From contig CAVUSO010000001.1 of NCBI GenBank assembly GCA_963744145.1, positions 5,536,001 through 5,600,000 of the forward strand: a stretch of 64,000 bases of DNA, read 5' to 3'. The notes beneath the pieces were generated by a model that worked only from the letters and a program-made list of their open reading frames with translations, searched no databases and had not been told where the DNA came from. The translations under genes and the position numbers were made by a program. This DNA comes from an uncultured cyanobacterium. GTDB taxonomy: Bacteria > Cyanobacteriota > Cyanobacteriia > Cyanobacteriales > CAWUOF01. Numbering within the stretch: the stretch's first letter is position 1; each line of letters opens with the position of its first letter. Positions 1 to 64,000 of the stretch are shown piece by piece.

Positions 1-3000
1 TTACTGTTAACAGAATTTCTGAATATGGCGATTCAACTTACAGATATCCTCCATTATCTCTACCAAAATCGAATTATTCACAAAGATATTAAACCTGGAA
101 ATATTCTCATTAATCCAGATCATAAACAAATCAAATTAATTGACTTTAGTATTGCTTCGTTGCTGCCAAGAGAAACCCAAGAAATTAAAAATGCTAAGGT
201 TTTAGAAGGAACTTTAGCCTACATTTCTCCAGAACAAACTGGGAGAATGAATCGAGGGATAGATTATCGGAGTGACTTTTATTCCCTGGGCGTTACCTTC
301 TATGAATTATTGACAGGAGCATTACCCTTTAGCTCAGAAGATGCGATGGAATTAGTGCATTGTCATCTCGCTAAACAGTCAATACCAATCCATCAAATTA
401 ATCCAAAAGTTCCCCGAGTTTTGTCAGAAATTGTTACCAAGCTGATGGCGAAAAATGCTGAAGATCGCTATCAGAGTGCTTTAGGACTCAAGCATGATTT
501 AGAGACTTGTTTAATGCAGTTACAAACAACGGATAAAATAGAATTATTTGAGATTGGTAACCGTGATATTAGCGATCGCTTCCTGATTCCCGAAAAACTT
601 TATGGTCGAGAACAAGAAGTTGCCCAGCTATTAGCTAGCTTTGAAAGAGTCAGTACAGGTGGCACAGAAATAATGCTAGTAGCAGGTTTTTCTGGGATTG
701 GGAAAACAGCAGTTGTCAATGAAGTACATAAACCAATTGTCCGTCAGCGTGGTTATTTCATCAAAGGTAAATATGATCAATTTCAACGCAACATTCCCTT
801 CAGTGCTTTTGTGCAAGCTTTCCGCGACTTAATGGGGCAATTGCTTTCTGAATCGCATCTCCAACTACAAACCTGGAAGACTAAGATTCTCACAGCAATG
901 GGAGATAATGGACAAGTCTTAATAGACGTAATTCCTGAGTTGGAACACATAATTGGAAAACAGCCAGCAGCCACGGAATTATCAGGAAGTGCTGCTCAAA
1001 ATCGATTTAATCTCCTATTTCAAAAATTTGTGCAAGTCTTCACCAGTAAAGAACATCCATTAGTGATGTTTCTAGATGACTTGCAGTGGGCAGATTCAGC
1101 TTCCCTGAATTTGCTGCAACTACTAAGCCAAGATACAGGATATCTATTGATATTAGGTGCTTATCGGGATAATGAAGTTTCTTCCGTTCATCCCTTTATC
1201 TTCACCTTGAATGAAATTGTTAAAACTGGAGCAACAGTAAATACAATTACATTGACACCCTTAAGCGAACCCGATCTAAATCGGTTGGTAGCAGATACCC
1301 TGAATTGCGAGTTATCTCTGGCTGAACCATTGACCAAATTGGTCTATCAAAAAACTCAAGGAAATCCTTTTTTTGTATCCCAATTTCTCAAAGCATTACA
1401 TGACGACAAACTAATTAGCTTTGATTGGGAGAGCAGATATTGGCAATCGGATATTGCTCAAGTCAAAGCCTTGGCAATTACTAATGATGTAGTAGATTTC
1501 ATGGCTCTACAATTACAGAAATTACCAATAGAAACCCAGAGAATAGTCAAGTTGTCTGCTTGTATTGGAGCGCAGTTTGATTTGAATACATTAGTAATTG
1601 TCAACCAAAAATCTGTGGAAATAACAGCTACAGCTTTATGGAAAGCATTACAAGAAGGATTGGTGATTCCCACAACAGAAATCTATAAATTCTTTACGGA
1701 AGCAAATACTGATCATGTTTTCAAAACTTCAGCAAATCCAACTTATCGGTTTTTGCACGATCGCGTCCAACAAGCTGCCTATTCCCTCATTCCCAACGAT
1801 CAAAAGCAGAGAACGCATTACGAAATTGGACAACTTCTCCTCCAAAAAATTTCGACCGAAGCAAGAGAAGAACACATTTTTGAAATTGTCAACCAATTAA
1901 ATCATGGAATTTCTTTAATTACTCGACAAACAGAACGAGAAGAACTAGCAAAACTTAATCTCATCGCCTGTCGCAAAGCTAGAACTACTACTGCCTATCA
2001 AGCAGCTCGTGAATATAGTACCGTGGGGTTGTCTCTGTTAGATGAAAAAACTTGGCAACACCAATATGAAATGACCCTATCTCTGTATGAATTAGCAGTA
2101 GAAGTGGCTTTTCTGTGTGGTGACTTTGCCGAGATGGAACAATTAATTGATATAGTCATCAAACAAGCACACTCCTTACCTGAACAGGTCAATGTTTACC
2201 GCATTAGAATTCAATCTTATGTCTCCCAGAGCAAATTTACTGAAGCAATTGCACTGGGGCAACAGATGATCAAACAGTTGGGTGTAACTTTGATTGAATC
2301 ACCTACATCCACAGATATTCAAGAGGTATTCCAATCACTTAGAGAATTTATTGGAGATACAGATATTGAAGATTTTGTTCATCTACCGATGATGACAGAT
2401 CAGGCAAAACTGGCAATTATTCAGATTGCTAGTAGTCTCATATCAGCAGCTCTCAACACTGGTTCACCTTTGCTCCCATTACTGGTTGCGTTGTCTGTTC
2501 AACTATCTATTCAACATGGCAACACAGCAGGATCAGCTTTTCACTATGCTATGTATGGCATTATTCTGTGTAACCTACTGAAAGATGTAGATACAGCGGT
2601 ACGGTTTGGTGAGTTAGCATTTCGGGTTGTCTGCAAATTGGATGCCAAAGTGATTAAATCTGAAGTGTTAGCAGCACTGGGAGCATTCATTCTGCACCGC
2701 AACTCTCATATAAAAGAAACGCTATCAATCTCGCAAGAGGGTTATACAATTGGATTAGAAGTTGGAAACCTAGAATTCGCTGGAAATAATGCTACCAATT
2801 TTTGTAACAATTCTTTTTGGTGCGGTCAGCCCCTTGCTACTTTAGAACAGGATGTTCGCACATACTGCCATCAGTTTATGCAACTACATCAATCGATGTT
2901 AGCCAATCGCTGTCGAATCGTTTGGCAATGTATGTTAAATCTGTTGGGTTTTACAGAGCATCCTTACATTTTGTTAGGTGAAGCCATTCAAGAAACAGAA

Positions 3001-5046
3001 TTTTTGCCCCTGCTAGGATCTGCTAATGATTTATTTGGATTGTATTTTTTCTATTTGTATAAGCTGGCACTTTGCTTCTGGTTTGAGGAAATTAAACAAG
3101 CTACAAATTACGCAATTGAAGTGAAACGCTATGCAATTGCTGGTGCTGGAACTGTTGGTGAACCTGTATTTTATTTCTATGATTCTTTGACCATTTTAGC
3201 ACACTTGAGTCAACTGTCTGATGAGACATCAGAAGCATTAGAATCTGTAGCACAAAACCAAACTGAGTTAGGACATTGGGCGCACTATGCGCCGATGAAT
3301 CACCAACATAAATTTGATTTGGTAGTAGCAGAAAAATATCGAGTTTTAGGAAAAAATTATGAAGCGGGAGATTGGTACGATCGCGCTATTTCTGGAGCCA
3401 AAGAAAATGGCTATATTCAGGAAGAAGCCCTCGCTAATGAACTAGCGGCTAAATTTTATCTCAACTGGGGTAAAGAAAAAGTTGCTGCTGGCTATATAAT
3501 TGAAGCCTACTACTGTTATGCTCGTTGGGGAGCTAAAGCTAAGGTAGTTGATCTAGAAACCCGTTATCCTCAACTGCTCCAGCCGATCTTGCAACAACCC
3601 CAATCTAGTTTCAATCCCTTAGTGACCCTGATTAATATTTCTCACTCATCGACTCAATCCGACCACACTAACATTTCTGATTTGCTAGATTTTGCCTCTT
3701 TACTTAAAGCTGCTCAGACTATTTCGAGTGAGATCAAGCTGGATGAACTGCTCAAGAAACTTACCCAAATTCTTCTGCAAAACTCCGGAGGTGACAAGTG
3801 CGTGTTAGTTCTACCCCAGGATGGCACTTGGCTAGTGAAAGCCATTTCAACCCTGGAAGCTACAGAACTTTGCTCAGATCCCTTAGATGATCATCTCAAG
3901 GTTCCCATTAAACTGATTCAGTATGTCAAACGAACACAATCATTAGTTGTAATTAATAACTTAGAAACGGATTTACCTGTTATTGATAACTATTTAACCC
4001 AATACTATCCCAAGAGCATCTTAGGTTTAGCCATTCTCAACCAAGGACAATTAGCGGGGATTCTTTATTTAGAAAATCGCTCAACTGCTGGAGTATTCAC
4101 GAGCGATCGCCTTACGGTGATCAACTTCCTCTGCACTCAAGCTGCTATATCTCTCTTAAACGCTCGACTGTATCAACAAGCACAAAACTATGCTCAACAA
4201 CTAGAAAAAACTCAATTACAAATTATCCAAAGCGAGAAAATGTCAGCTTTAGGTAATCTTGTCGCTGGAGTAGCCCACGAAATTAATAATCCGGTTGGGT
4301 TTATTTCCGGTAATTTAACGGAAGTGCAGAATAGTTTAACAGACTTGATTGAACACTTAAATTTACATTATGCTAAAGCCAGTATTACTGAGATTGAAAA
4401 CCATGCGGTCGAGATTGATTTAGAGTATATTTTGGCAGATTTACCGAAAATGATTGCTTCAATGCAAATGGGATGCGATCGCATTAAAGAGATTAGTACC
4501 AGTTTGAGAAATTTCTCCCGTGGGGATAACGATCGCCCCGTTCCTTGTCAGATCCACGATTGCATTGATAGTACCTTGTTGATTCTGAAACATCGTCTCA
4601 ATGCTAACGATACTCGTCCCAAAATTAGCATCATCAAAGATTATGGCGATTTACCCCAAATAGAGTGCTTTGCTGGACAGCTAAATCAAGTATTTATGAA
4701 TCTGTTAGCTAATGCGATCGATGCTCTTGAAGAAAGTAATCAAGGACGTAGTTATGCAGAGATTCAAGCTAAACCTAACCAAATCACGATCAAAACCGAA
4801 TTATCACCAGAGCAACAAGTAATAATTCGGATTCAAGACAATGGCAAAGGGATGTCCCAGGAAGTGCAGCAAAAGATTTTTGAGCATTTATTTACTACTA
4901 AGGGTGTGGGGAAAGGAACGGGATTGGGATTGGCGATCGCACGGCAAATTATTGAAGAAAAACATCAAGGAACAATTATGGTTAAATCTGAGTTAAGAGT
5001 GGGTACAGAATTTATCCTATCCCTACCAATTAGATTATCAATATAA
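1..5046 (+). CDS. Trifunctional Ser/Thr kinase / AAA ATPase / GAF / sensor histidine kinase (HstK-like); 5' end lies upstream of the window
   Basis: Frame open from base 1; HKDIKPGN, DFSIAS and SPEQTGR kinase motifs; Walker A GFSGIGKT; LDDLQWAD; GAF region; H-box AHEINNP; N-box NLLANAIDA; G boxes DNGKG and GTGLGL. Confidence 0.93.
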   Translation, partial: LLLTEFLNMAIQLTDILHYLYQNRIIHKDIKPGNILINPDHKQIKLIDFSIASLLPRETQEIKNAKVLEGTLAYISPEQTGRMNRGIDYRSDFYSLGVTFYELLTGALPFSSEDAMELVHCHLAKQSIPIHQINPKVPRVLSEIVTKLMAKNAEDRYQSALGLKHDLETCLMQLQTTDKIELFEIGNRDISDRFLIPEKLYGREQEVAQLLASFERVSTGGTEIMLVAGFSGIGKTAVVNEVHKPIVRQRGYFIKGKYDQFQRNIPFSAFVQAFRDLMGQLLSESHLQLQTWKTKILTAMGDNGQVLIDVIPELEHIIGKQPAATELSGSAAQNRFNLLFQKFVQVFTSKEHPLVMFLDDLQWADSASLNLLQLLSQDTGYLLILGAYRDNEVSSVHPFIFTLNEIVKTGATVNTITLTPLSEPDLNRLVADTLNCELSLAEPLTKLVYQKTQGNPFFVSQFLKALHDDKLISFDWESRYWQSDIAQVKALAITNDVVDFMALQLQKLPIETQRIVKLSACIGAQFDLNTLVIVNQKSVEITATALWKALQEGLVIPTTEIYKFFTEANTDHVFKTSANPTYRFLHDRVQQAAYSLIPNDQKQRTHYEIGQLLLQKISTEAREEHIFEIVNQLNHGISLITRQTEREELAKLNLIACRKARTTTAYQAAREYSTVGLSLLDEKTWQHQYEMTLSLYELAVEVAFLCGDFAEMEQLIDIVIKQAHSLPEQVNVYRIRIQSYVSQSKFTEAIALGQQMIKQLGVTLIESPTSTDIQEVFQSLREFIGDTDIEDFVHLPMMTDQAKLAIIQIASSLISAALNTGSPLLPLLVALSVQLSIQHGNTAGSAFHYAMYGIILCNLLKDVDTAVRFGELAFRVVCKLDAKVIKSEVLAALGAFILHRNSHIKETLSISQEGYTIGLEVGNLEFAGNNATNFCNNSFWCGQPLATLEQDVRTYCHQFMQLHQSMLANRCRIVWQCMLNLLGFTEHPYILLGEAIQETEFLPLLGSANDLFGLYFFYLYKLALCFWFEEIKQATNYAIEVKRYAIAGAGTVGEPVFYFYDSLTILAHLSQLSDETSEALESVAQNQTELGHWAHYAPMNHQHKFDLVVAEKYRVLGKNYEAGDWYDRAISGAKENGYIQEEALANELAAKFYLNWGKEKVAAGYIIEAYYCYARWGAKAKVVDLETRYPQLLQPILQQPQSSFNPLVTLINISHSSTQSDHTNISDLLDFASLLKAAQTISSEIKLDELLKKLTQILLQNSGGDKCVLVLPQDGTWLVKAISTLEATELCSDPLDDHLKVPIKLIQYVKRTQSLVVINNLETDLPVIDNYLTQYYPKSILGLAILNQGQLAGILYLENRSTAGVFTSDRLTVINFLCTQAAISLLNARLYQQAQNYAQQLEKTQLQIIQSEKMSALGNLVAGVAHEINNPVGFISGNLTEVQNSLTDLIEHLNLHYAKASITEIENHAVEIDLEYILADLPKMIASMQMGCDRIKEISTSLRNFSRGDNDRPVPCQIHDCIDSTLLILKHRLNANDTRPKISIIKDYGDLPQIECFAGQLNQVFMNLLANAIDALEESNQGRSYAEIQAKPNQITIKTELSPEQQVIIRIQDNGKGMSQEVQQKIFEHLFTTKGVGKGTGLGLAIARQIIEEKHQGTIMVKSELRVGTEFILSLPIRLSI

Positions 5047-5089
5047 TAAAATAGTTGTCAAAATCTAAATCCCGAGGATTGATTAGAGT

Positions 5090-8000
5090 ATGAATGCGAT
5101 CGCCAACTTGTCAGGTTATCACATAACAGAGGAAATCTATCTAAGTAATCGTACCCTTATCTATAGAGGTATTCGGATCAATGATCAACTTCCTGTTGTA
5201 GTGAAAATCCTCCAAAATGAATACCCCAACTTTAATGACCTCGTTCAATTTCGCAACCAATATACAATTATTAAAAACCTTAACCATCCTAGCATTATCA
5301 AACCCTTGGCTCTAGAACCATACCGCAATAGTTATGCTTTAGTCATGGAAGACCTTAATGATATATCTTTGTCTGAGTATCTTAATAATCTAACAGAATA
5401 TCGGCCAGAATATAAATCCTTACATTTAGTAGATTTTTTAGAGATAGCGATCCAATTAACATCCAGTCTCCATTATCTCTATCAAAATCGAGTCATTCAC
5501 AAAGATATTAAACCCGCTAATATCCTAATTAATCCAAAGACCAAGCAAATTAAACTAATAGACTTTAGTATTTCTTCTCTATTATCAAGAGAAACTCAAG
5601 AAATTCAGAATCCTAACATTTTAGAAGGAACATTAGCCTATCTTTCCCCAGAGCAGCCTGGGAGAATGAATCGAGGGATAGATTATCGAAGTGATTTTTA
5701 TTCTTTAGGAATTACTTTCTATCAATTATTGACCAAAAAATTACCATTTTCCTCAGAAGATGCAATGGAAATGGTACATTGCCATCTCGCTAAACAACCA
5801 ATACCAATCCATGAAGTCAATGCAGAAATTCCTTTAACTTTATCAGCAATTGTCCAGAAATTGATGGCAAAAAATGCCGAAGATCGCTATCAAAGTGCCC
5901 GAGGAATCAAACATGATTTAGAGATTTGTTTAAGTCAATTACAAAGAACAGGCAAAATAGAACCTTTTGAAATTGGCAAAAGAGATTTGAGCGATCGCTT
6001 TACTATTCCCGAAAAACTCTACGGTAGAGAAATAGAAGTAGCAACTCTGATCGAAGCATTTGAAAGAGTCAGCACAGGTCAGACCGAGTTATTGCTAGTA
6101 GCAGGTTTTTCAGGAATTGGGAAAACTGCGGTTGTGAATGAAGTGCATAAACCGATTGTCCGTCAACGTGGTTATTTTATTAAAGGTAAATACGACCAAT
6201 TTCAACGAAATATTCCCTTTAGTGCTTTTGTCCAAGCTTTCCGTGACTTAATGGGTCAATTACTATCTGAGTCTAATATTCAATTAGAAATCTGGAAGAC
6301 TGAGATTTTAACCGCACTAGGACACAACGGAAAAGTTTTGATTGATGTAATTCCTGAATTGGAGCATATCATCGGTAAACAACCACCTGCATCAGAACTC
6401 TCAGGAACCGCTGCTCAAAATCGGTTTAATTTGCTATTTCAAAAATTTGTGCAAGTCTTTACCAGTAAAGAACATCCGTTAGTAATATTTTTGGATGACT
6501 TGCAATGGGCTGATTCAGCATCTCTAAAATTGCTACAATTATTGATGCAAGATACAGAATACTTATTGATATTAGGTGCTTATCGAGATAATGAAGTTTC
6601 CTCTATACATCCATTCATCTTAACAGTAGATGATCTGGTTAAAACTGGAGTAAAAGTCAATACAATTACTTTGCTACCATTAAGCGAATCAGAACTAAAT
6701 CAGCTATTAGCAGATACACTGAATTGCGAATTATCTCTTGCCAAACCTTTGACAAAATTAGTATATCAAAAGACCAAGGGTAATCCTTTTTTTGCGACCC
6801 AGTTTCTGAAAGCATTACATGAAGATCAACTAATTAATTTTGACTGGGAAATGCAACATTGGCAGTGTGATATTGCTCAAGTTAAAGCATTAGCGATTAC
6901 TGATGATGTAGTAGAATTTATGGCTTTGCAATTGCAGAAATTGCCAACAGAGACTCAAGATATACTTAAATTAGCGGCTTGTATTGGGGCTCAGTTTGAT
7001 TTAAGCACCTTAGTAATTATTAGTGGTAATTCTGCCGAAAAGACAGCGACAAATTTATGGAAATCATTACAGGAAGGATTGGTAATTCCCACCACCAAAA
7101 TCTATAAATTCTTTACTCAAATGGAGCATGAAGAAGTTCTTCATGCTTCAGCTAATCCGACTTATAGATTTTTGCACGATCGGGTTCAACAAGCTGCCTA
7201 TTCCCTCATCCCTGAAGCTCAAAAACAACCAACACACTTGAAAATTGGACAGCAATTATTAAAGGCAAGTTCCTTAATAGAGAGAGATGAAAAACTATTA
7301 GAGATAGTCAATCAATTAAACCAAGGTATAGAATTGATTGGATCACCAGATGAACGCCATGAACTGGCTATGCTTAATCTAGCTGCTGCACAAAAGGTAA
7401 AATCATCAACAGCTTACCAGGCAGCAATAGAATATGTAACCAAAGGTATTCAATTGTTACCTAGTGATGCTTGGCAACAGAGCTATAAACTAATCTTATC
7501 TCTGTATGAATTAGGAGCCGAAGTTTCCTGTCTGAGTGGCAATTTCCAAGAAATGGGGCATTTTGTAGATGTTGTATTACAACAGGCTCAAGAATTGTTA
7601 GACAAAGTGAAAGTTTACGAAGTTAAAATTTTAGCCTATGTAGCTCAAAGTAAACAACTAGATGCCATTGAAACAGCCCTCTATGTGCTCAAATTACTAG
7701 GCGTGATATTTCCCAAAGAAGTTACCCAAGGAGATATTACTGACAGCTTGCAAGAGACCCAGGCAATGCTAGCAGATAAAAACCTTGAAATCTTATTAGA
7801 ACTACCAGAAATGGTGGACTCTAAAGCATTAGCTGCTATCCGAATTTTGGCATCCATGACTGCGGGTGTATATGTAGCAGCGCCAAGCTTTTTACCATTG
7901 GTTGTTTTCAAACAGGTACAGCTATCAATCCAGTATGGAAACTCCGCAGTGTCAGCATCTGCTTATGCTTGGTATGGAATAATTTTATGCAGTGTGGTGG

Positions 8001-9385
8001 GAGATATTAATGGAGGTAATGAGGCTGGAGAATTAGCATTAGCACTCCTGTTTCGGCTCCAGAATAAGGAATTTAAAGCTAGTACATACAATTCAATCTA
8101 TTCGTTTATAAAACCCTGGAAATATCACATTCGGGGTTCGCTGAAACCTTTAGTTGAGGGATACCATAGCGGGTTGGAAAATGGTGCGCTAGAATACGCT
8201 GGCTACTCGGCTTGGAATTATTGCTATCTATCATTTTTTGCTGGTAAAGAACTATCAAGTTTAGAACAGGAGATGATCGAATATTGTCAAGCATTGGGAC
8301 AACTTAAACAAGTAGCCTACAATTATGTCAGAATTTTTCACCAATCAGTTTTAAATTTATTGGGTCAGAGTGAATCTCCTTGGCTAATTCAGGGAAAAGT
8401 ATATGATGAGCAAATCGTATTATCACAGCAAAAAGTAGACGATCTGTATGAACTTGCGGTGCTGTATATTAGCAAGCTCATACTTTGTTATCTTTTTGAA
8501 AAATGGGAATATGCTAAAGATATCGCAGACTCCACTAAGCAATATTTACCGGCAGCACCTGGGGCTTTTAAAGTTACAGTATTTCATTTCTATGACTCAC
8601 TGACCCAACTTGCTATGCGATCGGATACAACGAAAGAAGAACGAGAACAAATACAGCAAAGAGTCCAGGAAAATCAATCCAAATTGCAACATTGGGCAGA
8701 ATATGCGCCCATGAATTATTTGCATAAGTGGTATTTGGTAGAAGCTGAAAAATTTCGAGTTTTAGGAGAAAAAATAGCCTCCATAGAGCTATATGACAAA
8801 GCGATCGCCCTAGCCAAAGAAAACGGCTATATTCAAGAGGAATCTCTTGCTAATGAGCTGGCTGCTAAGTTTTACTGGGAATGGGGTAAGGAGAAAGTTG
8901 CTGCGGGCTATATGCAAGAAGCTTATTACTGTTATGCTCGTTGGGGTGCTAGAGCCAAGATTAATGATCTAGAAACTCGCTATCCTCACCTGCTTCAGCC
9001 GATCCTACAACAACCAAAAACTAATTTTCGTCTCCTAGAAACCCTGACTCAGATTACTCACTCTTCAAACCAAGTTGATTACTCCAGTATTTCTGATCTG
9101 TTGGATTTTACATCTGTGATCAAAGCAGCTCAAACAATCTCAAGTGAGATCCAACTAGATGAACTGCTCAAGCAACTCACCCAAATTATTCTCCAAAACT
9201 CCGGAGGTGACCAATGTGTGTTAGTTTTGCCCCAAGATGAAATTTGGCAGATTAGAGCTATCTCAACCTTGGAAACCACGGAAATTTGTTCAGAGTCATT
9301 AGATGATTATGCTAACGTTCCGGTCAAATTGATTCAATACGTTAAGCGAACCCAAACAGCGGTTCTGAAGCCACCCCAGCCCTAA
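5090..9385 (+). pseudogene. Paralogous Ser/Thr kinase / AAA ATPase / GAF protein, truncated inside the GAF domain by the IS200/IS605 end
   Basis: Collinear with the upstream paralogue up to IQYVKRTQ, then runs into IS end sequence (LKPPQP*); His kinase module absent; SPEQTGR changed to SPEQPGR. Confidence 0.85.
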
Positions 9386-10941
9386 AGGGACGGGGGTTCA
9401 AAATGCAATAATGCCTCTTCTTGGCTCTCCCAATTTGGTACAACATCCAAGACCTTAGCATCAGAATTTTGAACTTTCGCTGCGACTCGCTCTGACTCTG
9501 GGAATTTCCCAAAGGAAGAAGAAACTCGTCCTTCTACTCGCAAGTTAGTTTGGGTGACCTGTCTCCAAGCCGCATACAGGATCGGTTCCGAACCCAACCA
9601 AGCATCAATAGCTTGATTTGCTTGAAGCAGTTCATTTTCGTCAACAAATTTGGCAAGAAACGCTGAATATAAATCTCTCTGACAAAGAATTCCACAATCA
9701 CATTGATGGATTCTGTCGGAAAGATTCTTTTTCTTCACGTTGCCACATTGACAAGTTTGCGACAGTTTAGTTGCATAAGTTGAGAATTCAATCACCTTAG
9801 CACCAGCACTTTCAGCCCTGCGCTTTAGATGCGATACAAATTCCCCTGGTGCGCGTTTTCCTACCGACTTGCCGAATAATTTCTGAAAAGCTTTGTAGGA
9901 AAGTTTTTCTAATTTAACAGTATTACCTTGACGGAGAATTTCATTAACTAATTTTCCATGTAACGACTTTCGATGAGCCGCTAATTCTCGTTCTAGATTA
10001 GCCTTAGATGTTCTGGTTTGAAGATAGGTTTTGGAATTATTCCACCCTCTACATCCTTTTTTGACAGTTCCTTTTTTCGGTTTTCCTTCTTTGTCAATAA
10101 AATCCGGGTTGTAGTTGTGGGGATTATTCACTCTTCTAGACCGTTCCATCTTTCTTTGTAGTCGGCGAATTTCCTTATCCTTCGACTGCAATTCTGATGC
10201 GAACAGGGTTAATTTGGCTGAATCATCTCCCACAATAGCAATAGTAGATGGTCCAATATCTAGACCAACAGAACCATTACCAATTTTGTTCTTAGGCTTT
10301 TGAAATGGTTTGCCTTCAGCAACTAATTGAGCGTAGTAGAAAACCTTGCCATTAATTCGACGACGCACCAATCTAACGTATTTAACTCGACTGTTTAAGC
10401 CATGAGTTATTACTGGATCGTAGGTTGTTAAATATGGTTTTAATTTGAGATCACCCCAAACTAAGATTTCTTTCACCCATCTAATTCCAGTTTTATTGGT
10501 CTTGCCTTCTAAGGAATCAAGTTGATTTTTACCTTTAAACCGAACTTTCTTAGCTTTACCGAAAGCTACTCGGCTAGAGGCATTGAAGGCACGGCTTGCC
10601 AATTTTTGAGCGGTATTTGCGTCAATATGGTCGCTCAACCAAGAATTGCGAACAGTCGTACAATAAGAATGCAAATCATATTCGCTATATTTATATGCCT
10701 GATTTGCTTCTTTGAATGCTGCTGTTCTGGCCTTACCCTTTTTAAGCTTTCTGGCTTCTTGATATTTCTTAGATTGTTTAACCAGCTTTAGTCGCCGCAT
10801 TGCCTCTCCCAAGCAGGCGTTATAAAGTTGCCGACCCGCTTCAAATCTAGAATTTAAAACCCCAGCATCTTTGTCGGATACCACCAAAGGTATCTCAACA
10901 ATAAATGATGGGGTCTTAGTAGGTCTAGATTGGCGAGGCAT
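9382..10941 (-). CDS. tnpB: RNA-guided endonuclease TnpB (519 aa)
   Basis: RQLYNACL helix; RuvC-I VGLDIG; RuvC-II LEKLS; Zn ribbon SQTCQCG...HQCDCG; RuvC-III QRDLYSA. Confidence 0.92.
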   Translation of the reverse strand: MPRQSRPTKTPSFIVEIPLVVSDKDAGVLNSRFEAGRQLYNACLGEAMRRLKLVKQSKKYQEARKLKKGKARTAAFKEANQAYKYSEYDLHSYCTTVRNSWLSDHIDANTAQKLASRAFNASSRVAFGKAKKVRFKGKNQLDSLEGKTNKTGIRWVKEILVWGDLKLKPYLTTYDPVITHGLNSRVKYVRLVRRRINGKVFYYAQLVAEGKPFQKPKNKIGNGSVGLDIGPSTIAIVGDDSAKLTLFASELQSKDKEIRRLQRKMERSRRVNNPHNYNPDFIDKEGKPKKGTVKKGCRGWNNSKTYLQTRTSKANLERELAAHRKSLHGKLVNEILRQGNTVKLEKLSYKAFQKLFGKSVGKRAPGEFVSHLKRRAESAGAKVIEFSTYATKLSQTCQCGNVKKKNLSDRIHQCDCGILCQRDLYSAFLAKFVDENELLQANQAIDAWLGSEPILYAAWRQVTQTNLRVEGRVSSSFGKFPESERVAAKVQNSDAKVLDVVPNWESQEEALLHFEPPSL

Positions 10942-11223
10942 TGACTTATTAGTTAAACGATGTCACTATTATACGGTAGGCAATTACATACTAGCAATGG
11001 CAAATCACTTTAAATCAAATAACAATATCTTATATGTTTGTCAATATCACATTGTCTGGTGTCCCAAGTATCGACGCTTTCGTGTTAGTCAACGGTGTTG
11101 ATACTAGACTGAAAGAAATTATTCACGAAGTAGCTAAGCGAGAAGAAATGCGAAATTATTGAGCTTGAAGTCATGCCAGATCATGTTCATTTATTGATTA
11201 GCATTGACCCTCAATTTGGCGTC

Positions 11224-11252
11224 CGTAGGGGCGTATTGCAATACGCCCGTAC
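11224..11252 (+). repeat. GTAG-type REP-like palindrome inside tnpA
   Basis: CGTAGGGGCGTATTGCAATACGCCCGTAC; exact reverse-complement copy at 11419-11447. Confidence 0.85.
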
Positions 11253-11418
11253 TTAAAATTATGAAAGGTAGATCATCTCGATATTTGAGGCAAGAGTTTC
11301 CTTGGCTCAAAAGTAGACTACCTACCTTGTGGACTAATTCTTATTTTGTGGCTACTGTTGGCGGTGCGCCGTTAGATGTCGTCAAGAAATATATTGAAAA
11401 TCAGAAATGGAAACCAGG

Positions 11419-11447
11419 GTACGGGCGTATTGCAATACGCCCCTACG
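11419..11447 (-). repeat. GTAG-type REP-like palindrome at the tnpA 3' end
   Basis: GTACGGGCGTATTGCAATACGCCCCTACG, the exact reverse complement of 11224-11252. Confidence 0.85.
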
Positions 11448-11780
11448 GCGATTAAAATCGCCTGGTCCATTTCCTCCCCATGTCTAAAGCCAGGGGCTTC
11501 CATGTACGTTTTTCGGTGAAAAATTTCAAAACTTAGCGAGAGAATAATTGTCCTGCTGGAAATCTGAAACTGGGAGTTTGGATCTCGGATTTACCCATCT
11601 GGATGATCCCACGAAAATAAATTAATAGGGATATATTAGCTGGGGCGATCAGATCAGTTTTAGTCCTATATGCCCACTCGGACATAGTCCCAAGGTTATT
11701 TTGGTTTTATTGATTGAAACTGGAACATTTTTGTCTAATTTACGTCTTACTAGGATACTTTTTATACATAATTAGGGTAT

Positions 11781-11799
11781 ATTGAGAATTAATATCAAT
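11781..11799. promoter_or_regulatory. Putative Fur box
   Basis: 19-bp AT-rich imperfect palindrome ATTGAGAATTAATATCAAT directly upstream of a FeoA-like ORF. Confidence 0.55.
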
Positions 11800-11820
11800 A
11801 TACTATAGAGTGTTTTGCTA

Positions 11821-12012
11821 ATGGCTACTATTAAGCTGAATAGTCTTAAGCCTGGTCAGTGGGCTAAAATTATCGGTTTGTACCTAGGTTCGGGCCTTAA
11901 ACACCGTCTCTATGCTTTCGATTTCCGTGATGGACAAGAAATTCATCTGGCGCGACCAGGCTGGTTAGCAGGGACCCAACGATCGCGACGAGATGGTGAA
12001 ACATCTACATGA
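11821..12012 (+). pseudogene. feoA: FeoA-like protein remnant, C-terminus lost
   Basis: KLNSLKPGQWAKIIGL...LKHRLYAFDFRDGQEIHLAR resembles the FeoA N-terminal two thirds; similarity ends at CGATCGCG (11980-11987); no feoB follows. Confidence 0.6.
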
Positions 12013-12236
12013 GTGGTTACTACCTGATCACCAATTAACCGATCAGATGAGCAAGATCGTGGATGGAAATGTAGTCATTTCTCAAGGGCTTTCTGAGCGA
12101 TTAACCACGAAATTGAAGATTCATTGAAGCTTGGAAATATTTCAAAATGTGACGAAAGAATAATACTGGGTTCTTCAAGTAAAGATTCAGGTTATTTACT
12201 TAACCAAAAATCCCATTCAATGAGGAGTTTTTCAGA

Positions 12237-13289
12237 ATGTCAAAAAGACGTTTATTTGTAGGTGATCTAGCACCTGAATTTATTTTACCATCTCATCAAG
12301 GAACAATGGTAACATCTGAATATCTATGTGGTAAACCTTTAGTAATAGTTTTTTACGGAACTGATCAGCGTCATGAAGCGATCGCCCAAATATGTAGTTT
12401 CAGAGATTTATATTCTCAATTTCAAAACTTAGGTGCTAATGTAATTTCAATCAGTATGGATTCAGTAGAATTTCGTTGCGAATTTGCGAAAAAATACAAA
12501 TTACCATTTTTTCTATTGTCCGATGTCAATTATGAAATTAGCACAGCATTTAATGTCTGTGAAAAAATTACTAGCAATGGTCAGAATGGATTGATTTTTT
12601 ATCGCAAAATATTTTTGCTTGATGCTAACAGGAAAATCACCAAAATTTATGACCAAGTAGATCCTCATACCGATGTGTTACAGGTAATAGAGGATTTAAA
12701 AAAGCTAGTAGCAAAAAAGACATCACATCAAATTTTTATGCAAGCACCTGTGCTATTAATATCAGATGTTTTTGATGCTGAATTTTGTCAAAAGCTGATC
12801 CATATTTGGAAAACTAAAGGTAATTTTGACTCTGGGTTTCCCCAGCAACCAGATGGTGAAAATACCAGAGCTTATCAACCTAATTACAGTCATAAAATTA
12901 GACAAGATCATATTCTCCAAGGAGAAGATTTACAAGAGGTACTCGATTTGATTAGCACCAGAATTTTTCCAGAAATATGGAAAGCATTTAATTATCAAGT
13001 CAATCGCTGTAATGAATCTCGAGTCATTTGTTATGATAGCGATCGCGGTGGTTACTTTCGACCTCATCGTGATAATACCAATCCGGATCAAGCCCATCGA
13101 AAATTTGCTTTGACCATTAATTTGAATGTGGGAGAATATGAAGGTGCATATTTAAAATTTCCGGAATATGGACTTGATTTATATCAACCAGAAACAGGTG
13201 GTGCTGTGATTTTTTCTTGTTCATTATTACATGAAGTTACTGATATCACAGCCGGCAAACGTTTTGCAATTAGAGCTTTTATTGATTGA
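12237..13289 (+). CDS. AhpC/TSA (BCP-like) redoxin domain fused to a 2OG-Fe(II) oxygenase
   Basis: N-terminal GDLAPEFIL...ISISMDS...FAKKYKLPFFLLSD; C-terminal FRPHRDN, YEGAYLKFPE, LLHEV, GKRF. Confidence 0.85.
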   Translation: MSKRRLFVGDLAPEFILPSHQGTMVTSEYLCGKPLVIVFYGTDQRHEAIAQICSFRDLYSQFQNLGANVISISMDSVEFRCEFAKKYKLPFFLLSDVNYEISTAFNVCEKITSNGQNGLIFYRKIFLLDANRKITKIYDQVDPHTDVLQVIEDLKKLVAKKTSHQIFMQAPVLLISDVFDAEFCQKLIHIWKTKGNFDSGFPQQPDGENTRAYQPNYSHKIRQDHILQGEDLQEVLDLISTRIFPEIWKAFNYQVNRCNESRVICYDSDRGGYFRPHRDNTNPDQAHRKFALTINLNVGEYEGAYLKFPEYGLDLYQPETGGAVIFSCSLLHEVTDITAGKRFAIRAFID

Positions 13290-13339
13290 CAATGTTCAAT
13301 TATTTGCCAGTTGCTTAGACACCCATCACTTAATCCTAC

Positions 13340-13978
13340 CTAAATTCCTGCTCCAAAGGAAATAATTTGCTCTACTGTCAGGTTTAAATTGGGGAAAAAT
13401 CGAGACTTAATCAGATCATTCCCTGTAAAACTCTTAAACTCGTATTCCCGTTCCACTAAAATGCTAGACGCAATCACCAATTCTCCAATCGAGATCGTTG
13501 GTTGCTGAATTTTTGGATTCTTACGGTTAGGATAACGACTGACAGTAAATAGCGGATCAATAATCCATAACTCACTCACTCCAAAAGCAGCATACCACAG
13601 AGGTTTGTAACGATAATCCTCTTCCCAATTTGTGCTAACAATTTCAATCACAACGCTGGGAGGTACTCTCAAAACTGCTTCTGACTGGGTTTGTTGGTTC
13701 CAGGAATTCCGATCAATCGCAATCAGGTCAGGTTTACGAGTATCTTTAGGTCCTAACTCCAACACTGGTTTCGGATGGATTAGTAATCCCAATTGTTCAG
13801 TTCTGCTTTCCAATCTGAGTTCTACCAAAAGTTCAGACCGAAGATTTTCATGTTCTCCCGAAGGTTCAGCCATCGGTACTATAATTCCTTGAACAAGTTC
13901 GTATTCCTGTCCTTCTGGTAAGTCTAAACTTAGAAACTCTTCTACAGTGTAGGTGGGAAATTGGACAGAAGTAAGCAT
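13340..13978 (-). CDS. Uma2 family putative endonuclease
   Basis: YELVQGIIVPMAEPSGEH, RKPDL, VIEIVSTNWEEDY, ELWIIDP. Confidence 0.9.
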   Translation of the reverse strand: MLTSVQFPTYTVEEFLSLDLPEGQEYELVQGIIVPMAEPSGEHENLRSELLVELRLESRTEQLGLLIHPKPVLELGPKDTRKPDLIAIDRNSWNQQTQSEAVLRVPPSVVIEIVSTNWEEDYRYKPLWYAAFGVSELWIIDPLFTVSRYPNRKNPKIQQPTISIGELVIASSILVEREYEFKSFTGNDLIKSRFFPNLNLTVEQIISFGAGI

Positions 13979-14184
13979 ATTAGAGGTTTTTCAATCAGAA
14001 ATATAATTTAATAATGATCACATTCAACCAACTATTTTGAAAAAATCCGCGGACAACTGCCAGATCGCGATCGCAGTTTGAGTTACAGGATCGGTAACAT
14101 TGATATTTAGCATAGCACCTCCCTAACATTTCAGCCAATTCAGGAAAAAACAACTACCTGATGATCACCAAATTTTGGTCAAAA

Positions 14185-15696
14185 TCAAACAATTTCTTCT
14201 GACTGCTCCATTTTAAATATTGGCAACAACACATTAAATGTAGAGCCTTTACCCAAATGACTTTTAACCGAAATTGAACCACCACAATGGAGAACAAGTT
14301 GTCGTACAATTGTTAAACCTAAACCCGCTGCAGCCGGATTTTCATCAGTAGTTTGTCTACCGCGATAAAAACAGTCAAAAATTTTCGGAATTTCAGTCGG
14401 AGGAATCCCCACACCAGTATCGCGAATTTCTAATTGCACATAATCATCTACTTGACTGACCCTGACCCAAATTTCGCCACCACTGGGCGTAAATTTCAGA
14501 CAGTTATTTAATAAATTGAGAACAATTTGTTTGAGCCATGCTTTTAAACATGAAATGGGCGGGATATGTTCTGGAATATTATAGGCAAGCATAATTCCTT
14601 TTTCTTGAGCAAGGGGTTGATAGGTACTGACAATTCCGGGCACAATATCGACTAAAGATAAAGATTCCCAAGCCAAATGATCCATCGCTTGATCTAACTG
14701 AATTAAGTTCAGTAAACCCGTAATCCGCGAAGTTTGCCGATCGCATTCCAGATTTAATAATTGTAAATAACGCAAACGCTGTTCTGGTTTTAAATGGGAG
14801 GAACCCAACAAAGTTAGGGCAGTCTTCATATTAGTTAAAGGTGTGCGTAATTCTTGACCAACATTGTTGAGAAATTCATCTTTAAGTCTGAGAGTATCTA
14901 ATAACTCTTCATTCCGCTGTCGCAAAGCTTGGGTTTCTGCTGCACTAGCACGATCTTGAATTGCCCGATGGGAAATTTCTTCTTGACGCTGAATTTGTTT
15001 CGCGAATAATTTACTGAACCATTGCAGCTGAGAAGATTGGGCAGAATCTGGGAGCTTAAACAAACAATCTTCAGCCGCAAAATATTCTAATTTTGGATCA
15101 GCGATCGCTTGCTGTGGATCGAGATCAAACCCAATTACTTGTTTGAGTCCTGACCATACCCGCTCAATGATCTGACGCTCAAATCCAAACACCGCAAGGA
15201 GAGGATGCTGTCTTTCCTTAGCTCCCGTCTTGACTGATTTTGATAATTGGACCGAACGGGGAGAATGAGCAATAATTAACCCACAAAATTCGGTTGACAT
15301 GATTAACAGAAAATATTCTAAATCTAAGCGACTTTGGGGTGCTAACTTAATGGACTGAATCGGTGACCAACCTGGTTCCCGAGCAAATTTTTGGTCGAGA
15401 TAGATTGGTTGACTTTTTTCTTTACCTAGTTCTCGCTCATCTCGATCATGGTGACATAAGTATATTTTTGATTTAATATCACTATGCTGATAGCGTAAAA
15501 CTTCATCTTCCCATCCTGGTGCTGCTTTGAGCCAGATCGTGGCTGAAATTTGTTGCTCAATCAGCAAGTCTACTATGCTACCCACCATTGATTGGAGAGT
15601 AGAAAGACTGACTTGCAAAGGTTGAGGAGGATGCTCAGAATTGATCGCAAGCTCATATAGAGAGAGGTCTTGAGTTAGTTGTGAATACATATACAA
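14185..15696 (-). CDS. DICT-type sensory domain protein with HisKA/HATPase module (H-box His replaced by Gln)
   Basis: GQELRTPL; NLLNNCLKFT; DTGVGI; GLGL; N-terminal EYFLLIMSTEFCGLI sensory region. Confidence 0.8.
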   Translation of the reverse strand: MYMYSQLTQDLSLYELAINSEHPPQPLQVSLSTLQSMVGSIVDLLIEQQISATIWLKAAPGWEDEVLRYQHSDIKSKIYLCHHDRDERELGKEKSQPIYLDQKFAREPGWSPIQSIKLAPQSRLDLEYFLLIMSTEFCGLIIAHSPRSVQLSKSVKTGAKERQHPLLAVFGFERQIIERVWSGLKQVIGFDLDPQQAIADPKLEYFAAEDCLFKLPDSAQSSQLQWFSKLFAKQIQRQEEISHRAIQDRASAAETQALRQRNEELLDTLRLKDEFLNNVGQELRTPLTNMKTALTLLGSSHLKPEQRLRYLQLLNLECDRQTSRITGLLNLIQLDQAMDHLAWESLSLVDIVPGIVSTYQPLAQEKGIMLAYNIPEHIPPISCLKAWLKQIVLNLLNNCLKFTPSGGEIWVRVSQVDDYVQLEIRDTGVGIPPTEIPKIFDCFYRGRQTTDENPAAAGLGLTIVRQLVLHCGGSISVKSHLGKGSTFNVLLPIFKMEQSEEIV

Positions 15697-15815
15697 AAAG
15701 TGGCAAAAGGGTCGTGATGTATTTTACTCTGCTATTTTTAGCAAAACTTCATCAATCTATCTCGATCCTAATGCTTTCAATCCCAGATTGCCTTCAACAA
15801 ATTTAAATTTACAAT

Positions 15816-17312
15816 TCACCTAGACAAGCGTTCTGTTAAAGCTGATATTGCTTGTTCTCGGTCATCAAAATGAATTTTTTCTGTGCCGAGAATTTGATAG
15901 TCTTCGTGACCTTTACCAGCAATCAATACACCATCTCCTGGTTGTGCCTGTAAAATAGCAGTGAGAATTGCTTGAGCGCGATCGCTGTTAACGACTGGCT
16001 TGACACCATCGGGAATTCCCCGTAATATATCTTGCAAAATTTTGTCTGGATCTTCAGTGCGGGGATTATCGGAAGTAACTACTACCCGATCTGCTAATTC
16101 AGCGGCAATTTTTCCCATTTGAGGACGTTTAGTCCGATCGCGATCGCCTCCACAGCCAAATACACAAATCATTTTTCCCGGAATAAATGGACGGGATGCT
16201 TTGAGTAAATTTTCCAAGCTATCTGGGGTATGAGCATAATCGACTATGACACTAATATCTTGCTGAGAATTAACTTGGACTCGTTCCATTCGTCCCGGTA
16301 CTCCCGGAAAATTCGCTAATGCTGTCACAATGGGGACTAACTCTAGTCCCAACTCTAAAGCAGCTCCCACTGATGCTAAGAAATTGGCCACATTATATTG
16401 TCCCACCAAAGGCAAGGAAAAAGCTGTATTACCTTTGGGTGTATGCAAAATTCCTTTGACACCTGTTGGTTCATAAATCAGATTTTCTGTCCACAAATCT
16501 GCTTGGGGATGATTGGTGCTATAACTCCAAACCTGTTCTGGACTTAACATGGTAATTAATCGCTGACCATAAGCATCATCTGCATTAATCACAGCGCGAC
16601 CCTGGAGATAATTAGAGCTAAATAATAAGGCTTTAGCTTGAAAATAAGCCTCCATATCTTGGTGAAAATCTAAATGGTCTTGAGTCAGATTGGTAAATAC
16701 CGCTACCTGAAACGGACAACCTAACACTCGCGATTGGGCTAAAGCATGGGAACTAACTTCCATCACTCCAAACTTACATCCAGCTTGGACTGCACTAGCT
16801 AATTGTGCTTGCAACTCTACCGCAAAAGGAGTAGTATGAATCGCTGTTTTTTCAGATCCTGGCCATCTAACATACAATGTTCCTAATAAAGCTGTCAATA
16901 AGCCAGTCTGAGATAATAAAAATTCGATTAAATGAGTAGTGGTAGTTTTCCCATTCGTACCAGTCACCCCAACTAACTTGATTTTTTGACCAGGATAGTC
17001 ATAAAAAGCTGTCGCAATCTGGGCACAAGCTTGGGGGATATCAGCACAGGAAATTAAATAAGCATTTTTTCTGGCTTCCTCTGGTTGCTTTTGGACTGCA
17101 CTAGGGGATACTACAGCCGCGATCGCACCCGCGGCGATCGCACTTGGCCAAAAATCGCCCCCATCTACTCTAGTCCCGGGCATCCCGATAAATAAATCTC
17201 CCGGTTGACAAGTATGGGAATTAGTACATAAACCCTTGACTTCGGTATCTAGGGCTGGATGGTTGATTATTTCCAGATTGGGAATATTTATTAATAAATC
17301 CCTTAATTTCAT
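15816..17312 (-). CDS. murE: UDP-N-acetylmuramoyl-L-alanyl-D-glutamate--2,6-diaminopimelate ligase
   Basis: GVTGTNGKTT, MEVSSH, TNLTQDHLD, DYAHTPD, DNPR, GKGHE; likely start MKLRDLL at 17312. Confidence 0.96.
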   Translation of the reverse strand: MKLRDLLINIPNLEIINHPALDTEVKGLCTNSHTCQPGDLFIGMPGTRVDGGDFWPSAIAAGAIAAVVSPSAVQKQPEEARKNAYLISCADIPQACAQIATAFYDYPGQKIKLVGVTGTNGKTTTTHLIEFLLSQTGLLTALLGTLYVRWPGSEKTAIHTTPFAVELQAQLASAVQAGCKFGVMEVSSHALAQSRVLGCPFQVAVFTNLTQDHLDFHQDMEAYFQAKALLFSSNYLQGRAVINADDAYGQRLITMLSPEQVWSYSTNHPQADLWTENLIYEPTGVKGILHTPKGNTAFSLPLVGQYNVANFLASVGAALELGLELVPIVTALANFPGVPGRMERVQVNSQQDISVIVDYAHTPDSLENLLKASRPFIPGKMICVFGCGGDRDRTKRPQMGKIAAELADRVVVTSDNPRTEDPDKILQDILRGIPDGVKPVVNSDRAQAILTAILQAQPGDGVLIAGKGHEDYQILGTEKIHFDDREQAISALTERLSR

Positions 17313-17351
17313 CTGTTTCTTCTCCCTCAATAGTTTAATTATTTTATGACT

Positions 17352-17375
17352 GTGGGACAGGCATCTTGCCTGTCC
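17352..17375. repeat. REP-like palindrome
   Basis: GTGGGACAGGCATCTTGCCTGTCC; related inverted copy at 20048-20071. Confidence 0.6.
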
Positions 17376-17377
17376 GA

Positions 17378-17647
17378 TCAATATTTCTCTAGCTTTTTCT
17401 GCAATTGTGCCACCGTCAGCCGAGGTGACAAACGCGGTAATACTTCTTCTTTTAACTCTGCACCTGTTTCACTCTTAATTTCTTTGCACAGCACAGGGAT
17501 TTCAAATTGATATGCAGCCCACCAATCCTCACGAGTAGTAATATCTCGAATTTCTAGCTCAAAGCTGGGGTTAGGGATCTGTTCTAATTTTTCTTTTAGC
17601 CCTTCACACAGGTGGCACCCAGGTTTACTATACAAAATTAAACGCAT
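17378..17647 (-). CDS. Glutaredoxin-like protein (DUF836)
   Basis: YSKPGCHLC and YQFEIPVL motifs. Confidence 0.9.
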   Translation of the reverse strand: MRLILYSKPGCHLCEGLKEKLEQIPNPSFELEIRDITTREDWWAAYQFEIPVLCKEIKSETGAELKEEVLPRLSPRLTVAQLQKKLEKY

Positions 17648-17951
17648 GATTTACCTAATCTTGATATTCGGCAGCAATGATTACACATATTACTAGATTT
17701 TGGTCACCATCACCCCTATTTTACGATCGAATAGTCATTATATCCTTAAAGATAAAAATCGATCTAACCCTTGATCTGACGACAAGATTAGCCATTTATA
17801 ATTACTGATTCATCAAACCGATAAATAAAAGTGATTCAATGGATAAAATTTTACGAAAGTAATTGAGAGAAAAGCTCCTGTTTTTACATCAAGTTATGGA
17901 TGTTTATGTTTTAGACTAGGTGATAGAAAAAGTTAAAAGTCAACCAAGATC

Positions 17952-18686
17952 ATGAATTATTCCTCACCAGCGCTGGTCGAAACTATTGCCAAATTCGATC
18001 TAAATGAACTCAATGAACGCTTTAATTCAGCCCATCCCAAGGAAATTCTAAGCTGGTGTGTGACAAATGTCCCCACTGGTTTAATCCAAACCAGCGCTTT
18101 TAATGTGGATGATCTGGTAATCACCGATCTTTTATATCGCGATCTCAAACCAGCCAAAAGAGTACCCGTATTATTTCTCGATACCCTCTATCACTTCCCC
18201 CAAACTCTCGAATTAGTCGATCGAGCCAAAGAAATCTATAATCTGGATTTGCAGACTTACAAAACTCCCAATGTTAATTCCCGAGCTGAATTTGCTGCTT
18301 TATACGGTGATGCTCTGTGGGATAAAGATATTCTCAAATTTCACGAAATTACCAAAATTGAACCACTCAAGCGCGGTTTAAATGAATTAAACACCATTGC
18401 TTGGATTACTGGTCGTCGTCGTGACCAAGCTGTCACTCGAGCAGAAATGCCAGTTTTAGAGCAAGATGGAGAAGGTCGTCTCAAAGTAAATCCCTTAGCT
18501 AGCTGGACTCGCAATCAAAGCTGGGCTTATGCGACTGAACACAAGATGATCTATAATCCATTGCATGATCAAGGTTATCCCAGTATTGGTGATGAACCAA
18601 TTACCACACCAGTTGGAGAAGGTGAAGATGAACGTGCTGGTCGTTGGAGGGGTAGTGAAAAAACTGAATGTGGTATTCATCTCTAA
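17952..18686 (+). CDS. cysH: Phosphoadenosine phosphosulfate reductase
   Basis: FLDTLYHF, WITGRRRDQ, GYPSIGD, ERAGRW, KTECGIH. Confidence 0.95.
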   Translation: MNYSSPALVETIAKFDLNELNERFNSAHPKEILSWCVTNVPTGLIQTSAFNVDDLVITDLLYRDLKPAKRVPVLFLDTLYHFPQTLELVDRAKEIYNLDLQTYKTPNVNSRAEFAALYGDALWDKDILKFHEITKIEPLKRGLNELNTIAWITGRRRDQAVTRAEMPVLEQDGEGRLKVNPLASWTRNQSWAYATEHKMIYNPLHDQGYPSIGDEPITTPVGEGEDERAGRWRGSEKTECGIHL

Positions 18687-18693
18687 CTAAAAC

Positions 18694-20034
18694 ATGATTA
18701 AAATCCTTCATCTGTCCGATATTCACATGGGAAGTAGCTTTTCCCACGGTCGGGTTAATCCAGAAACTGGTCAAAATACCCGTTTGGAGGATTTTGTCAC
18801 CACATTAGGACGCTGTATAGACCGCGCGATCGCTGAACCTGTTGATCTAGTGTTATTTGGTGGTGATGCTTTTCCTGATGCTACACCACCCCCTTTTGTC
18901 CAAGAAGCTTTTGCGAGTCAATTTCATCGCTTGGTCGATGCGGCGATTCCTACGGTATTATTAGTAGGCAATCATGATCAGCACTCTCAGGGTAAAGGTG
19001 GTGCTAGTCTTTGTATCTATAGAACTTTAGGTGTACCTGGGTTTATTGTTGGCGATCGGTTCGAGACTCATCACCTGCAAACTCGTCATGGTCCGATCCA
19101 AGTGATTACTCTCCCCTGGCTCACTCGAGCGACCTTAATGACCCGTCAGGAGACGGAAAATCTAGCCATTTCTGATGTTAATCAGTTATTAATCGAACGT
19201 CTACGAGTGGTGTTAGAAGCTCAGATTCGTCAGTTAAAACCAGATGTACCCACAGTATTATTGGGTCATTTAATGGTAGATCGAGCTGAATATGGAGCAG
19301 AACGTTTTTTAGCAATGGGTAAGGGTTTTACAATTCCCATCTCTCTATTAATTCGAGATTGTTTTGATTATGTAGCTTTAGGTCATGTTCACTGTCATCA
19401 AAATTTGAACAAGTCTAATGATCCTCCGATTATCTATCCTGGTAGCATTGAGCGAGTAGATTTTAGTGAGGAGAAAGAAGAAAAAGGATTTGTCCTGGTA
19501 AAAGTAGAGAAAGGATGGAGAGAATGGGAATTTTGTCCCTTACCGGTTCGTCCTTTTCAAACGATTGAAGTAGATCTATCAGCAACTGAAGATCCTCAAA
19601 CAGCTTTAATTAAAGCAATTCAGAAAAAGAAAATCCAAGATGCCGTGGTAAGATTAATTTATAAACTGCGTTCTGATCAATTAGATAAAATTGATAATGC
19701 GGCTATTCATGTTGCTTTAAAATCTGCACACAACTATACTATCCAAGCTGAATTAGTTAGTCAATTAGCCCGACCTCGTTTACCTGAGTTAGGAGTAGGG
19801 AGTAGTATTGATCCCTTAGCAGCATTAAAAACCTACTTAACTAATCGTCAAGACCTAAAAGACCTAGAAACAGAAATGCTAGAAGCAGCACAAGTTCTCC
19901 TAGCTAATGAAGCAGAATCATGGTTGGAATTAGCTGAATCGGAGTCTCTAGAAAATCCCTCTACAGAAATTGCTAAAACCGCGATCGCTCAATCCTTACC
20001 AACTGATGACCACGGTCAATTGCGTTTATTATAA
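18694..20034 (+). CDS. sbcD: Exonuclease SbcCD subunit D
   Basis: HLSDIH, GGDAF, GNHD, ALGHVH, YPGSIERVDFSE. Confidence 0.93.
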   Translation: MIKILHLSDIHMGSSFSHGRVNPETGQNTRLEDFVTTLGRCIDRAIAEPVDLVLFGGDAFPDATPPPFVQEAFASQFHRLVDAAIPTVLLVGNHDQHSQGKGGASLCIYRTLGVPGFIVGDRFETHHLQTRHGPIQVITLPWLTRATLMTRQETENLAISDVNQLLIERLRVVLEAQIRQLKPDVPTVLLGHLMVDRAEYGAERFLAMGKGFTIPISLLIRDCFDYVALGHVHCHQNLNKSNDPPIIYPGSIERVDFSEEKEEKGFVLVKVEKGWREWEFCPLPVRPFQTIEVDLSATEDPQTALIKAIQKKKIQDAVVRLIYKLRSDQLDKIDNAAIHVALKSAHNYTIQAELVSQLARPRLPELGVGSSIDPLAALKTYLTNRQDLKDLETEMLEAAQVLLANEAESWLELAESESLENPSTEIAKTAIAQSLPTDDHGQLRLL

Positions 20035-20047
20035 GCCAAAATAACTA

Positions 20048-20071
20048 GGACAGTCAAGATGACTGTCCCAC
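20048..20071. repeat. REP-like palindrome downstream of sbcD
   Basis: GGACAGTCAAGATGACTGTCCCAC; same family as 17352-17375. Confidence 0.6.
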
Positions 20072-20273
20072 ATGATCGGCTCTAGGTTCTCTTCATGTAA
20101 AGTTTTATAACAAAATCCAGTTGGCTGCATAAAAAGCTACTTCCTGACCAGATATACGGATAGGAATGAAATCGACTGTAGAAAAGCAATAGAGTCGGTT
20201 AGGTAACATGGGTGATTGTTACCAGCAAGATAATGTTGTGAGCTGCTGATGTAATTTATATGAGGTTTGGATC

Positions 20274-21152
20274 ATGCTTAAGTCCAATCAAAATCACATA
20301 GTTTTAACTATTCTGACCTTATTGACCATAATTGCGGTTTGGGGACAAATTGCGATCGCGATGCAAACGGAAAGGGGCAAAAATAAACTATTATCAATTG
20401 GCAGTAACCCCAACCTAATCGCACAACAAAAAACCTTGTTCGTTAACCCAGTTACCGGAAATGACTCAGCCAGTGGCGAAAACGACGGCAATCCTTTACG
20501 CACTATTAGTGTAGCATTACAAAAAGCCGATTCAGGCACAACCATTCAGTTACTTTCCGGACAATATGGTAAAGAAGAAACTTTTCCGTTAGTCCTCAAA
20601 CCGGGAGTAATTTTAAAAGGTACTACTGATAAACAAGGTCAAGAAGTAATCATCAAGGGTGGTGGTAGGCATCTTAGCCCTTCATTCGCTAAACAAAATG
20701 TCACCATTGTTACCAGTGACAATAATCAAATTATTGGTGTCACAATTACTGATGATCAGGTGCGGGGTACAGGAATCTGGGTCGAAAATAGTAATCCCCT
20801 GATCAGTAATAGCACTTTTATCTTCAACCAGCGGGAGGGAATTTTTGTCACTGGTCAGTCAAACCCAAACATTCAGAGTAATGTCTTTAAATATAATTCG
20901 GGTAATGGGATTGCGGTTACAGGGGAAGCAAAGGGGGAAATTATGGATGATGTGTTTGAACAAACTGGTTACGGGATAGTGATTGGTGGTTCATCAGCTC
21001 CCAGAGTCAAAAATAGCCAATTTCGGAAAAATCGAAGTGGAATTCTCATTAATGAGAATGCGAAACCAACTCTTGATGGCAATATCATGGAAAATAACAC
21101 TGATTATGATATCTGTGACCTGACTGGCAACTTTGGGGGATGTAAAAAATAA
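20274..21152 (+). CDS. DUF1565 / parallel beta-helix secreted protein
   Basis: Signal peptide; LFVNPVTGND...PLRTISVAL, ETFPL, RGTGIWVE and beta-helix repeats. Confidence 0.85.
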   Translation: MLKSNQNHIVLTILTLLTIIAVWGQIAIAMQTERGKNKLLSIGSNPNLIAQQKTLFVNPVTGNDSASGENDGNPLRTISVALQKADSGTTIQLLSGQYGKEETFPLVLKPGVILKGTTDKQGQEVIIKGGGRHLSPSFAKQNVTIVTSDNNQIIGVTITDDQVRGTGIWVENSNPLISNSTFIFNQREGIFVTGQSNPNIQSNVFKYNSGNGIAVTGEAKGEIMDDVFEQTGYGIVIGGSSAPRVKNSQFRKNRSGILINENAKPTLDGNIMENNTDYDICDLTGNFGGCKK

Positions 21153-21296
21153 TTACAGTCAACCGCTTTGGACTAGATGTCAAGGATAAATATCCAAATA
21201 TGCTACCTGACCGATATGATAGAAAGGTAGTATATTTTTTTAATGCCTTTGATATGATGCAACCAGGCAGAAAAATCAGGGAAAGCACCGGAGGTT

Positions 21297-22673
21297 TTGA
21301 TGGAGCTGGGAGCTGAACAAAAAAGATGCTTGGAGAGTTTAATCTGGGCCATCAATGAGCTCCAGGGAAAAGTTGAGCCGACTCAGCTGGAACATATCTC
21401 TGAGTTGATTATCCAAACCATGACCGGACCCTGGAGGTATTTCCATACCCCAGAACATATTTTTGAGGTCGGGGGATCGGTTGATCCGATCGAAGTGTTA
21501 TCAGCGCTATTCCACGATCTAGTTTATGTCCAAGTAGATCAGGGTGTTAGTCTCAATATTAGCAGTTATATTGCCCCTTTTGTGAAAGAAGTAAAGGGAC
21601 AATTAATTGTGCGGGATTCATTAGAGCTAAATAATCACAAGATGTTTAGTTTGGTCAGGACAGTATTTGGATTTGCGCTGGGTCAATCCTTATCCCCCAT
21701 GTCAGGGCAAAATGAATTTCTGAGTGCAGTAATTGCGGCTCAGACTTTGGAGAATTTTTTGCCAGCGATGGTCATTGTGCAAATAGCTGCTTGTATAGAA
21801 GCTACTATCCCCTTTCGTCCCAAGTTACCATCGGGATTAACTCCTAGTGATGTGCTCTATGAGCGATTGACAGCGATTAATCAGCAATATAATTTTGGTT
21901 GGACTGATGCCCAAACCATTGATGTGGTAAAACGGTCTGTACGCTTGGCTAATCGGGATGTCGAAAATTTTGCTTATCCTAATTCTGGCGATTTTTTGGA
22001 CAATACCTGGAATCTGCTGCCCGAAACTAATCACGAACTGATTAATGCTAATTCCTATACTGTAGCTGGATATCGTCGCTCCCTCCAAAAAATGGAAGGA
22101 TTTATGAATTTCCTGAAACCAGAATTGGTTTTCCAACACTTTATGGGAGAACCAGATGAGGAAACTTATCAAGATCTGGTATCGCGAACTCGCAAAAATA
22201 TCGAGGTGGCTAAGTTATATTTAGGAAGCAAATTAATTGCGCTGGCGATTTTAGAGGGTTTGTCCTATCGGATGGGTAGAGATATTCCCCTATCAACCAT
22301 GACCGGAGATTTTCCCACTCCCGGAATTATTACTCCCGCTTTAGAACAATTTCTACCTGATGTGCCGATCGCTTATCAACCAAAAACACCCCTAGAAGCT
22401 GAGGTATTAGATTTATTGAATAAAGGCAGAAATCGTGACTCGGCTTATGATATTAAAAATTCTCCCCTCACTACATTTATTATCAAATCGACTGGATTTG
22501 AGGGCATAGAATATTTGCTGAAACGCTCGAAGGAATTTTTTGCTGGTAAAATTTCTTCAGAAGAATTTTTAGCTGATTGCAATAGCGATGTCGTGAACAC
22601 GATTATGGAGGGAGTGTTAACACTGTTTGAAAGTCGGAAAACAGCTTTGCGAAAAGTTAAATCTTCGGTTTAA
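21297..22673 (+). CDS. Conserved hypothetical protein with HD-like metal-binding motif
   Basis: Long ORF with GGAGG RBS; RYFHTPEH...LFHDLVY. Confidence 0.7.
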   Translation: MMELGAEQKRCLESLIWAINELQGKVEPTQLEHISELIIQTMTGPWRYFHTPEHIFEVGGSVDPIEVLSALFHDLVYVQVDQGVSLNISSYIAPFVKEVKGQLIVRDSLELNNHKMFSLVRTVFGFALGQSLSPMSGQNEFLSAVIAAQTLENFLPAMVIVQIAACIEATIPFRPKLPSGLTPSDVLYERLTAINQQYNFGWTDAQTIDVVKRSVRLANRDVENFAYPNSGDFLDNTWNLLPETNHELINANSYTVAGYRRSLQKMEGFMNFLKPELVFQHFMGEPDEETYQDLVSRTRKNIEVAKLYLGSKLIALAILEGLSYRMGRDIPLSTMTGDFPTPGIITPALEQFLPDVPIAYQPKTPLEAEVLDLLNKGRNRDSAYDIKNSPLTTFIIKSTGFEGIEYLLKRSKEFFAGKISSEEFLADCNSDVVNTIMEGVLTLFESRKTALRKVKSSV

Positions 22674-22682
22674 TGATTTATA

Positions 22683-22712
22683 CTCGTATCCCAGATCAGC
22701 ACTGGGAACGAG
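22683..22712. repeat. Short palindromic intergenic repeat
   Basis: CTCGTATCCCAG...CTGGGAACGAG stem-loop just after the stop codon. Confidence 0.5.
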
Positions 22713-22745
22713 AACAAGTCAAAATATCTAGCTCCAGATGTTAGT

Positions 22746-23159
22746 ATGTGGAAATTCCTGTCAACGGCATTATTTACATTTAGCTTGGTAGTTGGACAAA
22801 CTCAAGCGATCGCTGTTACCTGTGCTTCTCGCTGTGGACCAAAGCCAATTCAATTTGAGCTAGGAGAAAAGATTAATTTTCAGGTAGTTAACCGCACATC
22901 TAATATTATTTTTGCAGAAAAAATGCAGGGAAGCGATGCGATCGCGATTAGTCCTGGTCAGAAAATAGTTTTTACCTGGACTAACAATGCTGCTAACTAT
23001 GTCGCTGTGTCATTCTGGGATGCGAATGGATTAGCATTAAAAGCCAATATTTCTCGACTAGAGAGCCAAACGTTGCAGATTGAAATTCGTCCAGCGATTC
23101 GTCCTCCCGGAGATCACTCAGTTGAATTGAAAGAAGATGGACTTGTGGGAGTTTCTTAG
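22746..23159 (+). CDS. Hypothetical secreted protein
   Basis: Signal peptide; TCASRCGPKPIQF N-terminal motif. Confidence 0.75.
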   Translation: MWKFLSTALFTFSLVVGQTQAIAVTCASRCGPKPIQFELGEKINFQVVNRTSNIIFAEKMQGSDAIAISPGQKIVFTWTNNAANYVAVSFWDANGLALKANISRLESQTLQIEIRPAIRPPGDHSVELKEDGLVGVS

Positions 23160-23163
23160 TGCT

Positions 23164-23685
23164 ATGACAGGACAAAATGAACATTACTATGAATTAGAAT
23201 ATCAAAGAATGCAATCAGGAGAATGGTATTCTTGGCGAGAAGCGTGAAATTCAAGAAATGCTCAAGCTACCTGGCGAGTTTAGTATTTCAATTTAACCAG
23301 ACAGATCCGAATGATTATGCTAGTAGAAGTATAATTTTACAAGAATTATTAGGGTTTATTGGGAAAGACTCATTCATTGAAACTCCATTTCGTTGTGATT
23401 GGGGCAAACATATTCGGATTGGTAATAATACCTTTATTAATTATAATTGCGTTTAATCCGAACCAACGTCAGACTCTACGCAATGATGGCATCAAAAATA
23501 TTATGATTGGTGATCATGTGTGGATTGGTGCGGGAGCTGTGATTTTACCTGGTGTAACTATTGGTAATAATAGCGTCATTGGTGCCGCTTCTGTTGTCAC
23601 AAAAAATATTCCTGCAAACACCTTAGCTGTAGGTAATCCTTGTCATGTCATTAAACAACTCAATGCTGCGTCAAACGAGCAGTAA
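23164..23685 (+). pseudogene. Sugar (maltose/galactoside) O-acetyltransferase pseudogene
   Basis: Fragments EYQRMQSGEWY* / LQELLGFIGKDSFIETPFRCDWGKHIRIGNNTFINYNCV* / IGDHVWIGAGAVILPGVTIG...VGNPCHVIK; frameshifts plus an internal deletion. Confidence 0.85.
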
Positions 23686-23758
23686 GATCTAGCCAAATTT
23701 AGATTTAATCACATTATAATTTTTGATATCGCAATGAATTAAGGCTAGCTCAAAAATT

Positions 23759-25348
23759 GTGGCAAATCATGCTGAGAGTGTAACTACTAATCAATCAGGT
23801 TATATTACTGGGTCGCTCAAATGGCTGATTGCTATAACCGCATCTTTAGGTGCATTATTAGAAGTCATTGACACCAGTATAGTTAATGTTGCTTTAACAG
23901 ATATGCAAGCAACATTGGGCGCAACAGTAGGTGAAATTGGTTGGGTGGTAACTGCTTATGCGATCGCCAATGTGATCCTGATTCCTTTAAGTGCTTGGCT
24001 CGGAGATTACTTTGGACGTAAAGCTTATTTTACTTTCTCCATGATTGGTTTTACCCTAGCTTCTGTGCTATGTGGCTTCTCCTTTAATTTGCCTATGTTA
24101 ATTATAGCTCGGATTATCCAAGGTTTATGTGGAGGTGGGTTATTAGCCAAAGCCCAAACGATTTTATTTCAAACTTTCCCTCCCCAAGAACAAGGTATCG
24201 CTCAAGCTGTCTTTGGAGTAGGAGTAATTTCTGGTCCAGCGATCGGTCCAACCTTGGGTGGATATTTAACTGATACTTTAGGATGGCGATGGATTTTCTT
24301 TATTAATCTACCAGTAGGTATTATCGCAGTAATTATGTCTTTGGTATTTTTACCAACTGATCCACCCCAGAATCAACCTCACAGCAGGGTTGATTGGTGG
24401 GGGATTATCTTATTAGTGATTTTCATCGGTAGCTTACAAACCGTCTTAGAAGAAGGACAAAAAGATGACTGGTTTGATTCAGCCTTCATTACCACACTAA
24501 CTATAGTTAGTGCGATCGCCATGATATTATTTATCTGGCGAGAATTAAATATTCATAATCCGGCTGTAGATTTGCGTGTTTTACGTCATCGTTCCTTAAT
24601 CGGTGGCAGTATTTATTCAGGTATTCTAGGAATGGGACTTTATGGGGCACTTTTTGCCATCCCCATCTTTGCCCAAAGTGTTGCTCATTATACCGCATGG
24701 CAAACAGGTTTATTGTTAGCTCCTGGTGCTTTGGCTTCGGCTATAACGATGATTTTGTTAGGTAAGATATCTAATCAAGTTGATCCCCGAATTTTGATTG
24801 GGTTGGGTGCATTAGGATTATCAGCTACTATGTTTAAATTAGCTGATATTAACCCCGATACTGGTAGTGATGATCTATTTTGGCCGTTGATTGGGCGAGG
24901 TGCATTTACTGTGCTAATGTTTTTGCCATTAAGTTTAGCAACTTTAGCACCACTTCCCAAACAGGATATTTCTTCTGGTTCTGGATTTTATAATCTTACC
25001 CGTCAGTTAGGAGGGAGTATTGGGATTGCGGGTTTAACTACTTTACTTGATCAACGTAACCATTTTCATCGGGCGATGCTGTTAGAGCATATTACTCCTT
25101 ATGATTTTGCGACTCAGGAGCGTCTTGATTTGCTCACCCAAGCATTCCAAAGTCAAGGAGTAGATGGAAATACCGCACATCAACAAGCATTAGCAGTGGT
25201 GAGTCAAACTGTCGATATTCAAGCTACAATTCTTTCCTTTGAGGATATTTTTCGAGTGGTAGGATTAGCATTTTTTTGTTCTTTACCTCTGTTGCTACTT
25301 TTAGGTAAAAATCGCAGTAAAAGTTCTGTTCCTAACTCAATTCATTGA
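23759..25348 (+). CDS. DHA2 family (EmrB/QacA) MFS efflux permease
   Basis: DTSIVNVAL, WLGDYFGRK, GPTLGGYL, WRWIFFINLPVG, RQLGGSIG. Confidence 0.93.
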   Translation: MANHAESVTTNQSGYITGSLKWLIAITASLGALLEVIDTSIVNVALTDMQATLGATVGEIGWVVTAYAIANVILIPLSAWLGDYFGRKAYFTFSMIGFTLASVLCGFSFNLPMLIIARIIQGLCGGGLLAKAQTILFQTFPPQEQGIAQAVFGVGVISGPAIGPTLGGYLTDTLGWRWIFFINLPVGIIAVIMSLVFLPTDPPQNQPHSRVDWWGIILLVIFIGSLQTVLEEGQKDDWFDSAFITTLTIVSAIAMILFIWRELNIHNPAVDLRVLRHRSLIGGSIYSGILGMGLYGALFAIPIFAQSVAHYTAWQTGLLLAPGALASAITMILLGKISNQVDPRILIGLGALGLSATMFKLADINPDTGSDDLFWPLIGRGAFTVLMFLPLSLATLAPLPKQDISSGSGFYNLTRQLGGSIGIAGLTTLLDQRNHFHRAMLLEHITPYDFATQERLDLLTQAFQSQGVDGNTAHQQALAVVSQTVDIQATILSFEDIFRVVGLAFFCSLPLLLLLGKNRSKSSVPNSIH

Positions 25349-25432
25349 AGTTTTTTTTAATTCCAATTAACTAAAAAAGTGCCAGCAGCAATCAAGCTAT
25401 TATTATGAAACTCGACTCAAAGCACCTTCCCT

Positions 25433-25556
25433 CGTAAAACCCCGTCAGGTTTATATTTACCGTCCTGATGTTCCAGAGTGTTTGGATCGTCCGATTACAG
25501 TTAGTGGTGAACCTGTTTGGCCGGGATTTCTGTTAGACATGACTGAGATTTGGTAA
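25433..25556 (+). pseudogene. 3' remnant of a Uma2 gene, a diverged duplicate of 26046-26171
   Basis: Nucleotide similarity CGTCAGGTTTATATTTACCGTCCTGATGTTCCAGAG...GAGATTTGGTA. Confidence 0.8.
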
Positions 25557-25589
25557 GCTGTATAAACCTATATTTTGAGGATCTGAATT

Positions 25590-26171
25590 ATGGTTTTATC
25601 TCCTTTAATCTTAAAAATGCCCTCAACTGTTCAAATGAATGATGAGCAGTTTTTTGACTTCTGTCAAATTAATCGAGATTTACGCATTGAAAGAACTAAA
25701 ACAGGAGAAGTGATTATTATGCCGCCCACTGGTTCAGAAACCGGAAACCGCAATGGTGATATCTTTGGTCAGTTGTGGGTGTGGGCAAAAAAAGATCAGA
25801 CTGGGATTACTTTTGATTCTAGTGCTGGATTTACTCTCTCTTCTGGTCAAACTCTTTCACCAGATGCGGCTTGGATTAAGTTAGAAAGGTGGAATGTTTT
25901 ATCACCTGAAGAACGAGAAAAATTTGCCCCGATTTGTCCTGATTTTGTGGTGGAATTAAGATCGCCTAGCGATAGTTTGAAATCCCTGAAGGAAAAAATG
26001 CAGGAGTATATTCAGGAGGGAGTGAAACTAGGTTTGTTAATTGACCGCAAACCTCGTCAGGTTTATATTTACCGTCCTGATGTTCCAGAGGAGTGTTTGG
26101 ATCATCCGACTACAGTTAGTGGGGAACCTGTTTTGCCGGGATTTGTGTTAGACTTGACGGAGATTTGGTAG
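25590..26171 (+). CDS. Uma2 family putative endonuclease
   Basis: IMPPTGSETG, FDSSAGF, SPDAAW, CPDFVVELRSPSD. Confidence 0.93.
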   Translation: MVLSPLILKMPSTVQMNDEQFFDFCQINRDLRIERTKTGEVIIMPPTGSETGNRNGDIFGQLWVWAKKDQTGITFDSSAGFTLSSGQTLSPDAAWIKLERWNVLSPEEREKFAPICPDFVVELRSPSDSLKSLKEKMQEYIQEGVKLGLLIDRKPRQVYIYRPDVPEECLDHPTTVSGEPVLPGFVLDLTEIW

Positions 26172-26408
26172 TTGATATCAAGGTTATGCAGGTTTTCAAT
26201 CCCTTGATGAGCAATGGATGAAAGTGATGGCGTTGTATGCTGCAACTCATCGTTTGGAATCAATGATAGTATTTCAGACACAGTATTTTTTCCTATATAA
26301 CCAATCTGAACCAGACGATGGTCCAGAATTCAGTAAAAAGGTAGGAGATGCCATCTTACACAAAAGCATTTCAAGCCGATCATTTAGATGCTGCGGAAAT
26401 TGTTGTAA

Positions 26409-26804
26409 TTACAGTTTGAGTGACAAGACGGTGTGAATTTGAACCTCAGCCGTCAGAAGTTTATGCACAGGACAGCGATCGGCAATCTCCAACAGTCGCT
26501 GCTGTTGCTCAGTCGTCAGGACGCCGACAAGCTGAAGATTTGCATGGATGACTGGGGAATTCTCGACTTTCTCAAGGCTACAATCAACATTGACATCCTC
26601 TAATTCCCAGCCCTTACGGGCAGCATACATCTTGACAGTAATCGCTTTGCAAGCCCCTAGTCCTGCTAGAATCCACTCAAAGGGCGTTGGCCCTGTATCG
26701 TTACCACCTAAATCTGGTGGTTCATCGGCAAACAGATGAAATTGACGAATGGCAATATCTTGTCCCAAAGGGGAGGCATTTGATGAAACTCGCACGGATG
26801 TCAT
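26409..26804 (-). CDS. OsmC/YhfA family protein
   Basis: DEPPDLGGNDTGPTP, LGAC, RCPVHK. Confidence 0.9.
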   Translation of the reverse strand: MTSVRVSSNASPLGQDIAIRQFHLFADEPPDLGGNDTGPTPFEWILAGLGACKAITVKMYAARKGWELEDVNVDCSLEKVENSPVIHANLQLVGVLTTEQQQRLLEIADRCPVHKLLTAEVQIHTVLSLKL

Positions 26805-26957
26805 TGTGGTTAAACTGATCAACACTTTGTGTAAATAGCATATCAGCTTTTGATCCCAGTTCTATATTTGTCTGGGAAATCAGAAAATTTCCATCACTAG
26901 ATAACTATTTAAAGTTTCTATTGAGGGGGAATTTTGGACGATCGCTTTCAATCTGGG

Positions 26958-27656
26958 TCAATAATCCTTTGACGCACCATAAATCAGGATAAAATTGTGG
27001 GCAGGCATATCCACTATCTCTTTCAATGTCAGCCCATATCTATTAGCAGCTTTGGTTATATCAGCAACATCCTTAAGTCCCCATTCTGGCACACCGTAAG
27101 AACGAAGACCTGTATCAAATTCTTCGTTTGATGGCGTGGTAAATGTACCATTCACTTTAAAAGGACCATAGATATAGAGTACACCATTCTCTGTCAGAAA
27201 ATTGGCTGCAATCTGTGCTAGCCCATCAGCAATTTCAACCGGGGCAACTTGAAAAACATTAATCAAGAAAATCGCCGCAAATTTTTGTCCATCTAAAGCT
27301 GACCAGGTTTGTGGTTGGGTTAAATCTATTTGAATTGGTGGTTTGACATTATTAACTTGAGTTGTTTGGGTCAGTTGTTGGATATTCTCAAACACCTCTT
27401 CTTCTAAATCTGAGGGCTGAAATGTTAAATGGGGAAAATGAGGTGCAAAATAGTGAAGGTGCATTCCACTCCCAGAAGCAATTTCCAAAATCTGTGCTTC
27501 AGTAGTCGGAAATTTCTCCTTGAATACATCCAAAATCGGAGCGCGGTTGCGATGACCAGCCCAGGCAACATAAGGGCTTAAAGGATGGGGATTAATAGGG
27601 GGCTTCTCTACTAGAGAAGGGGGTACTTCTCGTTGAGCGTTTTCTAAGGTAGACAT
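26958..27656 (-). CDS. DUF938 family SAM-dependent methyltransferase-like protein
   Basis: RNRAPIL, LEIASGSGMH, YGPF, PEWGLKD, MPAHN. Confidence 0.88.
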   Translation of the reverse strand: MSTLENAQREVPPSLVEKPPINPHPLSPYVAWAGHRNRAPILDVFKEKFPTTEAQILEIASGSGMHLHYFAPHFPHLTFQPSDLEEEVFENIQQLTQTTQVNNVKPPIQIDLTQPQTWSALDGQKFAAIFLINVFQVAPVEIADGLAQIAANFLTENGVLYIYGPFKVNGTFTTPSNEEFDTGLRSYGVPEWGLKDVADITKAANRYGLTLKEIVDMPAHNFILIYGASKDY

Positions 27657-27698
27657 TAGTAACTCCTGTTTTTGTACTAAGTGGATGTGGTGAAATTA

Positions 27699-28025
27699 TT
27701 AGGAATCCGCCAAATAGAAAGGAGAAGACATCCCAATACTGGCTTGCTTCGTTACCTCACCATCGAATATTTTGACACTAAGGTTTCCATTGACTTGCTT
27801 AGTAAAGGGTATTAATAAACCGTCAATGTACTGTTGAGCAGATTCAATGGAATCAAATTCATAAAATCCACCAACGGAATTTGTGTTGATGCCACTTAAC
27901 CATGTTTTTGATTTTAATCCCGGAAATTTTTTCATCTCTGGATTGATGGGCACCCAGTCAATTTCAGTGAATGGAATTGACACTTGATACTCAGCATAAA
28001 GAAATACTTTGCTCACCAAAATCAA
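27699..28025 (-). CDS. YdhR-like putative monooxygenase
   Basis: PGLKSKTWL...GGFYEFDS dimeric alpha/beta barrel pattern; exact start uncertain. Confidence 0.7.
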   Translation of the reverse strand: MILVSKVFLYAEYQVSIPFTEIDWVPINPEMKKFPGLKSKTWLSGINTNSVGGFYEFDSIESAQQYIDGLLIPFTKQVNGNLSVKIFDGEVTKQASIGMSSPFYLADS

Positions 28026-28266
28026 CCTCTAATTCTATAATTTTGCGTAAAATCCCAAGTTCAACAATCAGTAGGGACGTACAACAATATGCTCCTCCCC
28101 ATTTTGATTACTCAGTCTGAGCCAGAGATTAAATACTATCGTATAATACTGTTTATCGATAGACTTATCGTACAAAAGCAGAAATTCTTAATATTACTTC
28201 TTTGAAAGTGTTATCTAAGTAACAATATTTCTGTTCAATGTAAACTTTTTACTCGGAGGAGATGTG

Positions 28267-29085
28267 ATGTCTATCCAAGAAGTGATTGGGGGCAATGGTA
28301 TTCGCCTTCATGTTGAAGAAGTCGGCAATCCAAAGGGTCAAGCTATTCTGTTTATTCACGGGTTTTCTCAGAATCTATTAACTTGGCGTAAACAATTAGA
28401 TTCCAGTCTGGCTCAGGATTTCCGATTAGTCGCAATTGATTTACGCGGACATGGATTGTCCGAAAAACCAACAGATGCTTATGGAGATTCTAAATTGTGG
28501 GCAGATGATATTCAGGCAGTGCTCACAACCTTAAAACTGGATCGCCCAGTTCTTAGTGGTTGGTCCTATGGTGGGGTGATTATTAGTGACTATGTGCGAA
28601 TTTATGGCGATCGCCAATTAGGAGGTATCCACTTTGTTGGTGCCTTAACGAAATTGGGAGATGCTTTGTTACCACTGTTAGGAAAAGAGTTTGTTGACCA
28701 GGTTCCTGGCTTTTTCTCTAATGATGCGATCGCTAGTTCCCAAGCACTCCAAAAACTAGTCCGACTAATTACCCATGAAGCCTTGCCACCAGAGGAGTTC
28801 TACTACACCTTGGGATATAATACAATTGTCCCTCCCTACGTCCGAGCAGGATTATTATCGCGATCGCTAACGAATGATGATCTTTTACCAACTTTCAAGG
28901 TTCCGGTTCTGATTACCCACGGTGAATTAGATGAAATTGTGCTGCTCGGTGCTGCTAAAGAACACGCGGAATTGATTAGCCATGCTCAACTCTCTGTGTA
29001 TGCAAAAATAGGTCATGCTCCTTTTTGGGAAGATAGTGATCGATTTAACCGTGAGCTATATGATTTTGTTAAACAGCTTGCGTAA
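28267..29085 (+). CDS. Alpha/beta hydrolase (non-heme haloperoxidase-like)
   Basis: FIHGF, DLRGHG, GWSYGG nucleophile, HGELD, GHAPF; GGAGG RBS. Confidence 0.9.
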   Translation: MSIQEVIGGNGIRLHVEEVGNPKGQAILFIHGFSQNLLTWRKQLDSSLAQDFRLVAIDLRGHGLSEKPTDAYGDSKLWADDIQAVLTTLKLDRPVLSGWSYGGVIISDYVRIYGDRQLGGIHFVGALTKLGDALLPLLGKEFVDQVPGFFSNDAIASSQALQKLVRLITHEALPPEEFYYTLGYNTIVPPYVRAGLLSRSLTNDDLLPTFKVPVLITHGELDEIVLLGAAKEHAELISHAQLSVYAKIGHAPFWEDSDRFNRELYDFVKQLA

Positions 29086-29088
29086 TTT

Positions 29089-29778
29089 ATGACAACGATC
29101 GCTTTGATTATCGGGGCGGGCAGTGGATTGAGTGCTGCCCTGGCCCGCTTGTTGGTAACAGAAGGAATGACTGTCGTGTTGGCTGCACGCCAGATTGATA
29201 AGCTCATTGATCTAGCCCAAGAAATTGGCGCTAGTCGTTTTATCTGTGATGCGTCAAAACCAGATGAGGTAGAGCAGTTATTTAGTCAAGTTGAACAGCA
29301 GTTAGGTGTACCCACCGTGGTGGTTTATAATCCTGCTTTACGAGTTTCGGGAGCATTGATCGACTTAGACCCCGTAGAAGTTCTCAACGCCATCGAGATT
29401 AATGCCTATGGTGGTTTTTTGGTAGCGCAAGCAGCCGCAAAACGGATGCTACCCATGGGAGGAGGAGCAATTTTTTTCACGGGGGCGTCTGCTAGCGTTA
29501 AAGGATATCCCCGCTCTGCTCCCTTTGCGATGGGGAAATTTGCCCTGCGAGGGTTGGCTCAAAGTATTGCTCGTGAACTAGCTCCTCAAAATATTCATGT
29601 AGCTCATTTTGTGATCGATGGGGCTATTCGTTCGGATACGCGCTCTGTACCAATTGATCAACCAGATAGTTTGCTAGACCCAGAAGCGATCGCTCAAAGC
29701 TATCTCCATATTTTGCGTCAACCACGCAATGCTTGGACTTGGGAAATTGAATTACGCCCCTGGGTTGAGCCATTTTAA
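29089..29778 (+). CDS. Short-chain dehydrogenase/reductase
   Basis: GAGSGLS, FTGASAS, FAMGK, HFVIDG. Confidence 0.9.
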   Translation: MTTIALIIGAGSGLSAALARLLVTEGMTVVLAARQIDKLIDLAQEIGASRFICDASKPDEVEQLFSQVEQQLGVPTVVVYNPALRVSGALIDLDPVEVLNAIEINAYGGFLVAQAAAKRMLPMGGGAIFFTGASASVKGYPRSAPFAMGKFALRGLAQSIARELAPQNIHVAHFVIDGAIRSDTRSVPIDQPDSLLDPEAIAQSYLHILRQPRNAWTWEIELRPWVEPF

Positions 29779-29829
29779 ACCAGTATTTATGATCAATAGT
29801 CTGGACACTGATCGCCAATTCCTAATCAC

Positions 29830-31203
29830 CTATTTTACTATTTCATCTCGTGGCTCAATATTCTTTTTTCCTCCAGTCGGAGTTAACTCCGAAGGGGGAG
29901 AATTGACCGGACCCCATTGATTTAACAAACTATTTAATAAATTATCTTGTTCAGCCCGAAATTCCTCTAAATTATCCCCAACATTCATAATTGCTACCCA
30001 TACTGGTCCATTGGTTTGAGTGGGAATTGCTCCAGCGATCGAAGCAACTTGATTTAATGTCCCAGTTTTGACTACTGATAATTCAGGAATTTTACGACCG
30101 TTTAATACTCCTAAATCTCGTCCTGCGATCGCGAATACATCAGCAATAGTTAAATGATAAGGTTTCAAAAACAGGTCGATCGCTTGAAATATCCCGACCG
30201 CAGCTCGGGGAGAAATTTTATTTTCTGGACCTAATCCTGAACCATTAATTAATTGAATTTCTGTTGCAGGAACACCAACAGCTTCTGCTGCTTTTTGAGC
30301 GACTACTTTCCCTCCACCTACAGAATCAGCTAACATTTGTGCCATCATATTATTACTATACATATTCATCTTTTTTACCAATTCAGCTAAAGGTAAAGAA
30401 CGATGACGTACCAATAGTTTTAAAGATCCAGGTGGTGAATTTACTACCTGGACTAATCCAGCAATTACAATCTTTGGTTTCGGAGTATTTGGAGGTAAAG
30501 TCAGATACTGTTGTTCAGCTTCAGAATTCCAAAGTTCACTATTTAAACCTTGTTTCAGTAAATTTCCTGCTAAATCTGGGGTAGTTTCAAAATTCATATA
30601 AAACTTACCGACTATGACCAGATTTCCTTTGACTTTTTTAATACCTATTTGATTGAGAACATTACCAAGAGCAACTGCTTCTTCCCACACAAAAAATGGA
30701 TCTTCTCCTCCTTGGATCACCAAATTACCTTGTAATTCTCCATTTTCAATCGGTCCAGTTGCGCTGACTAAAGTGATAAACTGATGCTCCGGTCCCCAGG
30801 TTTTTAATGCGACTAAAGTAGTTGCTGATTTAGTTACTGATGCTGCTGGTAAAGGTACTGTACCTTGATAATTAGCTAACAATTGATTCTCAGTTTGAAT
30901 CCAGATTCCTTGATTAGTTTTAGCTGCTCCTAAAGCAATGATACTTTTGACAAATTGCTGAACTTCTGTATTAATAGCTGTGTTTGGATTAGCTGGTGCT
31001 AAAGGAGTTATTTTCGGTTCTGGTGGCTCAATTTTTGTTACTGTTTTCGGTTGATTCTCTGGTGAACGTAAAGTGTCTGTCGGAGATAAGGTTTTGCGTT
31101 CACCAGAACATCCTCCTAAAAATGTTAGCAAAGTCAGCGATAATATTGCAGCTACAGGAAAGTTTCTCAGCATTATTTGTTTTTTCACTATAAATTCCAG
31201 CAT
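29830..31203 (-). CDS. dacB: D-alanyl-D-alanine carboxypeptidase (PBP4 / peptidase S13), probable lipoprotein
   Basis: ASVTK (SxxK), SNN, NGSGL, KTGTL; lipobox-like LGGC. Confidence 0.9.
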   Translation of the reverse strand: MLEFIVKKQIMLRNFPVAAILSLTLLTFLGGCSGERKTLSPTDTLRSPENQPKTVTKIEPPEPKITPLAPANPNTAINTEVQQFVKSIIALGAAKTNQGIWIQTENQLLANYQGTVPLPAASVTKSATTLVALKTWGPEHQFITLVSATGPIENGELQGNLVIQGGEDPFFVWEEAVALGNVLNQIGIKKVKGNLVIVGKFYMNFETTPDLAGNLLKQGLNSELWNSEAEQQYLTLPPNTPKPKIVIAGLVQVVNSPPGSLKLLVRHRSLPLAELVKKMNMYSNNMMAQMLADSVGGGKVVAQKAAEAVGVPATEIQLINGSGLGPENKISPRAAVGIFQAIDLFLKPYHLTIADVFAIAGRDLGVLNGRKIPELSVVKTGTLNQVASIAGAIPTQTNGPVWVAIMNVGDNLEEFRAEQDNLLNSLLNQWGPVNSPPSELTPTGGKKNIEPRDEIVK

Positions 31204-31229
31204 TCTAAAAACCGAGTTGTTTAACCAGA

Positions 31230-31346
31230 AACCCCTCTCCTAAAAGGAAAGGGGAGCAAGATTGACTCACTATTTAATCTCCCATCAATTTAATCATCTG
31301 AATTACTCCCCCTTCCCTTGTAGGGAAGGGGGTTGGGGGGTTAGGT
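31230..31346. repeat. Cyanobacterial GC-rich palindromic dispersed repeat
   Basis: AACCCCTCTCCTAAAAGGAAAGGGG ... CCCCCTTCCCTTGTAGGGAAGGGGGTTGGGGGTTAGG, two related palindromes in inverted arrangement. Confidence 0.6.
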
Positions 31347-31364
31347 CGGGTTTATTTTGGAGTT

Positions 31365-31754
31365 TTATTGACATCCTCTAAGATTATTACTGATTTCGAT
31401 CCATTCACGAGAAAAATTATGTTCATCCGGTCTAATTTTCCTTCCACCTAGTTCAGGATGTCTTTGATAAAAAATCGAGTCAACTACAGCATCACATCTT
31501 CTGATTTGATCCCATTCTTGAATTAAATCAGTTTCATTGGGTCTAATTTTTCTACTATTTAATTCCGGATGTTTTTCATAAAAAATCCGATCTGCTATAT
31601 TATCTAGTACTTGGCTACTTGAATAGTCCTGATCTTGTACTAATAAACTTGGTGATGATAAGTGTTCAGCGTTCACCCGTTGGTTAGGTAAAAATACGCT
31701 GATCGCTCCGATCGCTCCTGCTAAAACCAATATTTTTCCCCAACAAGGATTCAT
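31365..31754 (-). CDS. Hypothetical secreted protein with two internal repeats of about 31 aa
   Basis: Signal peptide; DRIFYEKHPELNSRKIRP...EW and DSIFYQRHPELGGRKIRP...EW. Confidence 0.75.
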   Translation of the reverse strand: MNPCWGKILVLAGAIGAISVFLPNQRVNAEHLSSPSLLVQDQDYSSSQVLDNIADRIFYEKHPELNSRKIRPNETDLIQEWDQIRRCDAVVDSIFYQRHPELGGRKIRPDEHNFSREWIEISNNLRGCQ

Positions 31755-31795
31755 AAATTTACCTCTAACCAGATTTTATTCCAATTGGTAAAAAT

Positions 31796-32785
31796 TTACC
31801 GTCGCGAGTCTAGTGGTCTAGCTACTATAATACCAACACTATCCTCAACTCGGTCTACATAAGTCTGTAAATCTGGTGCAATTCGTACCGATCCACTTGG
31901 AGAAGCATGAATTAAACCAATATTTTCTTTTGAAGTCCGATAAACCAGTCCAGTATGAGTGACATCAAGTCCCTTGATATCTGTCGCGATCGCAATAATA
32001 TCACCCGGTTGTAACCGATTATATATCCTACTAACCTGGCTGCGAGGAATATAATTAATCCTTAAGCTTTCTAAGTTAGTTTCCATATCCACAATACACT
32101 GGTAGGTACTATTACTATTTTTCAGTTGGGGATAACTGTCTTTGTGTTTACTCATAAAATTGAGTTGCTTGGGCAAATTTACCCCTCCTAATTCCTTGGT
32201 AATGTTCGCAACGTTACCACGCTTTTGATTATCTGCAATCCAATCAGAAAAATAGTGTAATCGACTGCAATATCCGTTCAGTTTCCCATCACGATAACGT
32301 TGGTTTTCAATGTGGTCTACAAAAGTTTCATATTGATAATCTTGCACAGCTACTCCCCGAGCGATCGCGAGAACTGTTTCGACAAATAATACACAGTCAA
32401 ATCCAGCTAGAGATACCACCAGCTTTTCTTCTTTAGTTTGATCTAATAACCCTTCTTGATAGGGTGTACCAATTAACTCATCTGCGATCGCTTGCATAAT
32501 TTCTCCAAATGGACGATCGCTTAATTTACGGTTAAAAGCTTGAATTACTTTTTGAAAACGCGCTTTATTTTCTGAATTTTCCTGGTCAACTAAAGTGAGA
32601 AAATGGCTAGAATTTGGGAAAATTTGTTTAGCGTTCAGGGATTTTTTTTGCTCTTTATAGGTAAAATTAGGCAATGGCTCTATTTTCGCTGAAGCGGGAA
32701 AAATAGAGCTTCCGTTATCAACAAAAATTAACCCGACTACGCCCAAACCTAAGATTTTTTTAATCACGTCTGCTGGTGATAGCAA
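31796..32785 (-). CDS. DUF1460 N-acetylmuramoyl-L-alanine amidase-like protein
   Basis: GTPY, FDCVLFVETVLA, RYRDG, RLHYFSDW, LDVTHTG, IHAS. Confidence 0.88.
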   Translation of the reverse strand: MLSPADVIKKILGLGVVGLIFVDNGSSIFPASAKIEPLPNFTYKEQKKSLNAKQIFPNSSHFLTLVDQENSENKARFQKVIQAFNRKLSDRPFGEIMQAIADELIGTPYQEGLLDQTKEEKLVVSLAGFDCVLFVETVLAIARGVAVQDYQYETFVDHIENQRYRDGKLNGYCSRLHYFSDWIADNQKRGNVANITKELGGVNLPKQLNFMSKHKDSYPQLKNSNSTYQCIVDMETNLESLRINYIPRSQVSRIYNRLQPGDIIAIATDIKGLDVTHTGLVYRTSKENIGLIHASPSGSVRIAPDLQTYVDRVEDSVGIIVARPLDSRR

Positions 32786-32852
32786 TGGTATATTATGTTA
32801 GCTTATCAAAATTAGCAATCTCATCCTCATCGATCTTGATTTCAGGCTGTAA

Positions 32853-34010
32853 TTAGTCAACGTGCAACAGGGAATTGGGTCGGATCTGACTAACCGTAGG
32901 GAGAATATCAATTTGCCAACCCGTCAGACGAACTGCTAGACGGATATTTTGTTGGTCTTCTCCGATCGCTACAGGTAATTGAGATTCAGGAACAAACACC
33001 ACTGCTTTCTTAGACTCAGGATCGGTAATCACCACCTGATCCACTTGTGCTGGAGTCAGTGCATTAGCAATATAAGTAGCTGGATCATCTGACCAGCGGA
33101 GGATCTCAATATTTTCTCCTCTCAATTCTGCGACTAATGCGAGCAAATGGGAATTTCCCTCACCCAAACAAATCGCAACGGGATCTAAAGCTGGATCGGC
33201 TGTATCGACCGCAATTTTACTACGAGAAGCGATCGGTGTATTTAGAATGGCATCACGTACAGTACCCTTAATCAGGACAATTTCTTGTTGAATTTCTGGA
33301 ACTTCGCTAGTGATCAATCCCGAAACTAAATGAGAACTAGCTCGCGAAACACGTAATAGTGGACCAGAACGAGGTGTTTCAGCTACCCTTTTTAAATAAA
33401 CCTTAAACATCACATTTGGTTCATAATTATCTTTAGGCATCCGTTCATACATAGGTAACTCAGCTTCAACTTCTGGTGTACCTAACCCACTACTGACCGC
33501 AAAAATCACCCCACGTCGATCTAAACGTAATACTCGAGCGGACAGAACACTTCCTTGCAACTGAGCAAAATGTGCTTGTACAATTTTAAATTGTTGCTCT
33601 TGCAGTTTTTGGGTAAGTACCTGTTTAGTTTGTAAAACTGCCAAACGACCAAAATCATCTTGTTTGGGTGTTACATCCACCAGCAAAGTATCCCCTACCT
33701 GAGCCGAAACTGCACTAGAGGGTAGTTTTTTCCAAGCAATCTCCTGATCTGGATTAGTTACCGTTTCCACCACAGTTTTACTAGCGACCACCCGAAAACC
33801 TTCAGCTTTTAAGTCCAGCTTGACTCGAAAATTGGTCAAATCTTCATTTTCTAGTTGGGGATTGTTCATCCCCTTTCCCCGACGATAACGCTGATATCCA
33901 GTCAACAGCGCTTCTTCTAAAACTGCTTGGACTACCAAAAAGGGTAAATTTCTTTCTTTACTCAGACTTTCGATCAACATCTTCAGTCCAGGTAAACTTA
34001 CCATTGACAT
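32853..34010 (-). CDS. nusA: NusA-like transcription factor, stand-alone divergent copy
   Basis: MSMVSLPGL N-terminus, FGRLAVLQTKQVL, S1 domain, EVPEI, ELRGENIEILRWS, IANALTPA, QNIRLAVRLTGWQIDI. Confidence 0.85.
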   Translation of the reverse strand: MSMVSLPGLKMLIESLSKERNLPFLVVQAVLEEALLTGYQRYRRGKGMNNPQLENEDLTNFRVKLDLKAEGFRVVASKTVVETVTNPDQEIAWKKLPSSAVSAQVGDTLLVDVTPKQDDFGRLAVLQTKQVLTQKLQEQQFKIVQAHFAQLQGSVLSARVLRLDRRGVIFAVSSGLGTPEVEAELPMYERMPKDNYEPNVMFKVYLKRVAETPRSGPLLRVSRASSHLVSGLITSEVPEIQQEIVLIKGTVRDAILNTPIASRSKIAVDTADPALDPVAICLGEGNSHLLALVAELRGENIEILRWSDDPATYIANALTPAQVDQVVITDPESKKAVVFVPESQLPVAIGEDQQNIRLAVRLTGWQIDILPTVSQIRPNSLLHVD

Positions 34011-34106
34011 AAATATCTTCTCCGCACATACTCTGGCTGTTGGTCTAATTAACTTCAGATCAGTTAAAATAAATTAACAAAATTATCATCGGCTTTAATT
34101 ATCGCC

Positions 34107-34523
34107 TTGAAATTTTCCATGACCGTCATCCCCTCTCCCCAACCTAAATTAATTTTCTATCCCCCTCAAACCGTAGCACGAGCGGAGCGTGCCATGCGTT
34201 GTGCCCCTTTTAAATTAAAATTTCTGATGACCATGCGTTCTACCAGTATTTCTTTAGCTAGTTTAGCTGGTGAATCTGGCTTCACCAATGGATATACTCA
34301 ATCTCCGATCGCTGAATTAACCGTAGAAAGAGCTTTACTCTGGTTAATTCAAGTTGGGATTTTAAGACGAGAAGTAGATGGTCAGGGGATTACTGATAGT
34401 TTTCGTCTAACTCCGTTAGGTCGTCAATTATTAGAAAAATATCACCTGGAACAGGTTATTCCTCCTCCTTCCTTAGCCGATCGCATTCTGAATACCTTAA
34501 GTAAATGGTTCAGACTATGGTGA
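34107..34523 (+). CDS. Conserved cyanobacterial protein (Npun_F0494-like)
   Basis: WLIQVGILRREVDGQGITDSFRLTPLGRQ. Confidence 0.8.
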   Translation: MKFSMTVIPSPQPKLIFYPPQTVARAERAMRCAPFKLKFLMTMRSTSISLASLAGESGFTNGYTQSPIAELTVERALLWLIQVGILRREVDGQGITDSFRLTPLGRQLLEKYHLEQVIPPPSLADRILNTLSKWFRLW

Positions 34524-34568
34524 TTTGAGATTTGAGATAGTTAATTTAAGGTAAAGTTTAAAAATTTT

Positions 34569-36035
34569 ATGAAAGCAATTATGGTAGTGGGAACTACTTC
34601 CCACGCGGGCAAATCACTGATTACTACTGCTTTGTGTCGTATTCTCTCACGTAATGGTTGGCGCGTGGCCCCTTTTAAGGGCCAAAATATGGCGCTGAAT
34701 TCCTATGTTACTAATAATGGTGGTGAAATTGGCTATGCTCAAGCAGTCCAAGCATGGGGAGCTGGGATCAATCCTGTAGTGGAAATGAACCCAATTTTAC
34801 TCAAACCTCAAGGGGATATGACTTCCCAGGTAATTATTAAGGGTAAAGCGGTTGGTACTGCCAATGCTAGTACCTACTATGAACAATATTTTGACTTAGG
34901 TTGGCAAGCAATTCAAGATTCTTTACGACGGTTAGAAGAAGACTTTGACTTTCTAGTCTGTGAAGGTGCAGGTAGTCCTGCTGAAATTAATCTCAAACAT
35001 CGCGATTTAGCTAATATGCGGATCGCTAAATACTTAAATGCACCAACTTTACTGGTAGTTGACATTGATCGAGGTGGCTCTTTTGCCCATGTTGTTGGTA
35101 CTTTGGAGTTATTAGAACCGGAAGAACGAGATCTAATTAAAGGAGTTATTTTTAATAAATTCCGAGGACAGCGTTCTATTCTTGATCCTGGACTAAAATG
35201 GTTAGAAGAACGGACGGGAATTCCCGTGATTGGAGTTATTCCCTGGATTGAAGAATTATTTCCAGCTGAAGACTCGCTCTCTTTGTTTGAACGAAATGCC
35301 AAAAAACCCCTCAGTGAGCTGACGATCGCTGTAATTCGGTTACCGCGTATTTCTAATTTTACTGATTTCGATCCTTTAGAAGCTGAACCCACTGTAACAG
35401 TTAAATATATCAGTCCCAAAGAATCTTTAGGTCATCCTGACGCAGTGATTATTCCTGGTGCAAAAACTGCGATCGCGGACTTATTAGTAATTCAAAAAAC
35501 TGGGATAGCAGAAGAAATCAAAAACTATGTTACGGCTGGAGGTACAGTAATTGGTATTTGTGGAGGATATCAAATGTTAGGTGAAGCTCTCGCTGACCCA
35601 GACGGATTAGAAGGACAAGAAGGACGTTTTTCTGGTTTAGGTCTTTTACCTGTAAAAACTGTGATTACTCCTCAGAAAATAGTGCGTCAGCGTCAGGTAA
35701 CTTCTAATTATCCTCAATCCGGGTTACCTGTCGCTGGGTATGAAATTCATCAAGGACGTACTGTCGTGATAGATTCTCCTCATATAAACCCTTTATTTGA
35801 TGATCCAAATTTAGGGGTAGTTGATACTAATCAAGCTGTTTGGGGTACTTATCTCCATGGTATATTTGATAATGGAGCTTGGAGACGTGCTTGGTTAAAT
35901 CGTCTCCGTCAACAACGAGGTTTACATTCTTTACCCACAGGAATTGCTAATTATCGTGAAGATAGAGAAGCTACTTTAGATGCTTTAGCTGATATTGTTG
36001 CAGCTAATTTAGATTTAAAATCAATCATTATGTGA
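34569..36035 (+). CDS. cobQ: Cobyric acid synthase
   Basis: GTTSHAGKS, PFKGQNM, EGAGSPAEINL, SNFTDFDPL, GICGGYQMLG, GTYLHG. Confidence 0.96.
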   Translation: MKAIMVVGTTSHAGKSLITTALCRILSRNGWRVAPFKGQNMALNSYVTNNGGEIGYAQAVQAWGAGINPVVEMNPILLKPQGDMTSQVIIKGKAVGTANASTYYEQYFDLGWQAIQDSLRRLEEDFDFLVCEGAGSPAEINLKHRDLANMRIAKYLNAPTLLVVDIDRGGSFAHVVGTLELLEPEERDLIKGVIFNKFRGQRSILDPGLKWLEERTGIPVIGVIPWIEELFPAEDSLSLFERNAKKPLSELTIAVIRLPRISNFTDFDPLEAEPTVTVKYISPKESLGHPDAVIIPGAKTAIADLLVIQKTGIAEEIKNYVTAGGTVIGICGGYQMLGEALADPDGLEGQEGRFSGLGLLPVKTVITPQKIVRQRQVTSNYPQSGLPVAGYEIHQGRTVVIDSPHINPLFDDPNLGVVDTNQAVWGTYLHGIFDNGAWRRAWLNRLRQQRGLHSLPTGIANYREDREATLDALADIVAANLDLKSIIM

Positions 36036-36086
36036 TTCATCAAAATCGAACCGATCTTCTACATCCACACTGGGGGGTTTAACCTG

Positions 36087-36323
36087 ATGACAAAAATTTC
36101 TTTTTTACCAAATAATGTTACCATTGAAGCAGAACCAGGAGAGTCAATTTTAGCCGTAGCTCAACGTGCTGGGGTGTTTATTCCTACTGGTTGTTTAATG
36201 GGTTCTTGTCATGCTTGTGAAGTAGAAATTGATGAGGAACTTACTATTTGCGCTTGTATTACTTCTGTCCCAGAAAAGCGATCGCATTTAACGGTTAATA
36301 TCTCTACTGACCCAACCTGGTAA
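36087..36323 (+). CDS. 2Fe-2S ferredoxin-like protein
   Basis: GCLMGSCHAC...ICAC. Confidence 0.88.
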   Translation: MTKISFLPNNVTIEAEPGESILAVAQRAGVFIPTGCLMGSCHACEVEIDEELTICACITSVPEKRSHLTVNISTDPTW

Positions 36324-36392
36324 TTGCCAGAAATGGATAATAGTTAATTTCCTGATTATTCGAGAAATAATTAATTATTACCCATTCTGAAT

Positions 36393-36839
36393 TTAGGACT
36401 TAGATTGAGCCGCGATCGCATAATCTTTAAACCGATTCAAATCAGCTTGAATTGTCGATTCCACAATTTGTCCTAAAAATAGATTATCCATTAATTGACC
36501 GAGGAAACCAGGAATATGATAAGCTACAGTGAGTCTGACTATGCTACTATCATGTCGATCATAAAAGCGAATAGCACCTCGATTTGGTAAACCATCTACT
36601 GATTCCCATTGAATAATTTGATGAGGAACGTTTTTCAAGATCCGGGAAATCCAAGCAAATTCAAATCCACCACTAGCAAGTTTCCAACGAGAAAGTTCTG
36701 GATGATCTTCTAAAATCTTAACTGATTCAATCCATTTCATCCAACGGGGCATTTGTTCTAAGTCAGACCAGAGATTCCAGACTAAATCAATGGGAACCTC
36801 TACTTCTACCTGGACGCTATGTTCTAACCAATTTGACAT
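36393..36839 (-). CDS. SRPBCC/cyclase family protein
   Basis: WLEHSVQVEV, MPRWMKWI, GLPNRGAIRFY; directly downstream of zds. Confidence 0.88.
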   Translation of the reverse strand: MSNWLEHSVQVEVEVPIDLVWNLWSDLEQMPRWMKWIESVKILEDHPELSRWKLASGGFEFAWISRILKNVPHQIIQWESVDGLPNRGAIRFYDRHDSSIVRLTVAYHIPGFLGQLMDNLFLGQIVESTIQADLNRFKDYAIAAQSKS

Positions 36840-36879
36840 TTTTACTCTCAGAAATAATCAAACAGCCCTGCATATAAAT

Positions 36880-38316
36880 TTATTCTGATTGATTTAAAAT
36901 TGCTTTTGCTGCTTGTTTACCAGAAATTGTCGCACCTTCCATACTATCGATATAATCTTGCTGAGTATAACTACCAGCTAGAAAAAAATTCGATACAGGG
37001 GTTTTTTGGGGAGGACGGTAAAGATCCATACCTGGTGCTTCCCGATAGAGAGATTGAGCGAGTTTGACGACACTATACCAAGTCAGATTGAGTTCCCGAG
37101 CAGATGGAAATAAATCTCGGACTTGTTTAAGTACATGGTCTGCGATCGCTTGATTATTTTCTTTAATAAATGGATCTCCTGGAGTCAAAACCAATTGTAA
37201 CAAAGAACCCTGTCCGGAACGATAATAATTACTAGGGCTAGTTAAGGCTAAATCTGCAAAACAAGAAAAATCTGCATCCGGAGTATACAGCAGATTATCC
37301 ATTCCCGCAGCTTCGGTTAATTGTTGACGCTTTTCGCGATCGTGCAATTCTGTCACCCATCCATCAAATCTTAATTGTACTGTGGCAACGGGAACAGTAT
37401 CTAATTTATAAATATTGTCAAATTCTGCCCATTTGCGCCATTGTGGTGGTAAAATTTTTTGAGTTCCTGGTACATCACAAGCACAAACATAAGCATCTGC
37501 GGTAATAGTTTCTTCTGTTTCACCACTAGCTACTACTATTCCTGTTACCTGAGTTTTTTCATTGTCGTCAGTAAACAAAATCTCTCGGACTCGACGACGA
37601 GTATAGATTTTAGCACCTTTGGCTTCTAAATATTTAATGATGGGTTGATGTAAATATTCATCAGGAGAACCAGTCAGCATTCGTAATACAGATGCTTCAG
37701 TTTTAGCTGCAAAAAACTGGAAAATTGTCAACATACATCGAGCGGAAATATTTTCACAATCAATAAAACCCAAAGCATAAGCGATCGGGTTCCACATTTT
37801 TTTGAGACTACTATTATTACCACCATGTTGACGAAACCAGTCAGCAAAGCTGATCCGATCTAATGCGCGGATGGTTTTCATTGCACCATCAAAGTCAATT
37901 AAACCGCGCACAATGGGACTGGTTCCTAGTGCGATCGCATTTTGGATTTTATCGGAGAGGGACAATTGGGAGGTGGTGAAAAATGCTTTTAATCCATGAA
38001 AAGGGGCTCCTGTGATAAACCGAAAATCTAATTCTCCGGTAATTCCACCGCGATTTACAAATATATGGGTATGTTCTTTTAATTTGAGGTGAGATAATGC
38101 TCCAACTTTTTTCATTAAGTCGAATAATTGATAATAGCAACCAAAAAAGACGTGCAAACCCATTTCAATATGATTACCATCACCATCAATCCAACTACCG
38201 ACTTTACCCCCAACAAAGGGACGGGACTCAAATATTTCCACTTGATGACCAGCATCCACCAAATCGATAGCTGTGGACATTCCTGCTAGTCCCGCTCCCG
38301 CGATCGCAACCCGCAT
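36880..38316 (-). CDS. zds: 9,9'-di-cis-zeta-carotene desaturase (CrtQ)
   Basis: [35 protein letters not shown]. Confidence 0.95.
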
Positions 38317-38746
38317 TTTCCTTACCTTAATGATTATTTTACCTATTTTAACCTACTGCTTTCTTTTTGGGCGATCGCCGTGCTAATTTTGTCCCAACCA
38401 GAAATTATAGTTTTGTCCAGCACAGTACCCCGGGAAATTTGCCATATTAGCGATCGCTATCCGATGAGAACATAGACAAGGAAATACTATATATACCTAT
38501 GATTTATTACACGCAGAAGAAGAGCCAATGATCATTGTGATGGTCATCATTTTGGTGATATGTGTCACCAAGACAAGTGGGATGCAATCACCTCAATCGA
38601 AAGGAAGAATCACATGTAAGCATAGACCTGGATCATCGTCTGAACTAGATTTTAGCTTCATGATCAGAGCATAGGTGAATCAATCAGTAAACCTAATTCC
38701 TCTAAAAATAATTCTAAAAATATCACCCAAGGAGAACATCAAAGTC

Positions 38747-39427
38747 ATGAATATCAAACTACTCGCCACCTTAACCTTAGTCAGCACCGCAGCTCTTCTA
38801 GTTGCCCAAAAACCCGCCAGTGCGATTAACTTCACCAGTGGTGGTACAGCCGTTAGTGGACAAGGTTTAGAAACCAGTGTAGTTGGGGCTACTACCATTG
38901 ATTTAAACAATGGTTTCCCCACTACCGGAAATGCTACCTTCACTGGCTACAACTCTACTAGCTTAGTTACAGGTGGAAAAGTTAATGACCATGGTAACCC
39001 TGCGGGTGACAACTCCCAATATATGACCATTACTCCAGTTGGCTATAATACCGCAGGTGCTACAGGTAGTGTCACGATTAACTTTGCTAATGCGATCGAC
39101 TACTTCGGAATGTACTGGGGTTCTGCGGATAACTACAACCAAATCTCTTTTTATAACGGTAGTACCCTGTTAGCGACCTACGGTGGTGGTGATTTAGCTG
39201 GAAAAGCCGATGGTAGCTGGACAGGTGCTGAAGCTAACTTCTTTGCTAACTTCTATGCTGACCCTGGTCAAGACTTCACCTCAGTGAAACTTTCAGCCAC
39301 AGGTGTTGCTTTTGAAAGTGATAACTATGCTTACAAAGAAGCTGTTCCTGAACCCGCTACTATTCTAGGAACCATCGGGTTTGGTGCTTTTGCTGCTTAT
39401 TCTCGCAAACGGAAACAACAAGCTTAA
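38747..39427 (+). CDS. PEP-CTERM exosortase-dependent surface protein (Npun_F0296-like), copy 1
   Basis: AAGGAG RBS; signal peptide; DYFGMYWGSAD, AFESDN; VPEP, transmembrane segment and RKRK tail. Confidence 0.9.
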   Translation: MNIKLLATLTLVSTAALLVAQKPASAINFTSGGTAVSGQGLETSVVGATTIDLNNGFPTTGNATFTGYNSTSLVTGGKVNDHGNPAGDNSQYMTITPVGYNTAGATGSVTINFANAIDYFGMYWGSADNYNQISFYNGSTLLATYGGGDLAGKADGSWTGAEANFFANFYADPGQDFTSVKLSATGVAFESDNYAYKEAVPEPATILGTIGFGAFAAYSRKRKQQA

Positions 39428-39455
39428 TTTTTCTGCTAAGTGAAATCTCTATCTG

Positions 39456-39492
39456 AATACCGTGTCTTCAAAGGAAAGATGCGGTATTTTTT
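39456..39492 (+). terminator. Rho-independent terminator
   Basis: AATACCGTGTCTT-loop-AAGATGCGGTATT followed by a T-run. Confidence 0.8.
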
Positions 39493-39554
39493 GTGATTGA
39501 AATCATTAATATATTTTGCGATTTTCCTTGAACTGAGTTAAGTTGGAGTGAAAC

Positions 39555-39944
39555 ATGACAAACTATCATATAATATACGATGGCAACTGCAATCTTTGTG
39601 TGACGTTAGTGAAATTGCTAGTAAGTTTAGATCAAGACAAAATATTCCAATATACACCCATGCAAGATGAATTGACATTAAAACAGTTTAGTATTACTGC
39701 CCAAGATTGCGCCATGGGAATGATTTTGATAGATGGTAATACACCAGAAAGACGCTGGCAAGGTAGTAATGCGGCTGAAGAAATAGGTTGCTTATTGCCC
39801 ATGGGTAGTGTTTTTGTAGAGGCTTATCGTGCTTTACCAGGTTTTAAATGGGCTGGCGATCGCATATATGAACAAGTCCGAGATCACCGCTACGCTTTAT
39901 TTGGCCAACGGGACCATACCTATTACTGCTGCACAAAACCATAA
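39555..39944 (+). CDS. DCC family thiol-disulfide oxidoreductase
   Basis: IYDGNCNLC (DxxCxxC) and RYALFG. Confidence 0.9.
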   Translation: MTNYHIIYDGNCNLCVTLVKLLVSLDQDKIFQYTPMQDELTLKQFSITAQDCAMGMILIDGNTPERRWQGSNAAEEIGCLLPMGSVFVEAYRALPGFKWAGDRIYEQVRDHRYALFGQRDHTYYCCTKP

Positions 39945-40584
39945 TCATTATAGCTAATTTTATGGTAATTTCTGCACCAGATATCAATATCATAGTAGAT
40001 ATTTGTGATCGCGATCGCATTTTCGTGGATATTCCCGCTAGTCCTAATAGTCTTGACTAACAAGCAAAAAGCAGAAGTATGATTAATTTGTTTGTCCAAT
40101 GCTTCTGCCCACAACCCAAACGAGATGCTTTATATATATGAGTTTAATTTCCCAGATCAGTTCAGAGGATAGTTATCAATGTTCTAAATCCTCTACAACA
40201 CAATAGTTGTAGTCTGTTTTTAAAGTTACGATGAAATTCTGTAAAGAATCAGTAAAAGTGCTAACGCTTCATTATTCTTAAAAAGCAAATAATTCGCCAA
40301 TCCTTTACAACATAATGCTTTCAGCCTTAATTAAAATTTTATTTAGTGAAAAAATTTAAGTGTATTTAAGATTACATTTAAAGTCAAGATAAAGCAAACT
40401 GTAAAGAGTCTGTAAAAACATCCAAAAGTCGGATCAACGCCAAACAAATGACATACAGTTAAGTTGTGGGAAGAAAAGTTCATTAAAAACTAGACCAAAC
40501 AAAAGTTTTTATGTGCCCATGACCATCAACCTAATAGCTCTAAAAATAATTCTAAAAATATCACCCAAGGAGAACATCAAAGTC

Positions 40585-41265
40585 ATGAATATCAAACTAC
40601 TCGCCACCTTAACCTTAGTCAGCACCGCAGCTCTTCTAGTTGCCCAAAAACCCGCCAGTGCGATTAACTTCACCAGTGGTGGGACAGCGGTTAGTGGACA
40701 AGGTTTAGAAACCAGTGTAGTTGGGGCCACTACCATTGATTTAAACAATGGTTTCCCCACTACCGGAAATGCTACCTTCACTGGCTACAACTCTACCAGC
40801 TTAGTTACAGGTGGAAAAGTTAATGACCATGGTAACCCTGCGGGTGACAACTCCCAATATATGACCATTACTCCAGTTGGCTATAAAAATAGTGGTGCCA
40901 CAGGTAGTGTCACGATTAACTTTGCTAATGCGATCGACTACTTCGGAATGTACTGGGGTTCTGCGGATAACTACAACCAAATCTCTTTTTATAACGGTAG
41001 TACCCTGTTAGCGACCTACGGTGGTGGTGATTTAGCTGGAAAAGCCGATGGTAGCTGGACAGGTTCAGAAGCTAACTTCTTTGCTAACTTCTATGCTGAC
41101 CCTGGTCAAGACTTCACCTCAGTGAAACTTTCAGCCACAGGTGTTGCTTTTGAAAGTGATAACTATGCTTACAAAGAAGCTGTTCCTGAACCCGCTACTA
41201 TTCTAGGAACCATCGGGTTTGGTGCTTTTGCTGCTTATTCTCGCAAACGGAAACAACAAGCTTAA
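40585..41265 (+). CDS. PEP-CTERM exosortase-dependent surface protein (Npun_F0296-like), copy 2
   Basis: As copy 1; differs at NTA/KNS and at one A/S position. Confidence 0.9.
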   Translation: MNIKLLATLTLVSTAALLVAQKPASAINFTSGGTAVSGQGLETSVVGATTIDLNNGFPTTGNATFTGYNSTSLVTGGKVNDHGNPAGDNSQYMTITPVGYKNSGATGSVTINFANAIDYFGMYWGSADNYNQISFYNGSTLLATYGGGDLAGKADGSWTGSEANFFANFYADPGQDFTSVKLSATGVAFESDNYAYKEAVPEPATILGTIGFGAFAAYSRKRKQQA

Positions 41266-41293
41266 TTTCCCGGCTAAGTGAAATCTCTATCTG

Positions 41294-41332
41294 AATACCG
41301 TGTCTTCAAAGGAAAGATGCGGTATTTTTTTT
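41294..41332 (+). terminator. Rho-independent terminator
   Basis: Same hairpin as 39456-39492 with a longer T-run. Confidence 0.8.
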
Positions 41333-41354
41333 GTGATTGAAATCATCAGTATAT

Positions 41355-41972
41355 TTAGCTATTTTGCTGCCACTCCTCATAAGAAATACGTGGAAGATAT
41401 AAACGATCTGCTGTACGGCAATAGTAAGACGGAGATCCAAGTCTACCAATTGGAGCAAAACCATTAATATGTAAGCGATCGCCAAGAAGATGATCAGCAA
41501 TATGGAACATAACAACTTGCCCGATTATAAGTGTATAAATTCCTAGGGGTTGTTGACTGTGCAGTACACATTCCAAACTTACTTGAGCTTCAGCTACGCG
41601 AGGAACCTTAACCCGCTTTGATGCGGCTGAATGCAATCCAACCGCAGTGAGTTCGCTTTCTTCTGTCGGAAAATTGGCAGCAGAAATATTCATTGCATTC
41701 AACAAATCTTCTGTTACTAAATTAACCACGAACTCACTACTTGAAATAATATTTGTCGCTGTATCTTTTTTGCTACCATCATCTTTATTGCCGATACTGA
41801 TAATTAGGTATAATGGGTCACTTCCTATTGCATTAAAGAAACTGTATGGTGCGAGATTGATTACACCCTCAGAATTTTGTGAAGTTATCCAAGCGATCGG
41901 GCGTGGAATAATAAGATTTGTCAACAACTTGTAGTTATCTTGAGAAGTGTTTGAGTTTGGATCGATGTACAT
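41355..41972 (-). CDS. Flavin reductase family protein
   Basis: IIPRPIAWI, NLAPYSFFN, KDTATNI, PIGRLG. Confidence 0.9.
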   Translation of the reverse strand: MYIDPNSNTSQDNYKLLTNLIIPRPIAWITSQNSEGVINLAPYSFFNAIGSDPLYLIISIGNKDDGSKKDTATNIISSSEFVVNLVTEDLLNAMNISAANFPTEESELTAVGLHSAASKRVKVPRVAEAQVSLECVLHSQQPLGIYTLIIGQVVMFHIADHLLGDRLHINGFAPIGRLGSPSYYCRTADRLYLPRISYEEWQQNS

Positions 41973-42020
41973 GAGGAATAGTCACCTTTTTAATTATCTG
42001 GATATATATTGAATTTGCTG

Positions 42021-42368
42021 TTAATTCATCTTACCTTTAACTACCAGATAAATTGAGCCAGGTAGCCAGAGGATAATAATTTGGGGAAATTTAGAAAAGT
42101 CACCTCGATGAGCGCCTTCAATAAGTGTAAAGACACAACACACTATACTAAATACTCCCAAAATTCGCAAGGTTAGAGGGCGAACTTTAGGAAAAAAACA
42201 GGTACTAGCAATTATCCCAAGCAATCCGAAAATAAAAAAAACTCCTGCAATAAATTTAGGACGCTGATCGGGTGGTAATGCTGCAAATTTTTCTGGTACT
42301 GACATGAATAATAAGATCCCTGCTAAGATGGTGAGGATACCAAGGATATTCCAAGTTGTTTTGCTCAT
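42021..42368 (-). CDS. Hypothetical membrane protein
   Basis: About four hydrophobic segments; likely ATG start MSKTTW. Confidence 0.65.
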   Translation of the reverse strand: MSKTTWNILGILTILAGILLFMSVPEKFAALPPDQRPKFIAGVFFIFGLLGIIASTCFFPKVRPLTLRILGVFSIVCCVFTLIEGAHRGDFSKFPQIIILWLPGSIYLVVKGKMN

Positions 42369-42580
42369 ATCTGTCCTAGTTATCAAAAATTTCTTCTAGA
42401 TTATCTTCAGGAAAAAATAGCATAAAAACTTTACATTCTTTATCCTGTAGGTTATTTTTGAAGCGCGATCGCACTCTTATAAAGGCATAATGCGATCGCA
42501 TTTAACTGTCAGATCGCAGAAGATTAGAATACTGACGTTATATTCACGATAATTTTTCAGGTTTTTTCAGAATGGGAATA

Positions 42581-43102
42581 TCAATCATCTTCATCTGGTG
42601 GAGCAGTAAGGATTTCAAATACTAGAGAACCACCAAATTCTTTACGATCATCGATCGCGCCTACTCTGGTGGAAATTTCTTTAGCTTTTTCTACTTCTCC
42701 TAACCGGGCCCAGATTAAACCAGATGCAGCATAAGCATTTAGATAAAGTCGGATTTGGGAATCATCTTTGCGACTGACTAGAATAGGTTGTAGTTGATCC
42801 CATTCTTGGGGTAATTGGGCTAATTTTTGTACTTTAGTTAGAACTGTTTCTGCAATCCGCAATGCTAGCTGGTTATTATGTTTGTAAAAGAAGTAGCGGT
42901 AAGCCGACACTAGCACATCTAGGTTATCCTCTGCTAGTTCTAATGCTTCATTGATGTATTTTTCCGATAATGCAGTATCTTCCCAGTTGTCAATTGCCAG
43001 CTTTAGTAATTCCTTAACTTCCGCTGGAGCTGCATACCAGGATAAGGAGTTGCGATCGCTATCTTCCCTGGGGAAAATATTTTCGTCAGATTGAGATGTC
43101 AT
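42581..43102 (-). CDS. Hypothetical helical (TPR-like) protein
   Basis: GAGG RBS; VLVSAYRYFFYK, YLNAYAASG, RLGEVEKA. Confidence 0.7.
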   Translation of the reverse strand: MTSQSDENIFPREDSDRNSLSWYAAPAEVKELLKLAIDNWEDTALSEKYINEALELAEDNLDVLVSAYRYFFYKHNNQLALRIAETVLTKVQKLAQLPQEWDQLQPILVSRKDDSQIRLYLNAYAASGLIWARLGEVEKAKEISTRVGAIDDRKEFGGSLVFEILTAPPDEDD

Positions 43103-43472
43103 AAAAAATCCTCATTAATTATCAATCGCTAATTATTATAACCCCCGAATAATTTGAAAACCTAACTATCTGTAGTCCGCATTACTGACCCAGTAAGTTT
43201 GTAGATGTGCAGTGCCAGGTATCGGAAAGATAGAAAGCGTGAAAGGTGCGATCGCGTTTTCCCTTAAATTATAATTAGAACTGCCGATCGCATTGCTATT
43301 TAATAATGATCTTGTTTTTGGGAGATATCGGCAAAGAAGGGCGAAGCATTCGGATATAATATTAACGAGTTTGAATCAATAATTATCGCCCGAATGCTTC
43401 GCCCCTACAGGGAATTGAACCGGATTGGATGATAATTTATTTATAGCGAACCTAAATGAAACGTGAACAGAA

Positions 43473-43495
43473 CCCTTCGACAGGCTCAGGGCAAG
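43473..43495 (+). repeat. 23-bp small dispersed repeat-like insertion, unit 1 only
   Basis: CCCTTCGACAGGCTCAGGGCAAG, absent at the same site in units 2-4. Confidence 0.85.
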
Positions 43496-43854
43496 TTTTG
43501 TCCGGATTCGTAGGGGCAAAGCATTCCGGCAGATCAGTGATGGGATAAATCCAGAAAACTATGACCGGAATGCTTTGCCCTCGGCCAATTATGAATCAAA
43601 CAGATTAACCATAACAGGAATATTGGATTTATCCTAAACGATCGCCCGCTCATCAATTATATATTTTCGATCGCGACCAAGTTATCTTTAAAATTCGCAC
43701 GCTAGGGAATATATGACACAGAAATCTTAGCATGATTGTGAACAATAGGCGATCGCTAATTTATCAGTACAGGATCGCTCAATAGGGATCAGTTAAGATT
43801 TTTTTTGGGAGATATCGGCGAAGAAGGGCGAAGCATTCGGATATAATATTAACG

Positions 43855-43878
43855 CCCTTCGACTACGCTCAGGGTAAA
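43855..43878 (+). repeat. 24-bp small dispersed repeat-like insertion, unit 2
   Basis: CCCTTCGACTACGCTCAGGGTAAA, absent at this site in units 1 and 4. Confidence 0.85.
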
Positions 43879-44342
43879 GGTTTAAGTTATAAATGATCGC
43901 CCGAATGCTTCGCCCCTACAGGGAATTGAACCGAATTGGATGATAATTTATTTATAGCGAACCTAAATGAAACATCAACAGAATTTTGTCCGGATTCGTA
44001 GGGGCAAAGCATTCCGGCAGATCAGTGATGGGATAAATCCAGAAAACTATGACCGGAATGCTTTGCCCTCGGCCAATTATGAATCAAACAGATTAACCAT
44101 AACAGAAATATTGGATTTATCCTAAACGATCGCCCGCTCATCAATCCGATCTTTTCGATCGCGACCAAGTTATCTTTAAAATTCGCACGCTAGGGAATAT
44201 ATGACACAGAAATCTTAGCATGATTGTGAACAATAGGCGATCGCTAATTCATCAGTACAGGATCGCTCAATAGGATTCAGTTAAGATTTTTTTTGGGACA
44301 TATCGGCAAAGAAGGGCGAAGCATTCGGATATAATATTAACG

Positions 44343-44366
44343 CCCTTCGACTACGCTCAGGGTAAA
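44343..44366 (+). repeat. 24-bp small dispersed repeat-like insertion, unit 3
   Basis: Identical to 43855-43878. Confidence 0.85.
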
Positions 44367-45219
44367 GGTTTAAGTTATAAATGATCGCCCGAATGCTTCG
44401 CCCCTACAGGGAATTGAACCGGATTGGATGATAACTTATTTATAGCGAACCTAAATAAAACATAAACAGAATTTTCTCCGGATTCGTAGGGGCAAAGCAT
44501 TCCGGCAGATCAGTGATGGGATAAATCCAGAAAACTATGACCGGAATGCTTTGCCCTCGAGCCAATTATGAATCAAACAGATTAACCATAACAGAAATAT
44601 TGGATTTATCCTAAACGATCGCCCGCCCATCAATTCTAGATTTTCGATCGCGACCAAGTTATCTTTAAAATTCGCACGCTAGGGAATATATGACACAGAA
44701 ATCTTAGCATGATTGTGAACAATAGGCGATCGCTAATTCATCAGTACAGGATCGCTCAATAGGATTCAGTTAAGATTTTTTTTGGGACATATCGGCAAAG
44801 AAGGGCGAAGCATTCGGATATAATATTAACGAGTTTGAGTCAATAATTATCGCCCGAATGCTTCGCCCCTACAGGGAATTGAACCGGATTGGATTATAAC
44901 TTATTTATAGCGAACCTAAATAAAACATAAACAGAATTTTCTCCGGATTCGTAGGGGCAAAGCATTCCGGCAGATCAGTGATGGGATAAATCCAGAAAAC
45001 TATGACCGGAATGCTTTGCCCTCGGCCAATTATGAATCAAACAGATTAACCATAACAGAAATATTGGATTTATCCTAAACGATCGCCCGCCCATCAATTC
45101 TAGATTTTCGATCGCGACAAATTATCTTTAAAATATTAGCCTGCGATCGCACTTAAATCTGAGATATGAGATGATTAAATCCACTAAGACAATTTTCTGA
45201 AAGCTTTATATGTTATAAT

Positions 45220-45771
45220 TCACAAGTCTCGATGCGAGAGAAGAGACAACCAGCACCCCCACCACAATCCTCTCACCCACGTCAACCCTACGCCAACAGC
45301 AAAAGGGGTACGGCCAAACAACAAACGCAGGATAGGGAGATGGCCTTCGGGAGATTTCTCTGAGAAGGTGCAGTCATTGTAGTATATCCATTCGTTTTCT
45401 TTCCTCCATCCGAGGCGATCGCCAAAAGCTTCCCAGATTTTCTGATCATAGTTTCGGGTTCCCCCCAGACTTTGATAGATGCGCTTTTGGACAGAAAAGC
45501 CAAAATGACCTTTACTATAATATACCCAAAGTTGATCAATTGTGCGAAGGTCTTCACAGGGAAAATTATCGATATGTTCGACATCTAGCCAACCTTCTTC
45601 TTGTCGCCCCATGACCTCACACATTTTTGTACCTGTTTCCTGATCAGCTTCTTGCCATTTCCCTGCGGCTAATAAGCTTTCTAAATTGCGGTAATCTATT
45701 CCTTTTGCTGACAGCAATTGAGGAGGACGACTGGTATTAGTGGGCTGTAGTAATGCTAACCAATCTTGCAT
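45220..45771 (-). CDS. GUN4-like domain; C-terminal part of a frameshifted caspase-kinase-GUN4 gene
   Basis: GIDYRNLESLLAAGKWQEADQET, FPCEDLRTIDQLWVYYSKGHFGFSVQK, FGDRLGWR, PEGHLP; begins with the kinase tail MQDWLALL. Confidence 0.9.
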   Translation of the reverse strand: MQDWLALLQPTNTSRPPQLLSAKGIDYRNLESLLAAGKWQEADQETGTKMCEVMGRQEEGWLDVEHIDNFPCEDLRTIDQLWVYYSKGHFGFSVQKRIYQSLGGTRNYDQKIWEAFGDRLGWRKENEWIYYNDCTFSEKSPEGHLPILRLLFGRTPFAVGVGLTWVRGLWWGCWLSLLSHRDL

Positions 45772-47305
45772 CGATCGCCATACCTTTTAAAATAGCTTCC
45801 CTGGTGCGATCGCTAATACCTGTTGGTAACAATAAATCAGCATTAAAATACTTCCGCTCTACCGAACCGGTCGGAACTTGTCCAGTTACAGCATAGTAAA
45901 GAGAAGCAGCCAGAGTATAAATATCTACCGTTACCTTACGACTATCTTCATGATGCTCTTGCTGTTCCCAAGGGGAAAAATCTACATTGGCTGAATAGTG
46001 GGAACTCGTACCAGTCGGAATAATTTCGCAAGCAATCCCAAAATCAATTAAAATCGCTTTATTCTGAGCCAAGAGAATATTACCAGGATGAACATCTCGA
46101 TGTAATATACCTGCTTGGTGAACTTGAACTAAAGCAGCACCAATTTGACTAATATAACCGACAGCTTCGCTTTCTGATAAAGGACCTTGCTGTCGCACTA
46201 AATTAAATAAAGTTTCACCGGGAACAAAATCCATTACTAAACAGGGAGTCCCGTTTTCTTTAAAAAAATCAATTACTTGCACAATGGAAGGATGAGCATT
46301 TTGTTGGCAAAATTTCGCGAGAAATTGTCCTTCTCTCGTAAATCTTTTGACAAATTTATCATGGTTCGGATCTAGTTTTTGCACAGCATGAGGTGTTTTT
46401 AACACTACCAACTTATTCAGAACCAAATGTCGTGCTTTGTAGGTAATTCCGAAACCACCTCTTCCCAAAATCCCTTCGATTATATATTCAGGACGATTTT
46501 GTAATTTGTATCCTTGACGCCAAAAAGATGGAGGTTGAGAAGATTGCTTACCTCTACCATCCCAAAAGTGAATTGCTGTGCCAGAGTGGGAAGATATTGG
46601 ACGCTGGGGATAAGTTTTGAATTTCGGATGATGATCAAACTCTCGCGCTACGGCTGCCTCAATTTCATAACTGTTAATATTAAAACCCACATCATAAAAT
46701 TCTGGATTAAGCACTTTTTTCAAAAGATGAGTCAGCACCCCATGACCATCTACATCTAGGGATGATTCCGCATCTCTACAAGATGCAATAATTGAGCGCT
46801 TGATTCCAGGATTGGCTTGTTTAAAAATCTCTTGAGTTGTTAACCTACCACTATGACAACAATCTAACCAGATCATCTGCTCTGTTACCTGACTTTTGGC
46901 TAATTGGGTCACCAACCAGTCAAATTTCACACCCAAAATTTGGTGGTCTTGGCAATTTGTATCACTCCCACAGAGATAGCCAAATTCCTCGTCAAATTCA
47001 GTCTTGACTAAACCGTGTCCTGCAAAAAACAGCAATGCTGTCTGGGTCCCATCTGGTGGTTTCACGAATAGTTCATAGATCGCATTCTGGAGTGTTTTTA
47101 CATGGACAATCCCTTTTTCATCAGCCGTAAATGTGCCATCAGTACAGGTTTCCGGTAGTAGCGTCACCTCAAATCGCCCATAATCTCTCAGAATTTCCGC
47201 GATCGCTTCTGCATCGAGAGGGGCATTTTCTAAATGCTGCGCTTTTCCTTTACCCCTAAAGTTCGGATAACGGTTAATACCGACTACTAATGCTTTTCGC
47301 GTCAT
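45737..47305 (-). CDS. Caspase-family (peptidase C14) plus Ser/Thr kinase protein, frameshifted before the GUN4 domain
   Basis: KALVVGIN, FAGHG and LDCCHSG dyad; GRGGFG, HRDVHPGN, IDFG; last kinase helix broken at GMAID. Confidence 0.9.
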   Translation of the reverse strand: MTRKALVVGINRYPNFRGKGKAQHLENAPLDAEAIAEILRDYGRFEVTLLPETCTDGTFTADEKGIVHVKTLQNAIYELFVKPPDGTQTALLFFAGHGLVKTEFDEEFGYLCGSDTNCQDHQILGVKFDWLVTQLAKSQVTEQMIWLDCCHSGRLTTQEIFKQANPGIKRSIIASCRDAESSLDVDGHGVLTHLLKKVLNPEFYDVGFNINSYEIEAAVAREFDHHPKFKTYPQRPISSHSGTAIHFWDGRGKQSSQPPSFWRQGYKLQNRPEYIIEGILGRGGFGITYKARHLVLNKLVVLKTPHAVQKLDPNHDKFVKRFTREGQFLAKFCQQNAHPSIVQVIDFFKENGTPCLVMDFVPGETLFNLVRQQGPLSESEAVGYISQIGAALVQVHQAGILHRDVHPGNILLAQNKAILIDFGIACEIIPTGTSSHYSANVDFSPWEQQEHHEDSRKVTVDIYTLAASLYYAVTGQVPTGSVERKYFNADLLLPTGISDRTREAILKGMAIDARLVSITTAH

Positions 47306-47350
47306 TGCTATTGGCTGAATATCGCGTAATATTTGATTTTAATTATATGA

Positions 47351-47487
47351 CAATACGGTTCAGTTAAGATTTTTTTTTGGAAATCTCGGCGAAGAACTGG
47401 GCGAAGCATTCGGATATAAAATTAACGAATTTAAGTGGTAAATTATCGCCCGAATGCTTCGCCCCTACAGTGAAATGAACTGTATTG
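47351..47487. mobile_element. 137-bp MITE with terminal inverted repeats, internal REP-type hairpin and 10-bp target site duplication
   Basis: TIRs CAATACGGTTCA and TGAACTGTATTG; AATTATATGA on both sides (47341-47350, 47488-47497); internal GGGCGAAGCATTCGG...CCGAATGCTTCGCCCCTAC. Confidence 0.9.
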
Positions 47488-47500
47488 AATTATATGACTT

Positions 47501-48115
47501 CTACCGACCTGCGGCAAATATCTGTTCGGCAGTCAAATTTAGATCTGGAAATGTTGGTGAGATCAGGGGTTCTTTTCCCCTAAACTGCTGTGCTTGATAA
47601 GTACCATCGACTAACTGATAAATTGTGACCACAGGTTGTTTAGATGAGCCGATGTAACGTTTTCCTCCCAATCCTAGATAATCTACGATCCAATACTCTA
47701 GAATACCTAATGCTTCGTAGTCTTCCACTTTCCGAGCATAGTCATTTTGCCAATTGGTACTGACCACCTCTACTACCAATTTCACAGATTTACCTAGTGT
47801 AATCACTGGTTCAGTTTTCCACAATGGCTCATTTGCCAAAGCTGTCTGATCCAGAATCACCACATCAGGTCTAAAAGCTGAATTTTGACCTAATGGTTTA
47901 ATTAGGCATTTCATGGGAATAAACCAAGACAAATTCAGCCGTTCAATTGCTACGTTAAGCTTACGATTAATTAACCCTGCTACCTGCTCATGAAGTCCAG
48001 TTGGTTCCAAGTCAATTAGTTCTCCGTCGATTAATTCGTAGTGTACATTATCTAAATAACTAGCAATAAATGCCTCAAAGTTCAGGCTACCTGCATTAAT
48101 AGTGGCTGTAACCAT
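47501..48115 (-). CDS. Uma2 family putative endonuclease
   Basis: YELIDGEL, RPDV, VVEVVSTNWQNDY, EYWIVDY. Confidence 0.92.
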   Translation of the reverse strand: MVTATINAGSLNFEAFIASYLDNVHYELIDGELIDLEPTGLHEQVAGLINRKLNVAIERLNLSWFIPMKCLIKPLGQNSAFRPDVVILDQTALANEPLWKTEPVITLGKSVKLVVEVVSTNWQNDYARKVEDYEALGILEYWIVDYLGLGGKRYIGSSKQPVVTIYQLVDGTYQAQQFRGKEPLISPTFPDLNLTAEQIFAAGR

Positions 48116-48283
48116 ATCAGACTTGTCCTTTTACTGTCAAAATTAACATCCTAGACTACTGTCAGATCAGGAGCGATCGCGTTTTCCCTTAAATTATAAT
48201 TAGAACTGGCGATCGCCATGCCATTTCCTAACGACTGGTTTTTCTGAGCTAGATTAACTATAACAGGAATATATTATTTATCC

Positions 48284-48430
48284 TCAGCGATCGCTGCTAT
48301 TTTTTGATAAACCAGCCTCCCTAAAAGTGACAAACTCAATATTAATTAGCTCCAGCCAACCACGCTTAATCAAAATGCCAAGCAGCACAACAGCATAGCC
48401 ATCTAAATTAAAATCAACCAAAAAATTCAC
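48284..48430 (-). pseudogene. Truncated DUF5615 PIN-like toxin-type ORF (48 aa)
   Basis: MNFLVDFNLDGYAVVL...GWLEL...EAGLSKNSSDR*; GTGA overlap with the DUF433 stop; ends at HIP1 48287-48294. Confidence 0.7.
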
Positions 48431-48796
48431 GCCCAAACTAAACCACGCTCCTTTTTTTGCTGCTCCAATCTTGCTAAAAGCTCCAATTGTGAAGCAGTGC
48501 GTGGCTTAGTTGCAATTTGCTCAAAATGTTCACGATTTTGATCTTGCCAATATTGATAAATCTCCTCCCGCGTCTTCAATACCTCTTGATATTCAGCCTC
48601 TACCTCAACAGGATGATCCGCAATGTAAACCAAAGCCACATTGATCTCCTCATCCGTCAAATTAAAGCGATCGCGGATCAACTTCGGCGGATAATCAGCC
48701 CTGAGTAAATCCATCACATCATACAAAGAGATCCGAGAACCAGAAATAGTTAGTCCACGCTCAGTCCGAATAATATCTAAGATCTTGATTAGTCAT
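48427..48796 (-). pseudogene. DUF433 family antitoxin-type gene with a 5' frameshift
   Basis: IIRTERGLTISGSRISLYDVM...VEAEYQEVL; the ATG at 48796 is one base out of frame with the body. Confidence 0.75.
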
Positions 48797-49133
48797 CTTA
48801 AGTTAGCTCCTAAATTATTTAAAAGTGATATAACCTAGCAAAACCCAAAAATTCGTTCAACTCTGCCAAAGTCTGCGATCGCTTTGCCCCAAACAAAATA
48901 GCGGATTAACAGCTATTATACCTGAATAAGACCCATTTTACTATCACCTGCACTATGAAAGCAGGGACTACCCCCTATAAATACCGATAAGGAAATGCTG
49001 CAAAAAACCTTTTATCCTCTTTCTCTCTGTGTCCTCTGTGTCTTTGCGGTTCGTTCTAATATAGACTTAAACTTACAACCAAGTATAGTATCATCAGAAC
49101 CAAATTATATCATAGATTTTCATAGCAATCGCA

Positions 49134-50051
49134 ATGACTGAATTTTTCACAACTTACGGGTCATTAATCATCTCAATGGTACTGGGTGCGCTGCTCGGAC
49201 TATCTCTTTACTTACCACTAATGAGTGGACAACTATCCCTAGCTAGTCCTGGATTTTATGCTTTAGGTGGCTATATTGCGGCAATCTTGTCAACTAAAGT
49301 TTTTCAAATTACCAGCGGCTTATTTCCGATTCCATTACTATTAATAGAAATGCTAATTGCTGGAATAGTTTCGGCTCTCTTAGGATTAGCTGTAGGAATT
49401 CCAGCACTGCGATTGCGGGGTATTTATTTAGCGATCGCCACCATAGCATTCGTTAAAGTCATCGAAATTCTCTCTCAAAACTTAGAAATCACAGGAGGTG
49501 CGATCGGGATTTTTGGAATTCCTCAACCTTTTCAAACTCCCCTGGAATATTTGTGGATAGTTTTACCATTATTACTAATTAGCATGATTTTCCTTTATCG
49601 GCTCGAACGAATTAGAGTTGGTCGCGCTTTTATTGCGATTCGGGAAGATGAATTAGCTGCTGATGCTATGGGAATTAATCCTACTTACTATAAGGTATTA
49701 GCTTTCACATTAGGGGCAATTTTAGCAGGAATAGTGGGTGCAGTAAATGCCCATTTTCTCAATACTTGGAATGCACGTCAAGGTACTTTTGATGCTAGTA
49801 TTATTTATTTAGCTTCAGTGTTAATTGGTGGAACAAGAACATTTGTTGGTCCGGTGGTGGGAGGGATGGTATTTACAGCACTACCAGAAATTTTACGCGC
49901 GATCGCAGATATCAATGGTTTACCTTTGTGGTTGACTCAGTTTTTAAAGGATGGACGTTTAATTATTTTTGGATTCTTAATCATTATCGGTACAATCTTT
50001 TTTCCCCAAGGTTTAGTTACACCAGATTTATTGAAAAGAAGAAAAATATGA
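49134..50051 (+). CDS. livM: Branched-chain amino acid ABC transporter permease
   Basis: [31 protein letters not shown]. Confidence 0.9.
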
Positions 50052-50830
50052 CTGAAGAAAATCTGACATCAGCTTTCCTAGAAGCTAAATCTCTAACTCG
50101 GACTTTTGGCGGTTTAATTGCTGTCAATAATGTATCTTTTACAGTGGATAAACATGAAATATTTGGCTTAATTGGTCCGAATGGTGCGGGTAAAACCACC
50201 TTATTTAATCTGATGACTGGATTAATCCAAACTTCTAGTGGTGAAATGCTCTATCAAGGAGAAAGGATTTCTCAACTTCGTCCCTACCAAATTGCTACTA
50301 AAGGGATTGCTCGCACTTTTCAAAATATTCGGTTATTTGGGGATTTGTCAGCACTAGAAAATGTGATTATTGCTCGTCATGTTCATACCAAAAGCGGACT
50401 AATGACAGGAATTTTAGGATTAAAACCAGCACCGAGTGAAGAACGAAAATCTAGACAAAAAGCTTTGGAATTGTTAGATTTGGTGGGATTAAGCGATCGC
50501 AAATCAGAAAAAGCGAAAAATTTTTCCTATGGAGATCAAAGACGTTTAGAAATAGCTCGTGCTTTAGCTTTAGAACCCCAAGTTTTGTTATTAGATGAAC
50601 CAGCAGCAGGAATGAACCCGAATGAGAAACATCAGTTGAGTGAATTTATTCGCGAAGTGCGTCAAGTATTTAATTTAACAGTAATTTTAATCGAACATCA
50701 TGTACCCTTAGTAATGGGACTGTGCGATCGCATTGCAGTTTTAGATTTTGGTCAGTTAATTGCTTTAGGAAATCCCTCACAAGTTCGCAATGATCCAGCG
50801 GTAATTGAAGCTTATTTAGGAGATGAATAG
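50048..50830 (+). CDS. livG: Branched-chain amino acid ABC transporter ATP-binding protein
   Basis: [42 protein letters not shown] overlaps the livM stop. Confidence 0.92.
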
Positions 50831-50901
50831 AAATTTTCCTCAAATGTATCCGATCTAGGGTAAAAATATCTCATGTAGTGTTTAAGCATCAGAGGAATAT
50901 C

Positions 50902-51624
50902 ATGACATCAGCTAAGATCCAATTGCTGGAAATTAGGGGATTATACGTCAACTATGGTGGGATTGAAGCTTTACAAAATGTTAATCTGGTCGTTCATGCT
51001 GGTGAAGTAATTACCCTAATTGGTGCTAATGGAGCTGGTAAAAGTACCACCTTAAGAGCAATTTCTAAAATAGTTAATCCGCGTCAAGGTCAGATCATTT
51101 ATCAAGGTAGAGAAATTACTCGTCGTCAAGCTCATGAAATAGTACGTTTGGGGATTGCTCATAGTCCAGAAGGACGGAGAGTGTTATCTAGACAAACTAT
51201 TTTAGATAATTTATTATTAGGTGCTTATATTCATTCTAACCAGAAAGAAATCAAAGCAGATTTAGAGCGTCAATTTGATCTATTTCCTCGTTTAGCAGAA
51301 CGTCGTCATCAACTTGCTGGTACTCTTAGTGGTGGAGAACAACAAATGTTAGCGATCGCACGAGCTTTAATGAGTCGTCCTCAACTTTTATTATTAGATG
51401 AACCGAGTTTAGGTCTTGCTCCCAATATTGTCCGCGAGATTTTTACCATTATTCAAAATTTGCGGGCGATCGGAGTTACGATTCTGTTAGTGGAACAAAA
51501 TGCTAATTTAGCTTTACAAATAGCCGATCGCGGTTATGTGTTAGAAGCTGGTACGATTACCTTGACTGATCAAGCCTCTGCTTTACTAATTGATGAAAGA
51601 GTTAAACAAGCTTATTTAGGCTAA
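50902..51624 (+). CDS. livF: Branched-chain amino acid ABC transporter ATP-binding protein
   Basis: GANGAGKST, PEGRRV, LSGGEQQMLA, DEPSLGLAP. Confidence 0.93.
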   Translation: MTSAKIQLLEIRGLYVNYGGIEALQNVNLVVHAGEVITLIGANGAGKSTTLRAISKIVNPRQGQIIYQGREITRRQAHEIVRLGIAHSPEGRRVLSRQTILDNLLLGAYIHSNQKEIKADLERQFDLFPRLAERRHQLAGTLSGGEQQMLAIARALMSRPQLLLLDEPSLGLAPNIVREIFTIIQNLRAIGVTILLVEQNANLALQIADRGYVLEAGTITLTDQASALLIDERVKQAYLG

Positions 51625-51812
51625 AATTAATTCATCTAATTAATATCAGAATATGTGGTGGTTATGCCCATGACAGTCAGCTCTTTGGGTCAAAGAAGTA
51701 AATGTCCCACAAATTTTACAATTATTTACAAATCTTTCCGAGTTTCTACGGATTACCACTCAAGAAAGTCCTTATAAACTCCTCAAAAGTTTTTTAATGA
51801 GGTAAAAAGATT

Positions 51813-52154
51813 ATGCCCGATTATGATAAACCAAGAGGAGAATATGTCGCACCTTGGCAACCAATTGCATGGCCATCCAAGAAAAGAGGAAACGAAAAAC
51901 GACAGCAAATTCTCGCTTATCATCAACAAAACCCTCATGCTACCTTAGAAACCATTGCTAAAGCAGTAAACCTATCTGTTACTCAGGTGAAAAGACACCG
52001 GACTAATTTAGTGATAGAAGGACGTTGGCTTTCGACTTTATTAATTTTCTTCGCGATCGGTCCAATTATAATTACTAGTTTACCAGACCTTGATCCAACT
52101 ATGGAAGAAATTAGCTACCTAGAAAATTGGGAGCCAAGACGACAAACTGCTTAG
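51813..52154 (+). CDS. Small HTH-like protein with a C-terminal hydrophobic segment
   Basis: GAGG RBS; QILAYHQQNPHATLETIAKAVNLSVTQVKRH; LLIFFAIGPIII. Confidence 0.6.
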   Translation: MPDYDKPRGEYVAPWQPIAWPSKKRGNEKRQQILAYHQQNPHATLETIAKAVNLSVTQVKRHRTNLVIEGRWLSTLLIFFAIGPIIITSLPDLDPTMEEISYLENWEPRRQTA

Positions 52155-52166
52155 TTTGCTGACATT

Positions 52167-52194
52167 CTGGATAAATTGTTAATAATTTATCCAG
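52167..52194. terminator. Hairpin after the HTH gene, possible terminator
   Basis: CTGGATAAATTG-loop-TAATTTATCCAG. Confidence 0.4.
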
Positions 52195-52304
52195 CTTGTC
52201 TACTACCATTAAAATAAAAATTTTCTGCCAGAGATTAGGAGTAATAAATGTTAACATCTCTGAGAAAAATTATGACTGAAATGAATTAACAGAAAACTTT
52301 AATT

Positions 52305-53180
52305 ATGACTAAACCTGTAAAACCAGCAGACATTGGTGGTAAACGTCTGATCAGCCTCGCTCCAGAAAATTGGGTCAAGTGGCTGCTCCAACTCCCAGAA
52401 ATTAAAGTCCAAGAAATAGTGAGTTCAGACTTTCAATGGGTAAGTCGAGAAAACGACATTCTTTTGAAAGTAAGCACCCCAGAAATTGGCAAATTCTTAG
52501 TGCTAAATGAACTGCAATTGCGCTACAATAACAGACTGCCCAGAAGGGTGAGAGCTTATACAGCGTTAGCGGAAGAGAAATATGAGTTACCCGTTTATCC
52601 AGTATTAATCAATATTATCCCTCATGTAGTGAACCCAGAAATCCCCACTTACTATGAATCTAACTTTCAGGGAATCCGGGTTTATCAAGATTATCGGGTA
52701 ATTAATCTGTGGGAAGTGGAAGCGCAGATCGTGTTTGAGCAAAAAATTCGGAGTTTATTGCCGTTTGTGCCGATCTTGAAAGGTGGAAAAGAGGAAAGTG
52801 TCGTCAGGGCAGCATTAAGAGAACTTAGAGCAGATGAAGATTTAAGCGAGTTAGAACCATTGTTCTCGTTTTTTGCATCTTTTGTGCTAGAACTACCATT
52901 AATACAGGAAATTATGAGGTGGGATATGACAGTCTTAATGGAGTCTCCTTGGTATCAGCAAATTTTGCAAGAAGGTGAACAACGAGGTGAACAACGAGGA
53001 CGACTAGAAGGAGAAGTACAGTTAGTATTGCGCCTGTTAAATCGTCGTGTCGGACTCTTAGATGAAACCTTGCAACAGCAAATTACTCGTTTGCCACTAG
53101 AACAATTGGAAGCATTGGGAGAAGCGTTACTAGACTTTTCCCTGGTGGAGGATTTACAGACTTGGTTAGCGCAGCATTGA
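52305..53180 (+). CDS. Rpn-family / DUF4351 domain protein
   Basis: KPADIGGKRL, LNELQLR, LLPFVPIL, ESPWYQQIL, LEALGEALLDF. Confidence 0.88.
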   Translation: MTKPVKPADIGGKRLISLAPENWVKWLLQLPEIKVQEIVSSDFQWVSRENDILLKVSTPEIGKFLVLNELQLRYNNRLPRRVRAYTALAEEKYELPVYPVLINIIPHVVNPEIPTYYESNFQGIRVYQDYRVINLWEVEAQIVFEQKIRSLLPFVPILKGGKEESVVRAALRELRADEDLSELEPLFSFFASFVLELPLIQEIMRWDMTVLMESPWYQQILQEGEQRGEQRGRLEGEVQLVLRLLNRRVGLLDETLQQQITRLPLEQLEALGEALLDFSLVEDLQTWLAQH

Positions 53181-53183
53181 AAG

Positions 53184-53240
53184 AGGGCGGGTTTTGAGCA
53201 GTTGTCGATCGGGGTAAACCTCTAGTATAAACCCGCCCCA
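53184..53240. repeat. REP-like hairpin
   Basis: GGGCGGGTTT ... AAACCCGCCC inverted repeat just after the stop codon. Confidence 0.55.
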
Positions 53241-53356
53241 CCAATCACACCGCTGTACTTCACCAATCTGGAATATGCTGTAATAGTAATAATAAGACAT
53301 TAGCAGCATTAGATTAATCAAAATTTTAGTCAACAAAACGCAGCTATGGATTAATT

Positions 53357-54001
53357 ATGACTGCAATCCAAACACCACTAATAACGGATACCTGGGTAAC
53401 AACTACTTGGGCAGAATATATCGAAATCATTGAAAAATTAGACTCTGAAAAAGGTAAATATTACTATTACAATGGACAAGCAAGGATAGAAATGTTACCA
53501 TTTGGTCCAGATCATGCTGATGATCATGGTATTATGATTATCTTAATCAATTTATTTGGTATGATTAAGAATATTCCGATGCGACTGTTAGTTAATTGTA
53601 GTTACCGTAAAACAGGAGTTAGGGAAGCACAACCAGATATATCTTACTATCTGAGAAAACGTACACAACTATCACCTCACGGTAGTTCGGTAGTCAATTT
53701 AGCTCTAACACCACCTCCTGATTTAGTGATTGAAATTGCTGATACTTCTTTCCTGGATGATTTGGGTCTAAAACGGATGCTGTACGAAGAGCTAGGGGTA
53801 TCTGAATATTGGATAGTAAATATAAAAAAACTTCAAATCATCGCTTTTAAAATTATTGCAGATCGAGGCAGTGAAAGGATTAGTGAGTCGGAAATTATCC
53901 CGGGATTAGCAATTGCTCTTTTAGAAGAAGGATTACAACGTAGTCGTCAAATGGATAATACAGAAGTAGGTAACTGGTTTTTTCAGAAAGTTAGCAATTG
54001 A
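53357..54001 (+). CDS. Uma2 family putative endonuclease
   Basis: QPDISYY, PPDLVIEIA, YEELGVSEYWIV. Confidence 0.9.
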   Translation: MTAIQTPLITDTWVTTTWAEYIEIIEKLDSEKGKYYYYNGQARIEMLPFGPDHADDHGIMIILINLFGMIKNIPMRLLVNCSYRKTGVREAQPDISYYLRKRTQLSPHGSSVVNLALTPPPDLVIEIADTSFLDDLGLKRMLYEELGVSEYWIVNIKKLQIIAFKIIADRGSERISESEIIPGLAIALLEEGLQRSRQMDNTEVGNWFFQKVSN

Positions 54002-54137
54002 AAACCTTGGCAATCTCTGGGGTGTTGTTTAACCATACCAAAAATCATTAATATCGGTTAATTTTCTAAACTTTCATCAGCATATTCCAAAACCTGTATA
54101 TTAGTGGAACTATCAATTTAACTGCAACAGTTGGGAA

Positions 54138-55375
54138 ATGACTCATACTGACAATCAAGATCCAAAAACAGCAGACCAGTTGGACTCTAAGGATTTTTCC
54201 TGACCTTATGGTCGCTTTTACCACTTTATCCCTATAGTAAACGACGGACAATCCGCGAAGAAATAGTTCCTGGTGCGGTTTGGACATTTGACCAAATTCA
54301 GGGTATTTTCTATGTAGTTGTGCCAATTCGCATGACGATCGCTAAACTTGAACCAGGGGGTTTACTGGTTTATGCACCTGTGGCACCGACTCCTGAATGT
54401 ATTAGACTGGTCAAAGAGTTAATTGCAGAACATGGTGATATTAAATATATAATTTTGCCAACCCTCTCTGGGTTAGAACATAAAATTTTTGTTGGTCCTT
54501 TTGCCCGATGTTTTCCCCAAGCACAGGTATTTGTCGCTCCCAATCAATGGAGTTTTCCCCTCAATTTACCTTTAAGCTGGCTCGGATTTCCCCCCAAACG
54601 CACAAAAATACTTCCCCTCGATAGTAGTCAAGCTCCTTTTGCTGAACAATTTAGCTATGCGATCTTAGGACCAATTGATCTGGGTACAGGACGATTTGGG
54701 GAAGTTGCTTTGTTTGACAAGCGATCGCGTACCTTATTAGTCACAGATTTAGTCATTTCTATTCCCCAAGTGCCCCCGGAAATCGTCCAGCTTGATCCCT
54801 ATCCCTTATTATTTCATGCCAAAAACCATGCTTGTGATCCAATTGAAGACAATTATTCTAATCGTTGTCAAGGGTGGATGCGGATCTGTCTATTTGCCAT
54901 GTATTTCACCCCAAGTGTTTTGGATGTAATTCCTTGGGGTCTAACCTTTCGTAATGCTTTTCAAGCCGCAGATCGTTCTCTCAAAGGCTATTTTGGTTTA
55001 TTTCCCTTCCAATGGCAAGATCATTGGCAACAGTCATTTTATGCTTTACGAGGAAATGGTCGTCTTTTTGTTGCTCCCATTCTGCAAACTTTGATTTTGA
55101 ATCGGGCACCAAGAGAAACAATTGACTGGAGTTATCAAGTAGCAAGTTGGAACTTTGAGCGCATTGTTCCCTGTCACTTTGATGCACCGATTCCAAGCGA
55201 ACCACAACAATTCAGACAAGCATTTGCTTTTCTCCAAAAGCAACCGATTGTCAGTGCTGGTTTATTGAATAGTAATACTTATCCTCTCCTAGAAAATGAC
55301 TTTAAACTCCTTAAAGAAATAGACGAAAACCTGGTTAAGAGTGGCTTAGTGCCACCCTCAAAAGACAGAATTTAA
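54138..55375 (+). pseudogene. DUF4336 domain protein with an apparent 1-nt deletion near 54201-54203
   Basis: ATG 54138 frame stops at TGA 54201; next frame reads LWSLLPLYPYSKRRTIREE...FDQIQGIFYVVVPIRMT; GLEHKIF and IVPCHF motifs. Confidence 0.75.
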
Positions 55376-55390
55376 ACCAAATGCAATCAG

Positions 55391-55882
55391 CTAACGATAA
55401 TTAGTAAATTGTAAAGCTACCGGCCAATCTTCTTGTTTGAGACGTTGCATTGCTAATTGTAAATCATCTTTCGATTTACTAGAAATTCTCACCGCATCTC
55501 CTTGAATTGAAGCTTGGACTTTTTTAATCTCATCCCGCATCAATTTCGTAATCTGTTTGGCAATTTCCTGACTAATTCCTTTTCTCAGCTTAATCTCTTG
55601 ACGGAGCCGATTGCCGCTAGCTGATTCTACCTTACCATAATCAAATATTTTTAAAGATAGATTACGCTTGACGGCTTTAGTCTGAAGGATACTATGAACA
55701 GCCTCTAAAGTCATCTCACTGCTAGTATTAATGACGATCGCCTCCTCACCTAATTCCAGCGTAGTTTTAGTATCCTTCAAATCATAACGAGTTTGAATTT
55801 CTCGCACTGCTTGGTCTACAGTATTGACCAATTCTTGACGATCAAAGTCGCTTACCACATCAAATGAGTAATTTTCCGCCAT
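55391..55882 (-). CDS. yajQ: YajQ family cyclic di-GMP-binding protein
   Basis: [30 protein letters not shown]. Confidence 0.95.
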
Positions 55883-55947
55883 AATGTCAATTATTAGTAG
55901 ATTAATTGGTCATTGGCCTTTAATTGCCTAATGACCAGTTAGCGTTG

Positions 55948-56451
55948 CTAATCAAAATAAAACAAAGTAATCACTCGACGTTGTTCTTCAGCTTCAGAGC
56001 AAGTCTGGAGCAGAGTATGACTGTCGTGAAAAGCAAAACAAATCAATTGCTGACAACGCGAGACAATTTCCTGATTGCACAAAGCACTAGCTTCACCTAA
56101 AGAAAGATGGTCATTGCCGGGGTTTTCCACCAAATGGATCACATGTTCTAATTGCGCTTGGGATTCACGGGGCTGACGCGCTAAACTTTGGGGCAAAATT
56201 ACTGTCAGCAAATTAATATCTGCTCGTAATGCACCGCGAATTGCGGCTGAGTTAGTGCCTGTTGCCCCAGAAGTAATCAGTCGATTGCCAGATAAAACTA
56301 GAGCATAACTCATCATTTCAATTAGATGCTGATGAGTGAGGGGAACATGACGAGAACCCAGGATGGCGATCCGTTTGGCACCAGTTTGCTGGATCGTGGC
56401 TAATTCCTGCGCCAGTTCATCTATTTTGGGTAAGTCTATTGATTGACTCAA
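55948..56451 (-). CDS. DprA/Smf-like Rossmann-fold protein (short cyanobacterial type)
   Basis: IAILGSRH, ITSGATGTN, CNQEIVSRC, FAFHDS. Confidence 0.8.
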   Translation of the reverse strand: MSQSIDLPKIDELAQELATIQQTGAKRIAILGSRHVPLTHQHLIEMMSYALVLSGNRLITSGATGTNSAAIRGALRADINLLTVILPQSLARQPRESQAQLEHVIHLVENPGNDHLSLGEASALCNQEIVSRCQQLICFAFHDSHTLLQTCSEAEEQRRVITLFYFD

Positions 56452-56744
56452 AATTACTAAAATTTACCAACTATGAATGGATTTTTGATCCCCTGAAGTA
56501 GGGATATATTGCCGGTCTATGGGCAAACAGAAGACCAGCAAAATCTGTTTCTCGTTTATTCGCCAATTTTTTTTGGGTAGAATATCAGAGTTTTGTTTTC
56601 ACTTCAAGAATAATGCCAGTCTCTTTTCTTTGGTTAAGGGTAAGGGACAGACATAATTCCGGGTTAACCACCGCCTAATTATAGCAGATCAACTAGCGTT
56701 GATCATGCTAAATGAACGAGCTAATGGGAGTTTTTGGGGTACGA

Positions 56745-57833
56745 TTAGATGGTCACGGCTGTGGCCAATCCTAGTTTAGCAATCAATCGATCAATCTGAA
56801 AATTTTCTGCCATCAACTGACGCATACATTCTACTTTGACAGGTTCAGCTAAACGGACGTGACCAAAGGAATTTTCAATGATTTTTACCGTAGTCAGCGT
56901 ATCAAGATCAACGGACAAAATCGGAATTTCTAAGTCTTCAGCACGGCTGAGAATGAGATCAGAAGGGGTGACTTGGCCGGTTAAAATTAGGCATTGAGTC
57001 GAAGTTTCCAAAGCAGTTAGCTGAATATCCGTGCGATCGCCCCCAGTTACCACTGCCATATTAGTGCCTTTGCGGAAATATTTCAGCGCTGAGTTGACAT
57101 TCATTGCCCCAATTTTTAGGCTTTCCACCATTAAATCTAGCCGATCGGCTCGACAAAGGATATCTGCCCCTAATTGACGAACTAATTCACCAACGCTAAC
57201 CGCTCTGAGCAAATTACTTCGAGGTAACATTCCGAGTACAGATATACCCTTTGCTTCCAGAAATGGCTGAACTGTGCCATAAACAGTTTCCATGTGTTGA
57301 GCGGAGATATCATTGAGACAAACACCGATTAATCTTGATCCCAACCGCTCTTGAGCTGTCAGAATTGCATCCACTGAGTAGACAGATTGAAATCGGGCTA
57401 ACAAAAGCACAGAAGCATCAAGTACCGCTGCAATTTGTGGTAAGGACAAACCAAACAAACTACCTTCGTCCAGTGTTCCTGGTCCTTCCAAGATCACTAA
57501 ATTGCCGTTGGAGATGTCCAGATATTGGGCTAAAGCAACCTGATAATCATGATGATCTTCACCAGCCAAGCGCTTAGTTAAGGTTGCCTCATCGAGCGAC
57601 AAAATCGGCGATCGCAGTCGATTTTCCGGTAAGTGCAGATACTGTGCTATGAATTCCACATCAGCATCGGTACCCGAGGGAGATGATTCGCTCGGACAAG
57701 TACCCAAAGGTTTACCGTAGAGAAGATCCAGCCCTTTTTCCTGGAGCTGATTGGCCATGCCCAAGATGGTTGCTGATTTGCCACTGTAAGCCTCCGTTGA
57801 CCCAATCAGCAGATACTTAGCGGATTTTGGCAC
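56745..57833 (-). CDS. Phosphotransacetylase-family (BioD-like/DRTGG) protein
   Basis: YSGKS, GKPLG, GAMN, TGGDRTDIQL. Confidence 0.88.
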   Translation of the reverse strand: MPKSAKYLLIGSTEAYSGKSATILGMANQLQEKGLDLLYGKPLGTCPSESSPSGTDADVEFIAQYLHLPENRLRSPILSLDEATLTKRLAGEDHHDYQVALAQYLDISNGNLVILEGPGTLDEGSLFGLSLPQIAAVLDASVLLLARFQSVYSVDAILTAQERLGSRLIGVCLNDISAQHMETVYGTVQPFLEAKGISVLGMLPRSNLLRAVSVGELVRQLGADILCRADRLDLMVESLKIGAMNVNSALKYFRKGTNMAVVTGGDRTDIQLTALETSTQCLILTGQVTPSDLILSRAEDLEIPILSVDLDTLTTVKIIENSFGHVRLAEPVKVECMRQLMAENFQIDRLIAKLGLATAVTI

Positions 57834-57887
57834 TAGCTCACTCCTATCTATAGATTAGTTGGTTGCAAAAAATTGCTTTTCCTCATT

Positions 57888-58262
57888 TTAGTCATCTATC
57901 CGTAGTAATTTCCGGTAAAATGTCTGAGGAAAATCTACTTGACGCGATCGCTTGTAATTCATCAGCAACTCAATTAAAAAACTCACAAACTCATGATTTG
58001 CCATCATCAGTTCATAACTGAGTTCAGCATTACCGTCAAATTGCACCCGACAGCGCGTCATATCTGCTGGTAGCATGGAAACATTCCAACTGGCCACAAA
58101 CGGAATGCTTTCTCCCGCTTCAATATGCCGCTGACCTTCTAAATTTTTCTGTTTATATAGACTAATCGCATGAGGTAACAAGGTCTTTTTATTGTCTTTA
58201 TAGTAGGGCAGATAAACCCCTACTTCCCTTTGGTCAGCTGGTTTAAGTTGTTCAAATGACAT
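57888..58262 (-). CDS. ebsA: Type IV pilus/secretion protein EbsA
   Basis: VYLPYY, LEGQRHIE, FVASW, TRCRVQFDGNAELSYE, DFPQTFYRKL. Confidence 0.8.
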   Translation of the reverse strand: MSFEQLKPADQREVGVYLPYYKDNKKTLLPHAISLYKQKNLEGQRHIEAGESIPFVASWNVSMLPADMTRCRVQFDGNAELSYELMMANHEFVSFLIELLMNYKRSRQVDFPQTFYRKLLRIDD

Positions 58263-58557
58263 ACTGGCAACTCAAAAAGTTAGTGCGGGCAAAAGAATTA
58301 ATCATTTAGCCTTTGTAGCGATCGGGCGATGTTTAGCGGCGAACACTACAGATTTATTTCTTATGATATGACAATCTTAGATACAATAAGGCTGCATTGG
58401 CTTTGATTGTAGCTGGATAATCCACCAAAATCGACCCTGGCTAGCCCAATCTATCAGAGAAATGCTCTCTCAGTGTGCAGGCTAGACAGTTAGGTGTTGA
58501 CTAATCCCCAGCTTTTTGAAATCTTTAGATAAATTTGGTGGTTGAATTAAATAACCT

Positions 58558-59961
58558 ATGCCGGTGAATTCCTGGCCTGAAAACGATTCTTATCGGGAGT
58601 TTGAGCCTCTTAGCTCCCTTTTCTCTGACTTATCTGAGTCAGATGATGTTCCTGCTGTTACCTATCCAGGTTACGCAGGACGTTGCTCCAAAGCCGCGTT
58701 GGTTTTAATGATTGTTTGGAGTATTACCATTGCCCTGCATTTATACTCTTGGGGCACCTGGTTAGTGTTGGGATTGACTACCATGCTGGGTATTCATGTC
58801 CTCCTTGTGCTTTTGGCTAAACCGCTCCCAACTCCTCCTGTGTCCTCACCATTGACCGAAAATTGCCCCTATATTTCTCTGCTGGTAGCAGCTAAAAATG
58901 AAGAAGCTGTGATTGGTCGTTTGGTGAAGACTCTCGCGTCATTAGATTATCCCATTGATCAATATGAATTATGGGTAATTGATGACAATAGCACCGATCG
59001 CACACCGATTTTGTTAGAAGCATTACAGCAGGAATACTCTAATTTAAAAGTGTTCCGACGTGGTGCTGGTGCTAGAGGTGGCAAATCGGGCGCTCTCAAT
59101 CAAGTTTTGCCCTTAACTAAGGGGGAAATTGTCGCAGTATTTGATGCTGATGCCCAAGTGACACCGGATCTGCTCCAACAGGTATTACCCCTATTTGCTG
59201 CTCCTCAAGTGGGTGCTGTCCAAGTCCGCAAAGCGATCGCTAATGCAGAAGTTAATTTCTGGACTCGCTCTCAATCCGCAGAAATGGCTCTGGATGCTTT
59301 TCTGCAACAGCGTCGCATTGCGATTAAGGGTATTGGTGAATTACGTGGTAATGGTCAGTTTGTGCGTCGTACAGCTTTGGAACGTTGTGGTGGTTGGAAT
59401 GAAGCTACCATTACTGATGACCTAGATTTAACTCTACGTCTCCATCTCGATCGTTGGGATATTCAGGTACTTGCTTCTCCTCCTGTGGAAGAAGAAGGAG
59501 TAACTGGAGCCATCTCCCTTTGGCACCAACGCAATCGCTGGGGTGAAGGTGGTTATCAACGCTATCTCGATTATTGGCGGTTAATATTTAGTAATCGTCT
59601 GGGTACTCGGAAAACTCTAGATCTCTGGGCGTTTATTCTGATTCAGTATATTCTGCCTACAGCCATGATCCCAGATTTCTTGATGGCGATCGCCCTCCGT
59701 CGTTTCCCGATCCTAGTTCCTCTAGGTAGTCTCAGTTTCTCGATTAGTCTGATTGGGATGTTTATTGGTCTTAGTCAGATCCGGAAAAAAACTAAATCTT
59801 TAGGATTAACTGATCGATTTGACATTCTGATCCAAACTCTGCGCGGTTCTTTTTATATGCTCCATTGGTTCCTGGTCATCTCCAGTACCACTGCCCGAAT
59901 GTCCATTCGCTCTAAACGTTTGAAATGGATAAAAACTGTTCATAAAGGAACTTTTGACTAA
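58558..59961 (+). CDS. mgdA: Beta-monoglucosyldiacylglycerol synthase (GT2)
   Basis: AAKNEE, DDNSTD, GGKSGALN, FDAD, ELRGNGQF, TDDLD, QRNRW. Confidence 0.85.
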   Translation: MPVNSWPENDSYREFEPLSSLFSDLSESDDVPAVTYPGYAGRCSKAALVLMIVWSITIALHLYSWGTWLVLGLTTMLGIHVLLVLLAKPLPTPPVSSPLTENCPYISLLVAAKNEEAVIGRLVKTLASLDYPIDQYELWVIDDNSTDRTPILLEALQQEYSNLKVFRRGAGARGGKSGALNQVLPLTKGEIVAVFDADAQVTPDLLQQVLPLFAAPQVGAVQVRKAIANAEVNFWTRSQSAEMALDAFLQQRRIAIKGIGELRGNGQFVRRTALERCGGWNEATITDDLDLTLRLHLDRWDIQVLASPPVEEEGVTGAISLWHQRNRWGEGGYQRYLDYWRLIFSNRLGTRKTLDLWAFILIQYILPTAMIPDFLMAIALRRFPILVPLGSLSFSISLIGMFIGLSQIRKKTKSLGLTDRFDILIQTLRGSFYMLHWFLVISSTTARMSIRSKRLKWIKTVHKGTFD

Positions 59962-59984
59962 TGATTTTTTGACCTAAATCCCTT

Positions 59985-61982
59985 TTAAAAAGGCATATCC
60001 TCCCAATCAGATTCATTTTCCTCATTTTCAGGCTCAATATTTAACTCAGATGGTGGTGTCTGAATGTCTTTGCTGTTAGAACTGTGAGCAGAGCGATCGT
60101 GATCGCACCAATCAGCCGCAACCTGATAAAGCCACTCTAATTCTTTGGTCTGGGTTAAAACTTCCCCGTCAAAAAAATTGGCAAGTTTTTGGCTGGCGAT
60201 CGCTATTTCTTTTCTCTCAGTTTCTTCATTGAATAAATTAACTGTTGGCTCACTAATTATTTGAGATGGATTATTAATTACTGATGATTGTTTGCTGCCA
60301 TTTGCTAAAGCTTTTGGTTCGGTTTGAATTACTAAATTTTCTCCCTTTAAATTGGGTTCAGGTTCTTTTTTTTGGAGATTGTTTGGCTCATTTTCCCGTT
60401 CAGAATTTTCCGAAAAAATTGTGGCATCTTTATTAGTCTCGACCTGATTTTTACTAATATTCTGACGTTCCGTTCCTGTGCTAATCACTTGCAGATTAAC
60501 TTTGATTTCACCTTGACAAACTTCTAAAAAAGCTGCGTTGATACTTGACAATCCTTTCTGCACCATTAATAATAAAGGTTGGGAACGGATACCAATCGAA
60601 GCTACCCCATTCCGAAAATCTAACAATTGTCCATGTTGACGTAGTAAAGCTTGAGTAGAACCTTGATGAATTAAACTAATTACTTGTTGCCAAAGTTGTT
60701 CATTGTCAAGCGATCGCTCTGGTTTAACAGCAGCAGAATGTTCGGGATTATTAGTAGGAACTGGTGGTGATTCAGTTGGTTGATGAGTAGTTTGTGATTT
60801 TACTACTCCATGAGTCGATGATTGAGGGATAGATGGTTCCTGGGGAATCAAATTTGGACGAGCTGAAGAATTTCGTTGGTGCTGAATTTGCAGTGCTGAA
60901 GGTAATAATTCTAATAAAGTTACTTCTAACCACAATCGGGGTTGGGTAGTATTTTTAATTTGGGTTTCGCTATTTTTTAGATGTTTTTGACTGGCTAAAA
61001 TTGTGGTCATCTCCCAACTAAGAGCTACTTGACATAATTGTTCCCAAGTTGGTGGTGTAAGCATCACTAAGTCACTGCGACTAGGGGCTGTTTTGGCAAT
61101 CAATAAATCTCGATAAAAACTAACTAAGTTGTGGAAAACTATTAATGGTTCTCTCCCTCGGTCTAGCAAATATCTAGTTTGTTGTAAAACTGTTTCAGGT
61201 TGATCAGATGCGATCGCTAGTAATAAGCTCATCAAATCTTTTTCAGGAACTGCACCGACTAAATCCCAGATTTTTTCGACGGTTACTTCTCCGGTAATTA
61301 AACTCACTTGATCTAGTAAACTTTCTGCATCCCTAAGTCCTCCTTGAGCAGTTTGAGCAATACTTAATACCGCTGTATCTGTAATATTGATATGTTCCTG
61401 AGTCGCAATATGTCGCAAATGTTTTACCATTGCTTCGATCGGAATCCGACGAAAGGGAAATGATTGACAACGGGAAATAATTGTGGGTAAGACTCTTTGG
61501 GGATCGGTGGTTGCTAAGACAAATATTACTCGATCGGGTGGTTCTTCTAGGGTTTTTAATAAAGAATTAAATGCTGCGGTACTCAGCATATGACATTCAT
61601 CAATAATATAAACTTTATAACGACACTGAACTGGGGCAAATTGAGCGCGTTCAATTAATTCTCTAATATGATCGACACCGGTATTACTAGCTGCATCAAT
61701 TTCTACTACATCTAAGGATTTACCCTGGGTAATATCAGTACATACCGCACATTGACCACAGGGTTTTTCTGTAGGGACTTTACTATTGAGACAGTTGAGA
61801 GATTTAGCCAAAATTCGGGCACTAGAGGTTTTTCCAGTTCCTCTTGGTCCGGTAAATAGATAAGCTGGGGCAATTTTATTTTGTTGGATCGCATAAGTAA
61901 GAGTAGTCGCGATCGCATCTTGACCCACTAAATCAGCAAAGGTTTGGGGGCGATATTTGTGATGTAGAGGTTCGTAGGCCAC
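59985..61982 (-). CDS. dnaX: DNA polymerase III subunit gamma/tau
   Basis: KYRPQTF, GPRGTGKT, EIDAAS, IDECHML, LKTLEEPP, SRC. Confidence 0.96.
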   Translation of the reverse strand: MAYEPLHHKYRPQTFADLVGQDAIATTLTYAIQQNKIAPAYLFTGPRGTGKTSSARILAKSLNCLNSKVPTEKPCGQCAVCTDITQGKSLDVVEIDAASNTGVDHIRELIERAQFAPVQCRYKVYIIDECHMLSTAAFNSLLKTLEEPPDRVIFVLATTDPQRVLPTIISRCQSFPFRRIPIEAMVKHLRHIATQEHINITDTAVLSIAQTAQGGLRDAESLLDQVSLITGEVTVEKIWDLVGAVPEKDLMSLLLAIASDQPETVLQQTRYLLDRGREPLIVFHNLVSFYRDLLIAKTAPSRSDLVMLTPPTWEQLCQVALSWEMTTILASQKHLKNSETQIKNTTQPRLWLEVTLLELLPSALQIQHQRNSSARPNLIPQEPSIPQSSTHGVVKSQTTHQPTESPPVPTNNPEHSAAVKPERSLDNEQLWQQVISLIHQGSTQALLRQHGQLLDFRNGVASIGIRSQPLLLMVQKGLSSINAAFLEVCQGEIKVNLQVISTGTERQNISKNQVETNKDATIFSENSERENEPNNLQKKEPEPNLKGENLVIQTEPKALANGSKQSSVINNPSQIISEPTVNLFNEETERKEIAIASQKLANFFDGEVLTQTKELEWLYQVAADWCDHDRSAHSSNSKDIQTPPSELNIEPENEENESDWEDMPF

Positions 61983-62077
61983 AATTGTAACAGGATAGTT
62001 CGTTTTTTAGCTATCTTCTAATGTAACTGCTACTTCTCCACCACTGCCATGCTTGATTTAAGTTTTTTCGATCAAAT

Positions 62078-62104
62078 AAAAAAGCCTGTTAATCCAGGCT
62101 TTTT
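62078..62104 (-). terminator. Rho-independent terminator, potentially bidirectional
   Basis: AAAAAAGCCTG-loop-CAGGCTTTTT downstream of the 62132-62503 gene. Confidence 0.7.
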
Positions 62105-62131
62105 CAGATTAGATATTTTGCTGTTCCAGTT

Positions 62132-62503
62132 TTATTTTCCAGTGGGAATAGGGTCAGTAGGAGTGGACGGTGCGATCGTGCCATTAGTTGGAACAGCCTG
62201 AGTTGGTGAGTTTAGGCGTTGTAATTGCGCCTGTCGGAACTTATCTGCAGCACTAGTAACGTTGTTATTTAGTCCCTCATTGAACACATATCCAGGACGA
62301 CCAATTAGCTGGGCTCGATGAAGGATATCGAATCCTTGCAAAAAGCCATTACTACTAGAGTCTCTTTCATTAGTAGAAAGATTTGGTTGAGCTTGAGGAT
62401 CACCGTAAACGTCTTGAGCAAAACTAGATTGAGTCAGCACCAAGGGGGTGACTCCAAAAACAGTAATTGCGGTGAGAAGAGAGAATTTGATTTTCATAGT
62501 CAC
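62132..62503 (-). CDS. Hypothetical secreted protein
   Basis: Signal peptide; FDILHRAQ; Pro/Thr-rich tail. Confidence 0.7.
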   Translation of the reverse strand: MTMKIKFSLLTAITVFGVTPLVLTQSSFAQDVYGDPQAQPNLSTNERDSSSNGFLQGFDILHRAQLIGRPGYVFNEGLNNNVTSAADKFRQAQLQRLNSPTQAVPTNGTIAPSTPTDPIPTGK

Positions 62504-62536
62504 AGAATCAATCTATGTTAAAGACTATTTTACTAC

Positions 62537-63409
62537 TTAAGCTAAAGTCCGGCGCAGTAAAGGTTGAATGACCAAGAGTGCCACTAGGTCAAAACCGAGC
62601 AATACGAACAAAGCACCAGCAAAACTAACTGAACCCCAAGGTGCTTGCATTACGATGCTACTGAAAGACCAATCGCTGTGCAGATACAAATAGCGAATTG
62701 GCTCAATCGCATAGCTCAAAGGATTAAGTGTGACCACAATTTGTAACCAATTGGGCATAAAAGCTAGTGGTGCTAAAGCTGTACTGGCAAATAGAAGGGG
62801 TAAGTTGGTAACAAAAATGACCGCAATTAATTCAATATGACCAGGAAGTGCAAACGCTAACCCTAAACTCAGCGCAGTCACACCCAAGACTAACAGGATA
62901 ATAATTAGTGCGATCGTCAGTAATCCGGTAATTCCAGGTAATCCAGTCCCTAAAAAAGTACCACCAATAATAATAGTTGCGGTTTGAATCGAACTTAAGG
63001 TAATAATAAAGATGGCGGAAGCTAGGACAATGGAAAACCGAGAAGCTAGGGGTGCTACTAGCAATCGATTCAGAAAGCCAAATTCTCGGTCAAACATTAC
63101 GGGTAACCCAGCATTTAAAGCCCCCGCAAAAGCAGTAAACACGATCACTCCTGCGGCTAAGAATAATTCGTAATTATTACTTTCGCCAAATAAACCCTTT
63201 GGTGCATTCTCAAATAGTGCCCCAAATAAAATTAGCCACATCAGGGGTTGAATAATTCCTGCAATCAGGGTCGATGGTCGTCGTTGGAGTTGGATGAACA
63301 GACGTTTGGTTAAAGCGAGAGTCTCTTGGACCAATTCCCCGATCTGATTGGTGTTAGCTGCTGGCGGCAAAGTAAGATCTAGTTGAGGAGGAGTTACAGT
63401 AGTAGTCAT
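62537..63409 (-). CDS. ABC-2 type permease (Ycf38-like)
   Basis: QPLMWLILFG, MFDREFGFLNRLLVAP, LNPLSYAIEPIR. Confidence 0.9.
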   Translation of the reverse strand: MTTTVTPPQLDLTLPPAANTNQIGELVQETLALTKRLFIQLQRRPSTLIAGIIQPLMWLILFGALFENAPKGLFGESNNYELFLAAGVIVFTAFAGALNAGLPVMFDREFGFLNRLLVAPLASRFSIVLASAIFIITLSSIQTATIIIGGTFLGTGLPGITGLLTIALIIILLVLGVTALSLGLAFALPGHIELIAVIFVTNLPLLFASTALAPLAFMPNWLQIVVTLNPLSYAIEPIRYLYLHSDWSFSSIVMQAPWGSVSFAGALFVLLGFDLVALLVIQPLLRRTLA

Positions 63410-63450
63410 CTTTTGATTTCATCCTTGGTGTGAAAAAAATATCTAATAGT

Positions 63451-64000
63451 TTAAGCACGCATTGCTTTCTTTTTCTCTGCTTTCAAATCACGGTTGTTAC
63501 TTGCTTCTAATTCTGCATCTAACAGAGTTTTTCCGGTAGCCGCTAAGTAAACGTCATCTAAACTAGGACGAGACTGAGCTACACTAAACATGGGTAAACC
63601 TTTGTCCCGCAAAGCTTGTTGAATTGTTAATAGTGCATCACTTTGGGCTTGAACAACTAAATTGAGGGAGTTACCTTGAGCTGTATTGACAATAATGTCT
63701 TGGACGAAAGGTAGAGATTTGAGCATATTTTTTGCTGTTTCAGCTTCAGCAAGGGGAGAAAATTCGCGAATTCGCAACGTAATGCGATCGCCTCCAACTT
63801 GATCTTTTAATTCTGAGGGAGTTCCCGTGGCAATTACTACACCTTTGTCAATGATCGCGACTCGATTAGCTAGAGCATCTATTTCTTCAAGATAGTGGCT
63901 AGTAATCAATACTGTTGTCCCATTATCCCGCAATTGGCGCAGAAAATCCCAGACAATTACACGACTTTCAATATCTAATCCCACCGTAGGTTCGTCTAAA
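63451..64000 (-). CDS. ABC transporter ATP-binding protein, 5' end outside the window
   Basis: LDEPTVGLD, TSHYLEE, PSLDDVYL. Confidence 0.9.
   Translation of the reverse strand, partial: LDEPTVGLDIESRVIVWDFLRQLRDNGTTVLITSHYLEEIDALANRVAIIDKGVVIATGTPSELKDQVGGDRITLRIREFSPLAEAETAKNMLKSLPFVQDIIVNTAQGNSLNLVVQAQSDALLTIQQALRDKGLPMFSVAQSRPSLDDVYLAATGKTLLDAELEASNNRDLKAEKKKAMRA

Follow-up and report, generated by a model that had tools for sequence, protein, structure and literature searches.

The closest published case to the loci described here is the pairing of procA, the prochlorosin precursor gene, with tnpA_REP in marine Prochlorococcus and Synechococcus, that is, in marine picocyanobacteria (Laurenceau et al., bioRxiv 10.1101/2020.03.09.984088). 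There, the two genes face each other at a fixed spacing, the intergenic DNA is conserved, an indel-rich variable part is present, and C-terminal fragments of the transposase are found. A post-submission note by the authors withdrew the causal claim, stating that there is no evidence for or against causality, and the same preprint reports that, in cyanobacteria, the nearest relatives of this TnpA_REP are not situated beside lanthipeptide genes, and it names no partner for them.

The family at issue here is that of the non-canonical (fused) GUN4-domain proteins, and our finding is their 3′ junction with a conserved DNA module. Related GUN4 loci have the procA-type anatomy: a convergent gene of apparent TnpA_REP type, of the subclass whose members are extended at the C terminus (RAYT group 1 / subclass 2.1), a fixed distance with conserved intergenic DNA, a stretch rich in indels that lies between this DNA and a conserved motif of the coding sequence, boundary DNA that is G-rich or G4-prone, and numerous truncated transposase fragments in which the C-terminal end survives. 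The window, by which we mean the entire 64-kb stretch of DNA analysed, keeps the proximal 58 nt of the module and a 27-nt relic. The two cases differ in that the partner of the marine transposase is a lanthipeptide precursor, whereas here it is a GUN4 sensor domain ending large signalling proteins, and in that the conserved DNA at GUN4 loci begins inside the ORF and supplies a three-frame tail and stop, which is unreported in 10.1101/2020.03.09.984088.

RAYT/TnpA_REP proteins were classified by Quentin et al. 2018, the accessible part of which (PMC6006769) gives no REP-like sequence for subclass 2.1; the motifs of the transposases at related loci fit that subclass as it is described there. To judge from the same portion of that paper, they are the same kind of Y1/HUH single-strand DNA enzyme, with the class-2 motifs NHVH, W[EQ] and Y..NP, as the RAYT/TnpA_REP proteins that go with REP/REPIN sequences in Proteobacteria. 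As in those systems, one short conserved DNA element stands at many gene ends, by the transposase gene and elsewhere. The GUN4 element differs in that it lacks a convincing hairpin, overlaps the end of the coding sequence and goes with a single protein domain, and the GUN4-linked protein scores 73.3 bits on the NCBIfam RAYT model (REP_Tyr_transpos), below the cut-off of 80, and matches no solved structure by phmmer.

Cyanobacterial DGRs, as set out in the accessible parts of Vallota-Eastman et al. 2020 (PMC7517822) and Kaur et al. 2020 (PMC7159879), occupy the same target slot, namely the ligand-binding C terminus of signalling/conflict proteins of the kinase, caspase, TIR, CHAT and vWA kinds, and likewise confine variation between fixed DNA boundaries. 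Unlike them, the GUN4 system has no RT or template repeat in the 64 kb, shows no A-specific substitutions, undergoes changes of length and frame, involves GUN4 rather than the CLec fold, and shows a far slower turnover of its variable segment.

The GUN4 loci resemble IS200/IS605 elements in the fold and family of the transposase (Pfam Y1_Tnp) and in having one end that is sharply defined, but they lack a second conserved end, and copies as similar to one another as those of an active IS are absent. An IS200/IS605 insertion sequence was rejected as a candidate, since an alignment of 11 loci revealed no conservation and no second end in the 420 nt beyond the transposase start codon, six loci had no terminal or inverted repeats, and the convergent ORF scored 22 bits on the IS200 NCBIfam model, for which the cut-off is 55. 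A more distant parallel is V(D)J joining, with which the GUN4 junction shares variable-length G-rich filler between two fixed DNA boundaries, an adjacent gene of domesticated-transposase type and a randomised frame; in V(D)J joining two thirds of frames are lost. The likeness to the GUN4 junction is one of function only, and the GUN4 cassette differs in that it rescues all three frames and in that the time scale is evolutionary rather than that of somatic rearrangement. Our literature search found no paper pairing GUN4 with RAYT, TnpAREP or a tyrosine transposase, nothing relevant on GUN4 with frameshift, IS200 or hypervariability or on Y1/HUH in cyanobacteria, and no more than two incidental matches for the tail strings.

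The split GUN4 gene and its relic module

The features of the window on which the analysis rests are as follows.

45737..47305, minus strand: ORF of 522 aa with caspase (Peptidase_C14) and Ser/Thr kinase domains, the upstream half of the split gene
45220..45771, minus strand: GUN4-domain ORF of 183 aa, overlapping, in another frame, the 3′ end of the kinase ORF
45348-45334, minus strand: EGHLP codons, directly before the junction
45335..45342, minus strand: word CATCTCCC at the left boundary, covering the His-Leu-Pro codons of GHLP; close relatives cease to be similar after 'CC'
45247..45333, minus strand: variable G/T-rich junction of 87 nt (A7 C13 G36 T31), encoding ILRLLFGRTPFAVGVGLTWVRGLWWGCWL
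45206..45246, minus strand: three-frame cassette of 41 nt, reading SLLSHRDL*, LFSRIETCEL* and SSLASRLVNYNI*
45220-45222, 45213-45215 and 45206-45208, minus strand: stop codons of the cassette, one per frame
45189..45246, minus strand: surviving part of the ~125-nt module, cassette plus ~17 nt (58 nt), delimited by blastn of ten related modules
43496..45134, no strand: tandem array with a period of 488 nt and 3.4 copies, inside the former module and not part of the system
43209..43236, minus strand: distal relic of the module, a sequence match that runs antisense to the final codons (..VPGI..) of that gene's transposase-like counterpart in relatives

The GUN4 ORF matches Pfam GUN4 (PF05419) over residues 21-153 with 157.5 bits (cut-off 29.2; E 3e-46), and the solved Gun4 structures 1z3x and 1y6i likewise match it to residue 153 (E 2e-25 to 2e-22). 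The 522-aa ORF matches Pkinase (3.6e-34) and Peptidase_C14 (1.6e-11). The two ORFs lie in different frames, and the same-genome paralogue P0292 is continuous at the equivalent spot; in the window, the gene is broken between its kinase and GUN4 parts. The AF2 model of the GUN4 protein (mean pLDDT 84) has a low-confidence loop at residues 151-166 and then a predicted C-terminal helix (pLDDT ~70); the model of a class-c protein likewise has a low-confidence loop before its helix (pLDDT >90).

The order of sequence at the gene end is CACCTCCC, then the junction, then the module. The composition that the earlier note had reported for 45333-45247, 7 A in 87 nt and rich in G/T, is correct in coordinates and letters and is not due to chance: 87-nt windows with at most 7 A number 25 of 63,914 per strand, all of them overlapping and all at the junction, which is the most A-poor, G/T-rich stretch of the 64 kb (binomial P 1e-7 against 32% A in the remaining ORF). 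Across the family, the junction (from 'CAC CTC CC' to the cassette) ranges from 13 to 198 nt and falls into every residue class modulo 3. Its composition (G.37, T.32, A.17, C.14) is alike at the three codon positions, the G/T bias is strand-specific and C is depleted as much as A. As judged by G4Hunter-type scores only, G-quadruplex propensity is 0.73 in the junction and 0.21 in the domain.

CTC is the boundary Leu codon in 64 of 98 related loci, compared with 15% of the Leu codons elsewhere in these domains (P 6e-29), and the third base of the Pro codon takes on the composition of the variable segment. The left boundary has a word at the DNA level, CAC-CTC-CC (His-Leu-Pro). Within the junctions, direct repeats of at least 8 nt occur in 23 of 99, about twice the 11.1 expected from shuffles, and clear tandem duplications are present at L069 and L024. 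A search for the source of the junction within the same 5-kb locus yielded exact matches of at least 13 nt in 3/58 cases and in 4/58 controls, and thus no templated origin.

Downstream of the junction, ten related modules align with the window by blastn from 45253/45246 to 45197/45189 at 84-89% identity, after which the match breaks off. The array beyond it (Tandem Repeats Finder score 2919, 95% matches) is made up of repeat families D1-D3, D8 and D9; the insertion that it represents in the module measures 1.9 kb. On its far side, the relic at 43209..43236 matches module positions ~+106 to +124 of L061, L126 and L057 over 19-27 nt at 89-100% identity. ORF and tblastn searches found no transposase gene in the 64-kb window, the transposase-like protein giving nothing meaningful by tblastn (best E 4.3, elsewhere). 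What the window has of the system is a relic: it has lost the transposase-like gene, an array interrupts the module, and the kinase-GUN4 gene is split. No conserved partner protein resembling the window's 173-aa ORF at 42581-43102 was found by phmmer among 528 downstream ORFs.

A three-frame cassette, its DNA module and a convergent gene

In AT-rich DNA, a stop in each of the three frames over 41 nt would not by itself be striking; what makes those of the cassette remarkable is that they are conserved. The earlier note, which had read the three tails and stops correctly, proposed that GUN4-domain proteins end in all three tail types, and this proved true of 142 plus 120 homologues. The 142 are new representatives, mutually at most 50% identical, whose tails were sorted with strict patterns. 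A GHLP-type motif lies within the last 90 residues in 123 of them, and their tails are of the LLSRRDL type (25), the FSRVETCKL type (25), the SSLASRLVKCNI type (21) or other (52); by eye, many of the last group look like read-through or degenerate forms. Among the 120 longer homologues, 111 have the motif, and their tails divide, in the same order, into 21, 31, 47 and 12. A second variant of the cassette likewise appears in three translations (LLSRKDL, FSRAKTCNL and SLAQRLVTCKI), and divergent GUN4 proteins have correspondingly diverged tails.

At the nucleotide level, the 19-base core of the cassette was found at no fewer than 123 genome sites, those listed being cyanobacterial save one chance match. 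Among the matches listed, the core is read in frames 0, 1 and 2 at 39, 53 and 31 sites and is preceded by a GHLP-type motif at 106 of 123. Of the remaining sites in that list, L055, a probable chance match, is the one shown outside a GUN4-type gene end, and 16 have no recognisable GHLP-type motif, several of these being on short contigs. In GUN4 gene ends that were not selected by pattern, the core is present with at most 6 mismatches in 9 of 11, compared with 6 of 213 random pieces. In natural proteins the three frames are used to about the same extent.

The cassette forms the first ~41 nt of a module that is conserved as DNA for ~125 nt, stop codons included. Column information is 0.3-1.8 bits as far as ~+125 and drops sharply at -2, figures that are valid only outside the 19 core bases, which are forced since the locus set was picked by pattern. 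The 5′ edge is thus sharp and lies inside the ORF, and conservation reaches ~85 nt past the last of the three stops. Information in columns 26-45 is 1.19 and 1.00 bits where these follow the stop (class LLSRRDL) and 1.45 and 0.83 bits where they are translated. The proposal that the tail is conserved as DNA rather than protein is borne out, since conservation of the cassette is independent of the frame translated and all three frames are used. All three frames are closed within 51 nt at 99 of 114 loci. Since tail and stop are encoded in each frame, every junction length yields a complete protein. The role of frame buffer suggested for the cassette is illustrated in Microcoleus, where P0335 and P0369 end in ...GFGWVCSLASR.VSCNL, whereas their close relative P0338 shares the start of this ending but differs in its tail (...GLGGSVLSHREL).

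No conserved RNA structure was detected in the module by RNAalifold (consensus energy -0.13 kcal/mol), and Rfam at E<=10 returned four sub-threshold chance matches only, and no known RNA family, for 44800-45600. A proposed 7-bp stem at module positions ~+27 to +48 is paired in 68% of cells compared with 66% after shuffling (covariation 0.178 compared with 0.142), and single-stranded DNA folds of three loci on both strands were no better than shuffles (z -0.65 to +0.69). A REP-like site would be expected to have a conserved hairpin, and the weak support for one here counts against a site of that kind.

In many cyanobacterial relatives the module runs into a convergent Y1/HUH transposase-like gene. 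The earlier reading had overlooked this gene by the cassette as candidate machinery. The ORF matches Pfam Y1_Tnp (8e-19; 68 bits, cut-off 23), and its motifs (NHVH, FWE, YIHxNP) place it, probably, in subclass 2.1 of the TnpA_REP/RAYT kind; NH[VLI]H, GHFWE and YIH[AG]NP are intact in all 12 long copies. The proteins are 67-92% identical across orders. A remnant of the gene was recognised at 30 of the 76 loci having at least 400 nt downstream; in 13 of the 30 it extends from residue 1, and no fragment has lost the end proximal to the cassette. When the search was started from the transposase, five of six cyanobacterial plasmid loci faced a GUN4-like ORF ending in the cassette, and the pairing of module and transposase is thus two-way, at a fixed spacing. 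Full-length copies of the subclass-2.1 protein are encoded on Nostoc punctiforme pNPUN02 and on a plasmid of N. flagelliforme. L025 and L051 share the same truncation of the transposase at +373 and have unrelated junctions, and tblastn found no remnant of the gene at L026/L038/L069 or L073-L075, although their junctions have been replaced. Replacement where the neighbouring gene is truncated implies that a copy in cis is not needed; a copy acting in trans is only assumed.

Replacement of the junction and its possible causes

The segment after GHLP does differ in length and frame between close relatives, as the earlier note had supposed. Loci with 81-94% identity in their flanks have junctions that bear no relation to one another, and unrelated junctions in different frames occur in the flank-similar sets L025/L028/L051, L026/L038/L069, L073-L075 and L021/L080. 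For example, L026 and L038 are collinear and ~92-95% identical over 3 kb, and differ in the junction alone. In pairwise comparisons of homologous proteins, the same junction was found in 195 of 201 pairs at a domain identity of at least 95%, in 20/34 at 90-95% and 10/111 at 85-90%, and in practically none below. These comparisons show replacement of the junction, all or none, at roughly 5-15% divergence of the neighbouring domain. Its stability among very close relatives means that any turnover process is slow or rare, and the 195 of 201 pairs speak against the rapid hypermutation that had been proposed. The earlier note had also counted identical segments in close strains among the observations that would tell against its reading, and such identity is what we found. 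Among 39,878 divergent pairs, no sharing was seen other than a handful of cases produced by the ungapped measure itself, and junctions are evidently not shuffled between paralogues.

We favor, with a probability of roughly 0.55, the explanation that the GUN4 3′ junction and conserved module are the site of a TnpA_REP-type transposase, at which the junction turns over and a frame-tolerant tail is kept by selection. Under this explanation, the module would be the cognate DNA site of the subclass-2.1 transposase. How the junction turns over is inferred: a G-rich, single-strand-prone segment would be broken and then refilled, the likely agent being an HUH nuclease acting in cis or trans, with replication slippage at pyrimidine and G runs as an alternative. 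Selection would maintain coding in three frames because the frames keep changing. The continuation of the conserved DNA into a transposase-like gene in relatives hints that the protein may be varied in a manner not yet described. If so, DNA kept such that all three frames give a usable protein end and stop would amount to built-in frameshift tolerance, and frame-changing events at the junction would be frequent enough for selection. It would also provide subclass 2.1 of TnpA_REP, which in cyanobacteria is large and highly conserved and for which the accessible part of PMC6006769 gives no known cognate repeat, with a partner, and would be a second, independent case of the contested 'diversifying recombination' of procA/TnpA_REP, a question that could be addressed in Nostoc and Anabaena, which are culturable and genetically tractable. 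As for annotation, GUN4-type genes with any of the three tails are to be annotated as complete rather than as frameshifted.

It is possible, if unlikely, that no dedicated machinery exists, and that an unconstrained loop drifts by slippage and indels at G and pyrimidine runs, the cassette being kept as a terminal helix needed in each frame and the transposase-like gene being a long-standing passenger neighbour. Such drift fits the turnover at loci where the adjoining transposase gene is truncated or gone, the twofold excess of direct repeats of at least 8 nt and the tandem duplications noted above, the stability of junctions at >=95% identity, and the terminal helix predicted for two tail types. 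It does not readily account for conservation that extends ~85 nt past the last stop and is equal whether translated or not, for a strand-specific bias alike at all codon positions with a DNA-level word at the left boundary, for turnover that is all-or-none rather than gradual, or for the two-way pairing with one transposase subclass at a fixed spacing.

The favored explanation, of a transposase site with a frame-tolerant tail, can be carried further to a domesticated HUH (TnpA_REP-type) nuclease that would make programmed single-strand breaks at the boundary of the GUN4 module, with largely untemplated G/T-rich refill and a cassette rescuing every frame, and would thereby diversify a ligand-facing loop. 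We regard this extension as speculative and unlikely to hold in full. If correct, bacteria would have their own counterpart of junctional diversification, acting on the conflict and signalling proteins of multicellular cyanobacteria, and orphan subclass-2.1 transposases and, by extension, the procA case would gain a function.

Distinctly improbable is a selfish element, autonomous with its transposase gene and REPIN-like without it, that is lodged at GUN4 3′ ends, so that tails and stops are by-products and the junctions are different points of insertion into a gene end that varied already. Membership in the Y1 transposase family, the many decayed copies (several per genome, some on plasmids), the sharp 5′ edge of the module and the roughly random frame use (39/53/31 among the matches listed) would all be expected of such an element. 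Nevertheless, over the 420 nt beyond the transposase start the 11 loci show no second end that is conserved, terminal repeats are absent, decay always spares the cassette-proximal part, the collinear orthologous loci L026/L038 differ in the junction alone, and diverged tails on divergent GUN4 proteins are to be expected of an old, integral part of the gene. Also against it, among the 123 matches listed only L055 is shown outside a GUN4-type gene end, while 16 others lack a recognisable GHLP-type motif.

Finally, the idea that a DGR-like retroelement, with RT and template in trans, rewrites the segment by adenine mutagenesis and uses the cassette as an IMH-like homing signal is largely refuted and retains hardly any credibility: the segment is A-poor, but C is as depleted as A, and relatives differ by replacement of the whole segment and in its length, which DGRs do not yield, rather than at A positions. 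The DGR target was rejected on these grounds and for want of an RT and a template repeat, neither of which the earlier note had seen either; in the 64 kb examined of the 7.6-Mb genome, RVT or Avd matched none of the 48 ORFs of at least 120 aa at E 1e-5, blastn-short returned the self match only, a repeat search returned none, and the best ungapped DGR-style template candidate had 22 non-A mismatches of 59. In addition, the domain is GUN4 and not a CLec or Ig-like fold, and the gene by the cassette in relatives encodes a Y1 transposase, not an RT. What speaks for a link with DGRs is architecture. DGR-diversified FGE/CLec domains occur in the same architectures in cyanobacteria, according to the accessible parts of PMC7517822 and PMC7159879, so that GUN4 occupies the slot which, in that portion of PMC7159879, belongs to the FGE/CLec domain of cyanobacterial conflict systems, and at L004 an FGE/CLec-type ORF directly follows the GUN4 gene.

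Three-frame cassette at the end of the GUN4 gene

The gene under study and its 3' end comprise the following features.

45737-47305 (-): 522-aa ORF with caspase and Ser/Thr kinase domains (domain match), directly upstream of the GUN4 ORF
45220-45771 (-): 183-aa GUN4 ORF (Pfam GUN4, 3e-46)
45348-45334 (-): EGHLP codons, directly before the variable segment
45333-45247 (-): variable segment, 87 nt (A7 C13 G36 T31)
45246-45206 (-): three-frame cassette, 41 nt, reading SLLSHRDL, LFSRIETCEL and SSLASRLVNYNI, each followed by a stop

Across both strands of the 64 kb, 87-nt intervals with seven or fewer A occur at the segment after EGHLP and nowhere else. Since coordinates, composition and all three tails were reproduced, the earlier note's observation of an A-poor segment with three-frame tails is correct as written, down to the positions of the cassette stops. 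The caspase-kinase and GUN4 ORFs lie in different frames and overlap by 35 nt (45737-45771). A paralogue on the same 7.63-Mb contig (P0292) reads ...KGMEIDAVNRPQNMQKWLDLL... uninterrupted where the window gene shifts frame, so the window gene looks split by a small deletion, which seems to have removed some 20-odd nt flanked by two ATGCA words; the gene seems to be a pseudogene or a two-piece gene.

A phmmer search of 1.84 billion representative proteins returned 5,319 relatives at E <= 0.001, and a word-indexed search for longer relatives returned 2,364 matches. Homologues from the best 150 of the former and 120 of the latter were assigned to tail classes by strict patterns, with the GHLP-type motif counted within the last 90 residues.

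Tail classes among GUN4-domain homologues (columns: set; with motif; LLSRRDL-type; FSRVETCKL-type; SSLASRLVKCNI-type; other)
142 new representatives (from the best 150 of 5,319); 123; 25; 25; 21; 52
120 longer proteins (of 2,364); 111; 21; 31; 47; 12

The earlier note's expectation that cyanobacterial GUN4-domain proteins end in all three tail types thus holds among the 142 and 120 homologues sorted. Many of the other tails are visibly degenerate or read-through forms, and all three translations of a second cassette variant (LLSRKDL, FSRAKTCNL and SLAQRLVTCKI) occur in natural proteins. The cassette is also found inside genes, where its stop is lost and translation continues into a linker followed by another GUN4 domain (locus L047:2501-2700; proteins P0001, P0033, P0063 and P0066); tandem GUN4 arrays therefore have a cassette for each domain, and its frame can be any of the three. 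In a plasmid of Nostoc edaphicum (L004:1174-3004), an ORF of SUMF1/FGE type, a domain type diversified by diversity-generating retroelements (DGRs), lies 65 nt downstream of a GUN4 gene whose cassette is degenerate, and GUN4-FGE fusions occur among the homologues (P0079, P0107, P0119).

Scanning one genome per species with the 19-base cassette core identified at least 123 sites, all labelled cyanobacteria except three: an Archaeoglobus contig (L055) with an unrelated open frame, probably a chance hit; a sequence labelled 'uncultured bacterium'; and one labelled Sericytochromatia, whose tail is identical to that of a Cyanobacteriota MAG. With the gene defined as the longest ORF upstream, the core at the 123 sites listed is translated in frame 0 (SSLASRLV..) in 39 cases, in frame 1 (FSRVETC..) in 53 and in frame 2 (LLSRRDL) in 31. 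Of these 123 sites, 106 have a GHLP-type motif upstream; with short ORFs and duplicates removed, all three frames close within 51 nt in 99 of 114 loci. Columns that go untranslated in the LLSRRDL class are equally conserved whether translated or not (1.19 and 1.00 bits/column there versus 1.45 and 0.83 where translated). Together with the use of all three frames, this supports the earlier proposal that the tail is conserved as DNA. Since the search pattern forces the 19 core bases, we also examined GUN4 ends from outside this selection (plasmid matches and locus flanks), and the core was present with at most six mismatches in 9 of 11, compared with 6 of 213 random pieces. Ungapped column information is close to zero 2 nt upstream of the core and lies at 0.3-1.8 bits from there out to about +125. 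AlphaFold models of two tail classes, built from a 43-sequence alignment, both have a confident GUN4 core, a low-confidence loop at the variable segment and a C-terminal helix (residues 167-178, pLDDT about 70, in the window protein of the LLSHRDL class; residues 173-188, pLDDT >90, in the homologue P0212 of the SSLASRLV class); these predictions fit a cassette that would supply the terminal helix in at least two frames.

Composition and renewal of the variable segment

Across 102 distinct loci, the segment between the GHLP codons and the cassette is 13-198 nt long (median 52), with lengths modulo 3 divided 27, 30 and 45 among the three classes. The base frequencies are G.37, T.32, A.17 and C.14, and the G/T bias is equal or stronger at third codon positions, next to a domain with normal codon periodicity; being independent of codon position, the bias belongs to the DNA strand and not to the encoded peptide. 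The G4Hunter-type score is 0.73 in the segment and 0.21 in the domain; of 101 segments, 37 score 1.0 or more. Strand-biased mutagenesis is well established, and by analogy the G/T bias could come from deamination (C to T, A to G) of an often single-stranded coding strand. The left edge of the segment is also set at the DNA level: CTC encodes the Leu of GHLP in 64 of 98 loci, compared with 15% of other Leu codons in the same domains, and the similarity of close relatives extends through the first two bases of the Pro codon and no further.

Loci with 81-94% identical flanks on both sides carry unrelated segments of other lengths, frequently in a different frame (L025/L028/L051; L026/L038/L069; L021/L080; and L073-L075, three tandem genes of a single Dolichospermum genome). 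Over about 3 kb, L026 and L038 are collinear with about 92-95% identity, which makes them orthologous loci and not shuffled paralogues. When 299 proteins were compared pairwise, sameness of the segment was switch-like with respect to identity of the preceding 120 residues: the segment was the same in 195 of 201 pairs at >=95% identity, 20 of 34 at 90-95%, 10 of 111 at 85-90% and about none below 85%. A one-step frame switch with a change of tail class was seen in one Microcoleus group (P0335 and P0369 versus P0338). Apart from artefacts of the ungapped measure, no exchange of segments among divergent genes was found in 39,878 pairs; copies of nearby DNA account for 3 of 58 segments versus 4 of 58 controls, and internal repeats are about twice as frequent as expected. 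Wholesale change, lack of exchange and the rarity of local copies indicate de novo renewal of the whole segment as one unit. The time scale of this renewal is evolutionary, not within-culture.

A convergent transposase-like gene and the module relic in the window

Conservation extends past the stops to about +125 because the module, the conserved DNA that starts with the cassette, in many loci reaches an ORF in convergent orientation, about 255-275 aa long, whose end lies 80-135 nt from the cassette start. This ORF encodes a Y1 (IS200-like) transposase-fold protein (Pfam 8e-19) that scores 73 bits against the NCBIfam 'REP-associated tyrosine transposase' model, just below the cut-off of 80, and only 22 bits against the IS200 model. 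With that IS200 score, with no conserved sequence in the 420 nt beyond the far side of the gene in 11 loci and with no terminal repeats in six loci, a standard IS200/IS605 element is ruled out. The motifs NH[VLI]H, GHFWE and YIH[AG]NP, present in 12 of 12 long copies, agree with subclass 2.1 as defined by Quentin et al. 2018 (PMC6006769), who report no REP-like repeat for that subclass.

A remnant of the transposase-like gene was detected by tblastn in 30 of 76 loci with at least 400 nt downstream, 13 of the 30 spanning from residue 1, and every fragment in these 76 loci keeps the C-terminal, cassette-adjacent end. In the reverse search, the transposase-like gene faces a GUN4-like ORF ending in the cassette in five of six cyanobacterial plasmid loci, these ORFs carrying the annotations CHAT, WD40, AAA-like or GUN4; the remaining locus holds an N-terminal fragment with the cassette-side end absent. 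The family is large and closely knit, with 829 proteins at E <= 0.001, the best 120 of which are 67-92% identical and bear cyanobacterial names wherever a name is given.

In the window only a relic of the module remains. Alignment of related modules covers 45253/45246-45189 at 84-89% identity and ends there; at 43236-43209, a piece of 19-27 nt matches the module from about +106 to about +124, where it is antisense to the ..VPGI.. codons. No Y1 gene is present among the 48 window ORFs of at least 120 aa. Between the two pieces lie a 66-nt repeat and a tandem array.

43496-45134: tandem array within the former GUN4 module, period 488 nt, 3.4 copies, 95% matches, hairpin-bearing MITE-like units
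43312-43472 and 47351-47532: single pieces of the array unit, one on each side of the caspase-kinase-GUN4 gene
43244-43309 and 48169-48234: 66-nt direct repeat bracketing the whole array and gene region

In several Nostocales loci the module is ended at shared points by other short repeats, at about +33 from the cassette start in L036, L045 and L100 and at about +55 in L039, L073, L074, L091 and L129. These repeats (e.g., ...GGGAAGTCAAAAG... and ...TAAGTCTGAATCAGGAT...) look like separate small mobile repeats.

Possible origin of junction turnover

No Rfam family matched, and no conserved RNA or ssDNA hairpin that could account for the conservation was found in the module. The system is not a DGR, with no reverse transcriptase among the 48 window ORFs and no template repeat in the 64 kb; the DGR-like hypermutation suggested in the earlier note is not supported. 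As the most likely explanation, we propose that the GUN4 module would be the cognate DNA of cyanobacterial subclass-2.1 enzymes and the junction a spot that would be broken and refilled repeatedly, with three-frame coding retained because frames keep changing. The enzyme is assumed to act in trans, as for REP elements. Junction turnover also occurs at loci where the neighbouring transposase-like gene is already truncated or undetectable, which counts against an obligatory role for the adjacent enzyme copy.

A pairing of the prochlorosin precursor gene (procA) with tnpA_REP has been described, for which the authors proposed enzyme-driven 'diversifying recombination', later noting that phylogenies neither support nor refute causality (bioRxiv 10.1101/2020.03.09.984088). 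The GUN4 anatomy matches this pairing in every point: both have a fixed coding motif followed by an indel-rich, G-rich stretch, conserved DNA up to a convergent TnpA_REP-type gene at a fixed distance, and many transposase fragments retaining the C-terminal end. Our literature search found no paper linking GUN4 with RAYT or TnpA_REP and no discussion of the tail strings. In cyanobacterial conflict systems, according to Kaur et al. 2020 (PMC7159879), who make no mention of a transposase, GUN4 holds the same position as the FGS domain that DGRs diversify. We rate as new the cassette with its tail in all three frames and the partnership with GUN4, the procA-type precedent being itself tentative.

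Elsewhere in the window, an ORF of 519 aa has a Cas12f1-like TNB domain (TnpB-like; 9382-10941, minus strand) and no adjoining Y1 transposase; just downstream of it, the two 30-nt arms of a perfect inverted repeat are separated by a 166-nt spacer (11223-11448). Two 250-aa ORFs, neither with a Pfam match, are 98% identical in DNA and 1.8 kb apart (38675-39427 and 40513-41265). Finally, there are four Uma2-family (putative restriction endonuclease) ORFs (13340-13978, 25590-26171, 47501-48115 and 53357-54001), one of which has a partial duplicate nearby (25437-25555).
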